DNA of 64,000 nt from Minisyncoccota bacterium. Lineage in GTDB: Bacteria; Patescibacteriota; Minisyncoccia; Phycocordibacterales; UBA9973. This document shows, one piece after another, positions 1 through 64,000 of this stretch. The notes beneath the pieces are model-generated. The model worked only from the letters and a program-made list of their open reading frames with translations, had not been told where the DNA came from and made no database searches. The stretch covers positions 28,990 through 92,989 of the forward strand of contig JALOQM010000004.1 in the NCBI GenBank assembly GCA_025453495.1, written 5' to 3'. The position numbers and the translations under genes were made by a program. Numbering within the stretch: position 1 is the first letter of the stretch; each line of letters starts with the position of its first letter.

Positions 1-424
1 TGACTTCTTGGCATCTTCATCCAAAAAATCTTTTCAGTGCGAATTAGCGACATGCTATCATCCCGTGTTGCAAGTATAATCAGAGAATTATCAGTGCTTT
101 GTATGGATACAGGGGTATTTTTTGTATAACACCAGCACGAATTCTTTTCTTTATCATGGAGTTGTTATATAACATCCCCTACTTGCTTTATTTCTAATAA
201 AAAGGAGACAGTGATAGTCAGACTTGTCTGATCTGTGGCAAAAAAGAATGATTGTGGTATGCAGACTCCAAACCTCCGAGTCCTCGCGAGGAAAAATTAA
301 TTTATGCGTACCCACCGCAGAAAGCCTACTTCGGTGGGTTTTCTCTTTTGAGCGAATAATGAATATGCAAATTAAATATGTCTATAGTAACTTCACTAGA
401 AGCTAATATGCTATTCTTATTTAA

Positions 425-1672
425 ATGCAAAAAAATGTTGACATCTACGACATAATCATAATCGGTGGCGGGGCTTCCGGCATGATGGCGGCTACCCTGG
501 CGGGAGCACGTGGCAAAAAAGTACTACTCATTGAGAAAAATAAACGTCTTGGCGAGAAACTTCGGATTACAGGAGGCGGGAGATGCAATATCACAAATGC
601 CGAGCATGATATCAGGAAACTTCTTGCGCACTATGGTAAAGCCGAGCAATTTCTCTATTCCCCATTCTCTGAATTTGGTGTGAAGGAAACAATAAAGTAC
701 TTTGAATCTCGTGACTTACCCATTGTTGTTGAAGCAAACAATCGCGCATTTCCAAAAACACAAAAAGCGGCAGATGTTGCAGTAGTGCTCGAGAAAGAAT
801 TACAAAAACATAATGTCAGTATCAAGACAAGCTGTACAGTAAAAAAGATTACACATGCACATAAAAGAATTACACAGGTTGAAACTGATCAAGGCAATTT
901 CAAAGCTCAATCCTACATCCTCGCAACTGGTGGCACATCACATCCTGAGACAGGCTCGACTGGTGATGGATTTGTCTGGCTTGCCGCACTTGGTCACAAT
1001 GTCAAATCCCCCACGCCCTCTATTGTACCAATCGCAGTCAAAGACACGTGGATCAAGAAACTAAAAGGCGTCTCGGTATCAAACGCAAAAATCACTTTTT
1101 TCCTCGAAAGTAAGAAGCAATTCACAAAAACTGGCCCGCTGCTTTTCACGCACTTCGGTCTCTCAGGTCCGCTCATATTAAATAGCGCAGGGCGAGTCGC
1201 CCAATTGCTTGAGAGCGGTAGTGTAACAGGGACAATTGATCTCTTCCCTGAAAGCGATCACACGGCACTTGATACGAGCGTGATCGCACTCTTTGATGCG
1301 AACAAAAACAAACTCCTAAAAACAGCGTTCAGAGAATTGGTTCCTCAAGGCACGAGTGAGGGTATCCAACTCCTCCTGTCGCAGATTGATTTCACGCACA
1401 AAGTGCATTCGGTGAGTAAAGAAAATCGTAAGAGACTTATTCAGACACTGAAAGCATTACCATTCACTGTGACACATCTTCTAGGCAAAGACCGTGCAGT
1501 TGTCGCTGACGGTGGCGTACATCTCTCAGAAATCGACATGAAAACCATGCGATCAAAGCAGATCGACAACCTCTTCATCACCGGCGATCTCCTCGATATC
1601 AATCGACCCTCCGGTGGCTATTCCCTCCAACTCTGCTGGACGACTGGATATATTGCTGGTATGCAGGCGTAA
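425..1672 (+). CDS. HI0933-like FAD-dependent flavoprotein (NAD(FAD)-utilizing dehydrogenase family)
   Basis: 415 aa ORF with ATG start. N-terminal dinucleotide-binding motif DIIIIGGGASGMMAA, GGGRCNITN block and C-terminal ITGDLLDINRPSGGY block typical of the HI0933/YhiN family. Confidence 0.8.
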   Translation: MQKNVDIYDIIIIGGGASGMMAATLAGARGKKVLLIEKNKRLGEKLRITGGGRCNITNAEHDIRKLLAHYGKAEQFLYSPFSEFGVKETIKYFESRDLPIVVEANNRAFPKTQKAADVAVVLEKELQKHNVSIKTSCTVKKITHAHKRITQVETDQGNFKAQSYILATGGTSHPETGSTGDGFVWLAALGHNVKSPTPSIVPIAVKDTWIKKLKGVSVSNAKITFFLESKKQFTKTGPLLFTHFGLSGPLILNSAGRVAQLLESGSVTGTIDLFPESDHTALDTSVIALFDANKNKLLKTAFRELVPQGTSEGIQLLLSQIDFTHKVHSVSKENRKRLIQTLKALPFTVTHLLGKDRAVVADGGVHLSEIDMKTMRSKQIDNLFITGDLLDINRPSGGYSLQLCWTTGYIAGMQA

Positions 1673-1860
1673 ACACCAATCACCTCGTATACACAACTAT
1701 ATACTAATTTTGCGACATATGTCATATACGTAGGGCAGTTTATTGTTGTTTATCCCACACACAAAAACCACTCTTTTGTTGTTCATATGTTGTAATATCT
1801 TCACTCAAAACAACTTCGAGATATGCTATACTTTTACATATACATTTAATTATTCTTTTT

Positions 1861-2253
1861 ATGGAATCAATCATATCTTCAAACATACCTCTTCTCCTCC
1901 AGCTCATCATAGCAATCGGTCTTATAAATGTATGGGTACTTCGGGTACACCGTCCGACTATATATCGTGGTGGTAATGCAAAAAATATGATTGAAGAGTT
2001 TGCAGTATATGGACTCCCTACATGGATGCTCTATGTAGTAGGTGCTACAAAAATCACTATTGCGCTACTTATGATCGTAGGAATCTGGTATCAGACAGTG
2101 GTCATACCTGGAGCAGCAGTACTTGGACTTCTTATGATTGGTGCAGTAGCATTTCATGTAAAAGTCCATGACAAGATGATAAAAATAATTCCTGCGCTTT
2201 CTATCCTTGTTCTTGCAGTGGCAGTACTAGGTGCTACCCTTTTTATGCCGTAG
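1861..2253 (+). CDS. DoxX-like family small membrane protein
   Basis: 130 aa, four predicted hydrophobic helices, RGGNAKNMIEEFAVYGLP motif resembling the DoxX-like family. The overlapping 1743-1976 ORF was judged less likely. Confidence 0.5.
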   Translation: MESIISSNIPLLLQLIIAIGLINVWVLRVHRPTIYRGGNAKNMIEEFAVYGLPTWMLYVVGATKITIALLMIVGIWYQTVVIPGAAVLGLLMIGAVAFHVKVHDKMIKIIPALSILVLAVAVLGATLFMP

Positions 2254-2349
2254 CGCGATAAGTACTAACTAGAGAGACATTCAATCAAAAAAAATACTAT
2301 GAAGAGTGCCTAGGTGGTCATGCTAGTACAAAAAACATAGTAAAAATAC

Positions 2350-2790
2350 TTATATATCTTTTACTCTCGTAGTGTGGCACTTCTCGCACTTACACCCTTT
2401 TGGCTTGATGTATTCTTTCCAAAATTCGCGACCATAATCATAGGTGATTTCAGTTCCCGCTGGAATCCTACGCTTAGAAAATATCCAGACTCTTTTTTTG
2501 TAGATGGTTGGTTCACTGTTACCACAACACGAGTGGTTGATGTACCGTGCAGTATTGGAACGTGCCTTACCATCAATTGTAATCTTCGCAGTTACTTCAA
2601 ATAGATACTGGCTTGTGATCGTATATTCTTCTTTTTCCGAAAGCTTCCTGCCTACATACTCGATAATACACGCACGGGCAGGTATATCTTGCGCAGCAAA
2701 AAGACCGAGGCCAGCACTTGAGCGCTTCACAGTATAAAAATTTCGATTAAGTGGGATATATGTTCGTCTTTTGGTCATACAGAATGTCAT
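2350..2790 (-). CDS. SET-domain protein (putative protein-lysine N-methyltransferase)
   Basis: 146 aa. GLGLFAAQDIPARACIIEYVG, ARYINHSCCGNSE (the NHSC-x-N SET signature), GTEITYDYG and a C-terminal Cys cluster CKCEKCH (post-SET-like). No signal peptide. Confidence 0.8.
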   Translation of the reverse strand: MTFCMTKRRTYIPLNRNFYTVKRSSAGLGLFAAQDIPARACIIEYVGRKLSEKEEYTITSQYLFEVTAKITIDGKARSNTARYINHSCCGNSEPTIYKKRVWIFSKRRIPAGTEITYDYGREFWKEYIKPKGCKCEKCHTTRVKDI

Positions 2791-2819
2791 TATACGTTTT
2801 TTATTGATAATATAAAAAT

Positions 2820-3446
2820 ATGTTTGGCCTAATGAAACAAGAAATCAAAATACTTAAAAAGTTACGTACACCGATACAGATTCAGGAATACCTTGATACA
2901 GTTCCTATAAACTTTGAGGAGCACAGAGAGACATATATGTCTGTGCGGCGGACACTACAAGAGAAAAAGATGCACTGTCTTGAAGGTGCACTTGTCGCAG
3001 CTACCGCACTCTGGCTACAGGGGCAAAAGCCACTTCTACTTGATCTCAAGGCCGACGGTGATGACGATCATGTCGTCGTGCTCTATCGGACAAATGGCTA
3101 CTTTGGAGCGATTAGTAAGACGAATCATGCAACACTACGCTTCCGTGATCCTATCTACAAGACACTTCGCGAACTTGCCCTCTCCTACTTCCATGAATAT
3201 ACCCATACAAAAAATGGCAAAAAGTGTCTACGCTCGTATTCCACTCGACCGTTTGATCTACGAACACTCGGACATGACTGGATCACGAGTGATGAAGATT
3301 TATACTACATCGCACAAGCAATTGATGATGCATCACATACAAGACTCTTTCCAAAACAGCAAGAGAAATATTTACGTAAAGCAGACCAGATGGAACGACG
3401 CGCGAACGCACTAACTGAGTGGCGTACATCTCGACGACGTGCCTAA
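2820..3446 (+). CDS. Hypothetical protein with papain-like (peptidase C39-like) Cys/His signature
   Basis: 208 aa. HCLEGALVAATALW (catalytic-Cys-like context) and DDDHVVVLY (His context resembling the C39 HFVVL motif). Divergent from the SET gene with only 29 bp between start codons. Confidence 0.4.
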   Translation: MFGLMKQEIKILKKLRTPIQIQEYLDTVPINFEEHRETYMSVRRTLQEKKMHCLEGALVAATALWLQGQKPLLLDLKADGDDDHVVVLYRTNGYFGAISKTNHATLRFRDPIYKTLRELALSYFHEYTHTKNGKKCLRSYSTRPFDLRTLGHDWITSDEDLYYIAQAIDDASHTRLFPKQQEKYLRKADQMERRANALTEWRTSRRRA

Positions 3447-3498
3447 ATGCAAAAAACCTGACCAGGATACGATCCTAATCAGGTTTTGTATGTAAGAG

Positions 3499-4092
3499 TT
3501 ATTTTCCACTTAGGGGTATGCCAAAGACTACTCCGATTTCCAGTGCCCAAGAGGGGATGACGGGAGAATTTTTAATCCAAAGGAGATTCAATCCCCCACG
3601 AAAGGTCCCACCAATCCAATAGTCATTGTTAACAATCCCACCACAGTTAAGCTGCAAAAAAAGTTTGCCTGTGCTTCCTGTGCCTAATTCACGTGCACTA
3701 GGAAAGGAAGGTCCATAGCCGAAACCAACAACTGATCCGGCAAAACTAATTTTACTTTGGTTTCTAGAACCACCTTCAAAAGGCACTCCGAATCCAACAA
3801 GAAAAAGAGTTGCCGGAGTATTTACCGGGAGCCGATAGGTCGTGTCATAGAGGCGAAAATGTTGACCGCCATTATGCTCAAGACCAATCCTTAAATAATC
3901 ACCAGCTAAACCAAAAGTAACTGCACCACCAATAATTGGGCTGTACGGAAATGCCAGAGGTCCTGACTGATCGACACTCATACCGGTAAATATCGTAGTG
4001 AATACTGTACTTTGCGCTTTGGTCTGCATCGGCGCTACTGCCATACCCATCATCCAGATGGCAACAATGGCTAAAAGGTTTGTTTTTTTCAT
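3499..4092 (-). CDS. Secreted glycine-rich hypothetical protein
   Basis: 197 aa. N-terminal signal peptide MKKTNLLAIVAIWMMGMAVAPMQTKA, Gly/aromatic-rich body. Confidence 0.5.
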   Translation of the reverse strand: MKKTNLLAIVAIWMMGMAVAPMQTKAQSTVFTTIFTGMSVDQSGPLAFPYSPIIGGAVTFGLAGDYLRIGLEHNGGQHFRLYDTTYRLPVNTPATLFLVGFGVPFEGGSRNQSKISFAGSVVGFGYGPSFPSARELGTGSTGKLFLQLNCGGIVNNDYWIGGTFRGGLNLLWIKNSPVIPSWALEIGVVFGIPLSGK

Positions 4093-4249
4093 CGAACTAT
4101 TTTTTTGTTTACTTTTTTGTTTCTTCGTAAATTCCGATTAAAAATTAGCATGAGTATATACTTTTGTCAATATACCGCGATATGAAGATCTAATGCAAAA
4201 AACCAAGGTGTACCCTTGGTTTTTTGCATTATTTTGTATTCCTTAACTA

Positions 4250-6004
4250 TTATTGCTTACACACAAGCTCATTTATCTTTTTTGTTGTTGTGATATAGAC
4301 ATACCCTGTGCCTTCATTGAGCCCCCAAGAGCTAAGCACATCGGCTGTGTATGCTTCTTGAAAACGCTTGACTGCGGCATCAGTTGCAAGACCAAAGAAC
4401 CCTGTTGGTTGTATTGATAAGAAAGAATTTTTTAGCAAGAAGCTCTGTAACTTTGTAACCTCTGGACCTCTCGAACCAAGCCTCATATATGAAGTAAGAT
4501 ATGGTGCGCATGTATCTTGAGGTTCCACATATCCTGGAAGCTCTTTCGGATTTGTCGTAAATCCGCCAGCACCAGTATCAATCGGTGGAGGGGCTATACC
4601 AGTATCAGTTGGAGGTGTGACTAATGCTGGAGCAGATACTCCCTGTGCCATCGAGTCGCTATCTGCAGTAAAGCGAATTGTTTCTGAATTTGTGCCAGAA
4701 AGTCTGTAACCGATACCGGCAACAGTCAATGCGCCGTTAAGCATTTCGCCTTCACGAAGCGCGAGACCGACAAGCGAACCTGGACCATCTTCTCCAATTA
4801 CGACATCATTCATAAAATCGACATCAGTAATGACATAGTCAGTCACTCCAATAGTATTTGTTTTAACCGCTTTTACGACACCTTGTGTTGCACAAGCAGT
4901 TCCACTAACACAGCCCGAGGGACTAGTCGTCCATACAAGTGTATCAGCGACAACATCAGCCACAATTGACGGTGAAGCAACATAATCTAAATTTCCACCA
5001 TTTACACCACAAGTATGTACAGCTCGTAGAGTAAATGATTCATGGTCAGTGGTCGCATTATAAGATGCAAATGCAGGAGAAAAATCAATAACGCCATTAT
5101 CTGCTCTTACCTGAAAACTATTAGGTATAGTGGTAGCACCGCAATGGCTTGGAGAAATAGAGCCGAATTGCAGACTACCAGGAGAGCTACCATCAAGAAC
5201 AAGAGATACGACATCTGAATGATATCTTGTCGCGATATTTCCAAAACTATCATAAGCAGTAACCACGGGCTGTGTAGTCCACACCACACCACTTTGCACA
5301 TCACCATAAACTGGAGTCGGTGTCATGCTTGGTAGTGTAGTGAAACTAAGAGTTACTGCTTGACCTGGAATAATCGTAAAGGCATTATCGATAGCCTTAC
5401 CTGTAGAACCTCCACCCTTACCTGTTGCTGAATCATCAGATACAAATAATTCTTGCCCGATTATCCAAAGCTGAAGATTTCCGTCTTGTGAAGTAAAGCC
5501 ATCACCATCAAAAACAGCAGCAGTTTCAGGGTTGAAAATTATATTAAGAATACTAAAAGAAATTGTGTCTGAAACATCAACAGTACTTCCGTAATTAAAT
5601 GGAGCGGCAAGAGTGAGTTGTATTCTTGTACCTACAACTTCAACCAAAGAAACTTCTCGATCAGTACCATTTATAGAAATAAAACCACCTGAACCAATAT
5701 CTGATTGCACCACTTCTGTTGGATCAGCAATAAATGAACCATCAAGAGTAAATATATTTGGAAAATTAACAATAATCTTGGATGCTGTTCCAGTACTTGT
5801 TGTCGTATAAGATACTTCGTATTGCCCCGGTTCACCGACAATATCATCAGTACCAAGAGTTACTGGAGCGACTGTAGCAGTAGTTATTGATGCTTGCACC
5901 GAGTTCCGCCACACAAATCCACCCACAACAAGAGCAGTGATAATACCTACAATAGTGAGGGTATACACATTGTTGGAAATTTTTTTCTTGAGTATATTCA
6001 ACAT
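4250..6004 (-). CDS. Membrane-anchored cell-surface protein with C-terminal peptidoglycan-binding (PG_binding_1-like) domain
   Basis: 584 aa. N-terminal signal anchor, long Thr/Ser/Gly/Val-rich beta-type body. C-terminus LGSRGPEVTKLQSFLL...GFFGLATDAAVKRFQ matches the PG_binding_1 motif pattern. A terminator hairpin follows at 4195-4228. Confidence 0.6.
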   Translation of the reverse strand: MLNILKKKISNNVYTLTIVGIITALVVGGFVWRNSVQASITTATVAPVTLGTDDIVGEPGQYEVSYTTTSTGTASKIIVNFPNIFTLDGSFIADPTEVVQSDIGSGGFISINGTDREVSLVEVVGTRIQLTLAAPFNYGSTVDVSDTISFSILNIIFNPETAAVFDGDGFTSQDGNLQLWIIGQELFVSDDSATGKGGGSTGKAIDNAFTIIPGQAVTLSFTTLPSMTPTPVYGDVQSGVVWTTQPVVTAYDSFGNIATRYHSDVVSLVLDGSSPGSLQFGSISPSHCGATTIPNSFQVRADNGVIDFSPAFASYNATTDHESFTLRAVHTCGVNGGNLDYVASPSIVADVVADTLVWTTSPSGCVSGTACATQGVVKAVKTNTIGVTDYVITDVDFMNDVVIGEDGPGSLVGLALREGEMLNGALTVAGIGYRLSGTNSETIRFTADSDSMAQGVSAPALVTPPTDTGIAPPPIDTGAGGFTTNPKELPGYVEPQDTCAPYLTSYMRLGSRGPEVTKLQSFLLKNSFLSIQPTGFFGLATDAAVKRFQEAYTADVLSSWGLNEGTGYVYITTTKKINELVCKQ

Positions 6005-6146
6005 GATATTTTTTACTTTATGTTTTACTTATGAGTTATACTCAATATACTAGCATATGCTAATGAAAAGCGCATTTGTACAATACGTAGTATATATTCC
6101 GTACAAAAGGCGTATTTTAGTAGCATACAATACTGTATACTAGACA

Positions 6147-6542
6147 TTGCATAGAATTTCGGGGCATATTCTACGCATAAGTCTTGCGATTACCTTTATT
6201 TGGATTGCTAGTGTGATACTCAAATACCCAGAAGTCTGGGGTGAATATCTCAAGCCTTGGGCAATCGATCTCCCTCCCGCCTCCGTCGAAGCAACCATGC
6301 GTGCGACAGATATTGCTGATATCGTAATCGGCTTCTTGTTTCTTGTGCCGAGCATAGCGTGGGTTGCTGGTATTCTCGGTGTACTCCATATGCTTCTGGT
6401 TCTTGTGACATCGGGCATAACTGATATGACCGTAAGCAACATTGGACTACTTGGCGCGTCGGCTGCCATAGTCCTTGATTCACTTTCTTTTTTTATTCGA
6501 AAACGGCATAGTAGTAAAACTACTGCGACCCCCACCACATAA
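6147..6542 (+). CDS. Hypothetical small membrane protein
   Basis: 131 aa, three hydrophobic helices. Preferred over the antisense 6140-6577 ORF on hydrophobicity pattern only. Confidence 0.3.
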   Translation: MHRISGHILRISLAITFIWIASVILKYPEVWGEYLKPWAIDLPPASVEATMRATDIADIVIGFLFLVPSIAWVAGILGVLHMLLVLVTSGITDMTVSNIGLLGASAAIVLDSLSFFIRKRHSSKTTATPTT

Positions 6543-6554
6543 ACGACACACGTC

Positions 6555-7253
6555 ATGCGCTTACATCGATTTTTCACTACTACTGATATTGGAAATGTTC
6601 ACGCGGGTATGGTAGTTACTATTTCAGATCCACACATCACGCACCAGCTTAGTAAAGTACTTCGAGCAAAAATAGGAGACCCAGTCGCATTTTTTGATGG
6701 ACAAGGTATAGCGATAAATGGCGACATAGTGGAGCTACAAAAAAACACAATTACTCTCTTGGTAAAAGAGCAAAAAAAGCATCAAAGACCAAAAAAAATA
6801 ACAATACTCTATCTTGCTATGCTCAAGCGCGAGAACTTCGAGCTTGCCGTACAAAAAGCAACTGAGATAGGCATCAGTGCGATTGTCCCACTTCTCACAG
6901 AGCGAACCATAAAGACAGGTTTCAACCGTACACGTATTGAGAAAATCATAATCGAAGCTGCTGAGCAATCTGGGAGAGTATTTGTCCCAACACTCTACGA
7001 ACCAAAGTCATTTATTCAAGCTTGTAAAGAAATACAAACCCTTAAATTATTTCTCGATTTCGATGGGACTCATTTTGAGAATGTGCTAAAAAAAACAAAA
7101 GACACAGTAGCTCTTTATGTCGGGCCTGAAGGTGGATGGACAGATACTGAACGAGCACTTGCAAAAGAAGCGGGCTGTATCGCAACAACGCTTGGCACAC
7201 TAACCCTACGTGCAGAAACTGCGGCAATCGTCGGAAGTTATCTAATCATATAA
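6555..7253 (+). CDS. rsmE: 16S rRNA (uracil1498-N3)-methyltransferase RsmE
   Basis: 232 aa. N-terminal PUA-like region (HRFF...), C-terminal SPOUT motifs LYVGPEGGWTDTE and TLGTLTLRAETAAI. Confidence 0.9.
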   Translation: MRLHRFFTTTDIGNVHAGMVVTISDPHITHQLSKVLRAKIGDPVAFFDGQGIAINGDIVELQKNTITLLVKEQKKHQRPKKITILYLAMLKRENFELAVQKATEIGISAIVPLLTERTIKTGFNRTRIEKIIIEAAEQSGRVFVPTLYEPKSFIQACKEIQTLKLFLDFDGTHFENVLKKTKDTVALYVGPEGGWTDTERALAKEAGCIATTLGTLTLRAETAAIVGSYLII

Positions 7254-7325
7254 AATAAAGCCTGAATTCACTTAGGAATTCAGGCTTTTTTGTAAAAATA
7301 AAAACTACAACTGCAGGTAAAAACC

Positions 7326-8456
7326 TTACTCCGGAGGGGAATCAAAACTCGGAGTTGTGCTCGGTGCAGTAGTGGGAGCAGGTGCAACCGTTTCACGTCG
7401 CGGTGGCGGAGGCGGATCAAACGTCTCCGTTTTGGGTGCCGATGGCTGAGTCTTCGGTATCTGTGTTGCGGGCTGTGGTGTACTCCAACTTGTAGTTCGC
7501 TGCGGTTGCTTCTTTTTCGGCTCGGTGTTTACTACCCCATCAACTGGAGTAGGAGCTGTTTTAAACGAGACAATCACACAATAGCCTTCCGCTTGATAGC
7601 GACGGAAATTGCGTTTTGCTTGCCGTTCCGAAATGGAGTCATTTTTGAACTTCAGGATGTATGCGTCAAGCATAAATTCCTGAAGTTCTGTAATGTAGGC
7701 GGTAAAGCGGTACCCTTGCGGTTTGGTCGTTGCCTCAATAAATGCGGCATCCATCTTTAACGGCATCACATGTCTTCCAATAGGAAGATTCGTTTGAAGA
7801 TCCTTGCCGATCGGGAGAAAAATATCCACCAGTTCGCTCGGTCCAGATTCCGTACCTTTGCCTACATCAAGATCAGTGTAGGTCACAGCCGCATCGGTTA
7901 AACCAATAAAGTAACTGTAAAACGGTATACCAACCGCCAGATAACTTTCTTCGCTTGCATTGAAGCGATAGTTATAGGGCGGAAGCGATACCGAATCATG
8001 TGGAACGAGGCGGAAATTTTTGGCGTGAGGTACACCTTTACTGGTAAGGCCTGCAAGCACTCGCTCACCATACTTATCGCCATTACAGCGAATAGTACTT
8101 CCTGTATTGAGCGTAGCCTCAATGATTAAGTCCATGTTATCGGGCTTCTCACGAAGCACGATCTGAAGATCATTATTCTGATCCTCAGTCGAAAACATCG
8201 ACACCCATATACCTTTTTTTTGCGAATCATTCGTAATCATAAATGACGCATAACAGCCTGTTGGACCAAGGCTCCAGATGGCGTCTGCTGTGACATACGG
8301 AATGTAACCTATAATATACGGGTCACCACTATTACTACCATTTTGCTCGTATACATATGCGTCTTTCGGCACTATAGAGTTATCAGCTCTATAGTGTGCC
8401 TGCAAGGTCACGCTGAAAAGCGCGAGTAGGCAGGCTGAAAAAAAGATTTTTTTCAT
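7326..8456 (-). CDS. Secreted hypothetical protein with Pro/Thr-rich C-terminal tail
   Basis: Start chosen at MKKIFFSACLLALFSVTLQA (signal peptide; ATG at 8454-8456) rather than the upstream in-frame extension. C-terminal about 70 aa is P/T/S-rich low complexity. Confidence 0.55.
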   Translation of the reverse strand: MKKIFFSACLLALFSVTLQAHYRADNSIVPKDAYVYEQNGSNSGDPYIIGYIPYVTADAIWSLGPTGCYASFMITNDSQKKGIWVSMFSTEDQNNDLQIVLREKPDNMDLIIEATLNTGSTIRCNGDKYGERVLAGLTSKGVPHAKNFRLVPHDSVSLPPYNYRFNASEESYLAVGIPFYSYFIGLTDAAVTYTDLDVGKGTESGPSELVDIFLPIGKDLQTNLPIGRHVMPLKMDAAFIEATTKPQGYRFTAYITELQEFMLDAYILKFKNDSISERQAKRNFRRYQAEGYCVIVSFKTAPTPVDGVVNTEPKKKQPQRTTSWSTPQPATQIPKTQPSAPKTETFDPPPPPRRETVAPAPTTAPSTTPSFDSPPE

Positions 8457-8627
8457 GCTTTTTTCGGTTTTTGCAGTTGTTGTTTTTATTGGTTTATTAA
8501 AGTTACATCCTACGTCCTCCGATCTCGGGAAAATTCCGAGATCGGGTAGGGATATACGCATTATACTTATTTAAGTAAATATGTCAATACCTTCAAATAA
8601 GGTAATAAAATGGCATTTTTTCAATAT

Positions 8628-9257
8628 TTACAGATTTTCTTTATTGCTGAGAAGTTTCGTCAAAAAAGTGCGTCGATGGATGACGGTGATCCCCTTTTGC
8701 TGTATCTTTTCATAATGCAATTTCGTCCCATAGCCTTTGTGCATTTCAAATCCATAGTGCTCAAATTCTTTTGCATATGCTGACATTTTGCGATCGCGAC
8801 TGACCTTGGCGACAATCGATGCGAGTGCGATAATGGGCTCTTTTTCATCTCCCTTGATAATCGTTTTTTGCTCTAGAAACTGTTTTGGTGCGCGGATACC
8901 ACCATCAAGTAATACCTGTGTATGTTCCGGATCAGCCGCGACTTTCTTAAGTACACCATCAATACCTCGCCTGATACATACCGCAATACCATAGCGATCA
9001 ATCATCTCACCTGCGACAAGTGCGACTGACATTTTTGCGCGACCGTCTTTGACCCATGACTGTAGTGTGGCATACCATTCTTCTCTCTTTTTTTCTGAAA
9101 GCTTTTTTGAATCCCGAAGTTTTGTAAAAGTGCCACTCTCACGCAGTGCATCAAACACCTCTGTGTCAAAGAGTACTGCGCCAACTGCAACAGGCCCTGC
9201 AATCGGACCACGCCCTGCTTCGTCAATACCGACAACATACTCCCGCTTTTTGTCCAT
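8628..9257 (-). CDS. rnhB: Ribonuclease HII
   Basis: Start at MDKKREYVVGIDEAGRGPIAGPVAVGAV (canonical RNase HII N-terminus; ATG at 9255-9257), with downstream conserved blocks. Confidence 0.9.
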   Translation of the reverse strand: MDKKREYVVGIDEAGRGPIAGPVAVGAVLFDTEVFDALRESGTFTKLRDSKKLSEKKREEWYATLQSWVKDGRAKMSVALVAGEMIDRYGIAVCIRRGIDGVLKKVAADPEHTQVLLDGGIRAPKQFLEQKTIIKGDEKEPIIALASIVAKVSRDRKMSAYAKEFEHYGFEMHKGYGTKLHYEKIQQKGITVIHRRTFLTKLLSNKENL

Positions 9258-9297
9258 ATTTTTCCATAGTATCCCATTTGCTATACTTGGGCTACTT

Positions 9298-12200
9298 ATG
9301 AGCGAAGCGCGTCCAAAATTCGTCCACCTACACACACATAGTCACTATTCCCTACTCGACGGGCTTTCAAAGATCGACGACATAGTCGATATCGCCGCCA
9401 AAGATGGCATGCCGGCAATAGCAATCACTGATCACGGCAATATGTATGGCGCGATCGATTTCTATAAGACGTGCAAAGCAAAAGGGATAAAGCCAATCAT
9501 TGGAGTCGAAGTCTACATGACTGCGGGCTCGCGCAAAGATAAATCACCCGAGACAAATAGTGGCAAACGCTACTATCACCTGACGCTACTTGCAAAAAAT
9601 CTCCAAGGATACAGAAACCTAATTCGCCTTGTCACGCTCTCGAACCTCGAAGGATACTATTACAAACCACGTGTCGACAAAGAAATTCTCCGAGAATATC
9701 ATGAAGGCATTATTTGTCTGTCAGGATGCATGGGCGGTGAACTCTCGCAGACTATTCTCCGTGGTGATATCGAAAAAGCAGATACCCTTGTCGCTGAGTA
9801 TCAAGATATTTTTGGTGAGGAACAGTACTTCATTGAGATTCAACGGCACCCATCTGTCGAAAATGACGCAAAGTGTAGAACTGCACTTATTGCACTTGCA
9901 AAAAAGCACAACATACCAGTCGTTGCGACGCAAGATTCACACTATCCGTGCTCTGACGATCACCACGCCCACCACACACTCCTCCAGATCAACACACAGG
10001 GCGACGGTAAAGAAGGTGCAAAATTTGAATTTTCAAGTGATGACTTTTCCCTTATCTCAACCGACAAAGCATACGAAGTATTTGCTGATATCCCCGAAGC
10101 GGTCGCAAACACGGCAAAAGTTGCAGAGATGTGTAATCTTGAGCTTGAGCTTGGAAAATTCATTTTTCCAGAATTTCCTCTTCCAGAAAATAAAACTGGT
10201 GATGATGTCTTATGGGAACTTACTCATAAAGGTCTTGCTGATCGTGGGCTTGCTGAAGATGTGGAAGCAAAAGAACGACTCGAATACGAGCTTGGTATCA
10301 TAAAGATGAAAGGCTATGCCTCCTACTTCCTCGTGGTCGAGGATCTTATCCGTTATGCATCTGAAAACAATATATTCACAAATATCCGAGGTTCTGTTGC
10401 TGGGTCGATGACCACATATCTTCTTGGCATCACCAAGATTAATCCACTTGAATACAAGATTCCGTTTGAGCGCTTTCTCAATCCCGAGCGCCCATCGGCT
10501 CCCGATATAGATATGGATTTCGCTGACAATAGGCGTGACGAGATTATCGAATACACCAAACATAAATATGGAGAAGATAAGGTGGCACAGATTGGTACGT
10601 TTGGTACTATGCTCGCGCGTGGTTCCGTCCGTGACGTCGCGCGCGCGCTTGGGTATCCCTACGGCACAGGGGATCGCATCTCAAAACTTATCCCTTTGGG
10701 ATCTCAAGGTGTATCAATGACAATTAATCACGCGATGGAATTGGTTCCTGAACTTGCCACAATGTATAAAAAAGAAAAAGACGCAAAGGAAATTATTGAC
10801 CTCGCGAAGAAAATAGAAGGCTGTGTCCGACACATCTCCGTGCATGCCGCAGGTGTGGTAATTGCACCAAAACCACTTATTGAGTATGTACCAACACAAT
10901 TTGATCCCAAGGGTGGAAAGATTATTACTCAATACGACATGTACGCCGTCGGTGAAGATGGTGTGGGACTCACCAAATTCGACTTCCTTGGTATCAGAAA
11001 TCTCTCTATACTCGAAGCCGCCATCAGACTTGTAAAAAAGCTTCGTGACATCGATATTGATATCGAAAAAATACCACTTGATGACAAACGAACATTTGCC
11101 ATGCTCACGCGTGGCGATACAGAAGGTCTCTTTCAGCTAAACGGGTCTGGTATGACCCGCTATCTCAAAGAACTGCGGCCATCGAACATTCATGACATCA
11201 ATGCCATGGTTGCGCTCTATCGTCCTGGCCCGATGCAGTTCATTCCAGAGTACATCAAGCGTAAACACAATCCAAAACTCATCTCCTATCTTGATCCAGC
11301 ACTTGAACACATTCTCGCCCCGACATATGGAATTCTAGTATATCAAGATGACCTTTTGATGATGGCGCACGACCTTGCTGGTTATACTTGGGGTGAAGTC
11401 GACAAATTCAGAAAAGCGGTAGGTAAAAAAATTCCAGCAGAAATGGAAGCGCAAAAAATGAAATTTATTCAAGGCTGTATGAAGCACAGCAATTGGAGCG
11501 AGAAAAAAGCGACCGAAATCTGGAAATGGATCGAACCGTTCGCTGCGTATGGCTTCAACAAAGCACATTCCGTTTCTTATGGTCGCGTCGCCTATCAAAC
11601 TGCATACATGAAAGCAAACTTCCCTGTCGAATATATGACTGCGATTCTGACCGCGGAGTCAGGAGATGTCGAAAAGATCGCTGTGATCATTAACGAATGT
11701 GAACGTATGCATATTTCAGTCCTCCCGCCTGACATCAATGAGAGTTTTGGTGGCTTCACAGTTATCCGTGGAAATGAAAAAGAAGAGATCCGCTTTGGCC
11801 TCTATACCATCAAGAATCTCGGCACGGACATTTCTGATGCAATTATTGAAGAACGAAAGAAAGGGGGAAATTTCAATTCCATTTCAGCGTTCTTGAGCAG
11901 GATTCAACACAAAAATCTTAACAAAAAATCGCTTGAAGCACTCATCAAGTGCGGCGCAATGGATACATTTGGAGAGCGTGGTGCTTTACTTGCCAATATG
12001 GAAGACATGCTTGCCTACAACAAGGAAGTCGGAAAAGAAGGATCGAGGGGACAAACTTCACTCTTTGGTGCCGCAGTACACGAAGCACTTGGTGCGTTTA
12101 AGCTCAAAGATGCTCCCCCAGCACCACCAGAAGAATTACTCTCGTGGGAAAAAGAATTACTCGGGCTCTACATCAGTGGACACCCACTGGATAAATGGCG

Positions 12201-12504
12201 TGACGTGCTTGCAAAAAAAGACGTTACTATCAAACGAATTAAGGAAGAATTCGGCCAAGGTATGAAAGTCGGTATCGCAGTACTTATAGAAGAAATGAAG
12301 CCGATTATCACAAAAACCAATCAGCACATGGCATTTCTCAAAGTTGCTGATTTGTCTGACCGTATCGAGGCAGTGGTATTTGCAAAACCATACAAAGAAT
12401 TACAGACACTACTTATCGCAGACAAATGCTTCTTTATCGAAGGCACTATATCCGTCAGAAATGGAGAAAAAAGCATCCTGATCGATCGGGCGAAACTAAT
12501 TTGA
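9298..12504 (+). CDS. dnaE: DNA polymerase III alpha subunit
   Basis: Start at MSEARPKFVHLHTHSHYSLLDG (PHP domain N-terminus; ATG at 9298). Full-length polymerase core with PDIDMDF and OB-fold C-terminus. Ends with TGA. Confidence 0.95.
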   Translation: MSEARPKFVHLHTHSHYSLLDGLSKIDDIVDIAAKDGMPAIAITDHGNMYGAIDFYKTCKAKGIKPIIGVEVYMTAGSRKDKSPETNSGKRYYHLTLLAKNLQGYRNLIRLVTLSNLEGYYYKPRVDKEILREYHEGIICLSGCMGGELSQTILRGDIEKADTLVAEYQDIFGEEQYFIEIQRHPSVENDAKCRTALIALAKKHNIPVVATQDSHYPCSDDHHAHHTLLQINTQGDGKEGAKFEFSSDDFSLISTDKAYEVFADIPEAVANTAKVAEMCNLELELGKFIFPEFPLPENKTGDDVLWELTHKGLADRGLAEDVEAKERLEYELGIIKMKGYASYFLVVEDLIRYASENNIFTNIRGSVAGSMTTYLLGITKINPLEYKIPFERFLNPERPSAPDIDMDFADNRRDEIIEYTKHKYGEDKVAQIGTFGTMLARGSVRDVARALGYPYGTGDRISKLIPLGSQGVSMTINHAMELVPELATMYKKEKDAKEIIDLAKKIEGCVRHISVHAAGVVIAPKPLIEYVPTQFDPKGGKIITQYDMYAVGEDGVGLTKFDFLGIRNLSILEAAIRLVKKLRDIDIDIEKIPLDDKRTFAMLTRGDTEGLFQLNGSGMTRYLKELRPSNIHDINAMVALYRPGPMQFIPEYIKRKHNPKLISYLDPALEHILAPTYGILVYQDDLLMMAHDLAGYTWGEVDKFRKAVGKKIPAEMEAQKMKFIQGCMKHSNWSEKKATEIWKWIEPFAAYGFNKAHSVSYGRVAYQTAYMKANFPVEYMTAILTAESGDVEKIAVIINECERMHISVLPPDINESFGGFTVIRGNEKEEIRFGLYTIKNLGTDISDAIIEERKKGGNFNSISAFLSRIQHKNLNKKSLEALIKCGAMDTFGERGALLANMEDMLAYNKEVGKEGSRGQTSLFGAAVHEALGAFKLKDAPPAPPEELLSWEKELLGLYISGHPLDKWRDVLAKKDVTIKRIKEEFGQGMKVGIAVLIEEMKPIITKTNQHMAFLKVADLSDRIEAVVFAKPYKELQTLLIADKCFFIEGTISVRNGEKSILIDRAKLI

Positions 12505-12571
12505 CAAAAAAAGGATTAGTAGTACCATTGTATATAGTAAAGTTATTAAAAACCTTTAATCTAGAGACTAT

Positions 12572-12856
12572 ATGGAATCAGAAAGAAACCAAATAAAACT
12601 ATTCTCTCTAGAGAGAGGGGATGGAGACACAAATCCAGAAACAACACTTCGTGTTGTTAAATCTCTGGAAGAAACAAAACGTGAAATCGCAACTTTATAC
12701 GGTATCCTCCCTGGGAGCGATTTATACAAAAAGCAGCTCAGAGAAATAGGAGGTCTATGGTATATCGAAAACGAGCCAATCAAAGAATGGAAGGAACGTA
12801 TAGACGCTCTTTATGCACCCGATCCACATGATGAATACCGCCGAGGACAATATTAA
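12572..12856 (+). CDS. Hypothetical small protein
   Basis: 94 aa ORF with ATG start. Followed by two rho-independent terminator hairpins (12866-12896 and 12904-12943). Confidence 0.4.
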   Translation: MESERNQIKLFSLERGDGDTNPETTLRVVKSLEETKREIATLYGILPGSDLYKKQLREIGGLWYIENEPIKEWKERIDALYAPDPHDEYRRGQY

Positions 12857-12865
12857 GTCTCTCTT

Positions 12866-12896
12866 AAAAAAGCGTCTGACTGGGACGCTTTTTTCT
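12866..12896 (+). terminator. Rho-independent terminator (agcgtc-loop-gacgct followed by T-run)
   Basis: aaaaaagcgtctgactgggacgcttttttctttt seen directly. Confidence 0.6.
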
Positions 12897-12903
12897 TTTC
12901 TAT

Positions 12904-12943
12904 CCCACCAAAAAATCCCGCAGCTGCGGGATTTTTTGGTGGG
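12904..12943. terminator. Bidirectional terminator; 40 nt perfect palindrome
   Basis: cccaccaaaaaatcccgcagctgcgggattttttggtggg is a perfect palindrome with A-run and T-run flanks. It sits between convergent genes 12572-12856 (+) and 12948-13520 (-). Confidence 0.6.
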
Positions 12944-12947
12944 ATAA

Positions 12948-13520
12948 TTAGATTTTATATTGTTCCATCTTTTTCATGATGTCAAAAACATCATCAGCAT
13001 ATGAGGCAACAACGCGGCCATTGTATGATTCGAGCCGTTCTCGAAGATCTCCATCATAATGGTGTGCGGTGTTTGGATTATTACCACCAAGATTGCGCGC
13101 GACTGTTTCGATTGCCTCATCTATTGAAGCAAATCCAGCCGTACAAGAATGCCATCCAAAAGGGTTATTTGGTGCTTTCGGGTTCTTGCAAGCAAATTTG
13201 CCGCCTGTCGACTCACGAACTCCAACCGCTGCCACAACGTGCCAATCGAGCCCGTTCTTCTCGGCTTCAAGGACAAGCTTCATACCATAGCCTGCTAACG
13301 GCATACCACGGTCGCGGAAGTATGCATCGATTTTTTTTGCCTGTTCCTCTTGCAATGCTTTTTTAATAGCTGCAGGATTCGCAGTTTCGATATAGTGTTT
13401 TACTTGAGATACAGCAGGTGCGGCTGTCTCGGTCACTAGTGCTCCAGCAGAAAATGAGGTTACTACTACAGGAAGCAATACAAAAGACCGCAGATACTGT
13501 ATTATTTTGTTTCGTTGCAT
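12948..13520 (-). CDS. Secreted glucosaminidase-like peptidoglycan hydrolase (FlgJ/mannosyl-glycoprotein endo-beta-N-acetylglucosaminidase-like)
   Basis: 190 aa. Signal peptide; VGVRESTGGKFACKNPKAPNNPFGW resembles the glucosaminidase-family ESxxG...NN-FG block. Confidence 0.45.
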   Translation of the reverse strand: MQRNKIIQYLRSFVLLPVVVTSFSAGALVTETAAPAVSQVKHYIETANPAAIKKALQEEQAKKIDAYFRDRGMPLAGYGMKLVLEAEKNGLDWHVVAAVGVRESTGGKFACKNPKAPNNPFGWHSCTAGFASIDEAIETVARNLGGNNPNTAHHYDGDLRERLESYNGRVVASYADDVFDIMKKMEQYKI

Positions 13521-14129
13521 AGATAGCGGTAGTGTGCTCCGCCAACACCGTTACTGAATGTCTTGCTTTCGGAAATTGAAAGACTTACTTTCCCTTTTTT
13601 CAAAGATTACGTGTATAGTAGCATACCCTACTTTAATTGTCAATATTTATGCAATAGATTTTTTACTCGTCAACAACATAAAAGCCTTATAAAATAAAGG
13701 TTTTATGCTGTTTTATACAATAGTTTTTAGAGATATTTCGTTATCATAAAAGCTAGCATTTTCTCATCTAATTCAACATTACACCGGTCGGTTTCGTAAA
13801 CCAAGAACCTACCGAGTTCAATAGAGGCTTTTGCAAGTGTTTGTACAAGGAAATCATGTGAAATTAGGTCACTTTTCATGGCTTTTCAGTTTTTGAATTC
13901 CCATGAAATGTGCTAAGCTTCGGTGGCCTGGGCTGTTGATAGCAGTCCAGGTCTTTTTTGTTCTAGTTGAAAAATTCATGAACAATTGCAAGTTAGTCAA
14001 TGCTATAAAGACTACTATTTAATTATTTTGTAACGACAGATTTGCACACAATAAGTCGGTCGGATAAATTTTCTGTAATACAAAACTCTACAAACTTTTT
14101 GCTCGTGTCACCTTTTTGTGCTAATACTT

Positions 14130-14762
14130 CTATCTTTTACCCTGTTTCCACTTCTTGTGATTTGTTGAACGATTGACGAACCAAGCATCATCAGCATTAA
14201 ACCACCATGCGTCAGGGTGCATGGTCATAATTAGCGAACCAAGTTTTTTTGCCGCCGGAGTTTTCAAACGTTTATTTGCAATAACAATCCACTCCCTCGC
14301 TTTTGAGTTCCCCTTCACCTCCTCTTCGCGAAGTGTCGACATCCATTCAAGCACATCGGCATCTTTGACGATCTTTGCTTCAATAGACTGACGCTCTTGT
14401 TCTTCATTAAAAAGAGAAAGTATTTCCCCACCAAACGGGACAGAATCTGCAATATCACGGACCGCATCAGCTTCAGCTAAACGCCCATAGCGTTGGTGCA
14501 CATAGTTATGATCTGAAGTACGTCCTTCTCCTATGTCATGAAAAAGTGCCATCAAGACTGTCTTTCGCACATCAGCCTTTGGATCAAGATTAGCAAGCGC
14601 ATACGCAATCATCGCTGTATGAAATAAGTGCTCCGCGACCGATTGTGCACCACTACCAAGAAACCAAAGCCCAGAGCGCGGAGTTTTACTATGAATTGCT
14701 GTCTCATAGACAAATGAGGCGAGTTTACTGTAGACATCGGTCGTTCTTTTCTTTGCAGGCAT
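14130..14762 (-). CDS. HD-domain phosphohydrolase (YfbR-like 5'-deoxynucleotidase family)
   Basis: 210 aa. AEHLFHTAMIAYAL...LFHDIGEGRTSD gives the H...HD...D metal-binding pattern of the HD superfamily. Confidence 0.8.
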   Translation of the reverse strand: MPAKKRTTDVYSKLASFVYETAIHSKTPRSGLWFLGSGAQSVAEHLFHTAMIAYALANLDPKADVRKTVLMALFHDIGEGRTSDHNYVHQRYGRLAEADAVRDIADSVPFGGEILSLFNEEQERQSIEAKIVKDADVLEWMSTLREEEVKGNSKAREWIVIANKRLKTPAAKKLGSLIMTMHPDAWWFNADDAWFVNRSTNHKKWKQGKR

Positions 14763-14788
14763 ATATGCTGATTATACTACAATGAAAC

Positions 14789-15247
14789 TTATTTTAGTAT
14801 GTCGGACAATTCTCGTATATCGGTGATGATGCATTGTGGCTTCTCTGTCTCCATTGTCGGTGTTTCGTCGGCAAATTTGCCTTTCTTGAGCCAGACGGTA
14901 GATGTGCCTTTCCGGTTACCCCATGCGATACCGCGTATCATGCGGTCGTCGACAACAATTGTTTCCTCCGGACGAACAGCAAGCTCGGTCAATAGTTTGT
15001 CATACAGAGCGTCCTTGTCTTCACCACCAACAAGAATGTACTTACACTAGCCTGCTATGCCAGTCGCCTCTATCACAGCGCGACGACTTTCAGGACTATC
15101 ACTTTTTGCAAGCGATACTAGTGCGAGCGTGTACTTCGAAGCGAGAGCTTTCAGAAGTTCCAATTCTCCGGGGAAAAGAGCACCTGCATACGGATCATAC
15201 AATGTCCGTCCCCAATCAAAGATACTGACTTTTATTTTTTCTCCCAT
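14789..15247 (-). pseudogene. HAD-superfamily hydrolase reading frame interrupted by a single in-frame TAG (at 15047-15049)
   Basis: Two ORFs (15047-15247 and 14789-14992) are in the same frame, separated only by one TAG. The continuous translation reads ...ATGIAG*CKYILVGGEDKDALYDKLLTELAVRPEETIVVDDRMIRG. N-terminal part has IFDWGRTL (HAD motif I-like) and the C-terminal part has VVDDRMI (motif IV-like). Confidence 0.5.
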
Positions 15248-15283
15248 AATTTTAACTTATGCGAGTCGTCCTCCACATAAAGA

Positions 15284-17749
15284 CTATTTACCGTGGCAGT
15301 GCTTGAATTTTTTGCCGGACTGACACGGGCACGGATCGTTTCGTCCCATTTTTTTGAGATCTGCGGGTTCTATATTACCGTCATCAATCTCTTTTGATTC
15401 AGAGAGATGTTGTGCGGAAGACACATCTGCGACAGACGCACTCTCAGCTTCATCTATTTTGAGTGTTTCGATAAGAGAAATCACTTGCTCACGGAAATGC
15501 AGCTCCATCTCACGGAAAAGACGTAAACCTTCACGCTTGTACTCTATAAGTGGTTCTCGTTGTCCATATGCACGTAGATTAACTGAGCTTCGCATATAGT
15601 CCATTGTTTCAATATGTTCGGTCCAAAGGATATCATTGACATAGAGCGCGATTCGCTTGACAGCAGCAAGAAATGGAGCAGCACCCATAACTTTGCGCTT
15701 TGCAGCAAAGAGTGCTACTGCTTTTGTATTTTCTTGGACAATATCAGCAATCAATTTCTCAATAGCAGCATCGTCGCCAAGCAAAAGTGCATTGCGTCTA
15801 CCATAGACAACATGTCGCTGGTGGTTCATAACATCATCGTATTCAAGTGTGTGCTTGCGAGCATCAAAATTAAATCCTTCGATTTTTGTCTGTGCACTCT
15901 CAAGTGCGCGAGAGATAAGACGATTCTCAATTGGCATATCTTCTGGTATCCCAAAACGCCCCATCATGCGTTTGATCCTGTCTGAACCGAAGATACGCAT
16001 AAGATCATCTTCAAGTGATACATAAAAGACGGTTTCACCTGGATCACCTTGCCTCCCAGTACGTCCACGCAATTGATTGTCGATACGACGCGCTTCATGC
16101 CGCTCGGTACCAAGCACATAGAGTCCACCAAGACGTTTTATCTCTGTTTCAAGTTCTTGACTGCTTGGTGAACCACCAAGCTTGATGTCGACACCACGAC
16201 CTGCCATATTTGTCGCAACAACAACAGAACCCTTTACGCCGGCCTGCGCAATGATTTCTCCTTCTTTCTCATGATTTTTAGCATTAAGTACTGTGTGACG
16301 GACACCCTCGCTCAAAAGATATGCAGAAAGAAGTTCATTCTTTTCGATTGAGACAGTACCAATAAGTACTGGCTGACCTTTCTCTTGCAATTCTTTGACT
16401 TTCTTGGCTATCGCGCGGAATTTCCCTTTCTCAGTCTTAAAGATAAGATCAGTATGATCAATGCGCTTGATCTCGCGATGTGTCGGAATAGTGATAACGT
16501 CGAGCTTATATACTTTGAAAAATTCTTCTGCTGATGTCTGTGCCGTACCAGTCATACCAGCAAGCTTTTTGAACATACGGAAATAGTTCTGGTATGTAAT
16601 TGATGCAACGGCACGGGTTTCTTTTTTGATATCTACACCTTCTTTTGCCTCAATTGCTTGATGCAGTCCTTCATTCCAGCGGCGACCAGGCTGAAGACGA
16701 CCAGTCGACGGATCTACGATGATGATTTCACCATCCTTGACGACATATTCCTTATCTTTGAGGTAGAGTGCCTGTGCTCTGACAGCAGTCTCAAGGTGAT
16801 GTACATACTTAATTCCCTTCTCTGTATATATATTGTCGATACCAAGCAATTTCTCTGCCTTACTGATACCAGCATCAGTCAATGTGATCGCTCGAAGTTT
16901 CTCATCTACTGCATAATCTTGATCTCGAGAAAGTTCTCGAGCGATTTTGGAAAATGAGCGATAAAAATCCTCAGAGTCACCTGACTCAGATGAGATAATG
17001 AGTGGTGTGCGTGATTCATCAATCAAGATTGAGTCAACTTCATCCACAATTGCATAATTATGTCCGCGTTGCACTATTGTGTCATGCGTGCGCGCAAGAT
17101 TGTCACGCAAGTAGTCAAAACCGAATTGACTGTTGGTACCGTAGGTAATATCTGCTTGATACGCCTGCTTACGAGATACAGGACGTAGGAAATCAGTAAA
17201 GACTTTAAACGATCCTTTTTCATCGCGTTCTTTGTCTTCTTCTGTATGCGAAGGATCATACAAAAATGAATGATCTTGATCGCCAATAACACCAACAGAG
17301 AGACCAAGATAATCATACACCTGCCCCATCCAACCCGCATCGCGACGGGACAGATAATCGTTCACAGTGATGACATGCACACCTTCTCCAGAAAGTGCGT
17401 TCAAATATGCTGGAAGAGTTGCAACAAGTGTCTTACCTTCACCAGTACGCATTTCGGCAATATTGCCTTGATGTAGTGCGATACCACCGATCAATTGGAC
17501 ATCATAGTGACGAATACCAAGAGTACGCACAGCTGCTTCACGGACAAGTGCAAATGCTTCAGGAAGCAGTACGTCAAGCGTTTCTCCAGCAGCAAAACGT
17601 GATTTGAGTTGTGCAGTACGCTTCGGAAAGTCTTCAGCCTGTAGTAAAGAAATTTCCTTTTCAAGCTCACCTATCTGCTTAATAAGTGGCGAAAGCGAAC
17701 GTATATAAGTGGTGTTTCGATCTCCGAAGATACTTTTTAAAAAAGACAT
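15284..17749 (-). CDS. secA: Preprotein translocase ATPase SecA
   Basis: Start chosen at MSFLKSIFGDRNT (ATG at 17747-17749), the typical SecA N-terminus. DEAD-motor motifs (MRTGEGKT), C-terminal zinc finger CPCQSGKKFKHCHG. The upstream in-frame extension to GTG at 17968 encodes KEGS repeats and is probably untranslated. Confidence 0.95.
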   Translation of the reverse strand: MSFLKSIFGDRNTTYIRSLSPLIKQIGELEKEISLLQAEDFPKRTAQLKSRFAAGETLDVLLPEAFALVREAAVRTLGIRHYDVQLIGGIALHQGNIAEMRTGEGKTLVATLPAYLNALSGEGVHVITVNDYLSRRDAGWMGQVYDYLGLSVGVIGDQDHSFLYDPSHTEEDKERDEKGSFKVFTDFLRPVSRKQAYQADITYGTNSQFGFDYLRDNLARTHDTIVQRGHNYAIVDEVDSILIDESRTPLIISSESGDSEDFYRSFSKIARELSRDQDYAVDEKLRAITLTDAGISKAEKLLGIDNIYTEKGIKYVHHLETAVRAQALYLKDKEYVVKDGEIIIVDPSTGRLQPGRRWNEGLHQAIEAKEGVDIKKETRAVASITYQNYFRMFKKLAGMTGTAQTSAEEFFKVYKLDVITIPTHREIKRIDHTDLIFKTEKGKFRAIAKKVKELQEKGQPVLIGTVSIEKNELLSAYLLSEGVRHTVLNAKNHEKEGEIIAQAGVKGSVVVATNMAGRGVDIKLGGSPSSQELETEIKRLGGLYVLGTERHEARRIDNQLRGRTGRQGDPGETVFYVSLEDDLMRIFGSDRIKRMMGRFGIPEDMPIENRLISRALESAQTKIEGFNFDARKHTLEYDDVMNHQRHVVYGRRNALLLGDDAAIEKLIADIVQENTKAVALFAAKRKVMGAAPFLAAVKRIALYVNDILWTEHIETMDYMRSSVNLRAYGQREPLIEYKREGLRLFREMELHFREQVISLIETLKIDEAESASVADVSSAQHLSESKEIDDGNIEPADLKKMGRNDPCPCQSGKKFKHCHGK

Positions 17750-17839
17750 GGGCACATGATACCATATATCTCTACCTATTTTAAGAAAAACAAAAAACTC
17801 CGCTGTTGCGGAGTTGTTTGTGAAATACAGTAAATTTAG

Positions 17840-17930
17840 CGCTTCTTTTTTGCTACCTTCTTTGCTGCTTTTTTTACTACCTTCTTTACTACTTTCTTTG
17901 CTACCTTCTTTGCTTTTTTCTTTGTTGCCA
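17840..17930. repeat. 12-nt tandem repeat (about 7 units, ctaccttctttg-like) in the secA 5' region
   Basis: Period-12 spacing of ccttcttt/ctttcttt motifs seen directly. Would encode (KEGS)n if translated on the minus strand. Confidence 0.7.
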
Positions 17931-18369
17931 TGGTAATGGTATGAAAAATTATTTTTAATAGAGTGCACTAACGACCTTCACAAAAAATATAAGTGGGAAA
18001 GTTTGTGAAAAAATTTTTTAATGCATCTTCTGAAATAATTATCTCGCAAGAAAAAACTAAATACAATATTTTTTTTACAAAACTGTGGATAACTTTTTTA
18101 TTTTAGTAATGTGAATCATGAAAAAAAATTATTTACAAAAATATTTTTCATTTTCAAAAAAATAGTACCTATGCATTTTTATTTTTTACTTTTTGAAAAT
18201 TAAAAAACACTCGCGGAAATTTCCACGAATGTTTTTTAATTCATCTGCACTGTGAGCCGCAAGTGCGAGCTCCAACACAAATGCCTATGTGAGTGCAGTC
18301 GCGGCTCACAGTAGAGACGACTGCGCATACAGTGTAGCAAATAGCTATAAAATGTAAAAGATAGTCTAT

Positions 18370-18954
18370 CTATTCACGGACAACAGTTATGTTCCCCTCA
18401 ACATCAATACTGATAATACGTGAAGGTTTACTACTGGTACATTCCTCTTGCCGAAGTGGTACAACATATTCGACACCTGCAACAATCCGTGGATCAATTG
18501 CTCCAAAAGTTGTCGGTGTCGGCGCACCACTCAGATTTGCTGATGTAGAAACAAGCGGCACGCCGAGTGAAGTTATGAGCGCTTTGCAAAATGGATCAGT
18601 TGTGACACGAATCGCAACACTGCCATCACTATGACAAACTGCAAGCGGTATCCGTTCTGCTTTGGGATAAATAATTGTAAGTGGCTCTGTTGTAGAAGCA
18701 AGCAGTTCTCTGACTTCTACAGGAATAGTACCGACATACAAAGCGAGCATTTCTATACTAGCAACAAGAAGAATAAAACTTTTGGTGGCGTCACGTTCCT
18801 TGAGTGTAAACACTTTCAAAACAGCTTCTTTATTAGTTGCATTACAACCAATCCCCCATACTGTATCAGTCGGATATAAGATCGTGCCACCATCTTCAAG
18901 TACAGCAAGTGCTAGAGCAAGCGCCTGATTTTGTATATCAGAAAGTTCATTCAT
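18370..18954 (-). CDS. tsaC: L-threonylcarbamoyladenylate synthase (YrdC/Sua5 family)
   Basis: Start at MNELSDIQNQ (ATG at 18952-18954). YPTDTVWGIGCNA and VPLVSTSANLSGAPTP blocks typical of YrdC. Confidence 0.85.
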   Translation of the reverse strand: MNELSDIQNQALALALAVLEDGGTILYPTDTVWGIGCNATNKEAVLKVFTLKERDATKSFILLVASIEMLALYVGTIPVEVRELLASTTEPLTIIYPKAERIPLAVCHSDGSVAIRVTTDPFCKALITSLGVPLVSTSANLSGAPTPTTFGAIDPRIVAGVEYVVPLRQEECTSSKPSRIISIDVEGNITVVRE

Positions 18955-19129
18955 AGAGATAGTATATACAAGAAAAATAAGAGGAAAAGCCAGAAAACAC
19001 AAAACCCCCTTGCAGGGGTTTTGTGCGGCATTCGTGTTGTTTGTAATAATACGAGATCATCACAGCAACACTCACACTGGTATAGTAGCAAATTCAAATT
19101 ATTTTGTCAAGCACTGTTTCGTATACTAA

Positions 19130-19157
19130 TTGCTATTTCATTTTTCCTTGCTATAGT
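19130..19157 (+). promoter_or_regulatory. Sigma-70-type promoter for rnpB (TTGCTA, 16 nt spacer, TATAGT)
   Basis: -35/-10 hexamers seen directly. Predicted start site about 7 nt downstream coincides with the RNase P RNA P1 5' strand (about 19165). Confidence 0.55.
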
Positions 19158-19164
19158 AGACGCA

Positions 19165-19590
19165 GTTTTGAGCCAGATAGTTGCTCTTTGATGTATATCA
19201 AAGAGAGGAAAGTCCGAACACATAACGATTCAATTCGTATAGGTAATGGGTAATTCCCATACGGAGCAATCCGCGAGGTGCGAGCAGAGACGCTTGCAAG
19301 CGAAAGTGCGCAAGCGTCCCGACTTCGGTCGGGACGAGTTCTCAAGGTAACTTGAGAGGTGAAACGGCTAAATCCTTACCCGTGTGCAAGGCCGTGTTCC
19401 CCACTACTTTAAACAGTTATATGAATACTCTATGTAGTAATGAAATAAAAATTATCGCATACGCATACTCACATAAGTTTTTAAAGTAGTGGGGAAAGTG
19501 CCGCTTGAGGCCGACGGCAACGTCGGTCCCAGATAAATGACTATCGTCTGGGTAACCAGATACAGAATTCGGCTTATAGGCTCAAAACTA
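19165..19590 (+). ncRNA. rnpB: RNase P RNA (bacterial type A-like)
   Basis: Universally conserved GGAAAGTCCGAACAC near the 5' end and ACAGAATTCGGCTTATAG near the 3' end. P1 pairing gttttgagcc (19165-19174) with ggctcaaaac (19579-19588). Contains an AT-rich extended hairpin insertion (ccccactacttta...taaagtagtgggg, about 19377-19500). Terminator hairpin at 19596-19626. Confidence 0.85.
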
Positions 19591-19595
19591 ACATG

Positions 19596-19626
19596 AAAAA
19601 GTGCTCCATAAAGAGCACTTTTTCTC
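19596..19626 (+). terminator. Rho-independent terminator after rnpB
   Basis: aaaaagtgctccataaagagcactttttctcttt seen directly. Confidence 0.6.
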
Positions 19627-19651
19627 TTTCTTACGCTGTATACAGAGCATA

Positions 19652-19680
19652 AGTGAGATTATTGACATATTACTTAGTAT
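19652..19680 (+). promoter_or_regulatory. Perfect consensus sigma-70 promoter (TTGACA, 17 nt spacer, TATAAT) upstream of the large surface-protein gene
   Basis: ttgacatattacttagtatattatataat seen directly, about 60 nt upstream of the ATG at 19740. Confidence 0.6.
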
Positions 19681-19739
19681 ATTATATAATAGCTACATTA
19701 CCTTCAAACCAGGTAATTTACTAAATTTATCTATTATTT

Positions 19740-22124
19740 ATGAGTACTATCATCAAAACATTCATGGCATCGACCTTCATCGTAGGTATGGTGCTCATGT
19801 CAGCTACACCGGCATTTGCCTATCGAGCAACCCGACGCAGTAGTTCAACAAGTACAAGTACGTCGAGCTCATCTGCTTCGAGTTCTTCCTCTTCAGTAAT
19901 CTCAACAAACTTGTCTTCTTCGGCAAGTTCAGTAACTGTAAGACCAACTTCTTCAGCGAACACAAATACAACGCTTACCTCAAACATGAGTTCGAGTTCA
20001 TTTACTGTACTCCCTGCAACAAATATCACTGCCACAGGAGTAGATCTTAGTGTGTCATATACAATTGGTCATGCGGACGCAAACGCTGGCGGCGTTGACG
20101 TCAAATTCGTCTACGACACCACTCCAAGTATCAATTACGTTTCATCACCAGCAACTGCCTTCACTCTACTTGCTTCGGGTTCTGGGGGTTCTGGAACACA
20201 CACAATGAACGTTGCGGGTCTAACTCCTAACACCACATACTATTACCGTATTCTTGGTAACGGTGCGTCAGTAAGTTATGTCGGCAATACTGTCGTTTCA
20301 TTCACTACGTTACCAGCAAACAACAGCACTGGCGCATCGACGTTTACGATCAACCCAGCAACAGCTGTCACTCAGGCGACAGCGCAGCTTAACCTAACAT
20401 ATGCTATAGCTCCGGCAGATGCATTAAATGGCGGCGTTGACGTCAAATTCGTCTACGACACCACTCCAAGTATCAATTACGTTTCATCACCAGCAACTGC
20501 CTTCACTCTACTTGCTTCGGGTTCTGGTACGACACTAGCAAACTCTGTGCAGGCACCAATTGTTTCCACGGTAACAGCAGGAAACATTGCAAATACGCAA
20601 GCACAACTAAACGGTACCTATAATGCAAATGGCACAGCAAGTACTATCTGGTTTGAATACGGTCCGACTGTCGCACTTGGCCAGTCGACTAGCATACAAA
20701 ATGTCGCTGCTAACACATCAGGCAACTTCAACAACACCATCACTGGTCTTGCTGCAAACAGTACCTACTATTTCCGTGCAGTCGGACAAAACAGCTTTGG
20801 TACAGCATATGGCACAACACTTTCGTTCACTACGACAAATACAAATTCATCTTCTTCATCAGGCGGTGGAAGTGGTGGAAGCGCAGTTGCTGATGTCTCA
20901 ACATTGAATGCAACAGCAATAACTGATAACAAAGTGACACTTGAGGGAACATTCTATTCAAATGATCTTGCAACAACAACCTGGTTTGAATTCTCTACTA
21001 ACGAGAGAGATGTTATCAACAATAATGCACGCGCTGTTGGTCGGCAAAATCAGCAAACTGTAGCGTACGGAGACTTCGACTACACTGTCGACGATCTTAC
21101 TCCGGGAACAACATATTACTTCCGTGCAGTTGCAGAAAACACACGTGGTATCTCTTACGGTACAATCAAGTCATTTACTACAGCAGGAACTTCTCTTGAG
21201 AATAGTTCTGACTTCAGTGCACTTACCTCTCTTGCAACCGGTATCAGTTTCACAAGCGCAACCTTAAACGGTATCATAAAGAATGATAGAAATGAAGCAA
21301 TACAGGGCTACTTCGAATACGGTACAAGTGCAAATTCACTTGTAAATTCAACAAATATGAAGTCACTCGGCTCAAATGAAACACTTGCAATGAGTGATGC
21401 AGTCTTTGGTCTTGCACAAGATACCTTCTACTACTTCCGAGCAGTCGCGGAAAGCTCAAATGGTATCTCTCGTGGTGACATCAGAATATTCAAAACACTC
21501 GGTGGTGTCGTCTCGACTGAGACAGGTCCAGTCACACCTGTGACAACTGTTGTGGCTTCAAATTCTGCTTTTGTAACAGTGTCTATTGAAAGCCAATCAG
21601 AAGAAGTGGCATCAGGTGATGCTATAAACTACACTGTTCGTTACAAGAACACTAGTGGTTTTGACCTTGCAAGCACAGCAATCGAAGTCACTTTCCCAAA
21701 CGAAGTAGAATTTAACAACACTTCAGATGGTCAATTTGATGCAGTGCGCAATACACTCGTCGTCAATGTCGGTACACTTCCCGCAAATGTTGAAGGTAAA
21801 ATAACGATAGATGCGACAGTGCTCTCTGGTGCAAATGTCAAAGACTTCCTCCTTACCAATGTCCTTATGAAGTACGTCAATCCTCTAACAAAAGGACAAG
21901 AAGAAGCAATTGCGTATGTCATCAACACGGTAACAAACAATAACAGAAATGCACTCGGCGCAGCATCACTCTTTGGAAACGGAAGCTTTCTCCCAAACAC
22001 TGTTATCGGGTGGCTCTTGCTCGTGCTCGTCTTGAGTGGCCTCGCCTTCCTTGGCAGATATATCTATGTCGGTCAAAGAAGAAAGGCATACATAGAAACC
22101 ACACCTGACAACCTCCCTCACTAA
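19740..22124 (+). CDS. Large cell-surface protein: signal peptide, Ser-rich region, fibronectin-type-III-like repeats, DUF11-like domain, C-terminal transmembrane anchor
   Basis: 794 aa. Signal peptide, S/T low-complexity stretch, recurring ...TTYYFRAV..N... motifs (FN3-like strand G) about every 110-115 aa, DUF11-like segment (AINYTVRYKNTSGFDL...), C-terminal hydrophobic anchor plus RRK. Contains a 98-nt perfect direct repeat (20088-20185 = 20430-20527). Terminator at 22142-22168. Confidence 0.6.
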   Translation: MSTIIKTFMASTFIVGMVLMSATPAFAYRATRRSSSTSTSTSSSSASSSSSSVISTNLSSSASSVTVRPTSSANTNTTLTSNMSSSSFTVLPATNITATGVDLSVSYTIGHADANAGGVDVKFVYDTTPSINYVSSPATAFTLLASGSGGSGTHTMNVAGLTPNTTYYYRILGNGASVSYVGNTVVSFTTLPANNSTGASTFTINPATAVTQATAQLNLTYAIAPADALNGGVDVKFVYDTTPSINYVSSPATAFTLLASGSGTTLANSVQAPIVSTVTAGNIANTQAQLNGTYNANGTASTIWFEYGPTVALGQSTSIQNVAANTSGNFNNTITGLAANSTYYFRAVGQNSFGTAYGTTLSFTTTNTNSSSSSGGGSGGSAVADVSTLNATAITDNKVTLEGTFYSNDLATTTWFEFSTNERDVINNNARAVGRQNQQTVAYGDFDYTVDDLTPGTTYYFRAVAENTRGISYGTIKSFTTAGTSLENSSDFSALTSLATGISFTSATLNGIIKNDRNEAIQGYFEYGTSANSLVNSTNMKSLGSNETLAMSDAVFGLAQDTFYYFRAVAESSNGISRGDIRIFKTLGGVVSTETGPVTPVTTVVASNSAFVTVSIESQSEEVASGDAINYTVRYKNTSGFDLASTAIEVTFPNEVEFNNTSDGQFDAVRNTLVVNVGTLPANVEGKITIDATVLSGANVKDFLLTNVLMKYVNPLTKGQEEAIAYVINTVTNNNRNALGAASLFGNGSFLPNTVIGWLLLVLVLSGLAFLGRYIYVGQRRKAYIETTPDNLPH

Positions 22125-22141
22125 TCACTATTTGCTTTACT

Positions 22142-22168
22142 AAAACGCACCCAGTAGGGTGCGTTTTA
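22142..22168 (+). terminator. Rho-independent terminator
   Basis: aaaacgcacccagtagggtgcgtttt seen directly. Confidence 0.6.
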
Positions 22169-22566
22169 GTATTCTTTAACCTAACTAACTCCTTTCGTCG
22201 TTTTTTCTAGGATTGTCTTATTATGTACTGAGTTTTTCTTTTCGCCTCCCGCTTTTTCTTGCATGCGGAGTCTGCCTAATAACTATCCTGCATGTTCAGC
22301 TGTAAAGCGAAATATACTCTTTTTGTAATTAATTACTTGTTACAGTTAGAGGCAGACAAGTCCTCGCAGCGAAGAAAGCGGAAATGCGTGAGTAATTCAT
22401 GCAAAAGCCAGAACCCTACCACTATGCACACTGCGCAAGCGAGTAGCGAGCCGTAGTAATTTTTCAGCAGAAAAATACGCGTGTGCATAGTGGTAGGGTT
22501 AAAACAAGAACACGGTATATTCAATAACTACTACATAGAAAACGATCATGAGAGTCACACGACTAT

Positions 22567-22610
22567 GTACAGATAAAAAGCACCCGAGCAGGTGCTTTTT
22601 ATCTGTACAT
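22567..22610. terminator. Bidirectional terminator, 19-bp-stem palindrome immediately 3' of nrdJ
   Basis: tgtacagataaaaagcacc-cgagca-ggtgctttttatctgtaca seen directly. Confidence 0.55.
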
Positions 22611-22614
22611 CTAT

Positions 22615-24960
22615 TTAGATTTCACACACACCAGAAACACACGCTAACTCTTTTTTGACTTCTGTCTCATCTGCACGCTCATAAGTAACAATCTTTGAGA
22701 AGTCGATATTTTTTACTCCTTTCAAAAGCTCTTCGTAACGCTTTGCATCAATCGGCTCATATGGCGCAAGTTGGTAAATATGGTTTGAACGAGGAAGGAA
22801 TGAGAGACCGCCGACAATATCCCAGTTCTCATATACCCAATTAGCAACCATGATCCACTCGTCATCACCAACAGAGATTGTTACTGATGGATTGTGTTCG
22901 GTGAAATTCGTCTTCACCACTTTCCAGTGTTCAAGTTGTTCAAGGGCGGTGATATCGTCCTTGAAGATAGCACCCTTTGGAGCTTTGACTGGAAATTCAA
23001 GTACATAGGTCGTTGCCGTATCCATTGCCTGCCCTACTTCTGGATGATATGGGATACCTTGATCTTTGAGCATTTTGAATAGTGCGTCAGTTGCTGAAAT
23101 ACGAATGCGACGAATGTAGTATTGAGCATGACGTGGATGCATGCCTGATGCTGAGTCTACAGTCTGCGAGACAGTGCCTGATGGCTTCACACAGGTGATA
23201 CAAGTTGATGCATTAATACCAAAGCGCTTTGCGTAGAGTTTGTTGACGCGAATTGCTTCTTCCTTGAGCTTTCGAAGTATTTTTGGATCACGAGCTGCTG
23301 TCGAATCCCACTGACCAGTGATAGAGACACCGAGCAATCGTTCTTCATCGCAATTCTTTTTCCATGCTTTTGAGAGGTATGGGAAATTCGTAAGTGTCGA
23401 CTGATAGGTACCAAGAATTGTGGCGATACGAACCTTTTTCATAAGTGTCTTTTCTGTATCATCGGCACGAGCAACAACTTCAGAAAGATTACAAAATTGC
23501 TTTGACTGAAGGAGGATCTCACCGCACGGATTAGTACCAATCCAACCAATACGATCATCGAGAAGATTCACGCGACGCTCAGGAAGCGTTGCCCCGAGAT
23601 TGCTACGATTAAAGATACCGCGCTCACCCGAGCCAGACTTCATAAGTGCAATCCACTCATCCATAAATTCAGTAGTTGAAGGTTTTGTATTGTATACAGC
23701 GGAGTTATTGGCAAGCATGCGCTGCCCTTCAGAATTCCAAAACTGACCTGTCTTTGCGTCACGCATTGCTTCATCATCTAGATCAGAAAGTGAGATAAGT
23801 GCACTTCTGCGGACACCACCAGCAACGACACATTCGCCAATTTTGCAGATAATGTCATGCACATCAATATTTGAGAGACGCTTACCTTGTTTGCGCAATA
23901 TTCTATCGCGTGCGAATGCAAGCACTTGGCGAAGTGGCTCAGGACCTGAACTCTTGCCTCCCATTGTCTTCAAACGTGCACCTGCTGGGCGAAGCTTAGA
24001 GAAATCAAATTCAACATCATTGCCTGCAAACCAAGTTTCCAAACCGTCAATAAGCGCGTCCGTCCACCCTTCTTTACTATCACCAACGACGTGAACTTTT
24101 GCTTTCTTACCTTTTTGTTTAGCGATCTGCGGTAGTGCCTGGACATTCTGACTCTCAACAGAAAAGCCAACCCCCGTACCACACATAGAGACATACATAA
24201 TTTCTGCGATGTCGCGAAGCGATGCAGGTGCAGTGTAAGAGCAGTTATATGCACAGACATTGGTGCGCTCAGCCGCAGGACCTGCAAACTGTACAAGTCG
24301 CATCGATGGCATAGCCTCCTGACGAAGTATTGCCTCACGTATTTCTTTATACTCAGCGGAAGTCAACTTGTTACCGAGATTCTTCTTCATGAAGTCTACA
24401 TATCTGTCGATCGTTTCAATCCACGTTTCGCGACGACCTTCGGATTCAATCCATTTTGAGTATGTACGGTAGTAGACGAGTTCTGCAAGCGGATTTCTAA
24501 AGTATTTCTTGCTTTCTGCTACCAACTTTTTGACATGCGGTGGTACTTCCCCGAATTCCTCACGCGCTTTGGTGCGTTCTTGACGATAGAGGATATAGCT
24601 CTTGGCTGTCTCTGGTAAACCCTCTTTAATAAGGGCTTTTTCTACCAAATCTTGGATAATCTCAACTGTCGGGACGAAATTGTAGTCCTGGATAGTCTTC
24701 TTAATCTCAAGTAGATCTTGGTGTGCTCGTTCAGCAACATGCTCTGGAGGCATGGCACTCTCCCCAACTACTTTCATTGCTTTGCCAATCGCTCGAGAAA
24801 TACGGTCGATATCAAATGGCACAAGACGACCGTCACGCTTTCTTACTTGGTTGATACCAGTGAAAGAATTCTTTGCCGATGTCTGTGATCGGGGTCCTGG
24901 TTTCACTGAAGACCGGGACTTTGGTGTGGGTTTTTTGCGCATAGTGAGACTATTGTACAT
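22615..24960 (-). CDS. nrdJ: Ribonucleotide reductase, class II (adenosylcobalamin-dependent, NrdJ-like) with N-terminal ATP-cone
   Basis: 781 aa. ATP-cone-like N-terminus (VRKRDGRLVPFDIDRISRAI), active-site block NPCGEI, length and motif order typical of monomeric/dimeric class II RNR. Confidence 0.85.
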   Translation of the reverse strand: MYNSLTMRKKPTPKSRSSVKPGPRSQTSAKNSFTGINQVRKRDGRLVPFDIDRISRAIGKAMKVVGESAMPPEHVAERAHQDLLEIKKTIQDYNFVPTVEIIQDLVEKALIKEGLPETAKSYILYRQERTKAREEFGEVPPHVKKLVAESKKYFRNPLAELVYYRTYSKWIESEGRRETWIETIDRYVDFMKKNLGNKLTSAEYKEIREAILRQEAMPSMRLVQFAGPAAERTNVCAYNCSYTAPASLRDIAEIMYVSMCGTGVGFSVESQNVQALPQIAKQKGKKAKVHVVGDSKEGWTDALIDGLETWFAGNDVEFDFSKLRPAGARLKTMGGKSSGPEPLRQVLAFARDRILRKQGKRLSNIDVHDIICKIGECVVAGGVRRSALISLSDLDDEAMRDAKTGQFWNSEGQRMLANNSAVYNTKPSTTEFMDEWIALMKSGSGERGIFNRSNLGATLPERRVNLLDDRIGWIGTNPCGEILLQSKQFCNLSEVVARADDTEKTLMKKVRIATILGTYQSTLTNFPYLSKAWKKNCDEERLLGVSITGQWDSTAARDPKILRKLKEEAIRVNKLYAKRFGINASTCITCVKPSGTVSQTVDSASGMHPRHAQYYIRRIRISATDALFKMLKDQGIPYHPEVGQAMDTATTYVLEFPVKAPKGAIFKDDITALEQLEHWKVVKTNFTEHNPSVTISVGDDEWIMVANWVYENWDIVGGLSFLPRSNHIYQLAPYEPIDAKRYEELLKGVKNIDFSKIVTYERADETEVKKELACVSGVCEI

Positions 24961-25068
24961 AAAAAAATTTTCAAGTGCCTAGTGTGAAAAATAAAACATA
25001 ATACAAAAAAGTGCTTGTAAACTATTTCTCAAGTCAAGACCTTTTTTCTCTAGAAAAAATGAATTTTT

Positions 25069-25536
25069 TTACCCAGAAAAAGAAACGGGGTCGCCAAGCT
25101 TGAGATTTTGTTTTTGAGAAAAGCCGGCTTTTGTCTCAAGTACATAGAGAGCATCAGTGTTTGGATAAAAAATTTTCGGATATGAATCTGGTGAAATATC
25201 TCGTTCAATATGCACAACAGTCATATCTTCCCCAATCCAAATGATATCAATCGGAAAATGCATATCTTTCATCCAAAAACCATATTTACCGGGCATGGTA
25301 AATACAAATACCATGCCAAAATCATCATGAATTTGAGCATATTTTGCAAGCCCAGTTTCTTTTTCACTCATCGTATCTACAAACTCAATTCGGAGAGTCT
25401 TACCTGCTATGTTAATAATTGACTGTGCTGTAGCTAACTCATTTTTTTGAAAATAAAGAGTTGCTACAGCAATCAATACACCAAAAAACCCAGCAAGTAA
25501 GACAATATGCACGACTTTGTTAATGTTGGTTTTCAT
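25069..25536 (-). CDS. DUF192-family protein, membrane-anchored
   Basis: 155 aa. N-terminal TM helix; conserved core (TLRIEFVDTMSEKETGL...HFPIDIIWIGEDMTVV) resembles DUF192/COG1430. Confidence 0.65.
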   Translation of the reverse strand: MKTNINKVVHIVLLAGFFGVLIAVATLYFQKNELATAQSIINIAGKTLRIEFVDTMSEKETGLAKYAQIHDDFGMVFVFTMPGKYGFWMKDMHFPIDIIWIGEDMTVVHIERDISPDSYPKIFYPNTDALYVLETKAGFSQKQNLKLGDPVSFSG

Positions 25537-27218
25537 AACGAGATTGTAAGAGTTCCATTAGTAATGCTAAGAATCCGGTTCATATACTGCAAAATTGCTG
25601 GACGATGAGTAATACATACTATAGTCTTATGTTTGGCAAAATGTTCAAAAAAGTTTTTTAGTATTCTATATTCAGTTTCTTCATCAAGTGACGATGTTGG
25701 CTCATCAAGAATAAAAATAGGAGCATTCTTACAAATTGCTCGCGCAATACCAATGCGCTGACGCTCTCCACCTGAAAGAGCATATCCTTTCTCACCAACA
25801 ACAGTATCAATCCCATCGGGAAGCGTATCAATAATTCCTTGCAATTCAGAAATACTAATTGCAGCTTCCAAAAGAGCTGGGTTAACTTTACGCATACCGG
25901 TAATGTTTTCTTTAAGAGACACATTCAAGAGTTCAGTTTCTTGAAGGACAACTGATATATTTTTTATTACAGCATCATGATTGATTGACTGGTAGTCTAC
26001 GTCTCCTATCTTAAACGAACCAGAATTAAGAGGATATAAACCAAGGAGAATCTTTACCAGTGATGATTTGCCACTGCCTGAAGATCCGATAATTCCCACC
26101 CATTCATTTTTTTTAATAGTAAAATCAAAATTCTTAAGAGCAATCTTTCCATCGGGATATGATAGGCTTCCATTCTGGATCGTAATAGAATCCCAATCTT
26201 CTGGAAATGACTGATTTCCAGAAGAGTTTTTATCTTCGTTGAAGAAAAGGGGCTTCATTTGAGACAGATCTGAACGTATCTGCACAAAGGTATTCATAGC
26301 GGTCATGCTGTCATTCGCAGCTTCTCTGAGTTTTGAAAAATATGAGTAAAATATGACTATCTGACCGATAGTCATCGCTCCAACGAGCACCTGATTCCCC
26401 GCCACAAGAAAAAATGATGCAATAGCTAAGCCATTTAATGCTTGAAATGAGTACCATTTATAGACTCCTAATCGATTTCTTGCCAATTGTGCTTCTTTTG
26501 AAGCTTCTTCACTATTTTTAATATATTCTTGAATGTTTTTTTCTGCACCGGTTGCTTTTATAGAGAGCATATTTCCTGAACTTTCAATATATTTTCCACT
26601 TGCTGTCTGATTGAGCTTATTTACTGTATCGCTTAAATACAGAAATTTTTTACTGAAACCGACTTGGAGCAATAAGAATATTCCAAGATATCCAGCAATA
26701 ACTACTAAAAACATCCAATTTGTGAATAGAAAAAATGCAATAACACCAACAAACGATACAATGATTGGAAACAACATCTGATTCACAAATGATGTCCAAT
26801 TACCGAGTGCAGCACTCCCAGTAAAAATCCGTTGTGTTTTTGCTCCGGTTGTTTCTGTTGCGTGCCATTTGAGCGAGAGGTCAGACAATTTTTCAAATCC
26901 TATTATTCTGGCACGTGTTTTTGCTATAACTCCGATCTTAGAAAGTGCATATTTGCTTCTCAAGCGTATCAGTGAAACAAGAGCATACGATATTCCAAGA
27001 AACGCAACATAGTTATAAAAAAGAGTGAGTGAATCGCCTCGAGAGTAAGTAATAAAAAAATCGACAATTTTGCCAACAATGAGTGGGGGTACAAGATCAT
27101 AGAAAAATGCAGAAAAAAGAACACCGTTAAAAAAGATGTACGCTACACGCTCTTTTTCTAGAAAATGCCAAATGACCTTTGGTAATTCGATTAGTGAAAA
27201 TGATGTAGCATTTTTCAT
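25533..27218 (-). CDS. ABC transporter, fused permease/ATP-binding protein (type I exporter, MsbA-like)
   Basis: Start at MKNATSFSLIE (ATG at 27216-27218). Six-helix TMD then Walker A GSSGSGKSS, ABC signature LSGGERQRIGIARA, Walker B ILDEPTSSLD. 4-nt ATGA overlap with the downstream gene. Confidence 0.85.
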   Translation of the reverse strand: MKNATSFSLIELPKVIWHFLEKERVAYIFFNGVLFSAFFYDLVPPLIVGKIVDFFITYSRGDSLTLFYNYVAFLGISYALVSLIRLRSKYALSKIGVIAKTRARIIGFEKLSDLSLKWHATETTGAKTQRIFTGSAALGNWTSFVNQMLFPIIVSFVGVIAFFLFTNWMFLVVIAGYLGIFLLLQVGFSKKFLYLSDTVNKLNQTASGKYIESSGNMLSIKATGAEKNIQEYIKNSEEASKEAQLARNRLGVYKWYSFQALNGLAIASFFLVAGNQVLVGAMTIGQIVIFYSYFSKLREAANDSMTAMNTFVQIRSDLSQMKPLFFNEDKNSSGNQSFPEDWDSITIQNGSLSYPDGKIALKNFDFTIKKNEWVGIIGSSGSGKSSLVKILLGLYPLNSGSFKIGDVDYQSINHDAVIKNISVVLQETELLNVSLKENITGMRKVNPALLEAAISISELQGIIDTLPDGIDTVVGEKGYALSGGERQRIGIARAICKNAPIFILDEPTSSLDEETEYRILKNFFEHFAKHKTIVCITHRPAILQYMNRILSITNGTLTISL

Positions 27219-27228
27219 TCCTAGGATG

Positions 27229-29481
27229 TTATTTCGCGATAGTAGCCGCTTCGTCAAATTTAATCGAGAGTAACTTTGACGCACCGTCTGCGCCGACAGT
27301 CACGCCATAGAGAACATTTGCACGTGACATCGTCTCACGATTGTGAGTGATAACGATCAGCTGAGAGTACTTTGAGAGATTCTCAAGCATGTCGCCATAT
27401 TTACGGCTATTTGCCTCATCAAGCGCGGCATCGGTCTCATCAAGTACGAGAAATGGTGGCGGATTGACCTGAGAGATCGCAAAGAGAAGTGCAATCGAGG
27501 TAAGCGAACGCTCGCCACCTGAGAGCATCGTCAGTTCTTTAACCTTTTTGTGTGGAAGTGAGATATGGATAGCGATACCGCTTTCAAATTCTTCTTCCTC
27601 TGGCATTTCTGTAATCTCCTCATCATCCACGACCCGCTTTTTAGGAAGAACAACTGCAAGAGACGCCTGACCACCGCCAAACATAAGTGCAAAGAAATTC
27701 TCAAACTGTGTATTTATCCGCTCAAGACCCTGGCGAAACTCAGCATCAAGATGTTCTTTGAGATCACGAATAAGGCTTTCAAGTGAAGCGAGGCTTTGTT
27801 TGAGGTCGTCGATTTCTTTGGCAAGGAATTCACTACGTTCTTTGACTTCGGTGTACTCTTTTATGATGTCGTCTCCCCCCCCCGCGCCAATGTCCTCAAG
27901 CTTGATTTTGATGCGCTCAATCGCTCGTTTGCGATCCTCTTGCATCTGACGTGATTCAGTTATATCTGCATGCGGTATTGAGAATTCTTTGTAGGCCAAA
28001 ATTTCTCGACCAATAAAGCCTTCCCCTTCTTGTATTTCCTCTATCAACTGATCATAGAGACGTTTATTGGAGTCTTCTTTTGCTTCTGTAAGCGCGAGTG
28101 CATTCTCGACTTCTTTCCGCGCTAATATACGCTCAAAGCGTACCTGATCAGCCTGACGCTCAAGTGCTTTTTCTTCTACGATGGCGACTTTGAGGCTATC
28201 GCTTTTCTCGCGTAACGCAGTTTCTTCGAGTACAAGTTTCTCTACTTCGCCAAGAAGTCCTGCATGTGTCTCGCGCATCGCCAGAAGCTCTGCAGCATTT
28301 CCTGCATCTGTAACCGTTTCTGGTTGTGCTTTCTTGTCGACAAATGTCGCAATCATCGTCCGTATCCGTACTGCAATGCCACGTATTTCCTCGATATCTG
28401 CTTTTGAAGAAAGTTCGTCAATCGCGCTTGCCACACTTGCAAGTAATGCATCCACTTCAGCAGAACGTATCATTCGATTCTCAGTTGGCATTTCTTCCTT
28501 ACGACGTGCTCGTTTCTCTTCAAGCTCGATCATACCTTCAATGCGGCCGAGCTTGCGCGATACCTCATCTTTCAAAGCACCGATCGCTCTTGCTTTTTCT
28601 TCAGTCTCAGCAAGTGCACGCTCGCTTGCACTGCGCTCACGGACTATTTCTGTCTGTTCTTCTACTGAAGCTCGTATAGTATCAAGCTTTGCCAAAAGCT
28701 CTGCCTTTTCTGTCTCAATTTTCTGTCGCTCGTCAGAAATATAGAGCTCTTCTTTCTTGAGATACTCAGTATACAAGCCTCTAAGCTCTTGGCGCATACT
28801 TTCTGCTTTTTCGTATTTCTCTACTTGCTTCTTGAGAAAAGTAAGATGTGGCAGTATTTCACGGCGAGCTGATTCTGCTTCTTTGATATTCTCTTCAGTC
28901 TTCCCAAGCTTACGCTCGCTCTCACGAATACGGTACTGATACACCTTAAGACCAAGCGCGTCTTCGATCATCGCACGACGATCTTTTGCAGATGCATTCA
29001 AGATTCGATCTGCTTCACCCTGAGAAATGATATGGTGACCAGAGGCACCTATGTTTACTGACGCAAGAAGTTCAAGTACGTCTTTCAAGCGCACCTCAGA
29101 ACCGTTGATGAGATAGCGATTCACGCCATCTGGATAAACTTCACGAGAAATACTCACTTCATCAAAATCAAGCTTCGTTGCGTCACCTCCTGCACTAGTC
29201 GGCATTGAGAAGACACGCTTTGTATTATCAAAGACAATCGTCACACCAGCGCGTGACTGCTTCGGAAGTGTCTTTGAGCCTTTGAAGATGAGATCGGCGC
29301 CGAGTTTACCACGAAGTGACTTCATCGACTGCTCACCAAGTACAAAACGGATCGATTCGACGACGTTTGATTTGCCAGAACCATTTGGTCCCACCACAGC
29401 GGTAACTGGACTTGTAAACAAAAGCTCGCTCTTCTTGGCGAATGACTTGAATCCTATAATTTCTAGGCGTTTTAGTTGCAT
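27229..29481 (-). CDS. smc: SMC-family chromosome-partition ATPase, short form (750 aa)
   Basis: N-terminal Walker A GPNGSGKSN, long coiled-coil (E/K/R/L-rich), C-terminal LSGGERSLTSIALLFA and Walker B FLVLDETDAALD. Only about two-thirds the usual SMC length. Confidence 0.8.
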   Translation of the reverse strand: MQLKRLEIIGFKSFAKKSELLFTSPVTAVVGPNGSGKSNVVESIRFVLGEQSMKSLRGKLGADLIFKGSKTLPKQSRAGVTIVFDNTKRVFSMPTSAGGDATKLDFDEVSISREVYPDGVNRYLINGSEVRLKDVLELLASVNIGASGHHIISQGEADRILNASAKDRRAMIEDALGLKVYQYRIRESERKLGKTEENIKEAESARREILPHLTFLKKQVEKYEKAESMRQELRGLYTEYLKKEELYISDERQKIETEKAELLAKLDTIRASVEEQTEIVRERSASERALAETEEKARAIGALKDEVSRKLGRIEGMIELEEKRARRKEEMPTENRMIRSAEVDALLASVASAIDELSSKADIEEIRGIAVRIRTMIATFVDKKAQPETVTDAGNAAELLAMRETHAGLLGEVEKLVLEETALREKSDSLKVAIVEEKALERQADQVRFERILARKEVENALALTEAKEDSNKRLYDQLIEEIQEGEGFIGREILAYKEFSIPHADITESRQMQEDRKRAIERIKIKLEDIGAGGGDDIIKEYTEVKERSEFLAKEIDDLKQSLASLESLIRDLKEHLDAEFRQGLERINTQFENFFALMFGGGQASLAVVLPKKRVVDDEEITEMPEEEEFESGIAIHISLPHKKVKELTMLSGGERSLTSIALLFAISQVNPPPFLVLDETDAALDEANSRKYGDMLENLSKYSQLIVITHNRETMSRANVLYGVTVGADGASKLLSIKFDEAATIAK

Positions 29482-29966
29482 AAATACGCTTTATTGTAGC
29501 GTTTTTAGATAAAAGCTGATACTTGACTTTTAGTTATAAATACGACATAAAGTGGACGTAGCACATCATAATAAAATATCACCCTTCAAATATAACTCTA
29601 ATGAGACACCTCCTGATACTCCTGCTCATCTTCTCTGCAACAACCGCGTTCGCACAGAACCAGAAAACCATGCGCGTTGAAGAAGAAGCCTTCGTTATCA
29701 AAGAAATCCGGATCGCAACGAGTTGCTGAGATACCGCAACTGCGGTGACGAACGAACTTTGGTACAACGGCAACCAGCTCAACCTTTCCACCCGTTTCCA
29801 GTCCTACCCTGCACACGCTATCGCAGTAAGCAAAATGCAGTTCGTGATTATCGACGGTGTCCGTGAACTTGAAGTGACATGCACTGATCCGCTCGGCACG
29901 CACGTATTCTACTTTCTGAAACAAAACGTTGCGTACTTGCGGATAGGCTGAAAATCAATTTGAAGG

Positions 29967-29998
29967 AAAAGTCCCGCTCACCGAGCGGGACTTTTTCA
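29967..29998. terminator. Bidirectional terminator hairpin
   Basis: aaaagtcccgctcaccgagcgggacttttt seen directly. Lies about 115 nt 3' of rnc (minus strand). Confidence 0.55.
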
Positions 29999-30113
29999 TT
30001 TTCACTTAGTGAGCGAGAATGTGTTTTTGAAAAGCCTTGCAGAGCGCCTGGTGCGAGCAGAGAATTTTTCAACAGAAAAATATTATGCTTTTCAAAAACA
30101 TATTGAGTAGCTC

Positions 30114-30809
30114 TTAATCAAGCCACCCCTTCTTCAGAAGCGCCTCGCGTGCCGCTTCCTGTTCCGCTTCCTGTTTGCTCTTCCCTTTTCCTTCTGCAAT
30201 CATATCAAGGCCGAAATAGATACCGATTTTGAAATGTTTATCATGATCAGGACCAGTTTCAGCAAGTACTTTGTATGATGGTGTGACTCCTACGTATTCT
30301 TGCGCTTTTTCTTGCACGAGACTTTTTGCATCACGATAGAGTTTCTTGGCGACAATCTCGTCAAGCTTACCAAAGAGCGCGCGAGCGATGAAATTCTCGG
30401 CGACAGAATAGCCTTGATCGAGATATACCGCGCCGACAAATGCCTCAAAAGTATTGGCAAGGATATACTGACGCGCCTTGCCACCATCTTTTGATTCACC
30501 TTTTGAGAGAAGCAAGTACTCATTCATACCAAGCGTGTCTGCTGATTCGGCAAGGGTGATTGCATTGACGAGTGCGCTTCGGTATGCGGTAAGCTCACCC
30601 TCATTGTGCTCTGGATAGCGATTATAGAGATAGCGTGTGACGACAAGCTCAAGCACCGCATCACCGAGAAATTCAAGTCGCTCATTGTGCGCGAGACCTG
30701 ACTTCGGATTTTCATTGATATAGGAACGATGGATAAATGCTTGCGTAAGCAATTTTTTGTCAGAAAACATGACACCAACCTTTTTTTCAAATTGTGAGAA
30801 ATCTATCAT
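30114..30809 (-). CDS. rnc: Ribonuclease III
   Basis: First true ATG at 30807-30809 (the ORF-track start is a TTG). RNase III signature ERLEFLGDAVLELVV, C-terminal dsRBD. Confidence 0.9.
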   Translation of the reverse strand: MIDFSQFEKKVGVMFSDKKLLTQAFIHRSYINENPKSGLAHNERLEFLGDAVLELVVTRYLYNRYPEHNEGELTAYRSALVNAITLAESADTLGMNEYLLLSKGESKDGGKARQYILANTFEAFVGAVYLDQGYSVAENFIARALFGKLDEIVAKKLYRDAKSLVQEKAQEYVGVTPSYKVLAETGPDHDKHFKIGIYFGLDMIAEGKGKSKQEAEQEAAREALLKKGWLD

Positions 30810-30897
30810 AAACAAGAAAGATCCAGGTGGTAAAGGAGGAAGAGTATTCTCTCTTTTTCATCTGTATTCTTATGTAAAACTTATAAAATCGACGCGA

Positions 30898-31806
30898 TTA
30901 GTTGCCTTTTGCAAGAAGCGCTACACCTTTGGTAATGACTGGCAACATATCGTCGTACATTTTAAGCTCGGTGATATCGGCGAGTTTAAACCAGTGTGCA
31001 TCATCGAGTCCTCCTGAATCATCAAGGGTTAACTCACCATATTTCGCTTCGGCAAGGAAGAAAGATACTTTTTTCAGAGTTTTGCCTTTCTCTGGATGAG
31101 ATGCGACATATTCGTTGCCACCGAGCTTGTCTTTGACTTCTACAGTAAGACCAATCTCTTGCTTAACTTTACGGATCACGCCAGCTTCTTCCTCTTCTCC
31201 TTCCTCGAGCTTACCTTTGGAAAGGGTCCAACGACCAAAGACATCATGCACAAGAGCAAGGAGTATTTCTCCATTCTTATAAGCATAGACAACAGCGCCG
31301 ACAAGCGTCTCAACAGGAAGTTTTGAGATATCGACAGGCTCAGCTGTCTTTTTCTTTTTGCTTACTTCTTCTTTGCCAGGCTCGCCAAGTTCTTTGTAGA
31401 CAGCACCAAGTACACCATTGACGAATTTGCCTGAATTTTCTCCACCAAATGTCTTTGCAAGCTCAATAGCTTCGTTAATAGCAACCTTTGGTGGTACTTC
31501 AGTTCTGTTACCAAAAAGAAGCTCAGCAAGTCCAAGACGTAAGATATTGCGATCTACAGAAGAGATTTTATCAATCGGCCAGTCAGGAGCGGCTTTTTCT
31601 ATAACGTCATCGATAATCTTGCCTTTTTTGACGACGAGATCAATGAGACCTTGCATAAAAGCTTGATCATCAAGACCAGGGCCGAATTCTTTTATATTGC
31701 GAGCAAGGATTGCCGCCACCTCTTCAGAGGACGCTTTTTTGTTATTAAAATCCCACTCAAAGAGCGTCTGTAAAACAATTGACCGTGAGAGGTGTCTGTT
31801 TGCCAT
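30898..31806 (-). CDS. nusB: NusB (transcription antitermination factor) fused to a C-terminal NUDIX hydrolase domain
   Basis: 302 aa single ORF. Residues about 1-140 carry NusB blocks (RSIVLQTLFEWDF; AINEAIELAKTFGGENSGKFVNGVLGAV). Residues about 170-302 carry a Nudix box GKLEEGEEEEAGVIRKVKQEIGL (G-x5-E-x7-R-E-x2-E-x-G). Confidence 0.75.
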   Translation of the reverse strand: MANRHLSRSIVLQTLFEWDFNNKKASSEEVAAILARNIKEFGPGLDDQAFMQGLIDLVVKKGKIIDDVIEKAAPDWPIDKISSVDRNILRLGLAELLFGNRTEVPPKVAINEAIELAKTFGGENSGKFVNGVLGAVYKELGEPGKEEVSKKKKTAEPVDISKLPVETLVGAVVYAYKNGEILLALVHDVFGRWTLSKGKLEEGEEEEAGVIRKVKQEIGLTVEVKDKLGGNEYVASHPEKGKTLKKVSFFLAEAKYGELTLDDSGGLDDAHWFKLADITELKMYDDMLPVITKGVALLAKGN

Positions 31807-31833
31807 GCGAAAAAATATTTTAAATGAAAACGC

Positions 31834-32055
31834 TTATTTTGCGCTTGTTTTCTTTGCTTTTGCTTGACTCTTCTCTACCTTGGCAAGTTTGTTCATGACA
31901 TTCCTGCCTTTGTAGAAGCCACAATACTTGCAGATCGTGTGGTTCAGATTTTTGGCACCACAATTTTCACATGTAGTCATCAAAGTTGCCTTGATGGCGT
32001 GGTGTGAGCGGCGATTTGCCGTGTGGGCTCTTGTATGTCTCATTCGTACTACCAT
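31834..32055 (-). CDS. rpmF: 50S ribosomal protein L32
   Basis: Start at MVVRMRHTRAHTANRRSHHA (ATG at 32053-32055). L32 signature (RRSHHA...C-x2-C...C-x2-C zinc ribbon). Confidence 0.85.
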   Translation of the reverse strand: MVVRMRHTRAHTANRRSHHAIKATLMTTCENCGAKNLNHTICKYCGFYKGRNVMNKLAKVEKSQAKAKKTSAK

Positions 32056-32154
32056 AGCGGGGAGTATAGCGTATTTAGCTAAAAAATACAAGATTCTAAT
32101 AGAATTCTCCAAACTAAAGAACTACTAGTCTTTCAAATGCTTTTTTTATTTTTG

Positions 32155-32227
32155 AGCCAATGGTCGGGATTGAACCGACGGCCCCCGCTTTACGAAAGCG
32201 GTGCTCTACCAACTGAGCTACATTGGC
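32155..32227 (-). tRNA. tRNA-Thr (anticodon CGT)
   Basis: Cloverleaf folded by hand: acceptor GCCAATG/CATTGGC, D-arm GCTC-AGTTGGTA-GAGC, anticodon stem CCGCT/AGCGG with loop TTCGTAA, T-arm GTCGG-TTCAATC-CCGAC. No encoded CCA. Confidence 0.85.
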
Positions 32228-32308
32228 TAATGAAAGACACTTTAGCAAAAAATAGTGAATAAAAAAATCTCTCTTGTGTGTACAAAGAGAGATTTAAAGG
32301 AAATGCAA

Positions 32309-32827
32309 TTAACAGGAATAGTAAGCAAAGAAGTCACCTGCAAGAGACTGATCAATAGGTATTTCCCCTGAATCAGTCACTTTTCCTTTCTCCACCATAA
32401 GATATGGTACAACAAGACAACTGGTTGTGCTTGTTTTGAGAAAAAAGGTTCCAGCAAAGATGATCCTTCCAGACCAATTACTTGGTACTGTTTCGGGATT
32501 ATCTTTGTAAAAATCTCTGACATTAACATTTGCCACACATGATTCCTCCTTACATTTAAAAAAAACAAGCACTTCATCAAGTGTTATCGCTAATATTTCA
32601 TCCCTAGATAACAGCATGATTTTTTTAGGACTACACCGAAGGCGCCTTGTTTTTACATGCAATGTAGGCGCATTAATACAGCCATCGGGAATTTTAGGTG
32701 GTAAATGGAGATCAATCAATTTGACTTCATTTATTGGAACTGCAACAACAGTCATAAAAAAGAACTTATTTAAAGGTGAAAAGTTTGGTTTCAGCCTTGA
32801 ATATGAAAAACAATTCATATTCGCCAC
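32309..32827 (-). CDS. Hypothetical protein
   Basis: 172 aa ORF (GTG start in the ORF track; internal ATGs possible). Terminator-like hairpin at about 32255-32295. Confidence 0.35.
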   Translation of the reverse strand: MANMNCFSYSRLKPNFSPLNKFFFMTVVAVPINEVKLIDLHLPPKIPDGCINAPTLHVKTRRLRCSPKKIMLLSRDEILAITLDEVLVFFKCKEESCVANVNVRDFYKDNPETVPSNWSGRIIFAGTFFLKTSTTSCLVVPYLMVEKGKVTDSGEIPIDQSLAGDFFAYYSC

Positions 32828-32883
32828 GACAGATTATAGCATGTATTGACAGTAAATTTAATCTATAGTATCGAATAATTTTA

Positions 32884-34692
32884 CTAGTGCTTCCTTTTTA
32901 TTGTAAGTCGTTCAAGCTCATCTATCGATCTCTCAATCTCATCAAGTCCAGCTTTAAAAAATGCTGGATCTGTCACATCTATCCCCGCTTTTTTGAGTAT
33001 CTGCTCCGGTGTGTCACTACCACCAGCTGACAAAAATTCTTTTATTTTCTCGGCAAAAGATTTATCTTTTTTCCAGCGGGCAAAAAGGGATTTGCTAACA
33101 AGCTGGCCATAGGCGTAGGTATAGACATAAAACATACTGCGCAAATGTGACCAGTTCACAAACGAATACCCATCACGCTCAGTGAGTGCGACAGCGGGGC
33201 CCGCGTATGCTCCAATATGCTTTCGCATAAGTGCTGCTATTGCAGCTGCAGAAAGTTCGCCTTCTTGCTTGATTTTCTGATGCAATTCATTTTCAAAGTT
33301 GAAACAAGCTATTTGGAGAAAAATCGTCGAAATATCATTTGCGATCTGTTTATGCAACATGATGATACGATCTTTTTCTGGAAGCATGTTTTTGAGATGC
33401 TCAATCGTTACCGATTCAAAAAACGTGCTCGCGGTTTCAGCAATAGATGTGGAATAATCACGATACATAACCGGCTGAGAATCAGAGAGTTCCCCATGGA
33501 TCGCATGCCCCATCTCGTGACCAAGTGTCTCCACGCTCCGTACGGTGTCATTGTGATTGAGGAGCACAAATGTCGGTGCAGCATTGATACCCCAACAATA
33601 CGCGCCACCGTGCTTTCCCTTTCGTGGATACACATCAATCTGACCGTTTGAAAGATACGTATCAAGAAAATTTCCATAGCGCGAGTCGACAGAAGCGAGC
33701 GCTTCACGCACAATAGGAACTGCTTTTTCAAACGGAAACTTCTGGGAAATTTTACCAATGTCGACAACACGATCAATCATGGCAAGCTTCTTCTGTTTGA
33801 GTAGCCGCGCATGCAACTTAAAGAAACGCTGACTGATATAAAAATGAGACGTAACTAAGGACACGAGTTGCTCTATCACCGCTTCATCATTTTGATGTCC
33901 GAGAACCGTTCCCGCAAATGGTTTTGTAAATCCGCGCTTCTCATCAGAAATTTTGTGGGCTGTAATAAGCGCAGTGAGCTCGCTTGCTGCAATATCAGCA
34001 ATAGACATGAGCTTTTTCTTTATTTCATCAGAAAACGCATGACGCTCATTTCTGTTGCGAATCTCACTTACAATAAGCTGCGCTTTCTCTATCGGTATAT
34101 CCTGACCCTTCCAACGTATAGAAAGTTTATGTACTTCCTTCTCTGTAAGCTTGATCCACAATGATCCTGTCGGAATGGAAAGTAGACTCATAAGCTCCTC
34201 TTCTTTCTCGGAAAGATTGTGTTTTGCCACCTCAAACTCACGGGCAAGCATGTATCGGTATGTTGTCAGTTCTTTTGCGGCCAGAAATTCTTTCTGCTTT
34301 ACCGGCGTGATCGTCCCAAGTTTGAGTGAAAAAAACCGAACGAGGTTTCCTGCTTTTGCGTAACGTTCCTCAAATTTTGTCTGGAGTGCGGAAGCCTTCT
34401 TGTTCTCAGAATTCATATGGAACTGGAGCGCGGTATACCACCACGGCTTCGGCGAGCTCAGGACCTCTGACGCTTTCTCATAATCGCGAAGCGCCGCCAA
34501 GAGCGCCTTTTTGTCTGTGAGATAGTCGGTACGATGCGCCCACTTCTTGCGAAATGCCACGGCCGTCCGTTCATATGTGCGCATATCCCGCTCAAGTTTC
34601 GGATCATCGAGAGATGCATAGAGGAGTTTTAGGTTCCACTCCGTTTTGATCTTTGCTTTTTTCTTTTGCATACGCATATTCATACTACCCAC
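32884..34692 (-). CDS. M3-family oligoendopeptidase (PepF-like)
   Basis: About 600 aa. Zinc motif HEMGHAIH. Several clustered in-frame starts (GTG 34692, ATG 34683/34677/34671). Confidence 0.85.
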   Translation of the reverse strand: MGSMNMRMQKKKAKIKTEWNLKLLYASLDDPKLERDMRTYERTAVAFRKKWAHRTDYLTDKKALLAALRDYEKASEVLSSPKPWWYTALQFHMNSENKKASALQTKFEERYAKAGNLVRFFSLKLGTITPVKQKEFLAAKELTTYRYMLAREFEVAKHNLSEKEEELMSLLSIPTGSLWIKLTEKEVHKLSIRWKGQDIPIEKAQLIVSEIRNRNERHAFSDEIKKKLMSIADIAASELTALITAHKISDEKRGFTKPFAGTVLGHQNDEAVIEQLVSLVTSHFYISQRFFKLHARLLKQKKLAMIDRVVDIGKISQKFPFEKAVPIVREALASVDSRYGNFLDTYLSNGQIDVYPRKGKHGGAYCWGINAAPTFVLLNHNDTVRSVETLGHEMGHAIHGELSDSQPVMYRDYSTSIAETASTFFESVTIEHLKNMLPEKDRIIMLHKQIANDISTIFLQIACFNFENELHQKIKQEGELSAAAIAALMRKHIGAYAGPAVALTERDGYSFVNWSHLRSMFYVYTYAYGQLVSKSLFARWKKDKSFAEKIKEFLSAGGSDTPEQILKKAGIDVTDPAFFKAGLDEIERSIDELERLTIKRKH

Positions 34693-35397
34693 TTATGGCC
34701 GCTTTTGGAAATAACAGATGATTGAGCGACGCTTGTTTGGACGGCCTTTTGAAAAATGCTTATGCGATGTTTCTTCTTTGAGTTTGATGAAATGCGGTTC
34801 GAAATATTCTGCGATAGCTTCGTCAGTCCAGACATATTCGTACACTTTGAGACGCGGGTGGATATAGGCGTTTTTCTCCCCCGCCCCATGCTTTGCTACA
34901 AGCTTCCTGGCATGCACGTCACCCTCCGCGTAAAATGATTTAAAAAGGAGAAAGCCGTCAGGAGTAAGGACACGCAGCATTTCCGCGCGATATACCTCGC
35001 GTTCACTCTCGGCAAGAAAATGAGACGACATAAGATCAAGAATAAGGTCGACAGATGCGTCAGGGAGTGGGAGCGGCTCGCTGATCGAGCGGACAGCGAA
35101 TTGTACTCGATCGCCAAGATGCGCAGACGATTTCTGTGCCTGTTTGATAGCCTCTTCAGAAATATCATACCCAATACCGGAAACACCAAAACGATCTGCG
35201 AGATAGATGAGATTACGTCCGTTGCCACAGCCAAGATCAAGGACAAAAACACCGGGACGAAAAACATCATCGCCAAATTCTCGCTGCATGAAGCGGATGT
35301 ATTTCTCAAGGTCAGCGCTCACCTTCTCCGACAACGCAAAAAATTCCGGGTCTTTGTACTCTTTGTTCCAGAAATCCTTGAGACGCTTTTTGTTCAT
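34693..35397 (-). CDS. Class I SAM-dependent methyltransferase
   Basis: 234 aa. Motif I VLDLGCGNGRN and downstream D-loop acidic residue pattern. Stop abuts the pepF-like start (operon-like). Confidence 0.8.
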   Translation of the reverse strand: MNKKRLKDFWNKEYKDPEFFALSEKVSADLEKYIRFMQREFGDDVFRPGVFVLDLGCGNGRNLIYLADRFGVSGIGYDISEEAIKQAQKSSAHLGDRVQFAVRSISEPLPLPDASVDLILDLMSSHFLAESEREVYRAEMLRVLTPDGFLLFKSFYAEGDVHARKLVAKHGAGEKNAYIHPRLKVYEYVWTDEAIAEYFEPHFIKLKEETSHKHFSKGRPNKRRSIICYFQKRP

Positions 35398-35409
35398 AGC
35401 ATATGAAGA

Positions 35410-36666
35410 TTAATGCTTTGGCACCCGTTTGCGCAGGAGAAAATAGTTAAGAGCAAAGAAAGTAGCAATACCCGCAAATACAACAGCAGCATGAGCGAAG
35501 CCGAGCTCGTCGATCATAACACCGACAAGAAGCGGTGAGCCAAGACCTGCGAGTGTAGTTAAACTATCAAACGCGCTTTGCTGTTCTCCATATCTCTCAG
35601 GTGTACCAAATGTAGTAATAAGACCTCGCTCGACCACAGAAAAGAGTTCAAGCAGTACGCCAAGAAGGAAACTTGCTACCATTTTGAAAGCAAAACTCGG
35701 GAAAAGAGCAAGACCAGTCATAACCAGTGCCACAGCAATAAGACCAACAGAAAGTAGAAAGTACTTATTACTCTTATCAGCAATTTTCCCAAACGCATAC
35801 CCAAAGAGTGATGGAATCGTACCAATAATCGACAACAATACTACAAATCCTGGCTGCGCACCTTCGGCATAAGCATCAATCGGAATGAAAAACCACATCA
35901 AGACACCAATAATGCCGGAGAACACAGAAAGTGCACACAGAAACCATAAATGCCTACTCCAAGAACTACATAGTATGAGTGTTTCTTTGTATGGAGCAAT
36001 GATACCAAAACTGGCTACTGATAGATTCTTTTCGTTTGCGACATGATCACGTGGAGCTCGACGCACAACAAAAAAAGCAAGGATTGCAAATGGTGCAATC
36101 GCAAGCAACAGTACATGTATCGGTAGAATAGCCAAAAGTACAATACCAGTAAGTGCTGCAAGTATCCATCCGAGATTTGCCCATGTATCAATAAACCCAA
36201 ACGCTGAACTGATAATACCTTTTGGTGAAAGACGTCGATAATATGTACCCACTCCAACATCTTCCATCTGCCAAGCAATACCGTTGATTGCTCTTGCAAG
36301 TATGATAAAGATTGCAAGACCAAATGCTCCAGCAAGAAAATAGCTGACTCCAACAAGTGGATAAATAAGCAGAGAAATCAAAATCAGACGGCGCGCAGAT
36401 GTGCGATCAACCCACATACCGACAATCGGAAGCATAAGTAATCCGGTCACATCAATCACAGAACGAAACAACCCCGCCTCAGCAAATGTATGTGAAAACG
36501 TAAAAATGAAAATAGGGATTAGCGCCTCACCAAAGCCCCAACCAATCCAGCGCACCATACGTGACCAAGCAACAAGCTTAATACCAAGCGGTAATTCACT
36601 TTCAGGAGAAAGAGTGTCAGTTTTTACGTTGGTGCGTTTTGGATGTATGCGGTCAGTTTTTCCCAT
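35410..36666 (-). CDS. MFS-type transporter
   Basis: 418 aa, about 12 hydrophobic helices, MFS-like GxxxDRxSxRR loop (MWVDRTSARRL). Confidence 0.7.
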   Translation of the reverse strand: MGKTDRIHPKRTNVKTDTLSPESELPLGIKLVAWSRMVRWIGWGFGEALIPIFIFTFSHTFAEAGLFRSVIDVTGLLMLPIVGMWVDRTSARRLILISLLIYPLVGVSYFLAGAFGLAIFIILARAINGIAWQMEDVGVGTYYRRLSPKGIISSAFGFIDTWANLGWILAALTGIVLLAILPIHVLLLAIAPFAILAFFVVRRAPRDHVANEKNLSVASFGIIAPYKETLILCSSWSRHLWFLCALSVFSGIIGVLMWFFIPIDAYAEGAQPGFVVLLSIIGTIPSLFGYAFGKIADKSNKYFLLSVGLIAVALVMTGLALFPSFAFKMVASFLLGVLLELFSVVERGLITTFGTPERYGEQQSAFDSLTTLAGLGSPLLVGVMIDELGFAHAAVVFAGIATFFALNYFLLRKRVPKH

Positions 36667-36759
36667 AGAAAATTCTACAAATGTATTCCATATACTGTAA
36701 CAGAAACGATATGTCAGTGAAAGCTACACTTCAGGAATTAGGTATAGTCTCCCTTCGGG

Positions 36760-36832
36760 AGCCAATGACCGGGATTGAACCGGTGACCTCGCCCTTACCA
36801 TGGGCGTGCTCTACCAACTGAGCTACATTGGC
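36760..36832 (-). tRNA. tRNA-Thr (anticodon GGT)
   Basis: Hand fold: acceptor GCCAATG/CATTGGC, anticodon stem CGCCC/GGGCG with loop ATGGTAA, T-arm ACCGG-TTCAATC-CCGGT. Shares its 5' half with the tRNA-Thr(CGT) at 32155-32227. Confidence 0.85.
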
Positions 36833-37020
36833 ATATTGTTACCTTACTGTATCAATGTAACTATTTCAGTGATACCTACCAAAACAGCTACATTGGCATA
36901 CTACTTTGAAACTATAGAGTGTTTCGCAGACAATACTAGTGTATTTTTGCTGTTTTTGCAAAAAAATAATCTCCTATATTTCAAGGAGATTAGCAGTCGT
37001 TTTACTATAACTGCTCTTGA

Positions 37021-37299
37021 GCACTTTGGGCGTGGCTCTACAAAATAGACAAGGAACACAAGAGCTACAGCTTGATTTCAGACACCATCAGTGTGTTTGA
37101 AGACATTGGCTGGATGGTCGGTCCGATCATCGCCGGTATACTCTATAGTGCGATTGGCCCGACATGGACGATCGCTGTCGGTGGCGCACTTATTTTCTGC
37201 AATCTGATCATCTTTATATGCATGACAAAACATCCAATCATCTCGAGTGTTACGGATATGTTGCCTTTCAAACCACATCGCAAGCGTTATAAGCACTAA
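37021..37299 (+). pseudogene. Isolated C-terminal fragment of an MFS-type transporter (gene remnant)
   Basis: The open frame from 37021 (annotated ORF begins at a TTG at 37072) encodes only the last one or two helices, VGPIIAGILYSAIGPTWTIAVGGALIFCNLIIF, resembling the C-terminus of MFS transporters. There is no upstream body. It is opposite in orientation to the intact MFS gene at 35410-36666. Confidence 0.4.
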
Positions 37300-37312
37300 A
37301 AACGATACTGCA

Positions 37313-37338
37313 AAATCCCCGCTGTGGCGGGGATTTTT
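37313..37338. terminator. Bidirectional terminator hairpin
   Basis: aaaatccccgctgtggcggggatttt seen directly. 3' of the DEAD-box helicase gene. Confidence 0.6.
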
Positions 37339-37344
37339 GCGTGA

Positions 37345-38583
37345 CTATATAAACGTTAGTGCAGTGCCTACTTTGTCCCCACGACCGGTGCGGCCGATGC
37401 GATGGATGTAGGTATCATAATCCTGTGGAATATCGTAGTTTATGACATGCGTAATATCCGGAATATCGATACCACGCGCTGCAACATCAGTCGCGATCAC
37501 TGCCTGTATCTCACCCGTTGCAAGCGCCTTAACTGCACGCTCACGTTCGCGGTTGCGCATGTCGCCATGGAGTGCAAGGACTCTGAACCCGCGCTTGGTG
37601 AGTTCTTTTGCAAGATCATCAGTATGACGCTTCATCTCGCGGAAGATAAGTACTTTTTTTACTTCTGGACGAATAAGGATATCATGCAATGCTTCAATCT
37701 TTTGTTCTTTCGACTGTGCACGGACGACATTCTGGTCAATACTTGCAGCAGTATCTCGTGTTTTTACGGAAACAGTTACTGGATTGGTCAGGAAATCAGT
37801 GCACAGTGTCTTGATCTCAGGAGAAAATGTCGCAGAGAAGAAAAATCCCTGACGTTCCTTTGGCATCTTGCCGAGGATATAACGCATGTCATTCACAAAT
37901 CCCATATCAAGCATACGATCCGCTTCATCAAGGACGACAAGGCCGAACATTGATGGCTTTATGTTGCCACGATCGATAAGATCTTTGACGCGTCCTGGGG
38001 TACCGATCACGATATGGACACCCATATTGAGTTCACGAATCTGTCGATTGATCGGTGAGCCACCGACGCAGGAGACGGAAAAGAGGCGCATACCATTAGT
38101 AAACGAGCGAAATTCATTTTCAATCTGAAGCGCAAGTTCACGTGTCGGCGCGAGTACCATCGCACTCGCCTTCTTGTCATTGAGTAGCGTATTGATAATC
38201 GGCAATAGAAATGCTGCGGTCTTGCCTGTACCGGTATTTGCAATACCGATCACATCCTTCCCGGAAAGACCAAGAGCAATTGTCTGATCTTGAATTGGTG
38301 ACGGATTGACATAATTCTTGATAACGAGATTTTTGAGCAATGGTTCAGGAAAACCAAAATCAGCAAATGTGTGTGTAGACACATATACTTCTTTTTCTTT
38401 TGCGACTGCTTTGTTTATAAACAGTTTCTCATCGATATAATTGCCACGTTTTGGCTTGCGTATCTTGGGGCGTGCTACACCTCGAGATTTAAAATTTGGA
38501 CGCGAAAATTTCCTCGCACCACCGCGTGCATCACGCGATTTCCCGGGAGAAAAATCCCGAGTCTTATATTTAAGTGTATACAT
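37345..38583 (-). CDS. DEAD-box ATP-dependent RNA helicase
   Basis: 412 aa. Q-motif, Walker A ANTGTGKT, DEAD box VLDEADRM, SAT, HRIGRTGR. Basic RG-rich N-terminal tail. Confidence 0.9.
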   Translation of the reverse strand: MYTLKYKTRDFSPGKSRDARGGARKFSRPNFKSRGVARPKIRKPKRGNYIDEKLFINKAVAKEKEVYVSTHTFADFGFPEPLLKNLVIKNYVNPSPIQDQTIALGLSGKDVIGIANTGTGKTAAFLLPIINTLLNDKKASAMVLAPTRELALQIENEFRSFTNGMRLFSVSCVGGSPINRQIRELNMGVHIVIGTPGRVKDLIDRGNIKPSMFGLVVLDEADRMLDMGFVNDMRYILGKMPKERQGFFFSATFSPEIKTLCTDFLTNPVTVSVKTRDTAASIDQNVVRAQSKEQKIEALHDILIRPEVKKVLIFREMKRHTDDLAKELTKRGFRVLALHGDMRNRERERAVKALATGEIQAVIATDVAARGIDIPDITHVINYDIPQDYDTYIHRIGRTGRGDKVGTALTFI

Positions 38584-38703
38584 GTGTTTTGCTTGTTACT
38601 CTTGTTCTATCCCTATCACCTTGAGTACAAACACACAATGATACAAATAGAAGTTATTAATTTACTTTTCGAATATACTAAAAAATATGTTTTCTGTCAA
38701 TAA

Positions 38704-39834
38704 TCAAGAAATGCGACGCGGAAGGAGCGGTGAAATGCGCGCCATGATCTCGTAGTTGATAGTGCCGATGCGCTCGGCGAGCGCATCGGCAGACACAACC
38801 TCATGTCCCTGTTCTCCGATCAAAATGACTGTGTCCTCTTCCACAACGCCGGCAAGGCCCGACACATCAACCGCAAACATATTCATCGCGATCCTGCCGA
38901 CAATAGGACAGCTCGTGCCGCCGACAAGAACGAACCCATTACTTGAGAACCCCCTGTCATACCCGTCGCTATAACCCTGTGGGACGATGCCGATTTTCAT
39001 CGGTTGTGCCGTCACATAACTCAGTCCGTAGCCGATCGGATAGCCGGCCGGCACTTCTTTGACCTGCGCGAGCTTCGTCATCCATGAGAGCACGGGAAGA
39101 AGTGTGATTGAGCTTGAGAAGCGTTTACGTAATTGCGACGACGGCCACAACCCATACATGCCGATACCGAGCCGAACAAAGACCCCTCCCCAATTCCCCT
39201 CCTGTTCGACAAGAAATCCGGATGTGGCAGAAATATGGTGACGTACCTCGGGAAATCCATGCATTGCGGCATACTGCTTTGCTTCTATGAGCACCTTGTA
39301 CTGCTTGCGCGCATGATCAAGATCGTCGGTATCTTCAATGTTTGAAAAATGAGAATAGACAGCTTCTAGCGCTACATGCGAGTATGTTTTTATCTTTTCG
39401 ATGAACATCGGCAATTCCTCAATGAGAATTCCCTGCCTGCCGAGTAGGGCGTCGATCTTTACGTGCACCGGGATAACTTTTCCCGACTTTTGAGCGAATG
39501 TCGAAAGAAGAGAAACCGTCTCAAGATCATAGACACCGAGAATGCCATTTAACGCAACCAACTCAGAAAGTGCACCACGTGGCACGTAGCCAAAAATATA
39601 GACTGGCTTCGCTGTGAACACACGAATCGCTCGCAGTTCTTCGATATCATCGACTTGGAAAGCATCAACAAGCGGCTCTGCGATAGAGACTATTTCTTTG
39701 AGCCCGTGACCGTAGGCATTGGCTTTCACGACCGCGACGAGCATAGTATCCGCGGGCAGGCGCTTGCGAAACACTCCGATATTATGTTCGAGATTCGCGC
39801 GGGAAATATGAATATAAGAAAGCGGCACTGACAT
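38704..39834 (-). CDS. alr: Alanine racemase
   Basis: Start at MSVPLSYIHISRANLEHN (ATG at 39832-39834). PLP-lysine block VVKANAYGHG, C-terminal beta domain. Locally higher GC than surroundings. Confidence 0.9.
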   Translation of the reverse strand: MSVPLSYIHISRANLEHNIGVFRKRLPADTMLVAVVKANAYGHGLKEIVSIAEPLVDAFQVDDIEELRAIRVFTAKPVYIFGYVPRGALSELVALNGILGVYDLETVSLLSTFAQKSGKVIPVHVKIDALLGRQGILIEELPMFIEKIKTYSHVALEAVYSHFSNIEDTDDLDHARKQYKVLIEAKQYAAMHGFPEVRHHISATSGFLVEQEGNWGGVFVRLGIGMYGLWPSSQLRKRFSSSITLLPVLSWMTKLAQVKEVPAGYPIGYGLSYVTAQPMKIGIVPQGYSDGYDRGFSSNGFVLVGGTSCPIVGRIAMNMFAVDVSGLAGVVEEDTVILIGEQGHEVVSADALAERIGTINYEIMARISPLLPRRIS

Positions 39835-40013
39835 GGAGACAGTATACAGACAAAAACAGCTCGGCAAAAGCCGAGTTGTTTTTGTTTTGCGCGAGTGATG
39901 GGACTTTCCCTCGACTCTCAGCTCGTCGCCACTCGCCTCGCCATCTCGCATACTTGCTCGATATGGCTCTGGCGTTCAAGTCCTCTCGAAGCTTCGCTTC
40001 TCGTCCAGCCACG

Positions 40014-40037
40014 AAAAAAGCCCCGAAGGGCTTTTTT
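40014..40037 (-). terminator. Terminator hairpin 3' of the tRNA cluster
   Basis: aaaaaagccccgaagggctttttt seen directly. Confidence 0.55.
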
Positions 40038-40042
40038 CTTTG

Positions 40043-40116
40043 CGCGAGTGATGGGACTTGAACCCACGACCTTCCGCGTGACAGGCGGACGCTCTAACCA
40101 GCTGAGCTACACCCGC
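40043..40116 (-). tRNA. tRNA-Asp (anticodon GTC)
   Basis: Hand fold: acceptor GCGGGTG/CACTCGC, anticodon loop CTGTCAC, T-arm GTGGG-TTCAAGT-CCCAT, discriminator G. Confidence 0.85.
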
Positions 40117-40174
40117 AATTCTGGTTACTTTTCGAACATAGGCACTGTAGCAATTTTCGCGCCCATATTCAATG

Positions 40175-40248
40175 TGTCGGCGGGTGGAATCGAACCACCG
40201 ACCTTGGGCTTATGAGTCCCACGCTCTAACCGACTGAGCTACGCCGAC
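40175..40248 (-). tRNA. tRNA-Met (anticodon CAT), elongator type (G1-C72 paired)
   Basis: Hand fold: acceptor GTCGGCG/CGCCGAC, anticodon loop CTCATAA, T-arm GGTGG-TTCGATT-CCACC. Could alternatively be a lysidine-modified tRNA-Ile2. Confidence 0.75.
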
Positions 40249-40271
40249 ATATATGTATTTATCAAACCATG

Positions 40272-40343
40272 TTGCGGGGGCCGGATTCGAACCGACGATC
40301 TCAAGGTTATGAGCCTTGCGAGATACCACTTCTCCACCCCGCG
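40272..40343 (-). tRNA. Initiator tRNA-fMet (anticodon CAT)
   Basis: Acceptor CGCGGGG...CCCCGCA A with the C1:A72 mismatch diagnostic of bacterial initiator tRNA. T-arm GTCGGTTCGAATCCGGC almost identical to E. coli tRNA-fMet. Confidence 0.85.
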
Positions 40344-40370
40344 ATATACGATATTTTACAAACAGCCACG

Positions 40371-40574
40371 TCATTCTACTATAGATTTTTGATTATGCAA
40401 ATAAATAAGAATCTGCATGGCGGCTTCTTTTTGTCTGCTCGAGCCAAGACGAACACGGTCGATCAGAGAGATGATGTGTTTTTTATCATCACGACGATGT
40501 ATGAGTACTACCCACACAATAACCAAACCAAGCGCCAAACAAATAAAAAGATATCTCGTATATTCGGTATCCAT
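40371..40574 (-). CDS. Hypothetical small membrane protein
   Basis: 67 aa, one hydrophobic helix. Weak call. Confidence 0.2.
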   Translation of the reverse strand: MDTEYTRYLFICLALGLVIVWVVLIHRRDDKKHIISLIDRVRLGSSRQKEAAMQILIYLHNQKSIVE

Positions 40575-40673
40575 TTTCCCTCCTTTTCTTTTTTATGTAA
40601 GCAATTTTTTATACTATACTATAAAATATAATAGTGTCAAAAAATAGCATTTTACTGCATTTATTGAGTATCT

Positions 40674-42440
40674 ATGCTACACTATACCCCTATGGAACAG
40701 GAAAAACTGAACAATCAGAGACACACACTCGCGCACCTGCTCGCTCAGGCAGTGATTGAACATTATCCGAGCGCAAAGCTCACCCTCGGCCCAGCGGTCG
40801 ACAACGGTTTCTATTACGATATCGATTTCGGCGGAGAAAAAGTAACCGACGCCGATTTGCAGAAACTGGAAGCAACGATGCGCAAAAATCTTCCAAAGTG
40901 GACTGCATTCACCCACCAAGAAGTAACGAGAGACGAAGCGCTCACACAGTTTGACGGCAATGAATACAAAACTGAACTCATAAACGAAATCGCTGATAGG
41001 GGCGAAACCATTATCCTTTATACCTGTGGCGGTTTCACCGATCTATGTCGCGGCGGCCACAGCGACCACCCCGTAGACGAGATTGATGCTGAATCGTTCA
41101 AACTCGACCGCGTCGCCGGCGCCTACTGGCGCGGTGATGAAAAGAACAAGATGCTCACCCGTATCTACGGTCTCGCATTCGCGACAAAAGTAGATCTTGA
41201 TGCATTCATCTTCCAGCAAGAAGAAGCCAAGAAGCGTGATCACCGCAAGCTCGGCAAAGAGCTTGGTCTTTTCATTTTCTCAGAACTCGTCGGCCCCGGC
41301 CTTCCTCTCTGGACACCGAAAGGCACGCTCGTCCGTGAACTTTTGAACGATTATGTCTGGGAACTCCGCAAACCACGAGGCTACCAGAAAGTGACAATTC
41401 CACACATCACAAAGAAAGAACTTTACGAGACATCCGGCCACTGGGCAAAATACGCCGAAGACCTCTTCAAGATCAAGACGCGCGAAGATCACCTCTTTGC
41501 CATGAAGCCAATGAACTGCCCACACCACACGCAGATCTTCGATGCTGAACAGCGTAGCTACCGTGACATGCCGCAGCGCTACGCCGAGACAACCATGGTG
41601 TACCGTGACGAGCAGTCCGGCGAGCTCTCGGGTCTTTCGCGTGTGCTTTCTATTACTCAAGACGATGCACATGTCTTCTGCCGTGAAAACCAAATAGAAG
41701 ACGAAACAATGGCAATCTGGGATATCATCGAAACTTTTTACGGCACGTTTGGCTTCAAGCTCCAGGTGCGCTTTTCGCGCCATGATCCATCGACACCGGA
41801 GAAATATCTCGGTGGCGAAGAAGTCTGGGCAAAGGCAGAAGGAGCACTCAAGAATCTCATGGAAAAGAAAGGCATCACTTGGATTGACGGCATCGGCGAG
41901 GCGGCATTTTATGGACCAAAGATAGACTTCATCGCTCGTGACTCAATCGGCCGCGTGCTCCAGGTTGCGACAATTCAGCTTGACTTCAACCAACCAAAAA
42001 GCTTCGGTCTTTTCTGTATCAATGAACAGGGAGAAAAAGAGCAGGTCGTGATGATCCACGCGGCAATCATGGGATCGATTGAGCGCTTCATGTCAACACT
42101 CATCGAGCACTACGCTGGTGCATTTCCACTTTGGCTCTCTCCTGTGCAGGTAGCAATACTTCCAATTTCCGACAAGCATAGTGAATACGCGCGAGATGTA
42201 CTCGGGAAACTCAAGGCATCGGGCATTCGCGCCGAGATCGATGATTCACGTGAATCGCTTGGCAAAAAAATCCGCGCCGCAAAAACACAAAAACTACCTT
42301 ATCTCATCGTCATCGGTGACAAGGAAATGGAATCACAGACAGTCACACTCGAAGGACGCAACGACGAAAAGCACGAAGGTATTACATTTGATGCCACTCT
42401 CATATTACTTAGAGAAAAAATAGACAACAAGAACAACTAA
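40674..42440 (+). CDS. thrS: Threonine--tRNA ligase (short form lacking the N-terminal TGS domain)
   Basis: 588 aa. Begins in the editing domain (RHTLAHLL...GPAVDNGFYYDIDF), class II catalytic core and C-terminal anticodon-binding domain. Confidence 0.9.
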   Translation: MLHYTPMEQEKLNNQRHTLAHLLAQAVIEHYPSAKLTLGPAVDNGFYYDIDFGGEKVTDADLQKLEATMRKNLPKWTAFTHQEVTRDEALTQFDGNEYKTELINEIADRGETIILYTCGGFTDLCRGGHSDHPVDEIDAESFKLDRVAGAYWRGDEKNKMLTRIYGLAFATKVDLDAFIFQQEEAKKRDHRKLGKELGLFIFSELVGPGLPLWTPKGTLVRELLNDYVWELRKPRGYQKVTIPHITKKELYETSGHWAKYAEDLFKIKTREDHLFAMKPMNCPHHTQIFDAEQRSYRDMPQRYAETTMVYRDEQSGELSGLSRVLSITQDDAHVFCRENQIEDETMAIWDIIETFYGTFGFKLQVRFSRHDPSTPEKYLGGEEVWAKAEGALKNLMEKKGITWIDGIGEAAFYGPKIDFIARDSIGRVLQVATIQLDFNQPKSFGLFCINEQGEKEQVVMIHAAIMGSIERFMSTLIEHYAGAFPLWLSPVQVAILPISDKHSEYARDVLGKLKASGIRAEIDDSRESLGKKIRAAKTQKLPYLIVIGDKEMESQTVTLEGRNDEKHEGITFDATLILLREKIDNKNN

Positions 42441-42528
42441 ATACTTTATCCTTTCCTTATTTTCCTCTTGCTATACATATTCCAACATTCGAACGAATGT
42501 TGGAATATGTATTTTGCAACAACGCTAT

Positions 42529-42804
42529 ATGGAAAAACAAAAAGACCATAGAAAAATCAAAAGGATTATTAAAGGTTTCGCAAATAATTGGCGAATTAGA
42601 ACAATGGCATTACTCAAAGAAACCCGACTTTCTGTTGGTGAAATTTCAGAAAATCTCAAAACTGATTTTAAAAACATTTCAATTCATATCACTAAACTGG
42701 CTATTGCCGGTATTGTCATAAAACGATACCAAGGTAGAGAAGTGCACCTCAAGCTTACTGCTCGCGGCGAGAACATTCTAACATTCATTCGAATGTTAGA
42801 ATGA
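42529..42804 (+). CDS. ArsR/SmtB-family winged-helix transcriptional regulator
   Basis: First ATG at 42529 (the ORF-track start at 42514 is TTG). RIRTMALLKETRLSVGEISENLKTDFKNISIHITKLAIAGIV matches the ArsR HTH pattern. Gene is bracketed by related palindromes at 42473-42512 and 42774-42803. Confidence 0.65.
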   Translation: MEKQKDHRKIKRIIKGFANNWRIRTMALLKETRLSVGEISENLKTDFKNISIHITKLAIAGIVIKRYQGREVHLKLTARGENILTFIRMLE

Positions 42805-42931
42805 GGCAAAAGTAATACGATGAGAATCGTGATAGAATGAGCAAGTGAATTGATTAGGTCTTAAGTGGGACCGCAACCAAGGTCCGCAAACCTAGCAAGA
42901 CGAGAATATTAATACTTAATTATTTATATAT

Positions 42932-43126
42932 ATGTTTTCAAACAATCTCTACAACCTCATGATGCAAGCAGTTGAAGAGCACAAAAGTCTCTGGCGTATC
43001 AAGGATGATTATATACAAGACGCTGCAGCAGCACCGGAAGCCAAAACGTATTGGGAAAAGATGATACGCGAAAAAGAAGCGCATATCACCGAACTCACTG
43101 CGCTCATCAAAAAAGAATTAGCGTAA
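42932..43126 (+). CDS. Hypothetical small protein (possible target of the adjacent regulator)
   Basis: 64 aa, ATG start. Followed by a strong terminator (43138-43166: aaaaaccacccgaacgggtggtttttt). Confidence 0.45.
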   Translation: MFSNNLYNLMMQAVEEHKSLWRIKDDYIQDAAAAPEAKTYWEKMIREKEAHITELTALIKKELA

Positions 43127-43179
43127 CCACCTCCCACAAAAAACCACCCGAACGGGTGGTTTTTTGTGACACAGTAGTC

Positions 43180-44460
43180 TTAGTTAAAGATAATATTTCC
43201 ATTAACATCTAAATAAACCATGCTAAACTCTACACTATTTTCGTTCTTACGAAATGACGCAGCCTCCATAAGTAAACTTTTAGCATCTATCATAGTAATA
43301 AGCCTGTCTGGAGAATAGTTATTAATCAAAGCAAAAAAGACTGTTGTATTTGTTTTTTCTGCTTTTTCTATAAGATCTGTAAGACTTTTTACTGAAAAAT
43401 CGGATATACCCTCATCTGAAAGCATTATTATTGCACCAGCTTCTCTTTTTTTGTCTGAGTATTTTCCTGATTCATATTCTTGTTCCATCTTAGCAAGCAT
43501 TTCATGTGTCGCAGAAAGCTGATGTTCATCATCATCACCAGTTCCTGTTTCATTCATAAAAGCCTCAACGTCTTTAGCATCTTTGACTTTAGTATAGTTA
43601 TCCCAATCAATACGATTGCTGAAAGTAACCATACGATTATCATGTGATGAAAATCGGGAGTGATTCGCTGTCAACGCTTCAGCAATTTTTTCAGCAAAGA
43701 TAGTATTTTCTTCATCCATAGATGAGCTATTATCAAGTAAAATACGCGTATGAGGAAAATCAGAAAGCACTTGTACTAATTTGGTAAACTGTTCGGTATG
43801 TTCATTTTCTGCAGGCAGCTCGATCAAGATTTTTACATATCGGCAGGTCTCATACAATGCTTCTACTTCTGCAGGAGGAAGCTGCTCTATCTCGTCTTTT
43901 GTGTATGGCTTGTTAGTTAGTGGATTTTTTAATTGAGAAAGTGAGGTTACTCCCCTACCGTGATCAGGACTAATAGCAATCTTTGTATTTATTTTTTTAG
44001 CAAAAAAATTAGTTAATGCTTGAAAAGTCTGGGTCTGATATAAAGAGTCTATGAGCTCATAGTAGACGGTTTTTATCTCTTGGGCACGAGCTTCTGATAA
44101 TTCTTCATTACCTCCTTTCCATGTTGTTGTTTCTCGTTCATCACTTGAGACTTCAAGTGTTATCCGGGCTTGCTCTAGTTCAGCTGCTTGTTCTAGTGTA
44201 TTGTGCGCCTCCAAAAAATGAATAATAGTTTTTTTAAACTCCTCTTTTTCATGAGGATTCATTTTGGCTTCATTTTTGGGAAAAGCATTTTTAAGTTCAG
44301 ATTGTAAAAGTTTATCTTCCTGACTAGTATTACCTCCTTCTCTGCAACCACCTACCAATGTCGCAGCCCCTATCGCAAGCCAGGTAAGACTTCTTCGTAC
44401 ACCAGTAAGCATTTTTGTTTTTTTACTTTCAGTGTTATTCTCAAAAGTTACTTTTTCCAT
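43180..44460 (-). CDS. Lipoprotein with von Willebrand factor A (vWA) domain
   Basis: 426 aa. Lipobox-like LAIGAATLVGGC, vWA metal-site motif ILLDNSSSMDEE (DxSxS), later TGTGDDDE and IIMLSDEG blocks. Confidence 0.55.
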   Translation of the reverse strand: MEKVTFENNTESKKTKMLTGVRRSLTWLAIGAATLVGGCREGGNTSQEDKLLQSELKNAFPKNEAKMNPHEKEEFKKTIIHFLEAHNTLEQAAELEQARITLEVSSDERETTTWKGGNEELSEARAQEIKTVYYELIDSLYQTQTFQALTNFFAKKINTKIAISPDHGRGVTSLSQLKNPLTNKPYTKDEIEQLPPAEVEALYETCRYVKILIELPAENEHTEQFTKLVQVLSDFPHTRILLDNSSSMDEENTIFAEKIAEALTANHSRFSSHDNRMVTFSNRIDWDNYTKVKDAKDVEAFMNETGTGDDDEHQLSATHEMLAKMEQEYESGKYSDKKREAGAIIMLSDEGISDFSVKSLTDLIEKAEKTNTTVFFALINNYSPDRLITMIDAKSLLMEAASFRKNENSVEFSMVYLDVNGNIIFN

Positions 44461-44576
44461 ACATCATATTCTAACAAGAAATTAATTTTATACAAAGTAT
44501 ATTCTCACAAGTCAAATTTCTTGCTTGCGTTGTACCAAACAAGTGGAAGCTGTTTGCATGCAACTCACCGAAAATA

Positions 44577-45032
44577 TTATAAATACACAATTTCGATCCC
44601 AAGACGAAGTGCTTGGTCATGCTCCCACCGAGCGCCGTATGAAGATTGCCAATTTTGCATGAAGTAAAACGTTCTAATTTTCCCTGATTCAAATAGTGGT
44701 TGATAGAAATCAGTAAGGATTGCCTCAAGATACTCACCAGGCAAAAGGTCTGCTTTAAATCTCTGCATGGGAATCTCAAATAGCAACTGATCAAAGACAT
44801 GCATCCCTTTCTCTTGGAGCTCACGGATAACTTCAGCAAATGCGAGAAGATTTCCTTCTATCGAGCCTGCGCCACCAGTTGAAATCGGCCCACAGACCTG
44901 GACAACAGGATCAGGCATTCGATTAAGAATATTTTGACCGAGTTGATACATCTCAGAAACTGAAGCTATAGAAGCAAGTGCTGAATACTCTTCTACTGTC
45001 CAGTATTGCTTAGTAGCAGGCTGTAATTGCAT
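44577..45032 (-). CDS. Hypothetical protein (possible DUF4406 / nucleoside 2-deoxyribosyltransferase-like fold)
   Basis: 151 aa. VCGPISTGGAGSIEGN resembles the IAGPMTG motif of that fold. Weak. Immediately downstream of gyrB (operon-like). Confidence 0.35.
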   Translation of the reverse strand: MQLQPATKQYWTVEEYSALASIASVSEMYQLGQNILNRMPDPVVQVCGPISTGGAGSIEGNLLAFAEVIRELQEKGMHVFDQLLFEIPMQRFKADLLPGEYLEAILTDFYQPLFESGKIRTFYFMQNWQSSYGARWEHDQALRLGIEIVYL

Positions 45033-45040
45033 ATGAACTA

Positions 45041-47143
45041 CTAGATATCCAAGTTTGCCATCTTTGCATTTGACTGGATAAAAGACTTGCGTGGTGGGAC
45101 TTCAGAACCCATAAGAATATCAAATACTTTGTCTGCTTCAGCTGCGTCCTCGATTGAGACCTGTTTGAGCGTTCGTGTTGCTGGATGCATTGTCGTCTCA
45201 TGCAATTCTTCGGCATTCATTTCACCGAGACCCTTGTAGCGCTGTATAGATACTTTTGGCGCCCGTGCGATTGCCTTTGTCTCCTCATCTTCTGCTCCCT
45301 CTTCGGCTGCCTGTTCTGCGGCTGCCGCAAGTAGTTCTTCAAGCTCCGGCGCGTCTTTGCCGACGATCTTGTCACGCTCCTCATCAGAGTATGCATAAAA
45401 GATTTCTTTCCCCTTCTTTATCTTATAGAGTGGTGGTTGTGCAATATACACATAGCCCGCATCGATAATCGGTCGGAAATAGCGATAAAACAAGGTAAGC
45501 AAAAGTGTACGAATGTGCGCACCGTCGACATCGGCATCAGTTGCGATGATAATCTTGTGATAGCGCATTTTGACAATATCAAATGTATTACCGATTGAAG
45601 CACCCATGGCAATAACGAGATTTTTGACTTCTTGTGATGCGAGCATCTTGTCGAGACGTGCGCGTTCGACGTTTAGGATTTTGCCGCGTAGTGGCAAGAC
45701 TGCCTGCGTCCGACGATCGCGACCCATCTTTGCTGTACCACCAGCCGAATCTCCCTCCACAATGAAGATTTCTGATTCTTCAGCGCTCTTGCTCTGACAG
45801 TCAGTGAGCTTACCTGGAAGTGTGAGGCCTTCGAGTGCGCCCTTACGAAGCACTGAATCTTTGGCTGCCTTGGCTGCCTTTCTCGCATTCATAGCGATGA
45901 TCAACTTATTGATGATCTTTTTCGCATCGTCTGGGTGCTCTTCGAGATATTCCGCAAATGCTTCACCGAATACGGTTGCGACCGCTGACTGTGCTTCTAC
46001 TGAGCCAAGCTTTGCTTTCGTCTGACCTTCAAACTGGATTTCGCGAAGCTTCACGGAGATAATCGCTGTCACGCCTTCAAGCACATCGTCACCGATAAAT
46101 CCACCAGTATCACTTTCTTTGAGATAATTATTTTTCTTAGCGTAACTATTGAGAAGTCGCGTCAGTGCAGTTTTGAAACCAGTCACATGTGTACCACCCT
46201 CGCCATTGTAGATATTGTTTGCAAACGGGATGATACGTTCGGACATGTCGTCGATATACTGAAGAGCAACTTCAACTGACACATCTTGTGCACCTTCAGT
46301 CTTGTGCTCCTTTTCAATATAAAAAATATGCTCGTGGATTGGTTTCTGGAATCTGTTTGTGAACTGGATAAATGACATAAGCCCACCTTCAAAATAGAAG
46401 CTCATTGATGGTACTTCAAGACCAAGATCTTCAAGCCAATACGCATCATCTGTATCAATTTTACCAGTATATGCTCTCGCATCAATGATGCGAATTCGTA
46501 GTCCTTTGACAAGGTACGCCTGCTGACGCAAGTGTGAGACAATAGTATCCCAATTGAATTTTACTTCCTTAAAAATAGTAACATCAGGTTCAAAGGTGAT
46601 GATTGTGCCATGCTCTTTTGATGTACCGACTTTCTTAACCTTACTCTTTGGAACGCCGATTGAATATTCTTGCACGTGCTTGCCACCTTCACGGTGAACT
46701 TCAGCTTTTGCATAGACTGAGAGTGCATTGACCACTGACGCACCCACACCATGCAAACCACCAGACACCTTGTAGCCTGATTCTTCCCCACCGAATTTGC
46801 CACCGGCATGCAGTGTGGTCATGACTGTCTCAAGGGCAGACACTTTTGTCTTTGAGTGGATATCGACTGGAATGCCACGACCATTGTCGACGACACGTAC
46901 ACGATTACCAGGAAGGAGTGCGACTTCGATACGATCTGCAAACCCACCCATAGCCTCGTCACGAGAGTTATCAAAAATTTCCCAGATCAAGTGATGCAAA
47001 CCATCGGGACCAGTCGAGCCAATGTACATACCAGGTCTTTTGCGCACTGGCTCAAGACCCTCGAGCACTGAGATTTCTTCAGCTCCATACTTGCCCACTG
47101 CACTTGAGGACTTTGATTGTTTTTTGCCTTTTTCTTCAGCCAT
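45041..47143 (-). CDS. gyrB: DNA gyrase subunit B
   Basis: Start at MAEEKGKKQ (ATG at 47141-47143). GHKL ATPase motifs (EIFDNSRDEA; GLHGVGASVVNALS), Toprim EGDSAGG, PLRGKILNVE. Confidence 0.95.
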   Translation of the reverse strand: MAEEKGKKQSKSSSAVGKYGAEEISVLEGLEPVRKRPGMYIGSTGPDGLHHLIWEIFDNSRDEAMGGFADRIEVALLPGNRVRVVDNGRGIPVDIHSKTKVSALETVMTTLHAGGKFGGEESGYKVSGGLHGVGASVVNALSVYAKAEVHREGGKHVQEYSIGVPKSKVKKVGTSKEHGTIITFEPDVTIFKEVKFNWDTIVSHLRQQAYLVKGLRIRIIDARAYTGKIDTDDAYWLEDLGLEVPSMSFYFEGGLMSFIQFTNRFQKPIHEHIFYIEKEHKTEGAQDVSVEVALQYIDDMSERIIPFANNIYNGEGGTHVTGFKTALTRLLNSYAKKNNYLKESDTGGFIGDDVLEGVTAIISVKLREIQFEGQTKAKLGSVEAQSAVATVFGEAFAEYLEEHPDDAKKIINKLIIAMNARKAAKAAKDSVLRKGALEGLTLPGKLTDCQSKSAEESEIFIVEGDSAGGTAKMGRDRRTQAVLPLRGKILNVERARLDKMLASQEVKNLVIAMGASIGNTFDIVKMRYHKIIIATDADVDGAHIRTLLLTLFYRYFRPIIDAGYVYIAQPPLYKIKKGKEIFYAYSDEERDKIVGKDAPELEELLAAAAEQAAEEGAEDEETKAIARAPKVSIQRYKGLGEMNAEELHETTMHPATRTLKQVSIEDAAEADKVFDILMGSEVPPRKSFIQSNAKMANLDI

Positions 47144-47244
47144 TGAGATATAATTACTAGCGAAGTATACCAAAAATATGATCAAATAAAAAGCCCTTTT
47201 GAACTTACTAAGGGGGGCTTTTTGTCAGTAGGTACGCAGTGCGC

Positions 47245-47784
47245 CTAAAATCTGATTGGCACTACAAATGTCCTTGGCGACTCGCCGGATGGATCAGTAT
47301 TTGTAAAGAGTAAATATCCAGTCGGCGTGCGTTGTGGTGGTGTGTGTATTGTCAGCCGTGTAGAAAACGTTGCTGGTAACTGCATCCAGTTTCCAGATAT
47401 AGAAAGAATTTCTGTCGAAGAAAGCGGATTGTCACGTGAATCAAAAACACGCACTGTCCCTGCTTGTCCTTCAAAAGGACCCCAGTTACAATCACCGGTG
47501 ATGTATCCTGACACATTGACTGTAGAAGATACTTGCTCATTTGGTGACGGTGCTGTCACTGTGATACCACACGTAGACGAGAGTACAGGGTTTGGTATTG
47601 GTGCAGAAATGGGGGGAACTATCGTAGGTATATTTGGTTTAACAGCTGGTGACGGTCTATCGCTATTTCCAAAAAGTGGCGACCTTTTTGTGTTACTGAA
47701 GTTGCCAATAGCCGCAAGCGCGATAAAGATACCGACAAAGATAAGTATTATTAGGATACTATTTGAACCACCGCCTTTTGACAT
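47245..47784 (-). CDS. Membrane-anchored hypothetical protein with Pro-rich linker and Ig-like C-terminal domain
   Basis: Start at MSKGGGSNSILIILIFVGIFIALAAIG (ATG at 47782-47784). Pro-rich PSPAVKPNIPTIVPPISAPIPNP, C-terminal beta-type domain (GYITGDCNWGPFEGQAGTVRVFD). Confidence 0.45.
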   Translation of the reverse strand: MSKGGGSNSILIILIFVGIFIALAAIGNFSNTKRSPLFGNSDRPSPAVKPNIPTIVPPISAPIPNPVLSSTCGITVTAPSPNEQVSSTVNVSGYITGDCNWGPFEGQAGTVRVFDSRDNPLSSTEILSISGNWMQLPATFSTRLTIHTPPQRTPTGYLLFTNTDPSGESPRTFVVPIRF

Positions 47785-47884
47785 AGAAAAAATGATTATT
47801 GGATAATGACTATATTGTAGCGCATTTACACAAAAGAAAAACCATCCTGTAATCAGGATGGTTTTTACGGTAAAGAGCAAAACA

Positions 47885-48664
47885 CTATACTTCTGCTTTC
47901 ATCTTGATTATAAACCTTAGCGAGATAAGTCGATAGTTGAGTACACCAACTACTGCGCCAATAACTGCAAATACAAGAATCTGTAGCATGTCAAAGTTTA
48001 GGATGTAACTCGTGATAGTCCCTGCTGATGCAAAGACAAAACACAAAAGTCGCTCATCGGAATACGTCAGAATGAAGAGATGTTTGAAGAATTTTCCGAA
48101 ACAAGAGACAGACCATACTATTCCCTTTCCGATTTCAGTTCTTTTTTTCCAAAGAAATCTGACGGTGTAGTAAGTAGCAAGTATCGGTGAAATAGTAAGC
48201 ATTGATAGCGGATTTGCATATTTCAACCAAAAACGACAATAGTTGTTATATTCTATATTTCTGTCAAATAGTGCCACAACCATGAGGAAAAAAAACACAA
48301 TAGCTACAAAGAAAAAGAAATTGAAAATGATAGGTAGAACTGCTCCAACGATTTCCAATTTCTGAGAACAAAAAGTACTTAAAAATAGATTGGCAACTCC
48401 GACAAAAAGAACATTTGCCAGAAATTTAAGAGTTACTATGATTCTTGCTTTTGTATTTTCATGTAAGCGCCAGCTGCTTACATGATTCCATGCTTTCGGA
48501 ACAGCGAGAATAATTGCTTTAATGTCGCATAAGAGATAAGCACTTACGCCACCAATGATGACACCAAGCCACCAAAAGTCTGTAGTAATCTTAGTCGCAA
48601 TGAGCGAACCTGTGAGGATACCCATGAAGATTGCGAGCATAATCCGGAGAGATTTCTTTTCCAT
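47885..48664 (-). CDS. Hypothetical polytopic membrane protein
   Basis: 259 aa with about 6-7 hydrophobic helices. No recognisable family. Confidence 0.45.
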   Translation of the reverse strand: MEKKSLRIMLAIFMGILTGSLIATKITTDFWWLGVIIGGVSAYLLCDIKAIILAVPKAWNHVSSWRLHENTKARIIVTLKFLANVLFVGVANLFLSTFCSQKLEIVGAVLPIIFNFFFFVAIVFFFLMVVALFDRNIEYNNYCRFWLKYANPLSMLTISPILATYYTVRFLWKKRTEIGKGIVWSVSCFGKFFKHLFILTYSDERLLCFVFASAGTITSYILNFDMLQILVFAVIGAVVGVLNYRLISLRFIIKMKAEV

Positions 48665-48805
48665 GCTATGTAATTGTTAAGTTACTGTTTTGAGTTTTAG
48701 AATTTGATTTTTCTAAAAGAGACTTTATCACGAAATATAGTTCTCGTCAACTAAAGCTACTCTCCTTGCGAAATCGACTTTACGTTATGCTTGCTTTTAT
48801 GAAAG

Positions 48806-48850
48806 GAAAAAACCTCCGTTCACTACTGAACGGAGGTTTCAAGATTTTTT
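48806..48850 (-). terminator. Rho-independent terminator
   Basis: aaaaaacctccgttcactactgaacggaggtttcaagatttttt seen directly. 3' of the gene 48849-49379. Confidence 0.55.
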
Positions 48851-49379
48851 ATACTACATATGTGAGTATCAAAGATAGAATCATGCAGGTATAACAAAAA
48901 ATTCTGCGTAAAATAACCTTCTTTTTTTCGATGGTAGTGGAGTGGGAAATAACAAAAACTGTGGCAAAAGCAATAGACATAGCGGCAATCAAGACACCTG
49001 ACATGAAAGCTGAGATACCAGCGATAAGAGTAAAAATAAAAGCAAAAAGAATAGCAACACCAGAGAACACATGCGCAAAATTATTTTTTCGCTTGTCTTT
49101 AAAAAGAAGAAATGCAGAAAAAAGCAAAACTGAAATAGGTACAAGTACCACATGCCAGGCGAATGCTGTTTTCTCGTCAGTTTCAAAAGAGCCTGTCACA
49201 TCAATATTTGAGCCACTCAAACGGATTCCCTGGTCATAAGCAGCTGTTATACCAAGATTACGCGACTGGCTTTTGGGTGCAACAACGATGTTGCCTTCGG
49301 TAGTCTGTTGTAAGTGGTTTTGGGCACTTACAACCATAGCAACACAAGTGCATGCAAGGAAAAGAAATATCTTTTTCAT
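48849..49379 (-). CDS. Hypothetical membrane protein with signal peptide
   Basis: 176 aa. Signal peptide MKKIFLFLACTCVAMVVSA, then 3-4 hydrophobic helices. Confidence 0.45.
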   Translation of the reverse strand: MKKIFLFLACTCVAMVVSAQNHLQQTTEGNIVVAPKSQSRNLGITAAYDQGIRLSGSNIDVTGSFETDEKTAFAWHVVLVPISVLLFSAFLLFKDKRKNNFAHVFSGVAILFAFIFTLIAGISAFMSGVLIAAMSIAFATVFVISHSTTIEKKKVILRRIFCYTCMILSLILTYVV

Positions 49380-49513
49380 GGCTTTTTTATTTAGTTTTTA
49401 TACACTGGTAACTTACCAGCGTGGCTTATTCTATTCTTAATAGAGCATATAAAATCTATCTAGTCAATACATAATACAACACCTCCCGAACGGGAGGTGT
49501 TTGACTACTTTCT

Positions 49514-50548
49514 CTATGCTATCGTATAGAGTCCGTTTTTGTTTTTCTTGAAATATTTTGGGTTCTGGAGATTAACGAGAATAGTATTCTTCTTGAGGAA
49601 ACGCTCTTTGAGGACACGATTGACGATACCGTCTTTTGACATTGGACCCTCTTTCTTGAGAATCTCTTTTATCACATCACGGACAACACCTGGCTTATAT
49701 CCCCAATCACGAAGTGCATAGTAGCCACGACCGACAAGCACGAAACGCTGATCTTTGATGAGTTCATTGTGACAGGTCGCGACATGCGTCTTTTTGCCAA
49801 AGGTATCGGTAATTGCTTTTGCAACTTCGCGGAAATGCATCGGAGAACCATGCTTTCGCATGATGAGATACGCATAGTCTTTGACACCACGAGTTTTTAC
49901 ATTTGATGAATCAGCCCTCCCCCACTCACCAAGTGGATTGCTATTGATACGCTTTGAGATCGAAAGCCAACGACGTGCAATTTCTTCGTTCTTGTATTCA
50001 GCAGCAACTCCTTTGAGTTCATTTATAAAACGATCAACGATATCTGGCTCTGAAACGAGTTCATCATCAGAAAGTGATTCATAGAGTTTCTTGAGTGTAA
50101 TATGGACACCGTCTGCAGTAGCACGATCGACACTCCACCGTGGTTTGAAATGTTCATCTTCTTTATGTTTCTCAAAAAAGTCATGCACAACAAGGTGTAG
50201 ATGTATATGATTTTGTGTACTTTCGTCTTTGGAAATAGAACCAAGAAGATCCTCTTCAGAAACAACACCGCCAAGCGAAGCGATATAGTCACGGAGCTCT
50301 TCAAATGCCTTCTGTTCTACTTTGAATGCTTCTGACTTTCTGATCGAAGTAAGAGCTGCATTTTCTATCTGGCGTACACGCTCACGTGTAATCCCGTATT
50401 TTTGACCGATAGCTTCGAGTGTCTTTCGTTCGAGATCATCACCAAGTCCAAAACGTCCGGAGATGACATCATAGGCACGGTCGTGCAGATCTGCAAGAAT
50501 CTTCTTGGTAGTCTGCTTTGGTTTAAAAGTTAATGTAATTGAAGGCAT
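49514..50548 (-). CDS. DNA-binding protein with N-terminal sigma-70 region-4 HTH and C-terminal HARE-HTH domain
   Basis: 344 aa. Residues about 20-75 GRFGLGDDLERKTLEAIGQKYGITRERVRQIENAAL match the sigma-70 region 4 consensus. C-terminus MHFREVAKAITDTFGKK...CHNELIKDQRFVLVGRGYYALRDW resembles the HARE-HTH domain of the RNA polymerase delta subunit. No sigma region 2. Confidence 0.5.
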   Translation of the reverse strand: MPSITLTFKPKQTTKKILADLHDRAYDVISGRFGLGDDLERKTLEAIGQKYGITRERVRQIENAALTSIRKSEAFKVEQKAFEELRDYIASLGGVVSEEDLLGSISKDESTQNHIHLHLVVHDFFEKHKEDEHFKPRWSVDRATADGVHITLKKLYESLSDDELVSEPDIVDRFINELKGVAAEYKNEEIARRWLSISKRINSNPLGEWGRADSSNVKTRGVKDYAYLIMRKHGSPMHFREVAKAITDTFGKKTHVATCHNELIKDQRFVLVGRGYYALRDWGYKPGVVRDVIKEILKKEGPMSKDGIVNRVLKERFLKKNTILVNLQNPKYFKKNKNGLYTIA

Positions 50549-50633
50549 TTTCGCTTGTACTAATTAATTTATTAAAATGGTCATATTTGCAGACTTCATA
50601 TTATCAGTTAATCAATAGATTGTCAACACTTTA

Positions 50634-52448
50634 TTAGTGAGCATCCTCTGTTTTTCTAGCTGCCTTAGCACGATCGGTTTCTGTAAGGTGTTTTTTGCGT
50701 AGACGGACACTCTTTGGAGTAATTTCGAGGTATTCATCATCAGCCATAGTCTCAAGACCTCGCTCAATAGAAAGTATATATGCCGGCTTCAGATAAATAG
50801 TCTCGTCAGACCCAGACGCACGCATGTTTGTCAGTTGCTTACCCTTGGTCGGATTGACAGCAAGTTCTTCGCCTTTGATCGAATCCCCGACCACCATACC
50901 TTCATAGACTTCCGTGCCTGGCTCGATGTACAGCGTGCCGCGCTCTTGTAGATTGCCAAGTGCAAATCCAAGTGCCTTGCCGGCTGCCATTGACGTCATG
51001 GATCCAGCCTCACGCTTCTTGACCTCTCCTGCATACGGATGAAAACCAATCACACGTGAAGACATGATGCCTTCGCCTTTGGTATCGACGACGAATTGTC
51101 CACGATACCCAAGGAGTCCGCGCGTTGGAATCTCAAAGACGAGACGTGTGATGCCATCCTTATCACGCATGTCTTTCATAACACCACGACGCTTGTTGAT
51201 CTTTTCGATAACAACACCAGAAGAGATACTTGGGACGTCGATGATAAGTTCTTCAAACGGTTCTAGTTTTCGTGTCCCAAGCGGAGTCGAGGGATCGCTT
51301 TCTGTTTTGATAATAACCTGCGGTTGAGATACTTGCAGTTCATAGCCTTCGCGACGCATATTCTCAAGGAGTATCGCGATATGCAATTCTCCACGACCAT
51401 AGACTTTGTAATGTTCACCAGAGAAATCTACTTTGAGACCGACATTGATCTCAAGTTCTTTTTCGAGTCGTTCGCGGATCTGACGACCAGTGACAAATTT
51501 ACCTTCACGTCCAGCAAATGGTGAATCATTTACGAGGAAGTTAAGAGAGATAGTCGGCTCATCGATATGGATTGACGGTAGTGGCATTGTCGATTCACTG
51601 TCGACAATAGTCTCGCCGATATAGATGTCTGGAATACCTGCAATCATACCAATGTCTCCAGCAGTAATCTCTGAAGAATCTTTTCTTGCAATACCTTCAA
51701 ACGTAAAAAGCTTTGTGATTTTACCAGTACGAGTATCGCCTTGTGCATTTTTTACTAGAATCTGCGCTCCTGATGCAATAGTGCCACCATAGACACGCAC
51801 GACTGCCATACGACCAAGGAAATTGTCATAGCCGAGATTAAAGACCTGCGCTGCAAATGGTTCTGTGCTCTTTGTCGAAGCAACTGGTACTTGCTCAAGG
51901 ACGACATCAAGAAGTGGTGAAAGATCTTTTGCATCATCAGTAAGCAAACGCTTAGCAATACCTTGGCGACCGATCGCATAGACAGTTGTGAAATCAAGCT
52001 GTGCATCATTTGCACCAAGCTCAAGGAAAAGCTCAAGTACTTCCTCGTGTACTTTGTCAGGATTGCCACCTGGTTTGTCGATCTTGTTTATAACCACAAT
52101 AGGCTTGAGTCCAAGCTCAAGTGACTTCTTGAGGACAAATCGCGTCTGTGGCATTGGACCTTCTTGCGCGTCGACAAGCAGAAGCACCGAGTCAATAGAA
52201 CGAAGCACGCGCTCAACTTCAGAACCGAAATCCGCGTGCCCAGGCGTATCAACAATGTTGATCTTTGTGTCTTTATAAAAAATAGAGGTGTTCTTCGAAT
52301 AGATAGTGATGCCGCGTTCTTGCTCAAGGGCGTTTGAGTCCATAGATACGCCTTCGGCGACCATACCGGTCTGACGCATCAATGCATCGGTCAAGGTAGT
52401 CTTGCCGTGGTCAACGTGCGCAATGATTGCAATGTTTCGTATGTCCAT
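50634..52448 (-). CDS. typA: Translational GTPase TypA/BipA
   Basis: 604 aa. [24 protein letters not shown]-motifs. EF-G-like domain order and C-terminal BipA-specific domain. Confidence 0.95.
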
Positions 52449-52620
52449 ACTGTAGTAAAAAATAATTCAAATAAAAAAACCGCGAAGCGGAGATAGGATA
52501 ACGTAGTAAAACCTATCAAATAAAAAAGCTTTATGCAAAAAACTCTAACATAATTTCATTTTTTGTAAACGTATGATAGAGTATGATTCGAATTGTTCTT
52601 ACTAAAAAACTCTGTAACAC

Positions 52621-52884
52621 ATGAATACATATTCAAAACAGCAGATACTGCGTGTCTTACATTTCACTATCAGCGTTTCACTGGTGACAAGCATAGTACT
52701 AATACTTGCTATCTCAGGAAAACACTACACCAACAAAGACAAGCTCTTATACTGGTTGTTTCAAATTGTAGTACTTATATTTTTTGGAAGCGCTGCTATT
52801 CGTTTGGTATTTTTCTTTTGGAAACCGAGCACAACAAGCAGGATAGACCATCATCAAAATATTACTTGGAAACACAGTGATTAA
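52621..52884 (+). CDS. Hypothetical small membrane protein
   Basis: 87 aa, two hydrophobic helices. Followed by hairpin aagctctcac...gtgagagctt (52925-52959). Confidence 0.3.
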   Translation: MNTYSKQQILRVLHFTISVSLVTSIVLILAISGKHYTNKDKLLYWLFQIVVLIFFGSAAIRLVFFFWKPSTTSRIDHHQNITWKHSD

Positions 52885-52959
52885 AAGCTGATGAACATAT
52901 CATATAGTTTTTGATACTACCAAGAAGCTCTCACGACTAGTAATTAGTTGTGAGAGCTT

Positions 52960-54057
52960 TTATTTTACAAGCTTCACAATATCGTGATAGGTCACAAGCA
53001 ACATGAGTGCGATAAGGAGGAAAAAGCCAACTGTATTTAGGGTGTTTGCAACTTTCGGCGTGATTGGAGAACCTTTAATCTTTTCTATAAGAAGGAAGAG
53101 AAGGCGACCACCATCAAGCGCTGGAAATGGCAGCAAATTGATGATAGCGAGATTTATAGAGATAACAGCAGTAAGCATCAAGAGATGGACAATACCAAAG
53201 TTATATGCATCGCCGACAACGCCGACAAGCCCAACTGGTCCTGTCACTTGTGTGAGATCAGCCTTACCAAGTACTGCATCACGAAGCAATGTCGCAAGAG
53301 AGACAGCTGTCTCGCCAGTCAACCTTGAGGTCAACAAGAAGCCTTTTGCAAGTGCTGTATGTACTGGAAGTTGCACTTTGCCGACCACATCAAGAGAAAC
53401 GCCGACTCCAGCTCGCCCATCAACTAACCCATCTTCTGGGACAAGGACAAGTGATTGGCGACTTCCTGCACGCTCGTATTCAACCAAAATATTTTTCCCG
53501 GCATTCTCGGCGACTGTTGTTTTGAATACTTCAATATCAGGATTTGTTATTTCTCCTGTTTGTGAATCAATAGCGACAATTCGATCACCGGCGATAAACC
53601 CAGCTCTGTCTGCAGGAGCACCTTCGACAACAGAAGTAATCGTAAGCATCGGCATTTCTTTGTATGAGAGTGATGAATCCACTGGACCAGAAGTCGGAAG
53701 TCCCGCCATAAATCCTGAAGAAATGAGGAGCCACGCGAGGATGAAATTAAAAGCAACACCAGCAAAGAGTACTGCCGCTTGGATATACTTTGGTTTCTTG
53801 ACCATACTACGTGCTGCATCAGGACCAGAGAGGGATTCGTCATCAGGATTTTCCCCAAAGATTTTTACAAAACCGCCAAATGGCAATAAGTTAAAAGAAT
53901 ACGTGGTCTCCCCTTTTTTGATACCAAAGAGTCTTGGTGGAAACCCAAAACCAAATTCATCGACACGTATACCAGAACGCTTGGCGACGATAAAATGCCC
54001 AAACTCATGGACAAGGACAAGGACCAATAGAATGATAAAAAATAGAAGGATATTCAT
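52960..54057 (-). CDS. rseP: RIP metalloprotease RseP (site-2 protease) with PDZ domain
   Basis: 365 aa. HEFGHFIVA zinc motif in TM1, central PDZ, C-terminal LDGG-type motif (ALDGGRLL). Confidence 0.9.
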   Translation of the reverse strand: MNILLFFIILLVLVLVHEFGHFIVAKRSGIRVDEFGFGFPPRLFGIKKGETTYSFNLLPFGGFVKIFGENPDDESLSGPDAARSMVKKPKYIQAAVLFAGVAFNFILAWLLISSGFMAGLPTSGPVDSSLSYKEMPMLTITSVVEGAPADRAGFIAGDRIVAIDSQTGEITNPDIEVFKTTVAENAGKNILVEYERAGSRQSLVLVPEDGLVDGRAGVGVSLDVVGKVQLPVHTALAKGFLLTSRLTGETAVSLATLLRDAVLGKADLTQVTGPVGLVGVVGDAYNFGIVHLLMLTAVISINLAIINLLPFPALDGGRLLFLLIEKIKGSPITPKVANTLNTVGFFLLIALMLLVTYHDIVKLVK

Positions 54058-54217
54058 AAGATATTAGTAGTTTGTATTTAGTATATAGTATTTTGCCTTC
54101 GTGTGGAGTACATCGTATTTTCTGAAATACTTGGTTGAGTGAGTTTTGTTTTTTTGGTTTAGAAAAACCGCACAAGCGAAACAACCCAAGGGCTTTTAGA
54201 AAATATGATGCGGGAAC

Positions 54218-54769
54218 CTAATTCATGACTTCGTTTTCTTTCTTTTGGAAAATACTTTCAAGATCAGCATTTGTCTCATCGACAATCTTTTGAAGATCAT
54301 CTTTTAGACGAAATTTCTCATCTTCACTCATACCGCCTTCTTTTTCTTTTGCTTGAATGGCGTTCCATGTTTCTTCACGCATCTTGCGTACAGACACACG
54401 AGCATCCTCAAGTCGTTCTTTGAGAATCTTTACAAGCGACACACGACGCTCAGTCGTGAGCATCGGGAAAATAACCCGAAGTCCAGCATCGTCTGTTGCA
54501 ACAGAGAGTCCGAGGTTTGCCGCCTGGATCGCGCGCTCGACTTCTTTGACCTGACTCTTGTCCCATGGCGCGACTCGGAGCGTCTTTGGATCTTCGATAT
54601 GAATAGCCGAAACGTTCTTGATCGGCATCCAGGATCCATAAGACTCGATCTGAATACCATCAAGAAGTGCTGGTGATGCCCGACCAGTATGAATCTGAGA
54701 ATACTCTTTGCTAAGCCACTCGCCTATCTTTTGGGCTTCTGCTTTTGTCTGAGAAAAATTGTATGCCAT
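54218..54769 (-). CDS. frr: Ribosome recycling factor
   Basis: 183 aa. Typical RRF length and conserved VRKMREE/ERRVSLVK blocks. Confidence 0.9.
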   Translation of the reverse strand: MAYNFSQTKAEAQKIGEWLSKEYSQIHTGRASPALLDGIQIESYGSWMPIKNVSAIHIEDPKTLRVAPWDKSQVKEVERAIQAANLGLSVATDDAGLRVIFPMLTTERRVSLVKILKERLEDARVSVRKMREETWNAIQAKEKEGGMSEDEKFRLKDDLQKIVDETNADLESIFQKKENEVMN

Positions 54770-54811
54770 ATGGCTGAGAGTATAACAAAAACAAAAAAAA
54801 TCCGCGACAGT

Positions 54812-55525
54812 TTACATAAGCACGAGCGCTATATATTCAAGAAGCATTTTTGTTGATGCGCCGCGATCACGCATATAGCTCTTTGTACGAAGCAATGACT
54901 CATAGTGCGTAACTGGTACTGAAGTACTATTTTGCATAGCATCTCTCAGTGCAAGCTCGATGCCGTCGAGTAGTTTGAGCGCCTCGCCTTTCAGATACAC
55001 ATGTTTCTCATCATCTTCATACTCCGTAAGAAGCTCTGCAATGTACTTAAGACGTTCTGGTTTGGATAATCGAAGAAATTCTTTTCCTTTAGTTAAGAGT
55101 ACAGTATGTTGCTCTGGACGAGTATCTCGAGGAATGAGAAAAAAACGTGAACGCAAGGTTGGAAGCAGTGCATCTCCACTTGGCGTGATGACAAAGAAGT
55201 GCACACCAAGTGCTGGCTCTTCAAGCACCTTAAGGAGTGCATTTTCTGCTTCACGAGTAAAAAAACGAACCCCAATAAGAAAAAATCTTCTATCACCCAC
55301 TGCACTACGTTCAACTTGTCTTGCGCGAAGCGCTCGCGCATCATCAACAGTAAAGAGTTCATAGTACTCACTTGTGACATCAGGGTTCCCTTCACGTGCA
55401 ACTCCAAAAGAATCAAGTAGTGTAAGAATACTTGGCAAAAGCACTTCATGCTCTCCTTCTATGAGATACGCATGATGCAAGGTATCTCTGTGTATGTGTG
55501 CGGCAAGCTGCATACTCTCGCTCAT
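54812..55525 (-). CDS. holB: DNA polymerase III delta-prime-like clamp-loader subunit (degenerate, no P-loop)
   Basis: 237 aa. HAYLIEG, LLKVLEEP, sensor-like TLRSRF. Lacks an intact Walker A. Confidence 0.6.
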   Translation of the reverse strand: MSESMQLAAHIHRDTLHHAYLIEGEHEVLLPSILTLLDSFGVAREGNPDVTSEYYELFTVDDARALRARQVERSAVGDRRFFLIGVRFFTREAENALLKVLEEPALGVHFFVITPSGDALLPTLRSRFFLIPRDTRPEQHTVLLTKGKEFLRLSKPERLKYIAELLTEYEDDEKHVYLKGEALKLLDGIELALRDAMQNSTSVPVTHYESLLRTKSYMRDRGASTKMLLEYIALVLM

Positions 55526-55588
55526 TGTACGGTAGAAATGAAAATAAAAAAATCCCCTTATGACAGAGGATTTTTAGCAAAGAACAAA

Positions 55589-56068
55589 CTACAGCAACGT
55601 AAAAACAATAACGTGTTGCTTTGCACCTTCTGGTGCGCCAAAATCTGCACTGGGTCGAGACTCAAAGCTGATTCTGGCGAGTTGCTTTTTCTCCCATACT
55701 TCATTTACAGCCTCTATTGCTCTTTTGACTATAGAGATGGCTCGCACACCGGTCAGTTGATGTACATCATACAGATGAAATTCGCAACTAAATGCTTTAT
55801 GCAAAGAAAACATGTCTTCAGTACACCCTGCTTCGCGAAGCAGTCGCCCAAGTAGGCTCACTGTTTCACCTGCTGTCTGATTATTGGGATCAATTTGGTA
55901 CTGGTGCTGCCACATAAAGATATTTCTGTATTCACCCGGTAGATCAGCAAGTAAGTGCTTCTCGATACAGTCAAGAATAGAAAGCACAAGTGCATGTTTC
56001 AATTCGTTTCGAAACACATGAAGCTCTAAATATGATTTTTTCATTAGAACAGTTTTTGATTTACGCAT
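55589..56068 (-). CDS. Hypothetical protein
   Basis: 159 aa ORF with ATG start. No confident family assignment. Confidence 0.35.
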   Translation of the reverse strand: MRKSKTVLMKKSYLELHVFRNELKHALVLSILDCIEKHLLADLPGEYRNIFMWQHQYQIDPNNQTAGETVSLLGRLLREAGCTEDMFSLHKAFSCEFHLYDVHQLTGVRAISIVKRAIEAVNEVWEKKQLARISFESRPSADFGAPEGAKQHVIVFTLL

Positions 56069-56115
56069 ACAGTATCATAGAGTGCGATCAAATCAAAAAA
56101 CGCCACAAGGCATTT

Positions 56116-57129
56116 TTATCTCTTACTAATGATTGTCTTTTTATATGTGTCGAGATGCTCGAGCGCGATACCGGTCCCTTTAGCGACACAATAGAGGGCG
56201 TCTTCGGCAAGCTTTGCCTTCACTCCAGTCTTTCTAAAAACGAGATCTGGGAGATTACGAAGCTGAGATGAACCACCAGTCATTATGATACCCTGATCAA
56301 TAATATCGGAAGCAAGTTCTGGAGGTGTCTCCTGTAGTACATCTTTGATCGCTTTGACCATTTGATGCAACTCTCTGTCGATTGCTTTGACTATTTCATT
56401 GGTTGAAACTTGAGCAGTTCGCGGCAAACCTTGGATGTAGTCACGTCCTTTGATTGTCATGACGAATTCTTCTTCAAGTGGAATTGCAGCACCAATCTTT
56501 ATTTTTACAAGTTCTGCAGTCTTGTCGCCAATTGCGAGATTGAATGTCTTTTTGATGTAGTCGGCAATTGCTTGGTCTATTTTGTTACCCGCGACTTTGA
56601 CGGAGGTGGAAGCGACAATACCACCAAGCGAGATCACTGCGACGTCAGTGGTGCCACCACCAATATCGACAACCATGTGTCCCTTTGATTCATAAATTGG
56701 GATACCTGCGCCGATCGCGGCAAGAATTGGTTCCTTCACAACGTATGCATTTTTTGCACCTGCTTTGATAGCAGCTTCGACAACTGCGCGTCGTTCTGTT
56801 GACGTCACGCCCGCAGGAACGGAGACCATTACATCCGGTTTCCAGAGGTGCCACTTACCAAGCGCTTTGGTGATGAAATACCGAAGCATTGCTTCGGTGA
56901 CGCGATAGTCAGCAATCACGCCGTCTTTCATCGGACGGTATGCGACGATTGAGTCTGGGGTTTTGCCAATCATTTCCTTGGCATCAGCGCCAATAGCGAG
57001 TATTTTGTTGTCTTGCATCGAAACTGCAACAACTGATGGTTCATTGAGTACTACGCCTTTGCCAGGCAAATAGACGAGGGTATTTGCTGTGCCAAGATCG
57101 ATGCCGAGTTTTTTCGTAAAAATGCCCAT
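56116..57129 (-). CDS. mreB: Rod shape-determining protein MreB
   Basis: 337 aa. Actin-fold phosphate-1 motif GIDLGTANTLVY, adenosine motif and connect motifs. Confidence 0.95.
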   Translation of the reverse strand: MGIFTKKLGIDLGTANTLVYLPGKGVVLNEPSVVAVSMQDNKILAIGADAKEMIGKTPDSIVAYRPMKDGVIADYRVTEAMLRYFITKALGKWHLWKPDVMVSVPAGVTSTERRAVVEAAIKAGAKNAYVVKEPILAAIGAGIPIYESKGHMVVDIGGGTTDVAVISLGGIVASTSVKVAGNKIDQAIADYIKKTFNLAIGDKTAELVKIKIGAAIPLEEEFVMTIKGRDYIQGLPRTAQVSTNEIVKAIDRELHQMVKAIKDVLQETPPELASDIIDQGIIMTGGSSQLRNLPDLVFRKTGVKAKLAEDALYCVAKGTGIALEHLDTYKKTIISKR

Positions 57130-57207
57130 AAATAAAGGTAAGTATTGTCACCACTATAGCAGTTTGTGGTGATACTGCAAAGTAAAGGATAAAAAAGATT
57201 GGTAAAT

Positions 57208-57247
57208 AAAAAAGCATCGTGTGGTGTTGCAACGATGCTTTTTTATT
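57208..57247. terminator. Bidirectional terminator hairpin
   Basis: aaaaaagcatcgtgtggtgttgcaacgatgctttttt seen directly. Confidence 0.55.
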
Positions 57248-57266
57248 TGCAGTTGAATAAAGAGCA

Positions 57267-57629
57267 TCATGCCCATACTTTGCTTCCAATCTTCCCGCCT
57301 ACAAAAAGAGTAAACGGGATGGCGAATACCGCAAAAAAAGGCAGAAGTACCCATTCCAAGGGAAGCGAGGAAATTACCCAATACATACTACGAAGTATGC
57401 ATGTTAGCACAACAATAGCTTCTACACAGTCATACACAAAAGATATAAAGCTAAAAATCACGCCGCCATCCTTGGATAAATCTCTCAATTTACCTCCAGT
57501 ATTGGAGGTACTACTACTTAAAAAAAGTAGGAATAGGATAAATAGACCCGATGCCGGAGTTTGCCAAAGAGCACCAATGCCAAATGCAAAGGACATGAGC
57601 ACGAAAAAATTATAAGGTATGTTTTTCAT
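57267..57629 (-). CDS. Hypothetical small membrane protein
   Basis: 120 aa with 3 hydrophobic helices. Stop lies just above the terminator at 57208-57247. The overlapping plus-strand ORF was judged less likely. Confidence 0.3.
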   Translation of the reverse strand: MKNIPYNFFVLMSFAFGIGALWQTPASGLFILFLLFLSSSTSNTGGKLRDLSKDGGVIFSFISFVYDCVEAIVVLTCILRSMYWVISSLPLEWVLLPFFAVFAIPFTLFVGGKIGSKVWA

Positions 57630-57779
57630 AGATGAGTTTTTTTGAAAGGGCGCATCACCCTTTCTGGTGAGAGATTAGGTGATTTCTAAAACTGTTTTAG
57701 AATAAAATATGTATTATGTCAAATAATTCACACCATCCCAACACCTTGTAATCACCTACCACGTGGTATTCTAAGCCTA

Positions 57780-59717
57780 ATGAAAGTCGTCACTGTCATT
57801 CCTCTCACTCGAGGGCTCTATAAGGAAGATCTTTCCTACTTCACCGCACATGCCGTCACACCAGGCACAATCGTTTCCGTCCCTCTTCGCAAAAAAATAG
57901 TCGATGCCGTTGTGATCGCAGTAGAGCACCTGACAAGCTCAAAGATCAAGGTGAAGTCTTCGGCATTTGCTCTCAAAAAAATCCACTCTATCAAGGGACC
58001 ATTACCCTTTCACACTGCATTTTGGAATACACTTGTGGACACACGGACGTACTTTCTTGGCACTCTTGGTGCCACACTCTATTCACTTGTACCGAAGCTC
58101 TTTTTTGATGAATACGAATTACTCCCAAAACTTGCACAACAAGAAACTCCTCGCATGTCTGCAATCGCGCAAGACAAACTCGCGCTCATGCGACCACTTG
58201 ATGAACGCATCGGGCTGTATCGGACACTTATCCGAGAATCATTTGCCAAAAAGGAATCTATCTATCTGTGTGTACCGACAGTGCGCGACGCAATCTTATT
58301 TTATGAAGCACTCAAAAAAGGCATCGAAGAATATATCTATCTTTTCCACGGCGAACTCACACCCAAAAAAACACTTGCATCGTATAGTGCTGCAGTCCTA
58401 AACGAACACCCAGTCGTTATTGTCGGCACTGGTGGCTACTTGGCAGTGCCAAGACAAGACATACAAACTGTCATCGTAGAGCGTGAGACATCACCATCGT
58501 ACCGGACAATAGGAAGACCGCATCTTGATATTCGAGTATTTGCGGAATTTTTTTCAAGGAGAATTGGCGCGCGCCTCATCATGGCTGATACGTTCTTGCG
58601 GACCGAGACATTGCATCGCATGGAATCCGGAGCGCTATCAGAAATGAGCCGCCCCTCATTTCATCTCTCAAAGACAATCAAGCGAGAAATCATCGACACA
58701 CGACGCAAAGAAGATGATAAAGGTACTAAAGCACCGTTTAGTAGTGTGCATCCGAGACTCAAAGAAGTAATCGAAGAAACGACTCTTCAAGGCGGGCGCT
58801 CATTTATCTTTACACTGAGAAAAGGTCTTGCTCCAGTCACGCAGTGTGGCGACTGTGAGCATATCCTTGGCTGCGAAGCCTGTGGTGCGCCGCTTGTCTT
58901 ATATAAAGAGTCTGGTGAGCGGCGTATCTACCGTTGCAATAAATGTGAAAAAACATATTCCTCACTTATCCTTTGTCCCTCATGTACAAGCTGGAAACTA
59001 GTACCGCTTGGTATCGGCACCGAATCGGTCACCGAAGAACTCCGACGACTGCTCCCTCAAGCGACAATACTCCATGTCGACAAAGAACATACAAAAACAA
59101 AAGCACAGGTGGAAAAAGTACTCAACATCTTTTATAAAACACCGGGAGCAATCCTGGTGGGCACAGGGCTTGCACTTCCCTATCTTGCACAAGGCGTAGA
59201 TACTGTCGCTGTAGCGTCATTTGATTCGCTCTTCTCTGTGCCGTCATTTCGTATCGGGGAGAAAATACTTTCACTTGTCGCACGACTTGAAGAATCCACA
59301 ACAACACAGTTTCTCTTGCAGACAAAAAACACTGATGATCTGCTCGTTCGTGATATCGCATCTGGAAATCTCGCAGAAGCGTATACGCGAGAAGCTGCAT
59401 TCCGAGAAACACTCGGGTTTCCTCCATTTTATACATTTGTCAGATTGTCAGTACAAAGCACACGTCCCGAAGAAACACTAGTCCAAGATATGGCACAGAC
59501 GCTGTTTGGAAGTATTGCAACAGAAGTATTCTCTCCTGTCGCGCATAGAAATAACAAAGGCGTAGCTACACACATACTCCTACGCATTCCTGTTGCGAAT
59601 TGGTCACCCGAGCATATCACAAAAAAGCCAGATGATTCGCGCGTCTTTGCGACACGGTGCATGGAGCTTGGTCCCGCATGGGATATTGTTGTCGATCCTG
59701 AAGATATACTGTATTAA
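57780..59717 (+). CDS. priA: Primosomal protein N' (PriA)-like, with degenerate helicase ATPase motifs
   Basis: 645 aa. N-terminal 3'-DNA-binding-domain-like region, PriA Cys-rich zinc region CGDCEHILGCEACGAPL...CNKCEK...CPSC. The positions aligned to Walker A (GSGKT) and Walker B (DEEH) read ...RESFAKKES... and VIVERETS. Confidence 0.7.
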   Translation: MKVVTVIPLTRGLYKEDLSYFTAHAVTPGTIVSVPLRKKIVDAVVIAVEHLTSSKIKVKSSAFALKKIHSIKGPLPFHTAFWNTLVDTRTYFLGTLGATLYSLVPKLFFDEYELLPKLAQQETPRMSAIAQDKLALMRPLDERIGLYRTLIRESFAKKESIYLCVPTVRDAILFYEALKKGIEEYIYLFHGELTPKKTLASYSAAVLNEHPVVIVGTGGYLAVPRQDIQTVIVERETSPSYRTIGRPHLDIRVFAEFFSRRIGARLIMADTFLRTETLHRMESGALSEMSRPSFHLSKTIKREIIDTRRKEDDKGTKAPFSSVHPRLKEVIEETTLQGGRSFIFTLRKGLAPVTQCGDCEHILGCEACGAPLVLYKESGERRIYRCNKCEKTYSSLILCPSCTSWKLVPLGIGTESVTEELRRLLPQATILHVDKEHTKTKAQVEKVLNIFYKTPGAILVGTGLALPYLAQGVDTVAVASFDSLFSVPSFRIGEKILSLVARLEESTTTQFLLQTKNTDDLLVRDIASGNLAEAYTREAAFRETLGFPPFYTFVRLSVQSTRPEETLVQDMAQTLFGSIATEVFSPVAHRNNKGVATHILLRIPVANWSPEHITKKPDDSRVFATRCMELGPAWDIVVDPEDILY

Positions 59718-59773
59718 AATAGCCTAATAGTTGCTAAATTTGCCTTTTATGCTAGTATATTGGCTATCAAATT

Positions 59774-60010
59774 ATGAGAAACACAAACATCGAAGTCAGT
59801 AAAAATCAGAATGAAAACGGACTCTCGCTATTGCGTCGATTTTCGCGCCGCATGCAAGAATCCGGCATCATCCAAAAAGTAAAAGGCAAGCGCTATTCTG
59901 AACGCGCTGAATCGAAACTCTCAATCAAAAACCGCGCGCTCAAGCGCATGGCGAAACGAAAAGAGATGGAACGCCTACGCAAGCTTGGCAAACTCCCAGC
60001 AACCAGATAA
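59774..60010 (+). CDS. rpsU: 30S ribosomal protein S21
   Basis: 78 aa, basic. LRRFSRRMQESGI and RKLGKLP blocks typical of S21. Confidence 0.85.
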   Translation: MRNTNIEVSKNQNENGLSLLRRFSRRMQESGIIQKVKGKRYSERAESKLSIKNRALKRMAKRKEMERLRKLGKLPATR

Positions 60011-60015
60011 TACCC

Positions 60016-60405
60016 ATGGTCGCAAGTGATACAGTCTCAATCACACGCATGACGAAAGGCAAGCTCCCAAGCTTGCCTTTCTTGCGTATAAAAAATGACG
60101 TACTTGGCAAGACATACGATCTGTCAATCGTTTTTGCTACACCAAAAGTCTCTCAAGCACTCAACAAACAATTTCGAGACAAAGACTATCCGACAAATAT
60201 CCTTTCATTCCCTCTTTCAAAAACATCCGGTGAACTTGTGATCTCTCTTGCCAAGGTACGTGCTGGAGCAAGTGAGTTTGGCAAATCATACACACAGTTC
60301 CTTGGGTTCTTGCTCATCCACGGTATGCTCCATTTGAAAGGATACGAGCATGGTAGTACAATGGAGAAGTATGAAGCACGATTTGCAAAAAAGTTTGGCT
60401 TCTAA
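60016..60405 (+). CDS. ybeY: rRNA maturation endoribonuclease YbeY
   Basis: 129 aa. Metal motif HGMLHLKGYEHG (H-x3-H-x5-H). Confidence 0.9.
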   Translation: MVASDTVSITRMTKGKLPSLPFLRIKNDVLGKTYDLSIVFATPKVSQALNKQFRDKDYPTNILSFPLSKTSGELVISLAKVRAGASEFGKSYTQFLGFLLIHGMLHLKGYEHGSTMEKYEARFAKKFGF

Positions 60406-60417
60406 ATCTCTCACTTC

Positions 60418-61575
60418 ATGATTCAGAACGTCAAAGTTGGCATTGATATCGGTACAAGCGCGACACGCGTTGTTGTTTCTGAATTTCACAAAGAAAGCCT
60501 CACGCCAAAAATCTTGGGCACAGGTATCGCTCCTACACATGGCATGCGACATGGCTATGTACTGCAACCAACTGAAGTGGCACGAAGTGTCAAAAAAGCA
60601 CTTACTGACGCTGAGAAAAACGCAGGTATCTCTATTCGGCGCGTCTATGTGTCAATCGGTGGTGTCGGTCTTGGCTCAGAAACCGCCACAGGGTCAATCA
60701 TGATCAGCAAGGCTGATGGTGAAGTGACACACATAGACATCGAAAGAGCAATGCGCGAAAGCGAAGAGTCGCTCAAGCTTGCAAACAAAAAAATTATCCA
60801 TGCTCTACCGATAAGCTACCGTATCGACGGCAAAGAAATCCTCGGCAGTCCAGAAGGTATCCGTGGAGTAAAACTTGAAGTAAAGACGCTCTTTGTCACG
60901 AGTCTCGAGAAGCATCTTGATGAATTACTTGCTGTCGTACGGAGTGCCGGTGTCGAGATTGTCGACGTCATCGCAAGTCCAATTGCGGCAAGTTTTGCAG
61001 TGCTTAATGACCGCCAAAAGACTGTCGGTTGCGCACTCGTAAACACCGGTGCCGAAACTGTCTCGATAGCAGCATTTGAAAACGGCGGCATTGTCTCGCT
61101 CCAAGTATTTTCTATCGGCTCAGCAGACATCACCAATGACATCGCGCTTGGGCTCAAGATTCCTCTCGAAGAAGCCGAAGGTATAAAAACCGGATCCATG
61201 GCAAGTGAGTACTCAAAAAAGAAACTCGACGAGATAATCGAGGCGCGCTTGCGTGATATTTTTGAACTCATCGACAATCATCTCAAGAAGATCAAACGAA
61301 GTGGCCTCCTCCCTGCTGGTATCATCATCACTGGCGGTGGTGCGAACCTCCCGAGAATCGAAGAGTATGCCAAACAGTCACTTAAGCTTCCGGCAAAAAT
61401 TGGCGTCGCAGAACAATTCGAACAAACAAAGAGCAAAGTACGCGACCATGCGTGGTTTGTCGCTGCGGGGCTTACCATCGCCGGCGCAAGTGGAACCAAT
61501 GAACGTGGTGCAAGTGATACCTGGAAGCGAATCAAAGCGTCACTTGGTGCTATACTCAAGCAGTTGATGCCGTAA
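60418..61575 (+). CDS. ftsA: Cell division protein FtsA
   Basis: 385 aa. Actin-like GIDIGTSATRVVV N-terminus, domain order typical of FtsA. Confidence 0.9.
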   Translation: MIQNVKVGIDIGTSATRVVVSEFHKESLTPKILGTGIAPTHGMRHGYVLQPTEVARSVKKALTDAEKNAGISIRRVYVSIGGVGLGSETATGSIMISKADGEVTHIDIERAMRESEESLKLANKKIIHALPISYRIDGKEILGSPEGIRGVKLEVKTLFVTSLEKHLDELLAVVRSAGVEIVDVIASPIAASFAVLNDRQKTVGCALVNTGAETVSIAAFENGGIVSLQVFSIGSADITNDIALGLKIPLEEAEGIKTGSMASEYSKKKLDEIIEARLRDIFELIDNHLKKIKRSGLLPAGIIITGGGANLPRIEEYAKQSLKLPAKIGVAEQFEQTKSKVRDHAWFVAAGLTIAGASGTNERGASDTWKRIKASLGAILKQLMP

Positions 61576-61588
61576 AAAACTATACTTT

Positions 61589-62140
61589 ATGAAAGACATT
61601 TCTATAGAATACGCTCATATATACACAAACAAGAAAATTGGAGAAGAACAAAAGTTATCTCTTACAGTACTGCGTGATCTTGTCAAAGAACATTCTGGAA
61701 AAAATATATCATTTGTACTTATGGTTGATGATTATTCATTTCCTGATCCTTCTTTTGGTTATGGTGGTTTGAAAGATTGGCTCAATGAAAATGGCTTTAA
61801 GCCAGATATCATGATACGTGAATCACAATTAATTCCTTCATGCGACGAGGTTATACATTTAATTGAAGATAAAAAGCTTCGAGAACAGATTGGCGACTAT
61901 ATTCGCAGCAAAAAATACCCTTGCTCACTCTTTGTAGCAACTTGGTATCTTATTCGTCTTGGATATATCGAAAGCAACCTTATACAGAAAGAATTTATTG
62001 CAAAAGAACTCATTAATATTCTACCAAGAAGTTTTGAACCATTTGAGAATGCAGCCTTTGAGATACTTCGCGCGACACGATTTCGCAATGCTGTTGACCA
62101 TATCTCTAATCGCTATTTTGAAGGTAGATTGATCGCATAA
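61589..62140 (+). CDS. Hypothetical protein inserted between ftsA and ftsZ
   Basis: 183 aa ORF with ATG start 13 nt after the ftsA stop. No recognisable family. Confidence 0.45.
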   Translation: MKDISIEYAHIYTNKKIGEEQKLSLTVLRDLVKEHSGKNISFVLMVDDYSFPDPSFGYGGLKDWLNENGFKPDIMIRESQLIPSCDEVIHLIEDKKLREQIGDYIRSKKYPCSLFVATWYLIRLGYIESNLIQKEFIAKELINILPRSFEPFENAAFEILRATRFRNAVDHISNRYFEGRLIA

Positions 62141-62273
62141 TTGCACTCCTTCCCTTCATACTAGAAACTTTTCTGGCTTGAATAATTATGTAAGGGAAAT
62201 TTTTACTTTTCCTCATTTTCTGCTATCATTTCACTTGTATCACTAACAACTAAAAGATAATCACTATCACTGT

Positions 62274-63434
62274 ATGCCAAAACTCAATCCAGAAATTGAA
62301 TCGTTCGCACGTATCAAGGTCATCGGCGTCGGCGGCTCGGGGAAAAACGCTCTCAATCACATGATCAACTCCAAAGTCAAAGGTGTTGAATTCATCGTCA
62401 TGAATACCGATACACAAGACCTTCACAATTCCCTCGCTCAGAAAAAAATCCATCTCGGCAAAAATCTTACCCGCGGTCTCGGTACAGGCATGAATCCAGA
62501 AACAGGACGCAAGGCAGCAGAAGAGACAAAGGCTGAAGTACAAGATGCAATCAAAGGAGCAGATATGGTCTTCATCGCATGTGGTATGGGTGGTGGTACA
62601 GGCACTGGCGCAGCACCGATTGTTGCGCACGCAGCAAAAGAGCAAGGTATCCTCACCGTAGCAGTCACGACAAAGCCGTTCTTTTTTGAAGGAAATGCTC
62701 GTATGCAACTTGCTGAGCGAGGTCTTGCTGAGCTCTCAAAAGAAGTCGACGCTATTATCGTCATTCCAAACGATCGCATGATCGCAGTTGCCGGAAAAGA
62801 CACCAATCTCAAAAACGCTTTTGCTATGTGTGACGATGTCCTCCGTCAGGCTGTCGAAGGCATCTCAGATCTCATCACGACACCTGGTATCATCAACGTT
62901 GACTTCGCTGACATCAAAGCGATCATGTCAGATGCGGGGTCAGCGCTCATGGGCATCGGCTCTGCGACTGGTGAAGGCCGTGCAGAAAAAGCAGCAGTCC
63001 AAGCAATCAATTCTCCACTCCTTGAACTCTCAATCAATGGCGCAAAAGGAGTACTCTTTGCAATCTCTGGTGGTGACGACATCACCATGCACGAAGTGCA
63101 GGAAGCGGCACGTATCATCACAGAGTCTATTGATAGAGATGCCAAAGTGATTTTCGGTACTATTAAAGACGACCGCCTTAAAAAGGGTGAACTGAAGGTC
63201 ACCGTTATCGCGACTGGCTTCCCAACCAACGCCGAGAAGAAGACACTCTTCTCCCCTGTTGTAGAAAATAGTACTCAACAAAAAGAAGAGAAACGAGAAA
63301 TACACAATGCGATGGTGCAGCCTGAAATAAAGAAGGAAGTAAAAAAGATAGAAGTTGAAGAGCTTGTACTCGAAGACGATACCGATGAAGACTGGGGGGC
63401 TGTACCAGCATTCCTAAGACGCGGCAAGAAATAA
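62274..63434 (+). CDS. ftsZ: Cell division protein FtsZ
   Basis: 386 aa. Tubulin signature GGGTGTGAAP, GVGGSGKNALN, T7 loop NVDFADI. Confidence 0.95.
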   Translation: MPKLNPEIESFARIKVIGVGGSGKNALNHMINSKVKGVEFIVMNTDTQDLHNSLAQKKIHLGKNLTRGLGTGMNPETGRKAAEETKAEVQDAIKGADMVFIACGMGGGTGTGAAPIVAHAAKEQGILTVAVTTKPFFFEGNARMQLAERGLAELSKEVDAIIVIPNDRMIAVAGKDTNLKNAFAMCDDVLRQAVEGISDLITTPGIINVDFADIKAIMSDAGSALMGIGSATGEGRAEKAAVQAINSPLLELSINGAKGVLFAISGGDDITMHEVQEAARIITESIDRDAKVIFGTIKDDRLKKGELKVTVIATGFPTNAEKKTLFSPVVENSTQQKEEKREIHNAMVQPEIKKEVKKIEVEELVLEDDTDEDWGAVPAFLRRGKK

Positions 63435-63531
63435 TAAAACTAGAGTCTAGTGTCTAGGGGACTAGAGTTTAGTAACATACAAATACGTATAGATTTTTTA
63501 CTATACCCTAGACACTAACCACTACACTTTC

Positions 63532-64000
63532 ATGACATACGATCTCATCATTATCGGCGGCGGACCTGCAGGTATTTCTGGAACTGTATATGCTGCCCGA
63601 AAACGCCTAAAAACACTTCTGATTACTCCGGATTTTGGTGGACAATCTATCGTCTCACCAGATATAAAAAACTGGATCGGGCATACTTCGATAAGCGGCG
63701 CTGCACTTGCAGAATCACTCAAACAGCACGCTGAAGAATACAAAGGTGAGTTCCTCAATATTGTCGAAGGTGAAAAAGTTGTCACTATAGAAAAAAGCGA
63801 AAATGATTTCACTGTAAAAACCGATGCTAGTACAGTATATCAAGCAAAAACAATCCTTATCGCTTCAGGAAGTGGCAGAAGGAAACTCGATATTCCAGGT
63901 GCTGATGTATTTGAACACAAAGGACTAACCTATTGTGCGTCGTGTGACGGCCCACTCTTTGCCGACAAAGATGTAGTGGTTATTGGTGGCGGAAATGCAG
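63532..64000 (+). CDS. trxB: Thioredoxin-disulfide reductase (3'-truncated by the window end)
   Basis: ATG at 63532. [11 protein letters not shown] motif, redox-active CASCDG, second GGGNA motif at the window edge. Confidence 0.9.

Follow-up and report, generated by a model that had tools for sequence, protein, structure and literature searches.

The best described relative of the larger of the two proteins considered here is CPR-C4, a vasohibin-like cysteine protease of the transglutaminase fold, with a triad made up of a Cys, a His and the backbone carbonyl of a Leu (Cornish et al., J Biol Chem 2022, PMC9108980). Protease activity and a homodimeric state are established for this protein, a member of the 'CP01A' subfamily that is 48% identical to ours; the pocket seen in its crystal structure carries a positive charge, pointing to an acidic substrate, and the tri-aspartate Zn site of CPR-C4 was stated not to be obligatory for the family (PMC9108980). 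CPR-C4 is among the most conserved of the CPR-enriched proteins, and its structure and generic protease activity are already published; the position of its gene, however, was judged by the authors to offer no functional clue (PMC9108980). The smaller protein carries a SET domain. Described SET proteins include Go1-SET of Methanosarcina mazei, which methylates MC1-alpha, and the bacterial effectors NUE of Chlamydia, RomA/LegAS4 of Legionella and BaSET of Bacillus anthracis (PMC3980110). A limited literature search found no work linking SET domains to CPR-C4 or to CPR bacteria, an absence that is not proof; the linkage described below appears to be new to the literature, whereas both of its components were already known. 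Whereas the crystallised CPR-C4 comes from a thermophilic Adlerbacteria-like contig, with ABC-transporter genes on its flanks (PMC9108980), the gene studied here, as in about a quarter of the species sampled, is paired with a gene for a SET methyltransferase.

The pair lies in a window of 64,000 nucleotides from a Minisyncoccota bacterium (contig JALOQM010000004.1), that is, a CPR bacterium, ultra-small and with a reduced genome; the homolog search places the organism in the CPR, in agreement with a preliminary description of the window, which had proposed a reduced-genome bacterium. Both ORFs are present where that description had put them, and the gap of 29 bp that it gave holds for the longest ORFs (Table 1); all of the motifs quoted from them were found: RYINHSCCGNSE, EITYDYG and CKCEKC in the SET ORF, and the contexts of a Cys (HCLEGALVAATAL) and of a His (DDDHVVVLY) in the 208-aa ORF. 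Homology indicates that both are real genes, because searches returned over 7,700 homologs of the 208-aa protein and over 3,000 of the SET protein, and because the alignments are conserved (mean column identity of 62-64% in 30-sequence alignments of each protein, about 64% for CPR-C4). Translation of the SET gene probably starts at the second ATG, since this agrees with the conserved N-termini in the 30-homolog alignment and with the gene calls in the closest relatives, of 138 and 136 aa, with spacers of 41 and 39 bp. An N-terminal MFGL is conserved in the 208-aa protein and backs position 2820 as its start. The NCBI call (204 aa) and the JGI call for the SET gene (126 aa) look too short.

Table 1. 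Features of the SET/CPR-C4 locus (positions refer to the window).
Feature	Position	Strand	Details
Gene for a predicted stand-alone SET + post-SET protein lysine methyltransferase	2350..2790	-	longest ORF 146 aa; probable start ATG 2778 (M5), giving 142 aa
Gene for a predicted CPR-C4-family cysteine protease (vasohibin-like, transglutaminase fold)	2820..3446	+	208 aa
Putative shared divergent control region, AT-rich	2779..2819		41 bp; 29 bp (2791-2819) between the longest ORFs
Promoter-like site for the SET gene, TTTATA-16-TATAAT	2789..2816	-	consensus scan, 10/12 matches
Promoter-like site for the CPR-C4 gene, ATGTCA-16-GATAAT	2784..2811	+	consensus scan, 9/12 matches
Hairpin, 16-bp stem between A/T runs	3453..3487		terminator-like scan

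A phmmer search of the PDB with the 208-aa protein returned CPR-C4 (7OB6/7OB7/7PJO) with E=1.4e-54 and 188 bits, query residues 5-203 aligning with chain residues 24-228. The AF2 model (pLDDT 90.8) has as its first Foldseek match 7ob6_B (E=2.3e-23, TM 0.90, rmsd 1.5 Å, 48% identity), followed by VASH1/2, LapG and transglutaminases; over the CPR-C4 structures as a group, identity is 47-48% across about 205 residues and TM 0.88-0.90. Like CPR-C4, the protein has a single domain of about 208 aa, is encoded by a CPR bacterium, and keeps the triad, the nearby Ser and all three of the Zn-binding Asp residues (PMC9108980). Residues C53, H84, S99, D75, D83 and D169 are invariant in 30 homologs, and position 106 is Leu in 26 of these and Val in the remaining four; C53/H84/L106/S99/D75/D83/D169 map to C61/H93/L115/S108/D83/D92/D182 of the crystal structure (PMC9108980). 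The alignment thus predicts a catalytic triad of C53, H84 and the backbone carbonyl of L106, with S99 nearby, and a tri-Asp metal site formed by D75, D83 and D169. The second ORF had been proposed to be a Cys/His peptidase with a transglutaminase- or papain-like fold, and the PDB match, the alignment and the model bear this out, with the Cys and the His singled out at the time occupying the catalytic positions. In place of the Asp of the Cys-His-Asp triad then envisaged, the predicted third member is the backbone carbonyl of a Leu, with a Ser close by, and D83, the Asp adjacent to the His, is a Zn ligand in the crystal structure.

The label of C39-type peptidase did not survive. A bacteriocin-leader peptidase of this type, or a part of a defence or mobile-element module, would share with the 208-aa protein the order Cys...His and a papain-like superfold. 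However, Pfam gave no match at E<=1 to C39, BtrH or any other peptidase family apart from a sub-threshold vasohibin match, the window holds no ABC exporter fused or adjacent to the gene, no C39 structure is among the top 50 structural matches listed, and the fold agrees with those of CPR-C4, vasohibin and LapG. The Pfam, PDB phmmer and Foldseek results effectively refute the C39 reading. A phage or mobile origin was likewise rejected, PADLOC giving 0 matches and PHROG nothing meaningful, CPR-C4 relatives being absent from the viral contigs of IMG/VR, and the GC content matching that of the surroundings; we give this whole class of explanations practically no credence. As to the vasohibins, the Pfam match (PF14822) stays below the cut-off of 24 bits, with a score of 12.8 (E=0.073, residues 83-130 only), and vasohibins appear in the PDB phmmer search at E of about 0.4-0.6. 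Human VASH1 and VASH2, which are tubulin detyrosinases, have in common with the 208-aa protein a cysteine protease core of the transglutaminase-like kind (Foldseek E of about 5e-6), an unusual triad geometry that is predicted to be alike, and some faint sequence similarity near the His strand; at 12-18% identity and TM 0.42-0.49, the similarity is real but remote. In addition, CPR-C4 differs from them in having no SVBP-binding helices, in being a homodimer and in the opposite charge of its substrate pocket (PMC9108980). The protein is predicted to be vasohibin-like in mechanism yet lies outside PF14822.

The SET domain call stands firmly: PF00856 is matched with 72.9 bits (cut-off 22.4; E=3.2e-20) over profile positions 1-105 of 105, and a phmmer search of the PDB gives the SET domain of MLL4/KMT2D with E=1.6e-16. 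The SAM-binding and catalytic motifs G27-L28-G29, N85-H86 and Y117-D118-Y119 are invariant in 30 homologs, and S87 and C88 nearly so. Also invariant is the post-SET cluster C133/C135/C138 (CxCxxC), which with C88 forms a predicted zinc cluster; a check of the SAM pocket, suggested in the preliminary description, thus finds both pocket and post-SET residues conserved. In the AF2 model (pLDDT 70.7, with a poor region at residues 59-81), the nearest structures are the SET domains of MLL4, MLL1, MLL3, G9a and vSET (E of about 1e-7 to 1e-8, TM of about 0.6), and MLL4, MLL3, MLL1, G9a/GLP and vSET are the best matches by sequence and structure together. The C-terminal tails of the 30 homologs are basic and unconserved. 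We conclude that the gene encodes a stand-alone SET/post-SET protein with predicted lysine methyltransferase activity, and we regard the identities of the two proteins, taken by themselves, as close to certain. With about 140 aa and little beyond the SET core and the post-SET Cys cluster, the protein resembles Go1-SET and vSET; it differs from Go1-SET, vSET, MLL and G9a in its CxCxxC post-SET spacing and in having neither pre-SET nor partner-binding regions, and linkage to a protease gene is a feature that we have not seen described for any of them. By analogy, the nearest functional precedent may be an action like that of Go1-SET on a protein of the cell itself, chromatin-like or other (PMC3980110). 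Members of the family, about 50% identical, are also found in high-GC loci, probably of non-CPR origin. In those loci, neighbouring ORFs resemble, by eye, rpiA and glmU.

SET domains had been called uncommon in bacteria and often effectors in the preliminary description; on the contrary, environmental CPR bacteria hold thousands of members of this small SET family. CPR bacteria are episymbionts, a lifestyle that would suit a secreted pair in which the SET enzyme acts on host histones or nucleoid proteins and the peptidase on host proteins, and some bacterial SET proteins, namely NUE, RomA/LegAS4 and BaSET, are indeed effectors (PMC3980110). The likeness to these is confined to the SET catalytic core; the secretion signals of the effectors and their additional domains (ankyrin repeats, for example) are both missing from the SET protein of the window. 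Its best NCBIfam match is the model of the Dot/Icm effector AnkI/LegAS4 (NF043024), but the match scores 38 bits where 550 are required, and it extends over the SET core only; membership was rejected. Read by eye, neither of the two N-termini has a hydrophobic signal-like stretch, and the few neighbours examined included no recognisable secretion-system gene. Moreover, the same SET family is present in the high-GC, probably non-CPR contigs, and CPR-C4, being found very widely and in highly conserved form (more than 7,700 clusters; mean column identity of about 64%), has a profile typical of housekeeping enzymes and not of effectors. We therefore set aside the host-targeting module proposed earlier and consider a secreted effector pair very unlikely.

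To assess linkage, 80 CPR-C4 loci were sampled from one-genome-per-species contigs and a SET homolog was scored within 6 kb. Such a homolog was found in 21 of the 80 species-level loci, against a chance expectation of about 1/80, assuming one randomly placed SET gene per genome of about 1 Mb; co-conservation of the two genes, a check suggested in the preliminary description, is thus positive in a substantial subset of relatives. Twelve of the linked loci are immediate head-to-head arrangements (gaps of 39-225 bp), eight have the SET gene in tandem, downstream of CPR-C4 on the same strand, and in one the SET gene is 4 kb away. SET is the commonest family neighbouring CPR-C4 (19-21 loci; the next family, 10 loci) as well as its commonest immediate neighbour, and in metagenome loci seeded with SET the commonest genuine neighbour is CPR-C4; of the 17 SET-seeded loci that could be assessed in the two SET clades with the bulk of the linked members, 11 show the linkage. 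SETs linked to CPR-C4 are spread over three distinct SET clades, one of them being an isolated case from Moranbacteria (L064), and the CPR-C4 tree requires at least eight changes of linkage state, the trees being neighbour-joining trees of short proteins and ORF calling at the loci being crude. The association is facultative, partial and structured by clade.

This distribution has to be weighed against the possibility that the two are functionally independent housekeeping genes, adjacent through inherited synteny in compact genomes; an overlapping divergent promoter in a 40-bp spacer might itself prolong adjacency by leaving few viable breakpoints. Most CPR-C4 genes are indeed without an adjacent SET gene (59 of the 80 loci have none within 6 kb), and several SET loci of the linked clade (L081, L083, L087, L120 and L130) have no CPR-C4 gene within 5 kb. 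Linked loci cluster by clade on both trees; the tandem group shares a wider synteny, with several other neighbours in common, so that its linkage may reflect descent only, and neighbour families that resemble plain synteny reach 9-10 of the 80 loci. In seven of the tandem loci a gene on the opposite strand lies between SET and CPR-C4, and the two therefore do not form one operon there; in one clade, a gene for a CofE-like gamma-glutamyl ligase lies between them. A search for fusions was negative: with a concatenated query against 5.8 billion proteins, the best 120 matches were all single-domain proteins of about 208 aa. The CPR-C4 authors, for their part, saw no informative neighbourhood (PMC9108980). 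Against synteny alone stand the excess over a randomly placed gene, the position of SET and CPR-C4 as each other's top neighbour, the occurrence of two gene orders, and the spread over three separate SET clades, with the isolated L064 among the cases. At the head-to-head loci the flanking genes on the far sides vary from locus to locus and are wholly replaced, whereas the pair is kept across 50-65% protein identity; in close relatives, the spacer of 39-41 bp is kept while the genes upstream of SET differ. On balance, we regard synteny alone as possible but doubtful; were it correct, the locus would hold just two ordinary members of known families.

We favour a functional link, in which two protein-modifying enzymes, apparently cytoplasmic, would be transcribed outward from an AT-rich control region of about 41 bp. 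The SET/post-SET enzyme would methylate the epsilon-amine of a protein lysine, with S-adenosylmethionine as the donor; in CPR-C4, Cys53 would be activated by His84, itself oriented by the backbone carbonyl of Leu106 and/or by Ser99. The two activities, methylation and specific proteolytic trimming or processing, would fall on the same endogenous protein or proteins, in one pathway; we infer co-regulation, a shared substrate and a cytoplasmic location, and we propose a shared pathway because the two genes are found paired repeatedly, in several lineages and in either of two orders, whereas the outer flanks of the head-to-head loci turn over. The explanation as a whole, with a co-regulated cytoplasmic modification pair at its centre, is one that we think could go either way; it counts against it that the analysis yielded no candidate for the substrate. 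The same adjacency data would also fit an arrangement in which one enzyme targets the other, SET controlling CPR-C4 by methylating it (for example at K50, K100 or K135), or CPR-C4 processing SET. CPR-C4 does have invariant lysines, including K100 beside the active-site Ser99, but K50, K100 and K135 are equally invariant where no SET gene is adjacent; and the pocket of CPR-C4, with its positive charge (PMC9108980), would face SET tails that are basic as well as unconserved. Mutual targeting thus seems unlikely to us.

The functional link, if true, would add a protein-modification pathway to organisms known mostly from their genomes. The pairing is the first neighbourhood clue to the target of the CPR-C4 family and, being recurrent, narrows the search for both enzymes to a protein that carries methyl-lysine and also undergoes specific cleavage. 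Eukaryotic tubulin is detyrosinated by vasohibins, methylated by SETD2 and polyglutamylated. By analogy, CPR-C4 and SET, maybe with the CofE-like ligase in one clade, could form a toolkit that writes and trims marks on the tail of an abundant acidic protein, for instance one of the cytoskeleton, the ribosome or the nucleoid; it would be a mechanistic analogue, and possibly an evolutionary relative, of the eukaryotic system. We know of no tubulin substrate in bacteria. The FtsZ encoded in the window (62274-63434) ends in the usual basic tail, VPAFLRRGKK, and a scan of the window ORFs for acidic tails returned a single one, which has no terminal aromatic residue; the tubulin analogy is thus unsupported, and we consider such a tail code a long shot.

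In the spacer, a consensus scan found the only two sigma-70-like matches of the interval 2200-3600, back to back and overlapping; these are consensus matches only and are no more numerous than expected from shuffled sequence. The -10 box of the SET site lies partly on the first ATG of the long ORF, and 10 nt separate its end from the M5 ATG that follows. The -10 box of the CPR-C4 site ends 8 nt ahead of the ATG at 2820, and the CPR-C4 mRNA would therefore be leaderless or nearly so. Inspection of 16 head-to-head spacers revealed no common operator motif, only -10-like boxes and clade-specific similarities; the spacers are likewise short (39-75 bp) in most head-to-head relatives. Downstream, the hairpin sits between the CPR-C4 stop codon and a convergent gene (3499-4092), and is likely to be a bidirectional terminator that closes the unit.

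The two ORFs of the divergent pair lie where a preliminary description of the region had placed them, with 29 bp between them, and every motif quoted there was found in an ORF check of the window. Judged by sequence, both are real, conserved genes; mean column identity is 62-64% in alignments of 30 homologs of each product. The N-terminus MFGL, conserved in the alignment, favours 2820 as the start of the 208-aa protein, and SET probably starts at its second ATG (M5, at 2778), since homolog N-termini align from this residue, giving a 41-bp spacer. Gene calls in the two nearest relatives point the same way, with SET lengths of 138 and 136 aa and spacer lengths of 41 and 39 bp. Public gene calls begin at other codons (window 2778-2790 and 2820-2831), with 204 aa for the larger protein at NCBI and 126 aa for SET at JGI; the conserved homolog N-termini indicate 208 and 142 aa as the probable lengths. 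In the window the pair stands alone as a divergent unit with the GC content of its surroundings, and no relatives were found on viral contigs. A consensus scan of 2200-3600 returned only two sigma-70-like matches, a count not higher than expected from shuffling; both are in the spacer, overlapping and back to back, and their -10 boxes, which are consensus matches, end 8 nt short of the ATG of the 208-aa gene and 10 nt short of SET's M5 ATG. Boxes so close to both ATGs suggest that the two mRNAs would have very short leaders or none, with room for co-regulation. The product of the gene beyond the hairpin (3499-4092) is 197 aa long, has a signal-like N-terminus and no family match, and is kept in the closest relatives (199 aa in locus L164, 197 aa in L165); the adjacent gene at 4250-6004 (minus strand) encodes 584 aa, with a hydrophobic segment at the N-terminus and a PG_binding_1 domain at the C-terminus.

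Features of the window, and CofE-like genes at related loci (L handles denote loci from other genomes or metagenomes)
Feature	Coordinates	Strand	Remarks
DoxX-like gene	1861-2253		convergent with SET; neighbour on SET side
SET gene	2350..2790	minus	longest ORF 146 aa; probable start 2778, 142 aa
CPR-C4 homolog gene	2820..3446	plus	208 aa; start 2820
Hairpin	3453-3487		16-bp stem; between CPR-C4 homolog gene and convergent gene
Gene convergent to CPR-C4 homolog	3499-4092	minus	beyond hairpin
RNase P RNA, class A	19165-19592	plus	148.8 bits
Five tRNA genes	32154-32227, 36758-36832, 40042-40343	minus	two are adjacent tRNA-Met
ftsZ-like ORF	62274-63434	plus	tubulin signature; C-terminus VPAFLRRGKK
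CofE-like gene between the pair	L062:6624-7346	minus	L046, L047, L062, L068, L076, L116, L140; Pfam F420_ligase E=6.5e-9
CofE-like gene next to SET	L145:4886-5599, L103:3-296		two further loci

The assignment of the smaller protein to the SET family holds (Pfam SET, 72.9 bits; cut-off 22.4). The closest solved sequences in a PDB search are the SET domains of MLL4, MLL3, G9a/GLP, ASH1L and SETD2 (E 1e-16 to 1e-11), and the AF2 model, although moderate (pLDDT 70.7), still matches MLL, G9a and vSET structures. The cofactor and catalytic motifs (G27-L28-G29, N85-H86-S87-C88, Y117-D118-Y119) and the post-SET cysteines (C133, C135, C138) are invariant or nearly so among the aligned homologs. By the sequence and model searches run, the protein is a SET protein; it is basic (pI 9.6), scarcely larger than the catalytic core, and shows by eye no hydrophobic signal-peptide-like stretch at its N-terminus. 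About 3,000 homologous clusters were found at E<=1e-3, and all source-named entries among the best 120 listed come from Patescibacteria/CPR metagenome-assembled genomes.

The 208-aa protein had been described tentatively as a C39-type or transglutaminase-like cysteine peptidase, with a Cys-His-Asp triad to be confirmed in a structure model. Its Cys and His do form the predicted catalytic pair, in a transglutaminase/papain-like fold, but the family is CPR-C4, not C39. A PDB sequence search matched it almost over its full length to CPR-C4 (7OB6, 7OB7, 7PJO; E=1.4e-54), and its AF2 model (pLDDT 90.8) superposes on 7ob6_B with a TM score of 0.90, an rmsd of 1.5 A and 48% identity; the next matches, VASH1/VASH2 (E about 5e-6), come ahead of LapG and transglutaminases. 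According to Cornish et al. (J Biol Chem 2022; PMC9108980), CPR-C4 is a highly conserved, homodimeric CPR protein that cleaves labelled casein, with a non-canonical triad common to vasohibins (Cys61, His93 and the backbone carbonyl of Leu115, Ser108 nearby); three aspartates (D83/D92/D182) form its Zn site, and its pocket carries a positive charge. Mapped through the PDB-search alignment, the window equivalents are C53, H84, L106 and S99, and D75/D83/D169; all are invariant in the 30-homolog alignment except position 106, which is Leu in 26 sequences and Val in the remainder. The third element of the triad therefore aligns to Leu115 and is not the proposed Asp. By these sequence and model comparisons the protein is a member of the CPR-C4 family; we describe it as working like a vasohibin, yet it lies outside Pfam Vasohibin. 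The family tests for C39 and for Pfam Vasohibin both failed, and no significant model was found in Pfam, NCBIfam, PADLOC or PHROG; we give a C39 or defence reading practically no credence. More than 7,700 clusters are homologous to the protein (E<=1e-3); the source-named ones among the best 120 listed are all from Patescibacteria/CPR metagenome-assembled genomes, and 'Candidatus Pacebacteria bacterium' has an identical annotated protein.

Each gene thus belongs to a known family. The apparent novelty is their neighbourhood, which gives a small but practical pointer to the substrates of both families. Only the linkage goes beyond what has been published: the CPR-C4 gene was reported to appear unrelated to its neighbours (PMC9108980), and no earlier report of the neighbourhood was found in the limited literature searched. 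With the window SET protein we searched 80 CPR-C4 loci, drawn from a collection holding one genome per species and retained as those most similar to the query; ORF calling in the loci was crude and the trees are rough. The co-conservation proposed as a check in the preliminary description was observed, a SET homolog lying within 6 kb of CPR-C4 in 21/80 loci: immediately head-to-head as in the window in 12 (39-225 bp between alignments), downstream on the same strand in eight, and 4 kb away in one. No SET was found within 6 kb in the other 59. Unsupervised ORF clustering made SET the commonest neighbour family (19 loci, the next reaching 10) and also the commonest immediate neighbour. Conversely, CPR-C4 is the commonest genuine neighbour family in 80 SET-seeded metagenome loci, 12 of which carry it within 5 kb.

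Linkage is restricted to particular clades of the SET tree. In the window-SET and tandem clades, 11 of the 17 SET-seeded loci with sufficient flank are linked, and some SET genes of the linked clade lack a CPR-C4 gene within 5 kb; the remaining clades are never linked, apart from an isolated third case in Moranbacteria (L064), where CPR-C4 is followed after ~100 bp by a same-strand SET of a different clade. On the CPR-C4 neighbour-joining tree, linked loci fall into several groups, requiring at least eight state changes. Past SET, the genes differ in every head-to-head locus, and past CPR-C4 they mostly differ; the window's closest relatives keep the pair and its ~40-bp spacer with changed genes upstream of SET. 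The tandem clade has wider synteny (a conserved ORF without Pfam match, CPR-C4, SET, a PAP2-like gene), with an opposite-strand CofE-like gene between the pair in 7/12 loci, so that simple descent explains its linkage. Neighbour families resembling plain synteny reach 9-10/80 loci, and no SET-CPR-C4 fusion was found in a search built to rank fusions at the top. Given the unlinked loci, the synteny, the lack of fusions and the sampling, we put a functional link at an even chance or slightly better; that independent genes were kept adjacent by descent is a serious alternative, with perhaps one chance in three.

The reading with most support is that of two cytoplasmic enzymes forming a protein-modification pair, in which SET would methylate a lysine with SAM and the CPR-C4 homolog would cut a peptide bond through Cys53 and His84, its substrate probably being acidic by analogy with the pocket of the crystallised homolog. 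That the linkage recurs points to a shared target or pathway; that one enzyme acts on the other is improbable. The host-targeting effector pair proposed earlier is more doubtful still: the proteins show by eye no signal-like N-terminus, they have no effector-type architecture, no secretion gene was recognised among the neighbours examined, and the LegAS4 equivalog gave 38 of 550 bits.

CPR bacteria are not known to make F420, and a gamma-glutamyl-ligase-like enzyme next to a putative acidic-substrate peptidase is therefore suggestive; the CofE-like gene is confined to one clade and absent from the window. A parallel with the eukaryotic tubulin code (vasohibin, SETD2 and glutamylation, taking in the CofE-like gene of one clade) is a remote possibility that has no positive support: the window FtsZ has an ordinary C-terminus.

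Among the SET-seeded loci, small SET proteins ~50% identical to the window's lie on contigs of 61-66% GC (L104, L107, L126, L129, L137 and others), one of them 1.65 Mb long and all probably not CPR; they form one of the unlinked clades, adjoin ORFs resembling rpiA and glmU by eye, and have no CPR-C4 nearby. In a Kaiserbacteria chromosome (OY969413.1; L070:5956-6627) two ORFs, 5956-6282 and 6337-6627, together make up the CPR-C4 homolog, and an intact SET (6664-7107) comes directly after them; the split reflects either a frameshift pseudogene or an assembly error. The 191-bp head-to-head spacer L022:1110-1300 includes an inverted repeat, long and near-perfect (...TGTGTCATCCCGGCGGAGGCCGGGATCCAG...CTGGATCCCGGCCTCCGCCGGGATGACACT...), that resembles a small palindromic insertion into the control region shared by the pair. 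At L001:6600-7025, the last ~25 nt of the CPR-C4 gene are shared with an ORF that, judged by eye from its GGQ motif, resembles an RF-1/ArfB-type peptidyl-tRNA hydrolase domain; the family of this ORF occurs in 6/80 CPR-C4 loci and is a possible operon partner of CPR-C4 in a clade without SET linkage.

Follow-up and report, generated by a model that had tools for sequence, protein, structure and literature searches.

What kind of protein is encoded at positions 19740..22124 of the 64,000-nucleotide stretch of DNA analysed here (the window), and how did a perfect duplication come to lie inside its otherwise diverged repeats? The Patescibacteria are believed to depend on attachment to other cells, yet to our knowledge only a very small number of the proteins on their surface have been studied. 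The account that we favour, and hold to be probably correct as a whole, is that of a type I membrane-anchored, rod-like surface protein expressed from a conserved promoter, with gene conversion between two of its domains (D1 and D2) and two indels abutting the converted tract.

Gene and protein architecture

The coding sequence (19740..22124, stop codon included) starts with ATG and encodes 794 amino acids; like every feature of the locus described below, it lies on the + strand. The window is a contig of a Candidatus Pacebacteria MAG. The same protein is catalogued at NCBI as MCU0660475.1 (Candidatus Pacebacteria bacterium), and three orthologues (loci L002, L003 and L004) share ~50% identity with it. 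The start codon is backed by signal peptides conserved in the orthologues, across 4 species. In 4 of the 5 public versions of the gene, gene callers dropped both the signal peptide and the Ser-rich region, so that automatic localisation predictions will be wrong for the family.

Hydropathy predicts a signal peptide at aa 1-27 (19740..19820) with cleavage between AFA and YR. The amino terminus, MSTIIKTFMASTFIVGMVLMSATPAFA followed by YR, combines a hydrophobic core with an AxA site, the motif (S/T)PA(F/L)A is kept across 4 species and AF2 places a helix at residues 3-19. A disordered tract follows at aa 28-87 (19821..20000), with 65% Ser+Thr and a pLDDT of 30-35, in agreement with the ~60-aa Ser/Thr tract of the preliminary description; similar tracts of differing lengths are carried by the orthologues. 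The whole AF2 model contains five beta-sandwich units, disorder at residues 19-82 and a helix at residues 755-787. The surface-protein architecture proposed earlier, which runs from a signal peptide and Ser/Thr tract through FN3-like repeats and a DUF11-like domain to a C-terminal anchor, is supported.

The FN3-like domains are numbered D1 to D5 from the amino terminus. D1 (aa 87-190; 19998..20309) is complete, with Pur_ac_phosph_N and PhoD_N matches and an AF2 beta-sandwich of pLDDT 81-92. D2 is a remnant (aa 199-264; 20334..20531) that retains strands A-C' only, with E, F and G missing by alignment with the JGI allele and the orthologues (AF2 pLDDT 71-82). D3 (aa 272-366; 20553..20837), of the WFEYG...TYYFRAV type, and D5 (aa 492-586; 21213..21497) were recognised by sequence motif and AF2, and D4 (aa 384-481; 20889..21182) by a match to fn3 (PF00041) at aa 440-472 and AF2. 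The T(Y/F)Y(Y/F)R motif occurs exactly four times, at aa 167, 343, 459 and 564. The 'at least four' repeats reported before can thus be given as four full FN3-like domains and a half domain, and the AF2 model likewise has four complete beta-sandwich units in tandem (pLDDT 80-92) with D2 as a half unit. Pfam, proposed as a check on the fn3 and DUF11 assignments, placed both above cut-off, DUF11 at the borderline; the scores were 45.4 bits for Pur_ac_phosph_N (cut-off 30) and 31.4 bits for fn3 (cut-off 25). Foldseek with the whole model matched LAR FN3 1-4, fibronectin FN3 arrays and macroglobulin-domain arrays, which are generic multi-domain arrays with low TM-scores because the inter-domain angles of the model are arbitrary. 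Sequence comparison of the whole protein with the PDB gave marginal FN3 matches only.

The carboxy-terminal module

Residues 612-731 (21573..21932) form a DUF11/CLIPPER-like beta-sandwich without isopeptide residues. DUF11 (PF01345) matched at aa 614-699 with 24.6-25.3 bits against a cut-off of 24.6, and the match is therefore borderline; the stored Pfam annotations of the family proteins P0003-P0005 list PF01345 with no weak or faint flag. A single-sequence search of the module returned nothing useful, and the CLIPPER structure 9IFR was reached only with a family profile (E 0.0023). The module model (pLDDT 87) matched 9IFR in Foldseek (E 4.4e-5; TM 0.74, normalised to the target); pilin domains were matched too. 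The earlier assignment of a DUF11-like domain is upheld by the borderline Pfam score together with these profile and fold matches. In CLIPPER domains the isopeptide triad consists of a Lys in the first strand, an Asn in the last strand and a catalytic Asp/Glu (PMC12617251), and some DUF11 domains are without the isopeptide bond (PMC12617251). In the 9IFR and family alignments, we found no Lys within aa 606-635 and Val650 at the acid position, with Asn707 as the only possible triad residue. Judged from these alignments, the domain here is of the isopeptide-less kind.

The beta-sandwich is followed by a conserved juxtamembrane motif, GAASLFGNGSFLPNTVIGW, at aa 740-758 (21957..22013). Its (F/L)(L/F/W)PxT core is conserved in 146 of the 269 retrieved family proteins; in the module alignment, P752 and W758 are invariant and T754 nearly so. 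A transmembrane helix is predicted at aa 755-777 (22002..22070) by hydropathy and as an AF2 helix, and the predicted cytoplasmic tail (22071..22121) is basic, starting GQRRK and ending PDNLPH. Family tails vary in length from 5 to 90 aa, and a terminal (D/N)LP motif is present in 25 of 146 members, as well as in the orthologues P0003 and P0004. The cleavage of the signal peptide and the orientation in the membrane are rule-based predictions.

Among the candidates scored, 425 homologues were found at E <= 0.001, while the C-terminal module searched alone retrieved 1247 cluster representatives. The named family matches are mostly Patescibacteria MAGs. The best match in a genome-contig scan was 40% identical, and NCBIfam returned no family for the whole protein or for its C-terminal 62 aa.

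Promoter and flanking elements

The conserved upstream neighbour of the gene is a bacterial class A RNase P RNA (19165..19592; Rfam RF00010, 148.8 bits), which also precedes the orthologous genes of L002, L003 and L004. It ends in a terminator hairpin (19595..19624; 12-13 bp stem, then a T run) that insulates the promoter downstream and whose sequence is conserved in the orthologue alignment. This promoter (19662..19690) is of the sigma-70 type and matches the consensus at 12/12 positions, with TTGACA at 19662-19667, a 17-nt spacer and TATAAT at 19685-19690. The perfect TTGACA-17-TATAAT of the preliminary description is therefore present, although it had been placed 10 nt off, at 19652-19680. 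The 64-kb window contains 2 perfect 12/12 promoters at 16-18 nt spacing, against 0.05 expected. In L002, L003 and L004, both the 12/12 match and the 49-nt distance to the ATG are kept, and the conservation of consensus and spacing in three orthologous loci supports the prediction that the promoter is functional. A perfect match to the consensus does not always give the strongest promoter in vivo.

An inverted repeat, ATTACCT-N7-AGGTAAT (19697..19717), lies at the predicted transcript start as a near-invariant block in 4 species, and is a candidate operator or 5' mRNA hairpin. As RNA it folds weakly (-4.6 kcal/mol, z -0.5). A second copy with 1 mismatch (8586-8606; 0.10 expected) adjoins the only other perfect promoter and sits upstream of a -35 element. 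Given the weak RNA fold and the position of the second copy, a DNA-level operator looks more likely than an mRNA-stabilising hairpin, and the gene may be repressed under some conditions. Shine-Dalgarno sites were found in 1 of 42 ORFs, and the gene is followed by an intrinsic terminator with a 15-bp stem (22138..22171).

An identical tract in D1 and D2

The duplication was first described as a perfect match of 98 nt. Its identity and its period of 342 nt hold, while the exact run is 99 nt (20087-20185 = 20429-20527). Copy 1 (20087..20185) encodes GGVDVKFVYDTTPSINYVSSPATAFTLLASGSG and lies in D1; copy 2 (20429..20527) lies in the half domain at aa 199-264, which is without its TYYYR half, rather than in a complete repeat. 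These are the only two occurrences in the 64-kb window, and 99 consecutive matches would arise by chance with a probability of 2e-26 to 5e-16 at 55-70% background identity. Nucleotide identity between D1 and D2 rises from 54% before the tract to 100% inside it and falls back to 54% beyond it. At third codon positions the two copies of the tract are 100% identical, compared with 30-50% in the equivalent region of the orthologues, and the perfect tract is absent from all three orthologues (L002, L003 and L004). Gene conversion between repeats is common in bacterial surface proteins. The sharp boundaries, the identity of all synonymous sites and the absence of the tract from orthologues bear out the earlier proposal of recent gene conversion, and support the reading of the duplication as a recent conversion tract between the old tandem distal domains D1 and D2.

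Collapse of the repeat during assembly had been named as a possible refutation. It does not bear on the repeat: the flanks of the two copies differ in two full assemblies, and the third (Logan) assembly is interrupted exactly where the repeat lies, as a true two-copy repeat would make it. Should assemblers have merged k-mers from nearly identical paralogues, the figure of 100% may be a little too high. As a separate candidate, a diversity-generating retroelement target was rejected: the copies are 100% identical and both coding, and among the window ORFs no reverse-transcriptase-like frame was found, two YxDD matches being incidental.

Allelic differences at the tract ends

We compared the window with two other assemblies of the same population, from JGI and (partial) from Logan, which agree with it at every aligned base. 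Over positions 14052-62448 (~48 kb), the JGI contigs are 100.000% identical to the window except for two in-frame indels in the surface-protein gene. One sits at the 3' end of copy 1, where the window has 9 nt more, and the other at the 3' end of copy 2, where it has 108 nt fewer. The gain, which is not in the JGI assembly, is a tandem duplication of GGGTTCTGG in D1 (20186..20194) that adds an extra Gly-Ser-Gly; in the window allele it stands between TTCTGG and AACAC. The loss, relative to the JGI and Logan assemblies, is an in-frame deletion without microhomology at 20527..20528, where TTCTGG is joined to TACGACAC (in short form, TCTGG to TACGAC). It removes 36 aa (TMSRTVTGLTPNTTYYYRILGNGYQYSYVGSPIQSF), which make up the second half of D2 (strands E-G), and the remaining half domain is therefore unable to fold as FN3. 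The deletion allele is found in the NCBI MAG assembly only. Logan, too, has the undeleted allele, on a contig that stops 30 nt inside the repeat, and D2 is complete in all orthologues. With the second half of D2 deleted, the window allele would be either a minority variant or an artefact. In metagenome contigs, an exact-pattern scan with the 3' end of the repeat returned 0 matches, and a protein-based scan found no relatives; neither yielded another allele.

It is possible, if the less probable explanation, that the half domain D2, the extra Gly-Ser-Gly and perhaps even the perfection of the repeat were produced by assembly across a 99-103-nt repeat. Both differences from JGI sit exactly at the 3' ends of the repeat copies, where a de Bruijn graph branches, and the allele with the deletion is confined to one assembly while JGI, Logan and every orthologue have D2 complete. 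Yet the two indels both preserve the reading frame, for which chance alone gives ~1 in 9, the 9-nt gain has the form of a clean tandem duplication such as replication slippage typically leaves, and the junction k-mers are absent from JGI-type sequence, whereas graph assemblers would not be expected to invent k-mers. The differing flanks in two full assemblies, and the break in the third, also fit a true repeat better than an artefact. The suggestion that this is a locus of rapid variation gains from the fact that the sole differences over 48 kb are two indels here, but it comes from a single comparison, and the indels are possibly an assembly artefact. The only differences among three assemblies of one population fall at a 99-nt intragenic repeat, an illustration that such repeats in surface proteins are either variable within a population or a source of assembly error.

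Discussion

On the surface-protein account, transcription would start from the conserved perfect sigma-70 consensus promoter, with the palindrome at the predicted transcript start, and translation would, as elsewhere in this genome, be independent of a Shine-Dalgarno site. The signal peptide would direct Sec export and be cleaved after AFA27, and the C-terminal helix would retain the protein in the membrane with its basic tail in the cytoplasm. From proximal to distal, the stalk would then consist of the CLIPPER/DUF11-like beta-sandwich without isopeptide, D5, D4, D3 and the D2/D1 pair, with the disordered Ser/Thr tail at the tip; at the usual length of FN3 domains, it would measure ~20 nm. 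Besides the gene conversion between D1 and D2, the 9-nt duplication in D1 and the 108-nt deletion in D2 would be two further events at the tract ends. The protein is most likely a fibrillar adhesin-like or coat protein that contacts host cells or surfaces, although Pfam, NCBIfam and PDB sequence searches for an adhesive or ligand-binding tip domain found none. Adhesin function, glycosylation and high expression, as raised in the preliminary description, are putative properties of it. Its conserved consensus promoter, conserved synteny and widespread C-terminal module make the gene product a plausible abundant surface component.

Several other readings of the protein were considered. Rather than a dedicated adhesin, it might be a major, very abundant S-layer-like coat glycoprotein, anchored by its helix and forming the outermost layer of the envelope. 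A perfect consensus promoter conserved across species whose proteins are only ~50% identical, of which there are only 2 in 64 kb, a strong terminator, the lack of an adhesive tip domain and the wide occurrence of the family in Patescibacteria would all suit such a coat, as would the Ser/Thr-rich region, such regions often being O-glycosylated in surface-layer proteins. We consider it unlikely, however, since Pfam and NCBIfam gave no match to SLH or any other known S-layer family, beads-on-a-string FN3 domains are typical of fibrillar stalks rather than lattices, and the Ser/Thr tract lies at the end farthest from the membrane. A broader proposal, which we regard as distinctly unlikely, takes the C-terminal module (isopeptide-less CLIPPER-like domain, GAAS(I/L)FG-x-FLPxT(L/V)xGW, transmembrane helix, basic cluster and (D/N)LP-type tail) for the mark of an undescribed surface-anchoring or sorting system widespread in Patescibacteria, and the gene, because its perfect promoter is conserved across species, for that of the major S-layer-like envelope protein of this Paceibacteria lineage, co-regulated with at least one other secreted protein (ORF 7326-8456) through the shared ATTACCT-N7-AGGTAAT operator.

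Covalent wall attachment, with the FLPNT motif, helix and basic cluster acting as a sortase-type or other sorting signal and the helix cleaved, is very unlikely. The tripartite layout of motif, helix and basic residues invites the comparison, as does the strong conservation of the motif across the family. But the sequence here is FLPNTV, and the fifth position in the family is L/V/I/F and never the Gly of LPXTG; no sorting-signal model in NCBIfam or Pfam matched, even at E 10. Scans of all ORFs in the 64-kb window for LPXTG and for the sortase signature (TLxTC) gave spurious matches only and nothing credible as a sortase. The long, variable tails, with a conserved (D/N)LP end in 25 of 146 members, would also argue for a tail that is kept and functional. 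Least tenable is a secreted phosphatase or phosphodiesterase, which we consider almost certainly wrong. It draws on the PhoD_N and Pur_ac_phosph_N matches and on the name 'phosphodiesterase/alkaline phosphatase D-like protein' that JGI gives to several homologues. Both Pfam families, however, describe the FN3-like domains found at the N terminus of those enzymes, the AF2 model shows beta-sandwiches in every structured region, and the 794 aa contain no metallophosphatase or PhoD catalytic domain anywhere.

A membrane-anchored stalk has close parallels among known proteins. Fibrillar adhesins (PMC9210967, PMC12617251) share with it a signal peptide, a stalk of FN3-like and DUF11/CLIPPER-like domains, a surface anchor and repeat-driven variation. 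The protein here differs in its tip, which consists of the disordered Ser/Thr tail and D1/D2 with no recognisable adhesive domain, in having only one CLIPPER-like domain, which is membrane-proximal, and in being anchored by a plain transmembrane helix rather than by LPXTG or an outer-membrane anchor. CLIPPER 9IFR (DUF11, PF01345) itself corresponds in Pfam match (at threshold), profile match and fold, whereas its Lys-Asn isopeptide and catalytic Asp are not conserved here. The N-terminal domains of PhoD and purple acid phosphatases (PF16655, PF16656) and fn3 (PF00041) have models that match the repeat units, with a predicted seven-strand beta-sandwich and a Tyr-rich F strand (TTYYFR); in contrast to those enzymes, the units here are strung in tandem along a protein that is anchored in the membrane and has no catalytic domain.

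Large FN3/DUF11 surface proteins have been proposed as host-attachment factors in Vampirococcus lugosii (PMC8080830) and Absconditicoccaceae (PMC13059738). The phylum-level group, the domain types and the predicted surface location and role are shared, the role being proposed by inference in both. The proteins of the predatory Absconditabacteria are giant (>1400 aa), whereas the Paceibacteria protein has 794-827 aa and is further set apart by the conservation of its consensus promoter and of its C-terminal module. With intragenic gene conversion in bacterial surface-protein repeats, the gene shares a perfect, sharp-edged tract between diverged tandem domains and in-frame indels, although it has one short tract only (99-103 nt) and two known alleles. 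As an instance of concerted evolution within a surface protein with repeats it is ordinary and well-behaved, and it leaves current understanding unchanged. The protein itself is real but fairly ordinary, a new member, from uncultured ultra-small Patescibacteria, of a known kind of surface protein.

Domain architecture and genomic context of the surface protein

The ORF at 19740-22124 (+) proved to be real and encodes a product of 794 aa, identical to NCBI MCU0660475.1 (MUD00_02575, 'Candidatus Pacebacteria bacterium') from a 95-kb MAG contig. The preliminary description had read it as an anchored surface protein with fibronectin-III (FN3)-like repeats, and each proposed element was recovered: a signal-peptide-like N terminus (MSTIIKTFMASTFIVGMVLMSATPAFA|YR), a Ser/Thr tract (aa 28-87, Ser+Thr 65%), four repeats bearing T(Y/F)Y(Y/F)R, a DUF11 match scoring at the Pfam threshold and a hydrophobic helix at the C terminus. 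The protein lacks Cys and contains 23 N-x-S/T sequons.

An AlphaFold2 model generated from 22 homologues (mean pLDDT 74.9) begins with a signal peptide helix (aa 3-19, pLDDT low to moderate) and a disordered Ser/Thr-rich tract (aa 19-82, pLDDT 30-35). These precede the FN3-like domains D1 (aa 87-190, pLDDT 81-92), D3 (aa 272-366), D4 (aa 384-481) and D5 (aa 492-586; pLDDT 80-92 for each of D3 to D5), while D2 (aa 199-266, pLDDT 71-82) is incomplete and consists of the first strands only (A, B, C, C'). A disordered linker (aa 590-608, pLDDT <50) leads to a DUF11/CLIPPER-like beta-sandwich (aa 612-731, pLDDT 78-92) and a membrane anchor helix (aa 755-787, pLDDT moderate to high). Using Foldseek, we found that the whole model matches arrays of tandem FN3 and macroglobulin domains.

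Upstream lie a minus-strand gene, assigned to the Sua5/YrdC family by Pfam annotation at the identical locus in the JGI assembly of metagenome 3300037462, and the RNase P RNA (19165-19592) with its terminator (19595-19624). A strong terminator (22138-22171) and a minus-strand class II ribonucleotide reductase gene (22615-24960) follow. Orthologues at three loci of other species (L002-L004) encode proteins with 49-54% identity in the matched region. The order RNase P RNA then surface gene is shared by all three, followed by ribonucleotide reductase in L002 and L003; the L004 contig stops short of the reductase position. The reductase type differs, being class II (adenosylcobalamin type, single gene) in the window versus class I (large and small subunits) in L002 (4786-8581) and L003 (7483-11334). 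Unrelated to the surface gene, L002 116-152 (-) matches the Rfam DUF805b RNA motif (36.3 bits; gathering score 35.6).

Of five public versions of the surface gene, four were shortened at the N terminus by gene callers, with starts placed at Met83 (NCBI), an internal GTG (JGI) or internal Met codons (two others). The truncations (window 19740-20050; locus L001 5689-6000; L003 4791-5000; L004 1011-1353) remove the signal peptide and Ser-rich tract; every locus has an intact full-length ORF. The JGI annotation additionally includes a spurious antisense ORF of 71 aa over the Ser codons (19820-20035).

Gene conversion between D1 and D2

The perfect internal duplication that had been described, and attributed to recombination between repeats, is an exact run of 99 nt (20087-20185 in D1, 20429-20527 in D2; period 342) found nowhere else within the window. 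With a background of 54-70% identity in the adjoining repeat sequence, the probability of 99 consecutive matches is 2e-26 to 5e-16. All three orthologues carry both D1 and D2, which are thus an old tandem pair; there, the two share 61-71% nucleotide identity over the whole domain, and the perfect tract was not found in any of the three. In the window, D1/D2 identity steps sharply from 54% upstream of the tract to 100% inside and 54% downstream, and the two copies agree at each of the tract's 33 third codon positions, compared with 30-50% in the equivalent segment of the orthologues. Protein-level selection was rejected as the cause, as it cannot yield such a pattern. As judged from sequence, the tract is the product of non-reciprocal recombination (gene conversion), a process well known within genes for repeat-containing surface proteins. 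Since the tract (DTTPSINY..SPATA) is closer to orthologous D1 than to orthologous D2, D1 was probably the donor and D2 the recipient, a direction to which this resemblance points weakly.

Indels that set the window allele apart

JGI contigs Ga0392395_0000068 and Ga0392395_0000535, from the same population, are 100.000% identical to window 14052-62448 except for two indels, both in frame, with one at the precise 3' end of each tract copy. The window has an extra GGGTTCTGG (Gly-Ser-Gly) after 20185 and lacks 108 nt after 20527. Translated, the missing nucleotides read TMSRTVTGLTPNTTYYYRILGNGYQYSYVGSPIQSF and make up the E-F-G half of D2, hence the half domain in the window protein. The Logan assembly (SRR12684587), also from this population, is 100% identical in the overlap and carries the undeleted allele; its contig stops 30 nt inside tract copy 2, a break that fits a k=31 graph at a true repeat if k is deduced from the 30-nt overlap. 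Two assemblies and all orthologues thus agree on a complete D2.

The deletion allele occurs in the NCBI MAG alone, as would be expected of an assembly artefact. Against this, neither indel shifts the reading frame, the other allele could not have supplied the junction k-mers, and the 9 extra nucleotides form a clean tandem duplication. We therefore lean towards a real minority variant and consider an artefact, a matter independent of the other readings of this protein, a rather unlikely though appreciable possibility. Separately, at 41925-41953, JGI splits into two contigs with a 29-nt overlap, where the NCBI MAG contig is continuous.

A conserved promoter and a shared palindrome

A perfect TTGACA-17-TATAAT promoter had been reported upstream of the gene at 19652-19680; it exists, but lies 10 nt further downstream, at 19662-19690. 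The window contains 2 perfect promoters against 0.05 expected in simulations keeping dinucleotide content. In L002-L004 the 12/12 match is kept, always 49 nt upstream of the ATG and always downstream of the RNase P RNA terminator, which is good comparative evidence for a functional promoter. The very high expression predicted earlier would be a reasonable expectation.

The -10 element is followed directly by CATTACCTTCAAACCAGGTAAT, a near-invariant block that includes the inverted repeat ATTACCT-N7-AGGTAAT (19697-19717). Folded as RNA, the repeat gives a hairpin of little stability (-4.6 kcal/mol, z -0.5). A second copy with one mismatch, AATACCTTCAAATAAGGTAAT (8586-8606; 0.10 expected), adjoins the -35 hexamer of the window's second perfect promoter, TTGACA-16-TATAAT (8587 to 8560, minus strand). 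This promoter precedes ORF 7326-8456 (-). The probable start of its product, MKKIFFSACLLALFSVTLQA, is a signal peptide, and the protein has a Pro/Thr-rich C terminus and no Pfam match. Because the palindrome occupies +1 to +21 at the surface gene versus a site upstream of the -35 at ORF 7326-8456, its placement favours a candidate DNA-level operator, and the two genes may share a common regulator for secreted proteins. The leader of the second gene also contains a long inverted repeat, CCCGATCTCGG...CCGAGATCGG (8519-8550), which may form a 5' UTR hairpin.

The surface gene has no Shine-Dalgarno sequence, and a similar motif occurs in only 1 of the 42 ORFs that reach 150 aa across the whole window. 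In several ORFs, 14130-14762 (-) and 32309-32827 (-) among them, a TATAAT-like box sits ~8 nt 5' of the start codon, suggesting that their mRNAs are leaderless.

A widespread C-terminal module

Searching with the whole protein returned 425 homologues at E <= 0.001 (word-based search, 8000 candidates scored); those with names are mostly from Patescibacteria and have 3-12 FN3-like units. The last 205 aa matched 1247 cluster representatives (604 at E <= 1e-10), and in most of the matches listed this module is single-copy and at the extreme C terminus. It comprises a DUF11-like sandwich, GAAS(I/L)FG-x(2-3)-(F/L)(L/F/W)PxT(L/V)xGW, a TM helix, G(R/K) and a tail of 5-90 aa. The motif was present in 146 of 269 retrieved proteins, 25 of which, with very different tail lengths, have (D/N)LP within the last 8 tail residues, as in PDNLPH (aa 789-794) here; (D/N)LP may serve in docking or targeting on the cytoplasmic side.

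DUF11 (PF01345), now called CLIPPER, was shown to be an isopeptide domain of the CnaA-like kind (PMC12617251, PDB 9IFR); the same paper notes that DUF11 domains without the isopeptide exist. The family profile matches 9IFR (E 0.0023), as does the module model (pLDDT 87; TM 0.74, normalised to target). It has no isopeptide Lys, however, and Val650 stands where the catalytic acid would be, identifying the domain, by sequence and fold comparison, as an isopeptide-less DUF11/CLIPPER.

Proposed function and relation to known systems

From the domain content and topology signals observed, we infer that the protein would be exported by Sec, cut after Ala27 and anchored by its C-terminal helix, with GQRRK...PDNLPH on the cytoplasmic side. 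The ectodomain would form a rod of roughly 20 nm, with the CLIPPER-like domain membrane-proximal and the D1/D2 pair and Ser/Thr tail, possibly O-glycosylated, at the tip. Conversion, slippage and deletion at distal D1/D2 are as expected of an exposed, recombination-prone part.

In general terms, the product is somewhat more probably than otherwise a fibrillar adhesin-like or coat protein. That it forms the major coat, in the manner of an S-layer, is improbable. Sortase-type processing of the FLPNT signal appears quite improbable, and none of the sorting-signal models of Pfam and NCBIfam matches the module motif. A phosphatase reading has almost no likelihood and was rejected, since the protein contains no catalytic phosphatase domain.

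An attachment role has previously been suggested for FN3/DUF11 surface proteins of other CPR bacteria (PMC8080830, PMC13059738). Mild novelty is confined to the arrangement of conserved promoter and palindrome and to the undescribed C-terminal module. Judged by sequence and model, the protein would act as a surface protein of the fibrillar-adhesin type and fits most of that description; it has no recognisable adhesive domain and no CLIPPER cross-link.

Follow-up and report, generated by a model that had tools for sequence, protein, structure and literature searches.

The window, a stretch of 64,000 nucleotides from a Minisyncoccota genome, carries two real but eroded copies (E1 and E2) of a previously uncatalogued element of 100–170 nt. 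The fold of this element is under selection on one strand, copies recur at unrelated intergenic positions of a genome, and their presence varies between close relatives. We propose that E1 and E2 are probably old, partly eroded copies of a dispersed, strand-specific, multi-copy structured element that is near-exclusive to Patescibacteria and spreads as a selfish unit.

E1 is built on a perfect inverted repeat in which 22412–22431 pairs with 22481–22500 across 49 nt. The original prediction had placed this hairpin and its 20-mer (AATTTTTCAGCAGAAAAATA, 22458–22477) correctly but had given the repeat as 18 bp; it extends over 20 bp. E2 shows the same architecture, as had been described: arms of 18 bp (30018–30035 and 30087–30104) with one mismatch, 51 nt between them, and a near-identical 20-mer (AATTTTTCAACAGAAAAATA, 30063–30082). 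The mismatch is G-T on the + strand and would therefore read as a G·U pair in + strand RNA. With up to three mismatches allowed, the degenerate 20-mer has two matches in the 64 kb against 0.04 expected from shuffles, and two or more matches arose in none of 100 shuffles. On the + strand, folding gives z-scores of −8.8 (E1) and −4.1 (E2). The stems of the two copies are indeed unrelated, and neither arm sequence occurs elsewhere in the window at up to three mismatches. A covariance model of the family matches only E2 (50.8 bits, E = 4.2e-13) and E1 (45.0 bits, E = 2.5e-11) in the window, the next best match reaching 16.5 bits, and a search of approximately 14 kb of additional sequence from the same organism gave no further copy. 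A third tttttc-N4-gaaaaa site, listed earlier alongside the two elements, does exist (25043–25058) but scores 7.9 bits against the family model (E = 8.5), and is a chance occurrence and not a copy. The features of both copies, in window coordinates, are as follows.

22412–22431, + strand: 5′ arm of E1 stem P1 (AACCCTACCACTATGCACAC), from the 20-bp perfect inverted repeat
22432–22457, + strand: eroded side arm of the E1 junction, with several non-standard pairs (covariance-model alignment, 45.0 bits)
22432–22434, + strand: 5′ strand of E1 helix alpha, UGC (covariance-model alignment)
22435–22447, + strand: degenerate P2 of E1, GCAAGCGAGUAGC (covariance-model alignment)
22448–22449, + strand: conserved GA of E1 (covariance-model alignment)
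22450–22452, + strand: 3′ strand of E1 helix alpha, GCC, followed by the joiner GUAGU (covariance-model alignment)
22458–22477, + strand: P3 mini-hairpin of E1, AAUUUUUC-AGCA-GAAAAAUA, which is the conserved 20-mer (motif scan, fold and covariance model)
22481–22500, + strand: 3′ arm of E1 P1 (inverted repeat)
30011–30014, + strand: 5′ strand of the E2 outer helix, GAGC, pairing with GCUC in the single-sequence fold
30015–30017, + strand: 5′ side of the E2 basal internal loop, GAG (sequence; the loop motif recurs in a subset of relatives)
30018–30035, + strand: 5′ arm of E2 P1 (AATGTGTTTTTGAAAAGC) (inverted repeat)
30036–30062, + strand: side arm of the E2 junction (covariance-model alignment, 50.8 bits)
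30038–30040, + strand: 5′ strand of E2 helix alpha, UGC, followed by the 5′ side of the loop, AGA (covariance-model alignment)
30044–30054, + strand: P2 of E2, GCGC-CUG-GUGC (covariance-model alignment)
30055–30056, + strand: GA of E2 (covariance-model alignment)
30057–30059, + strand: 3′ strand of E2 helix alpha, GCA, followed by the joiner GAG (covariance-model alignment)
30063–30082, + strand: P3 mini-hairpin of E2, AAUUUUUC-AACA-GAAAAAUA (motif scan and covariance model)
30087–30104, + strand: 3′ arm of E2 P1, with one G·U pair (inverted repeat)
30105–30109, + strand: 3′ side of the E2 basal internal loop, GAGUA (sequence and fold)
30110–30113, + strand: 3′ strand of the E2 outer helix, GCUC, adjoining the rnc stop codon at 30114–30116 (sequence and fold)

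Read from base to tip on the motif strand, a full copy of the family consists of an outer helix, a GA-rich internal loop (in a subset), the closing stem P1 and a three-way-junction cap. P1 is 17–38 bp long and free in sequence; the conserved part is the apical junction of approximately 60 nt, which is common across the phylum. The main arm of the cap is the A/U-rich hairpin GG-AAUUUUUC[AGCA]GAAAAAU(A)UCC, with its AGCA loop and bulged A, and the side arm comprises the 3-bp helix alpha, a G(N)A/GA internal loop and a 4-bp hairpin (P2) with a GNNG loop. Where a basal loop of the AGUA/GA type is present, it lies at a fixed distance of 17–18 bp from the junction. The hairpin motif noted within the 49-nt and 51-nt loops is genuine, and the loops around it are themselves structured, forming a junction with two further helices. 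In the family, P3 has an A/U-rich stem of 8–10 bp closed by an A-G/N-C-A tetraloop, and one A bulges out on the 3′ side. E1 and E2 share these features, with the bulge moved to the 5′ side in E1 and the GG/CC base of the stem eroded in both. In E2 the side arm (3-bp alpha, internal loop with a 3′ GA, and 4-bp P2) is complete, as UGC/GCA, AGA/GA and GCGC-CUG-GUGC; the E1 arm is degenerate, alpha and P2 each having one broken pair and the 5′ loop being absent. Both retain the long closing stem of free sequence (20 bp in E1, 18 bp in E2).

Selection on this fold, as opposed to a chance palindrome, had been predicted and is borne out by the many relatives, the covariance-model scores and the compensatory changes in each helix. 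The original prediction had taken a conserved loop with two different stems as covariation; two unrelated stems alone do not amount to it, and it is approximately 120 relatives that demonstrate it. Among 20 seed sequences, alpha and P2 are paired in 98–100% of cases and each pair covaries. Across 126 model hits, 90.8% of cells are paired (67.5% in shuffles), 25 of the 26 model pairs have two-sided changes, and the covariation score is 0.528 against 0.148 in shuffles, a value reached in none of 500; with partners slid as a control, the score falls to 0.04–0.09. The seed alignment was picked by a parser that requires pairing and the large one was aligned to the model itself, so both are biased towards structure, although slid and shuffled controls score far below them. 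RNAalifold, run on a plain MAFFT alignment, recovered P3 alone, the other helices needing a hand parse and model-based alignment. Copies lacking the exact 20-mer have compensated P3 stems (for example UUCGCC/GGUGAA, AAAUCU/AGAUUU and GCGUUC/GAACGC) and keep the A-G-N-A loop; a mini-hairpin whose stem covaries around a constant loop points to folding and not to recognition of a duplex sequence. G·U outnumbers A·C in the model helices by 80 to 34 (p = 2e-5), which identifies the motif strand as the folding strand. The active form fits a folded single strand, RNA or ssDNA, of the motif strand. Any of the roles first suggested (a small RNA, a riboregulator or a protein-bound DNA hairpin) may apply. 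The element behaves as a dispersed multi-copy repeat and not as a riboregulator of nrdJ or rnc at a single locus.

E1 and E2 each sit where two genes converge, and both had been placed beyond the terminators of nrdJ and rnc. This is correct for E1, which lies beyond the nrdJ terminator at 22565–22610, but not for E2: its outer helix ends at 30113, against the rnc stop codon, and the terminator-like hairpin at 29965–29997 is on its far side. E2 begins 14 nt past this strong + strand terminator and ends at the convergent stop codon, so that it has no room for a motif-strand promoter of its own; a consensus scan found no sigma-70-like promoter near either copy. A terminator scan called 22138–22171, 29965–29997 and a − strand site at 30128–30105 that touches just the outer 3′ edge of E2. 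Neither copy was called as a whole: intrinsic terminators have a short GC-rich stem, a loop of 3–8 nt and a T run, and E1 and E2 have loops of 49–51 nt, stems that are not GC-rich and no T run after them. The window copies are low-copy relics that should not be taken for regulators of nrdJ or rnc; at most they give the 3′ region of these genes one more stable hairpin. The 781-aa nrdJ open reading frame matched no record on look-up, its start probably being called differently there.

Further copies in related genomes, to which the original prediction had looked for confirmation, are numerous. A scan for the exact 20-mer pattern, with one genome per species, returned at least 120 loci. Among the matches listed, approximately 104 have the full flanking core, several MAGs yield two to seven loci each, and all true copies but one come from MAGs labelled as candidate phyla radiation or unclassified bacteria, the exception (L213) being labelled Gammaproteobacteria. 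The element is almost restricted to Patescibacteria, scattered through their intergenic DNA in many copies. Paralogues inside one MAG are 94–99% identical over 79–109 nt, and a comparison of their flanks revealed no DNA or protein similarity. Of 99 loci of up to 8 kb, 17 contain two to four copies; adjacent copies are inverted in nine of 11 pairs and divergent in six. Two near-identical strains (L258 and L259) differ by one unit of approximately 181 nt, which could be a deletion between direct repeats rather than an insertion. The relatives are found in each of the four arrangements of flanking genes, divergent promoter regions among them, with no bias in orientation relative to neighbouring genes or to GC skew (57:43), and we therefore rejected both a cis-regulatory and a replication-linked role. 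Orthology of E1 was also considered, because one relative (L257) has a copy at the same place and in the same orientation; it was dismissed as too sporadic, this being the sole case of a copy downstream of nrdJ in 78 nrdJ loci of relatives with enough downstream sequence.

The outer stem differs from locus to locus and still pairs almost perfectly, a combination not obviously predicted by a simple cut-and-paste unit or by ordinary RNA drift. Outer arms searched against approximately 1.8 Mb of loci match their own partner only, and the idea that the stems act as guides was set aside, since in the window and these loci the arms match only each other. An 18-mer search of viral contigs returned 108 stretches; since none is flanked by arms or scores more than 28 bits against the model, these are chance matches. 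The E1 arm had no match in viral contigs, and a consensus copy had none in phage and plasmid collections. The case for mobility is built on distribution and not on mechanism, because flanking direct repeats in 43 copies equal the shuffled expectation (the few of 5–6 nt being the GAG...GAG loop motif), no terminal sequence is common to all copies, and the neighbours include no transposase, integrase or reverse transcriptase. An all-against-all comparison of 505 neighbouring open reading frames detected no recurrent protein family.

The element, we suggest, is a selfish unit that spreads non-autonomously, its folded single strand being what a putative protein would recognise. The recognised strand would most probably be a transcript, with ssDNA from replication, transformation or transposition as a further possibility. 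Contacts may be made with the invariant AGCA loop, the bulged A and the tandem-GA arm, and the stem would need only to pair.

It is unlikely, in our judgement, that the copies are instead small-RNA genes, that is, a paralogous and non-selfish RNA–protein particle spread by ordinary duplication, whose cap binds a Patescibacteria-specific protein and whose stem is cut by RNase III or holds information particular to each copy. The phylum-wide fold with its RNA-typical tandem GA, GNNG loop, bulged A and AGUA/GA-type basal loop is what such genes would show; G·U is tolerated on one strand only, and in the paralogues L119 and L192 one arm drifts via G·U intermediates while the other is fixed. The six divergent pairs of adjacent copies would fit promoters between them. 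However, copy density ranges from two in approximately 78 kb here and about three in 920 kb of nrdJ relatives to three or four per 3–8 kb in other MAGs, and positions are not syntenic. Moreover, both window copies are eroded, E2 lacks promoter room, and the arms match nothing else in the loci searched or, for the one arm compared (E1), in viral contigs.

Turning to the copies near tRNA genes, their layout bears on a second alternative, in which ssDNA is the active form: a folded recombination or transposition substrate read by structure, like attC, CTX-phage attP(+) or REP/REPIN cut by RAYT (Y1/HUH-type), with the cap positioning the enzyme. The tRNA-linked layout runs from the 3′ end of the tRNA (T) through a small terminator hairpin, an inverted copy of T and the core to a direct copy of T, with direct repeats of up to 18–19 nt and inverted copies of up to 21 nt; direct and inverted target repeats were seen in L140, L134, L217, L258 and L259. 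This is the topology left by hairpin att integration into a tRNA gene, which would also explain the orientation of the 16 copies found within 350 nt of a tRNA gene, every one of them on the strand of the tRNA despite the intervening terminator. One tRNA-Leu carries tandem units whose number differs between two strains (L258 and L259), and strand-specific tolerance of G·T is equally expected of folded ssDNA. Natural competence, and hence uptake of ssDNA, is described for Saccharibacteria, a Patescibacteria lineage (PMC10187176), and would suit this reading. We nonetheless consider it quite improbable: the neighbours include no associated recombinase gene and no Xer/att-like consensus, orientation is unbiased relative to GC skew or replication direction, E1, E2 and the other non-tRNA copies have neither a third arm copy nor direct repeats, and the stem differs from copy to copy, so that a single pairing of enzyme and site cannot explain the targeting.

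Least probable by far is that these are ordinary gene-end structures sharing the 20-mer by chance (a bidirectional terminator, an mRNA-stabilising hairpin, or a duplex operator or DNA-uptake sequence TTTTTC-N4-GAAAAA), since, although the window copies sit between convergent gene ends in a genome with many long perfect terminator palindromes and the 16-mer core is nearly palindromic, the stems are neither GC-rich nor followed by a T run, relatives occur in every orientation context including divergent promoter regions, the mini-hairpin stem covaries with its loop kept, two copies per 78 kb is far below uptake-sequence density, and the isolated TTTTTC-N4-GAAAAA at 25043 is at chance level.

The origin of the stem invites a further suggestion, which we hold to be quite improbable, namely that it is written from local DNA at copying. 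In the tRNA-linked copies one arm repeats the tRNA 3′ end in inverted and the other in direct orientation, and the two would thus form an acceptor/T-stem minihelix with the junction replacing the T loop; these copies make a concrete mechanism testable. Were stem-writing general, the family would be either a mobile element with an undescribed insertion mechanism that copies neighbouring sequence inverted, for instance via folded ssDNA taken up by competent cells, or a programmable RNA whose stem addresses its target, for example the tRNA 3′ end. Group I introns of Patescibacteria tRNA genes (PMC13011429) were considered for the tRNA linkage and rejected, as the element is too small and the Rfam intron model gave no hit.

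Among known systems, the REP/BIME/REPIN repeats of Proteobacteria, mobilised by RAYT, are likewise intergenic, multi-copy, non-coding, non-autonomous hairpins conserved in structure, and adjacent inverted pairs are common to both (nine of 11 here). REPs, however, are imperfect palindromes of 20–40 nt; each genome has its own conserved REP sequence, 5′ GTAG included, and this varies among species, whereas here a junction is conserved across the phylum and the stem is free; the alignments contain no GTAG-type conserved terminus, and no RAYT or transposase was found among the neighbours of the copies. MITEs and the ERIC, Correia/CREE, RUP/BOX, Rickettsia RPE, Bacillus bcr1 and Nezha repeats are alike in size (approximately 100–170 nt), hairpin potential, intergenic dispersal, subfamilies and presence/absence variation, but the defining marks of a MITE are terminal inverted repeats kept from copy to copy and a target-site duplication, and here the terminal stem is locus-specific with no duplication beyond chance. 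Integron attC and CTX-phage attP(+) share the conservation of structure over sequence and strand-specific folding, and the tRNA-linked copies further share with hairpin-att integration of the CTX/IMEX type a direct target repeat and an inverted copy across a spacer. In contrast to attC, which lies next to cassettes and intI and is conserved at the stem base, the element is conserved at its apex, has no cassette open reading frames and no intI or xer nearby, and is flanked by unrelated housekeeping genes whatever their orientation; at the base of either window stem there are neither R″/R′ (RYYYAAC/GTTRRRY) boxes nor dif-like sites. CMfinder-type orphan motifs and SINE-like structured-RNA repeats are similar in their covarying multi-stem fold and lineage restriction, but unlike most cis-regulatory motifs the element is multi-copy and non-syntenic. 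No such family is present in Rfam: at gathering thresholds, Rfam 15 (4227 families) gave no hit at E1, E2 or the loci of 15 relatives, and at E values up to 10 just generic microRNA and leader hairpin models far below threshold. The hammerhead, SRP RNA domain IV, box C/D, the canonical K-turn and T-box stem I do not fit in junction lengths or signature sequences and are absent from the Rfam scans.

A large part of bacterial diversity belongs to Patescibacteria, whose genomes are tiny and tightly packed, and in these a multi-copy non-coding element of this size is conspicuous. Neither Rfam nor the literature searched yielded a comparable dispersed repeat in the phylum, or a comparable structured RNA specific to it. 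A covariance model would annotate the element as a recurrent cause of broken assemblies, seen as contigs of 1.6–3 kb packed with copies. It would also provide a marker of strain-level variation and point to a protein partner or, in organisms dependent on DNA uptake, to a mechanism of mobility.

The hairpin elements E1 and E2 are eroded members of a new, widespread family of hairpin repeats of Patescibacteria, in which a variable stem (P1) is capped by a conserved three-way junction. They lie beside the ends of nrdJ and rnc, whose Pfam domains are as expected for class II ribonucleotide reductase and RNase III.

Features of E1 and E2
22412–22431 with 22481–22500, + strand: E1 inverted repeat, perfect, 20 bp, 49 nt between the arms
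22458–22477, + strand: E1 20-mer, AATTTTTCAGCAGAAAAATA, at the end of the E1 spacer
30018–30035 and 30087–30104, + strand: E2 arms, 18 bp, 51 nt between them
30063–30082, + strand: E2 20-mer, AATTTTTCAACAGAAAAATA, from the sequence
30011–14 with 30110–13, + strand: E2 outer helix GAGC/GCUC, from comparison with the family plan

The E1 repeat was originally predicted at 18 bp and is longer; the predicted geometry of E2, including a single mismatch between the arms (a G-T on the + strand), stood with slightly shifted coordinates. The sharing of the 20-mer exceeds chance, as had been proposed: in degenerate form (≤3 mismatches) it matches the window at E1 and E2 only, against 0.04 matches expected from shuffles. 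Folding z-scores on the + strand against shuffles are −8.8 (E1) and −4.1 (E2), and no second occurrence of either E1 or E2 arm was found in the window. A third site, pointed out for its inner motif (25043–25058), is just TTTTTC-N4-GAAAAA, a pattern with four window matches against one expected. The covariance model built from 20 seed copies (the family model) gives it only 7.9 bits (E = 8.5); it is therefore not a copy. A filter-free search with this model found no further copy in the 64 kb, and none was found in ~14 kb of additional sequence from the same organism.

Parsed by hand and then by covariance model, the apparent loop of E1/E2-type elements is a three-way junction, and single-sequence folding reproduces the entire architecture. 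On the motif strand—the strand carrying the 20-mer—the order from 5′ to 3′ is the P1 5′ arm, one U, helix alpha, an internal loop, helix P2, a joiner of 2–3 nt, the P3 hairpin, GU and the P1 3′ arm. P1 is near-perfect over 8–54 bp (1223 Watson-Crick pairs versus 56 others in copies with a P1 score ≥9). Alpha has 3 bp, mostly UGC/GCA, covarying to AGC/GCU, UUC/GAA, CGC/GCG, UAC/GUA and UGU/ACA; the internal loop carries G(N)A on its 5′ side and GA, almost invariant, on its 3′ side; P2 has 4 bp, free in sequence, closed by a loop of GNNG type (GACG, for example). P3, the hairpin of the 20-mer, reads GG-AAUUUUUC-[AGCA]-GAAAAAU-(bulged A)-UCC, and the GU after it leads, often through a bulged purine, into the P1 3′ arm. 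Some copies carry a further motif 17–18 bp below the junction, with an outer helix beyond it: GUCGA(G) on the 5′ strand and (C)GAGUAAGA or GAGAAAGA on the 3′ strand. It is most frequent at −54 and +24 from the 20-mer, where it occurs 5′ in 15, 3′ in 13 and on both sides in 8 of 73 copies; judged by its sequence, it may form a tandem-GA or loop-E-like internal loop.

Some loci depart from this plan. In L188, L216 and L217 (e.g., L217 6539–6629, − strand), a second AAUUUUUC-ACCA-GAAAAAUA hairpin stands in place of P2; in L217 the P3 loop, UGGU, is the complement of ACCA, a hint that the two loops might contact each other. Loci L126, L141, L224 and L225 combine a GGGUA-type P2 loop with an ACCA P3 loop, and the pairing of P2-loop and P3-loop types is inconsistent across the family.

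Aligned to the family model, E2 has a GAG/GAGUA basal loop, a P1 of 18 bp, alpha UGC/GCA, internal loop AGA/GA and P2 GCGC-CUG-GUGC; it is nearly complete, with erosion limited to the GG/CC base of P3. E1 retains P1, the 20-mer, GA and most of alpha; the 5′ loop, part of P2 and a clear basal motif are gone. Given these missing parts, both are older, decaying members. Between E1 and the terminator of an fn3-repeat gene (22138–22171) lie ~240 nt of non-coding DNA (22172–22411) with no match from Rfam or the family model; a small hairpin (22385–22403) with a GAGUAA motif (22390–22395) sits immediately 5′ of E1.

The structure is selected, as the original prediction held; the finding is real and the reasoning behind it sound. 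In the 20 seeds, picked by a parser requiring pairing, alpha and P2 are paired at 98–100%, with two-sided changes at every pair. Across 126 model hits (100 loci), in an alignment fitted to the family model, 90.8% of cells are paired versus 67.5% when shuffled, 25 of 26 pairs show two-sided changes, and the covariation score is 0.528, against 0.148 in shuffles (none of 500 as high) and 0.04–0.09 when the 3′ partners are shifted by 1–3 columns. Independent support for the fold comes from ~20 further copies without the exact 20-mer used for fishing: their P3 stems are compensated (UUUUUU/AAAAAA, UUCGCC/GGUGAA, AAAUCU/AGAUUU, UUUUCC/GGAAAA), and the loop remains A-G-C-A, with AGUA, AGAA, ACCA and AACA rare. 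The copy of a GC-rich relative reads GCGUUC-AGUA-GAACGC. G.U pairs exceed A.C pairs in the model helices (80 versus 34, p = 2e-5) and in long P1 stems (30 versus 9), and the motif strand is therefore the folding strand; since DNA, too, tolerates G.T better than any other mismatch, this excess cannot separate RNA from single-stranded DNA. The fold is conserved, strand-specific and multi-helix.

In related genomes, an exact-pattern scan with AATTTTTCANCAGAAAAATA, one genome per species, returned at least 120 loci. Among the matches listed, 16 loci, from unrelated organisms, match the pattern by chance alone, and ~104 have the entire flanking core in common. The latter come from MAGs labelled Paceibacterota, Saccharibacteria, Minisyncoccia or plain 'bacterium', or Nomura-, Kaiser-, Yonath-, Taylor-, Vogel-, Wildermuth-, Lloyd- and Zambryskiibacteria, the sole exception among those listed being L213, labelled Gammaproteobacteria; several MAGs contribute 2–7 of the listed loci each. 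Viral contigs scanned with the same 18-mer gave chance matches only, and phage and plasmid collections gave none. Density varies widely, from 2 copies per ~78 kb here and ~3 copies per 920 kb in nrdJ relatives to 3–4 copies on contigs of 1.6–3 kb in one MAG. The very short contigs L122 (3.0 kb), L223 (1.6 kb) and L219 (3.5 kb), all of MAG JBAXIZ01, carry 1–4 copies each; in copy-rich Patescibacteria genomes, short-read assemblies are probably broken by the element. The element is multi-copy, non-syntenic and essentially confined to one phylum.

Its genomic behaviour is that of a dispersed repeat. Copies are intergenic, between tandem (25 and 22), convergent (16) or divergent (13) neighbours, with no bias relative to GC skew (57 versus 43) and no recurrent protein family among 505 neighbouring ORFs. 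Two to four copies fall within ≤8 kb at 17 of 99 loci, and 9 of 11 adjacent pairs are inverted. Paralogues from the same MAG (L196/L197, L156/L173, L192/L119) share an inner hairpin of 79–109 nt at 94–99% identity, with no DNA or protein similarity in their flanks; no target-site duplication above chance was found. Outside the shared part, the stem is locus-specific yet almost perfectly paired, each arm matching its own partner only.

Sixteen copies lie within 350 nt of a tRNA gene, and every one of them is on the same strand as that gene. With the tRNA upstream, the order after its 3′ end (T) is a small hairpin resembling a terminator, the 5′ arm (T copied in inverted form), the core and the 3′ arm (T copied directly); direct copies reach 18–19 nt (L140, L134, L217) and inverted copies 21 nt (L258). 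The stem of these copies therefore corresponds to the neighbouring tRNA's acceptor/T-stem minihelix, the T loop being replaced by the junction.

We infer a non-autonomous selfish element whose folded single strand would be recognised, via the invariant cap, by a putative protein. RNA is more likely than single-stranded DNA to be the active form, given the RNA-typical motifs, the compensation seen throughout the phylum and the G.U-intermediate drift among paralogues. The tRNA-end repeats make single-stranded DNA a serious rival, and a further point against RNA is where E2 sits, since the + strand terminator (29965–29997) and rnc stop codon that flank it leave no promoter room between them.

Near-identical strains L258 and L259 (flanks 100% and 97.8% identical) differ at one tRNA gene.

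tRNA-Leu locus in the two strains, from sequence comparison
L258 5746–6010, − strand
L259 7681–8120, − strand

L259 has one extra unit of ~181 nt between tRNA-Leu and the first unit, comprising a terminator hairpin, an inverted tRNA 3′-end copy, a core and a direct tRNA 3′-end copy; either an insertion or loss by deletion between the direct repeats may explain the difference. The extra core is divergent, structured and without the AGCA hairpin, and the family may therefore be wider than its model detects. The locus-specific stems, the shared strand and tRNA-end arms of the tRNA-linked copies and the L259 unit could arise from integration of a folded hairpin att site, or from outward stem extension by intrastrand template switching (quasipalindrome correction). 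Non-tRNA copies such as E1 and E2 have no third arm copy. The element is a widespread family rather than a local regulator.

None of the Rfam 15 families matches, and full-text literature searches, including the sequence itself and Patescibacteria with MITE/REP/REPIN, found no description; as their coverage was incomplete, this amounts to absence of evidence and no more. Its closest counterparts are REP/REPIN, hairpin repeats of MITE type and single-stranded DNA sites recognised by structure (attC, CTX attP); unlike these, the element keeps its apex and leaves the stem free. With regard to REP/RAYT, the alignments show no conserved GTAG-type terminus, and the genes next to the copies include no transposase. 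It lacks the conserved termini and duplications defining MITEs and the boxes and cassette context defining attC, and fails the defining test of intrinsic terminators.

The window (~43% G+C; found in identical form on a contig of a JGI metagenome and in a Logan assembly) also contains five tRNA genes and the following. Its G+C content, tRNA genes, RNase P RNA and NusB–NUDIX fusion agree with the Patescibacteria (candidate phyla radiation) origin of the element's relatives.

Other features of the window
19165–19592, + strand: class A RNase P RNA, 148.8 bits
30898–31806, − strand: NusB–NUDIX hydrolase fusion in a single 302-aa ORF, from Pfam hits on the identical JGI gene
12901–12946; 42473–42512; 22565–22610; 4191–4231; 57204–57248; 43135–43168: long palindromes

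Within the RNase P RNA, an inverted repeat (19397–19427 with 19466–19496; 31 nt, 87% complementary) resembles an inserted or extended helix of unusual length. Upstream, 18140–18320 is very AT-rich, with overlapping palindromes (18144–18241) and a GC-richer inverted repeat (18241–18266 with 18295–18320; 26 nt, 81%) containing GCGAGC; it has no family-model match. Just 5′ of an ORF starting near 63534, an inverted repeat (63441–63459 with 63506–63524; 19 nt, 84%, 46-nt spacer) resembles E1 and E2 in geometry but lacks the family core and a family-model match. The many long perfect palindromes have arms of 16–23 bp and loops of 0–11 nt; most resemble bidirectional terminators in extended form (A run, stem, T run), and 42473–42512 is a near-perfect 40-bp palindrome without a T run. 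In this genome, long perfect stems are thus a common feature also where the conserved cap is absent.

Follow-up and report, generated by a model that had tools for sequence, protein, structure and literature searches.

A strand-specific hairpin element beside rnc and its relatives, a family of three-way junctions across Patescibacteria

The window analyzed here, a 64-kb stretch of a Minisyncoccota genome, carries the gene order L32, NusB/NUDIX, rnc and SMC-like ATPase, all on the minus strand. A protein identical to the RNase III encoded by rnc is found on a 178-kb JGI contig, and the relatives are named Paceibacterota or Parcubacteria. Just past the rnc stop codon lies a long hairpin element, here named el2, whose plus strand is antisense to rnc. 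Beyond it follows an intrinsic terminator, separate from el2, with a 15-bp stem, eight G-C pairs and a T-run; read on the minus strand, its core stem is followed by TTTTCCTT. The placement of el2 between a terminator and the rnc stop codon, given in a preliminary description of the locus, is borne out, as this terminator is real. El2 also stands as an object apart from it; the terminator lies outside the element, and the el2 fold is antisense to rnc. On the other side, a plus-strand open reading frame (ORF; 29601-29951), whose start resembles a signal peptide (MRHLLILLLIFSATTAFAQ) and which contains a single in-frame TGA (29727-29729), stops 14 nt short of the terminator. This makes a terminator common to converging transcripts plausible. 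The JGI record places a 108-aa minus-strand ORF over the same region that may be spurious; neither this ORF nor the plus-strand one has a Pfam match.

The coordinates of el2 and of related features are listed in Table 1. The arms of el2 are 94% complementary, pair at 17 of 18 positions and form the closing helix, P1. The preliminary description had proposed an 18-bp stem with a single mismatch around a 51-nt loop. Its stem and geometry (18-nt arms, 51 nt between them) stand, with coordinates that were 1 nt low. There is indeed a single non-Watson-Crick position, G30021.T30101, but on the plus strand, and there only, it is a G.U wobble. The interior is no open loop: its 51 nt hold two further helices, P2 and P3. 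Folded as plus-strand RNA, el2 reaches -32.9 kcal/mol (z = -4.1), a value equalled by none of 200 shuffles, and the covariance model described below scores it at 60.7 bits on the plus strand versus 11.2 on the minus strand. El2 is a weaker member of its family, termed family 1 here (60.7 bits versus about 95 for the best), and the base of its P3 is degenerate. P1 measures 18 bp in el2, or 21-25 bp with a possible distal extension, and 30-45 bp in many members; the CGAG/GAG(U)A-type internal loop of the extension recurs in many family 1 members. Gene callers set spurious ORFs over family 1 elements; in the JGI record, for example, one of 33 aa overlies el2.

Table 1. Features of the rnc locus and related elements. 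Positions without prefix refer to the window; prefixed positions refer to other contigs.
Feature	Position	Strand	Basis or remark
rnc (RNase III), 231 aa	30114-30809	-	Pfam Ribonuclease_3 and dsrm
Intrinsic terminator, 20 nt upstream of P1	29965-29997		Terminator scan (plus-strand listing)
P1 5' arm, AATGTGTTTTTGAAAAGC	30018-30035	+	Inverted repeat, model alignment; sequence variable among copies, pairing kept
P1 3' arm, GCTTTTCAAAAACATATT	30087-30104	+	Inverted repeat, model alignment
P2 hairpin, loop CTG	30038-30059	+	Model alignment; P2a and P2b covary in the family
P2a, TGC with GCA	30038-30040 with 30057-30059	+	Model alignment
P2 tandem G.A	G30042 A30043 with G30055 A30056	+	Model alignment
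P2b, GCGC with GTGC	30044-30047 with 30051-30054	+	Model alignment
20-mer of el2, AATTTTTCAACAGAAAAATA	30063-30082		
P3, flanked by A / AU	30063-30083	+	Fold, model; the 'loop motif' of the preliminary description
P3 stem, 7-bp A/U	30064-30070 with 30075-30081	+	
P3 tetraloop AACA (A-N-Y-A)	30071-30074	+	
Possible distal P1 extension, 5' side	30011-30017	+	MFE fold; predicted for el2
AGC with GCT, in possible extension	30012-30014 with 30110-30112	+	MFE fold
Tandem G.A, in possible extension	G30015 A30016 opposite G30105 A30106	+	MFE fold
Possible distal P1 extension, 3' side, GAGTAGCTC	30105-30113	+	Adjoins rnc stop codon 30114-30116
Sister copy, family 1	22412-22500	+	P1 20/20 bp; 61.2 bits
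Sister copy arms	22412-22431 with 22481-22500		49 nt between
Sister copy 20-mer, AATTTTTCAGCAGAAAAATA	22458-22477		
Family 2 copy	L124:2309-2418	-	rnc-SMC spacer
Family 2 copy	L123:10714-10814	+	rnc spacer; opposite orientation, unrelated stem
tRNA-linked subtype	L030:1053-1273	-	
tRNA-linked subtype	L024:6515-6711	+	
tRNA-linked subtype	L106		
tRNA-linked subtype	L107		

The sister copy folds as plus-strand RNA at -47.4 kcal/mol (z = -9.0). An element at 22414-22498 had been proposed to share the interior motif of el2 on a different stem, and this is confirmed: both copies hold the 20-mer, their stem sequences are unrelated, and neither stem sequence occurs a second time within the 64-kb window. 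The 20-mer, AATTTTTCA[A/G]CAGAAAAATA, matches twice in the window, both times on the plus strand, against 0.04 matches expected. With filters off, the covariance model finds exactly these two copies (61.2 and 60.7 bits), both of which were seed sequences, and no further window match above 18.4 bits. Long hairpins without the core of family 1 or of family 2 (see below) lie at 18241-18320 (26-nt arms, 28 nt between) and 63441-63524 (19-nt arms, 46 nt between). The RNase P RNA (19165-19592) carries a 100-nt long hairpin at 19397-19496 (31-nt arms, 87% paired, z = -6.4), owing to which the gene measures 428 nt versus the 367 positions of its model.

A scan with the 20-mer pattern AATTTTTCANCAGAAAAATA over one genome per species yields at least 120 loci. 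About 14 of them, from archaea and Bacteroidota rich in A+T and from an insect symbiont, look like chance matches; the remainder are Patescibacteria, namely Saccharibacteria, Paceibacterota, Nomura-, Kaiser-, Yonath-, Taylor-, Vogel- and Wildermuthbacteria, and Minisyncoccia. Members consist of a variable stem arm, CUUGCGAG, a short hairpin, GAGCACGAGG, the 20-mer, UCCGUGCUC and the second stem arm. The hairpin-element family that had been proposed from the window thus exists and far exceeds two copies, with a covarying fold: family 1 is a three-way junction common to more than 100 loci across Patescibacteria (CPR). Its elements are specific to Patescibacteria and measure 85-170 nt, with a P1 of 10-45 bp outside el2. 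P2 is a short hairpin with a 5'-GA/5'-GA tandem G.A between its lower and upper parts, and P3 is a 7-bp A/U-rich stem closed by an A-N-Y-A tetraloop.

The fold is carried by covariation. Across 31 pairs of P1, P2 and P3 in 66 aligned members, 88.6% of cells are paired, compared to 38-58% with slid partners, and double-change cells number 488, compared to 115-154 when slid; the observed values are reached by none of 500 shuffles. All 14 modelled pairs of P1 show double changes among the 66 sequences. The covariance model built from this alignment, whose members had been picked through the 20-mer, gives 114 matches over 100 sources. Several of these matches do not contain the 20-mer; compensating changes distinguish their P3 stems, and the loop is still A-N-Y-A (AAAAUCC-AGUA-GGAUUUU, AUUCGCC-AGCA-GGUGAAU, AAAAGCC-AGCA-GGCUUUU). 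As an independent check set we used 628 kb of contigs collected for another motif, in which the model has 15 matches, 13 of them distinct. None of these 13 members has the canonical 20-mer; 88.5% of their cells are paired versus 37-52% when slid, and double changes occur in 29 of the 31 pairs, including nine of the ten P3 pairs. Since this 20-mer-free set is equally well paired, the fold holds without selection bias. In some tRNA-linked members (L078, L106:4555-4635, L107), P2 is a second copy of the AAUUUUUC-ACCA-GAAAAAU hairpin, which therefore behaves as a module.

At either window copy and at five member loci, Rfam 15 has no family at gathering threshold, and permissive E-values return chance matches only, to leader, miRNA and terminator models. 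Known ribozyme classes and SRP, tmRNA, 6S and Y RNA were considered and rejected, as no resemblance was seen and Rfam, which includes them, gave no match. A full-text search found no published description of family 1, and papers beyond the searched literature may exist; the family is apparently unannotated.

Which strand folds can be judged from isolated P1 mismatches flanked by three Watson-Crick pairs on each side. On the model strand these comprise 26 G.U versus 5 A.C (p = 2e-4). The ratio is 7:1 in copies co-directional with both neighbors and 6:0 in copies antisense to both. As the G.U excess appears in both of these gene settings, the element's own plus strand is, by this pairing signature, the folding strand, regardless of its neighbors. 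This strand is probably read out as RNA, although folded single-stranded DNA can likewise accommodate G.T wobbles and tandem G.A pairs, which counts against the RNA reading.

Family copies are not tied to particular genes. Clustering of 834 flanking ORFs reveals no linked protein family, the largest cluster covering 8 of 108 loci, and the idea of a linked protein was dropped accordingly. Orientation relative to the neighbors is random (++28, --26, +-19, -+12), so that a cis-leader or 3'-UTR element was likewise rejected. A sigma-70 promoter of the element's own was rejected as well: -10-like boxes show no enrichment (9% of copies upstream versus 12% on the opposite side), and no promoter-like site lies near el2 or the sister copy. 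Where co-directional genes follow one another, elements tightly fill the intergenic gaps in either orientation. An example is L086, where three successive gaps between plus-strand genes (DEAD helicase, ABC transporter, rhodanese-like) hold copies at 3339-3424 (+), 5319-5405 (-) and 6392-6477 (-); those flanking the ABC transporter are near-identical and inverted, with different P2 hairpins. Five adjacent type-A pairs are all divergent, and about 10 nt separate the outer stems of the pair in L081. With no promoter, gaps filled either way and abutting divergent pairs, half of the contexts offer no evident route to plus-strand transcription, which speaks against the RNA reading. Viral contigs contain neither the core pattern nor the two arms searched, one window arm and a 22-nt arm of L013. 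A phage-borne element was rejected on the missing core pattern. A guide or spacer role was discarded too: neither window arm has a second copy in 64 kb, the searched arms have no viral-contig match, and the at least 120 loci offer no convincing arm matches except to adjacent tRNA ends.

Those tRNA ends define a subtype, mostly in Saccharibacteria, that immediately follows a tRNA gene of the same strand. The 3' end of that tRNA, from the T-loop onward, is repeated exactly over 19 nt at the end of the element (CGAATCCCTCCGGCTCCGC; CAAGTCCCTCATCGCGCAC), which looks like the trace of integration at the tRNA. An upstream same-strand tRNA is found for 6 of the 114 model matches, compared to about one expected. 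From this same-strand position, co-transcription of the subtype with the tRNA would follow.

Copies are kept in some places and gained or lost in others. Orthologous copies in two different Saccharibacteria (L045:3274-3361 and L065:3215-3299), whose shared flanks are 73% identical, differ by at least eight pair-keeping double changes and two wobble shifts, with no pair-breaking change. At the level of sequence comparison, these compensatory differences at a fixed locus offer direct evidence that the fold is under selection in place. Compensatory differences in P2 are also seen between paralogues in one genome. By contrast, the unit AUAGUCU..GAAAUG-core-CAUUUC..AGAGCUAU lies beside unrelated genes in four genomes, and beyond it the stem extends with locus-specific complementary sequence, different each time. 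An 80-nt difference, comprising apex and one arm, separates L136:8862-8941 from L146:11528|11529, strain-level relatives with 100% identical flanks. A whole 106-nt hairpin, bounded exactly by a stop codon and the following ATG, is present in one species (L134:6937-7042) and missing in its relatives, as at L240:3954, where flanks are about 90% identical. These strain- and species-level indels suggest that such hairpins are being gained and eroded at present. We considered that one arm might be made by copying the target flank and rejected this, as neither arm is present at the empty sites of L030, L125 and L126. The 80-nt strain indel does not qualify as arm copying either; it looks like a partial deletion because its arms already differ by three transitions.

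The rnc 3' regions of relatives had been expected to keep the loop while changing the stem, and they do not. In four relatives (RNase III 73-78% identical), only 1-24 nt lie between rnc and the SMC-like gene, with no model match, which indicates that el2 is a lineage gain and no ancient part of the rnc 3' region. The nearest relative, L124 (80% identical), shows the reverse of the expectation: a long hairpin sits at the same site, on the strand antisense to rnc, with a similar stem and a different conserved core. In stem and 5' flank this hairpin can be aligned to el2, 11 of 16 pairs being identical, the G.U included, while its interior reads GUCUGGUUGA-[hairpin]-ACCCGAGGAC. The spacer of L124 folds at -67.6 kcal/mol (z = -4.9), and that of L123 has z = -6.7. 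As a whole, a long hairpin occupies the rnc 3' site in three of eight related genomes (the window, L124 and L123). Since rnc and the SMC-like gene almost touch in the four other relatives, the spacer is an insertion hotspot. Between the same two genes, L124 also carries a DUF4325 gene (2576-2938) convergent with rnc; the 116-aa plus-strand ORF of the window was considered as its homologue because of its matching position, and no homology was found. Near the rnc-SMC region of L126 lies a Y1 (IS200-like) transposase gene (L126:13446-14190), flanked by two simple hairpins, CTCCGCTAGG-N5-CCTAGCGGAG, that are unrelated to families 1 and 2.

The interior of the L124 hairpin defines family 2, whose core is present at a minimum of 120 metagenome loci (L128-L247) and absent from the 64-kb window. 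Its architecture resembles that of family 1, with a variable long stem, a conserved tandem-G.A core and a covarying apical hairpin; double changes occur in 21 of 29 pairs. No Rfam match was found for family 2, and the two families occur on shared contigs.

Among known systems, REP/REPIN sequences and Correia-type repeats are the closest. REP/REPINs, with their RAYT transposase, are dispersed intergenic one-strand hairpins that occur in both orientations, with tens to hundreds of copies in a genome and turnover by gain and loss. Family 1 shares the dispersed intergenic placement, the one-strand hairpins, both orientations and the turnover. In REPs, however, stems are conserved and types are confined to a species or genus, whereas the stems of family 1 vary around an apical core that is phylum-wide. 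Family 1 also has no GTAG motif and no linked RAYT gene; the two window stems are neither related to each other nor recurrent in 64 kb, no recurrent protein family lies near the elements, and L126, with its Y1_Tnp gene, has no family 1 match. Correia/NEMIS, ERIC, BOX and RUP repeats measure about 100-150 bp and yield long RNA hairpins on transcription; those of Correia/NEMIS are cut by RNase III. All of these are lineage-restricted, with target duplications and terminal inverted repeats that are conserved, whereas family 1 has no conserved ends and a covarying three-way junction as its center. Family 1 does not behave as a MITE, as its arms differ among copies and no direct repeat flanks el2 except GAG, which belongs to the G.A motif; direct repeats are confined to the tRNA-linked subtype. 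Relative to REP/REPIN and Correia-type repeats, family 1 is inverted, with a conserved center and variable stems, and it is conserved far more deeply than either.

Other comparisons are more distant. Intervening sequences of rRNA are sporadic long stem-loop insertions, as are family 1 elements, and are removed when RNase III cleaves their stem; the 100-nt hairpin insert in the RNase P RNA of the window is a comparable case. In contrast to family 1, intervening sequences lie inside rRNA helices and have no conserved apical core common to several phyla. The orphan structured RNAs raiA, ROOL, GOLLD, OLE and HEARO are all in Rfam. Family 1 resembles them in being known from conservation and covariation only and in its protein-binding-type motifs, but such RNAs are usually single-copy or tied to a gene or element, whereas family 1 has several to many copies per genome, random orientation and no gene tie. 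Sites of the attC type bear RYYYAAC and GTTRRRY boxes at their ends around a variable center and form arrays beside intI; el2 ends in AATGTG.../...CATATT, conservation lies in its center, and copies occur singly. Intrinsic terminators have a short G+C-rich stem, a loop of 3-8 nt and a T-run immediately behind the stem; el2 is no terminator, with 51 nt between its arms and GAGTAGCTC next, and the terminator of the scan lies outside it. A retron, which would carry a reverse transcriptase gene immediately downstream, is not indicated, as the Pfam calls within 10 kb on either side of rnc include no reverse transcriptase and no cluster of reverse transcriptases lies near members. Kink-turns consist of a C stem, a 3-nt bulge, tandem sheared G.A and an NC stem; P2 has the tandem GA/GA, but the bulge measures 0-1 nt in family 1, and in family 2 it measures 2 nt. 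TIGR arrays, found in CPR and phages, have palindromic stems and short conserved motifs and lie beside a Tas gene encoding a Nop-domain protein; their units hold unpaired spacers between C (RUGAUGA) and D (CUGA) motifs, which occur twice in the loop of the hairpin (PMC12045711). They are like family 1 in their occurrence in CPR, in palindromic stems that flank a motif unit, and in G.A-type (kink-turn-like) motifs. Family 1 elements, in contrast, depart from TIGR units in each defining trait: they are solitary, have no Tas gene nearby (the Pfam list around rnc contains no Nop-domain gene), and are fully paired in their variable part; neither TGATGA nor CTGA of the TIGR or box C/D type occurs in the el2 interior (30036-30086).

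We tentatively favor a reading in which family 1 is a structured, protein-binding RNA module with an RNase III-cleavable stem that is gained and lost like a mobile element. The plus strand would be made as RNA, and the P2/P3 core would serve as a platform for protein binding. Tandem G.A pairs, ANYA tetraloops and GA-rich internal loops, the last seen here in P1, are typical of protein-binding RNAs. The long P1 duplex could set the module off from its carrier transcript and act as a natural substrate of RNase III, an enzyme that needs double-stranded RNA of about two helical turns, or some 20 bp and upward, and cuts with 2-nt 3' overhangs. The element would act independently of the adjoining genes, with el2 distinct from the rnc terminator, and copies would spread, be lost and perhaps swap cores in the fashion of mobile elements. 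Expression is the weak point of this RNA reading, in that a promoter was not found and many copies lie antisense to all of their surroundings.

Somewhat unlikely, yet the strongest of the other accounts, is that family 1 is selfish, non-autonomous mobile DNA. A recombinase or transposase with its gene elsewhere would recognize the strand-specific fold, either as single-stranded DNA or as an intermediate of transposition; conserved cores would be cassettes that land in or replace a hairpin apex, and RNA would be incidental. Much of the distribution fits: presence and absence differ between relatives, hairpin parts come and go between strains with 100% identical flanks, and the AUAGUCU..core..AGAGCUAU unit recurs in unrelated contexts. 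Near-identical 39-nt cores are shared by Saccharibacteria and Paceibacterota, the rnc sites of the window and L124 combine similar P1 and flank with different cores, and family 2 repeats the architecture on shared contigs. Intergenic gaps filled in both orientations without a promoter, and the exact 19-nt tRNA repeats resembling an integration site, point the same way. Against this, the elements are not linked to any transposase, integrase or reverse transcriptase, their terminal repeats are not conserved, and target duplication is missing from type-A copies. Orientation is untied to gene direction, a proxy for replication direction, and viral contigs have no matches. Furthermore, compensatory changes in place preserve the fold of orthologous copies, and the compensatory P2 differences among paralogues of one genome argue for selection on each copy.

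A more speculative and rather improbable proposal is that the cores are exchangeable cassettes homing into hairpin apices, or else subunits of an abundant CPR-specific ribonucleoprotein. If true, the former would be a structure-targeted mobile element new to bacteria and CPR-wide; the latter would have RNA subunits loaded from many dispersed, promoterless genes.

We consider it quite improbable that el2 is a cis-acting hairpin of the rnc 3'-UTR, in which the P1 duplex would form in the rnc mRNA, be cut by RNase III and so lose its protective terminator, leaving rnc autoregulated. The 18-25-bp duplex would form whichever way the core points, el2 lies between the rnc stop codon and the terminator, and related genomes repeat a long hairpin at this site; RNase III of E. 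coli does autoregulate through a stem in its own mRNA. Yet the spacer is missing altogether in four relatives, unrelated genes adjoin more than 100 members of the family, and the conserved strand-specific core lies on the strand that is missing from the rnc mRNA. Such a role is possible at most as a local side effect of P1 and leaves the family unexplained. Least probable by far is a double-stranded DNA site or cruciform for a DNA-binding protein, which the 20-mer, a near-perfect and operator-like palindrome (ATTTTTC-NNNN-GAAAAAT) highly conserved in the first scan, might suggest, but this is largely refuted by the P3 covariation, since the compensating stems (AAAAUCC/GGAUUUU, AUUCGCC/GGUGAAU) point to a folded strand and away from a sequence-specific duplex site, only one of the strands tolerates G.U, and the 20-mer conservation is partly a selection effect.

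For the protein-binding RNA module and the mobile-DNA account alike, the covariance model and more than 120 examples make the readings testable, and families 1 and 2 are two new models that could join RNA family libraries. Patescibacteria make up a large share of bacterial diversity and have genomes of about 1 Mb with very little spare DNA. To our knowledge, almost no non-coding RNAs have been described from them. Given such small, gene-dense genomes and the deep conservation of one fold across classes, at several to many copies per minimal genome that occupy entire intergenic gaps, family 1 is either useful to, and needed by, the cells or an unusually successful parasite.
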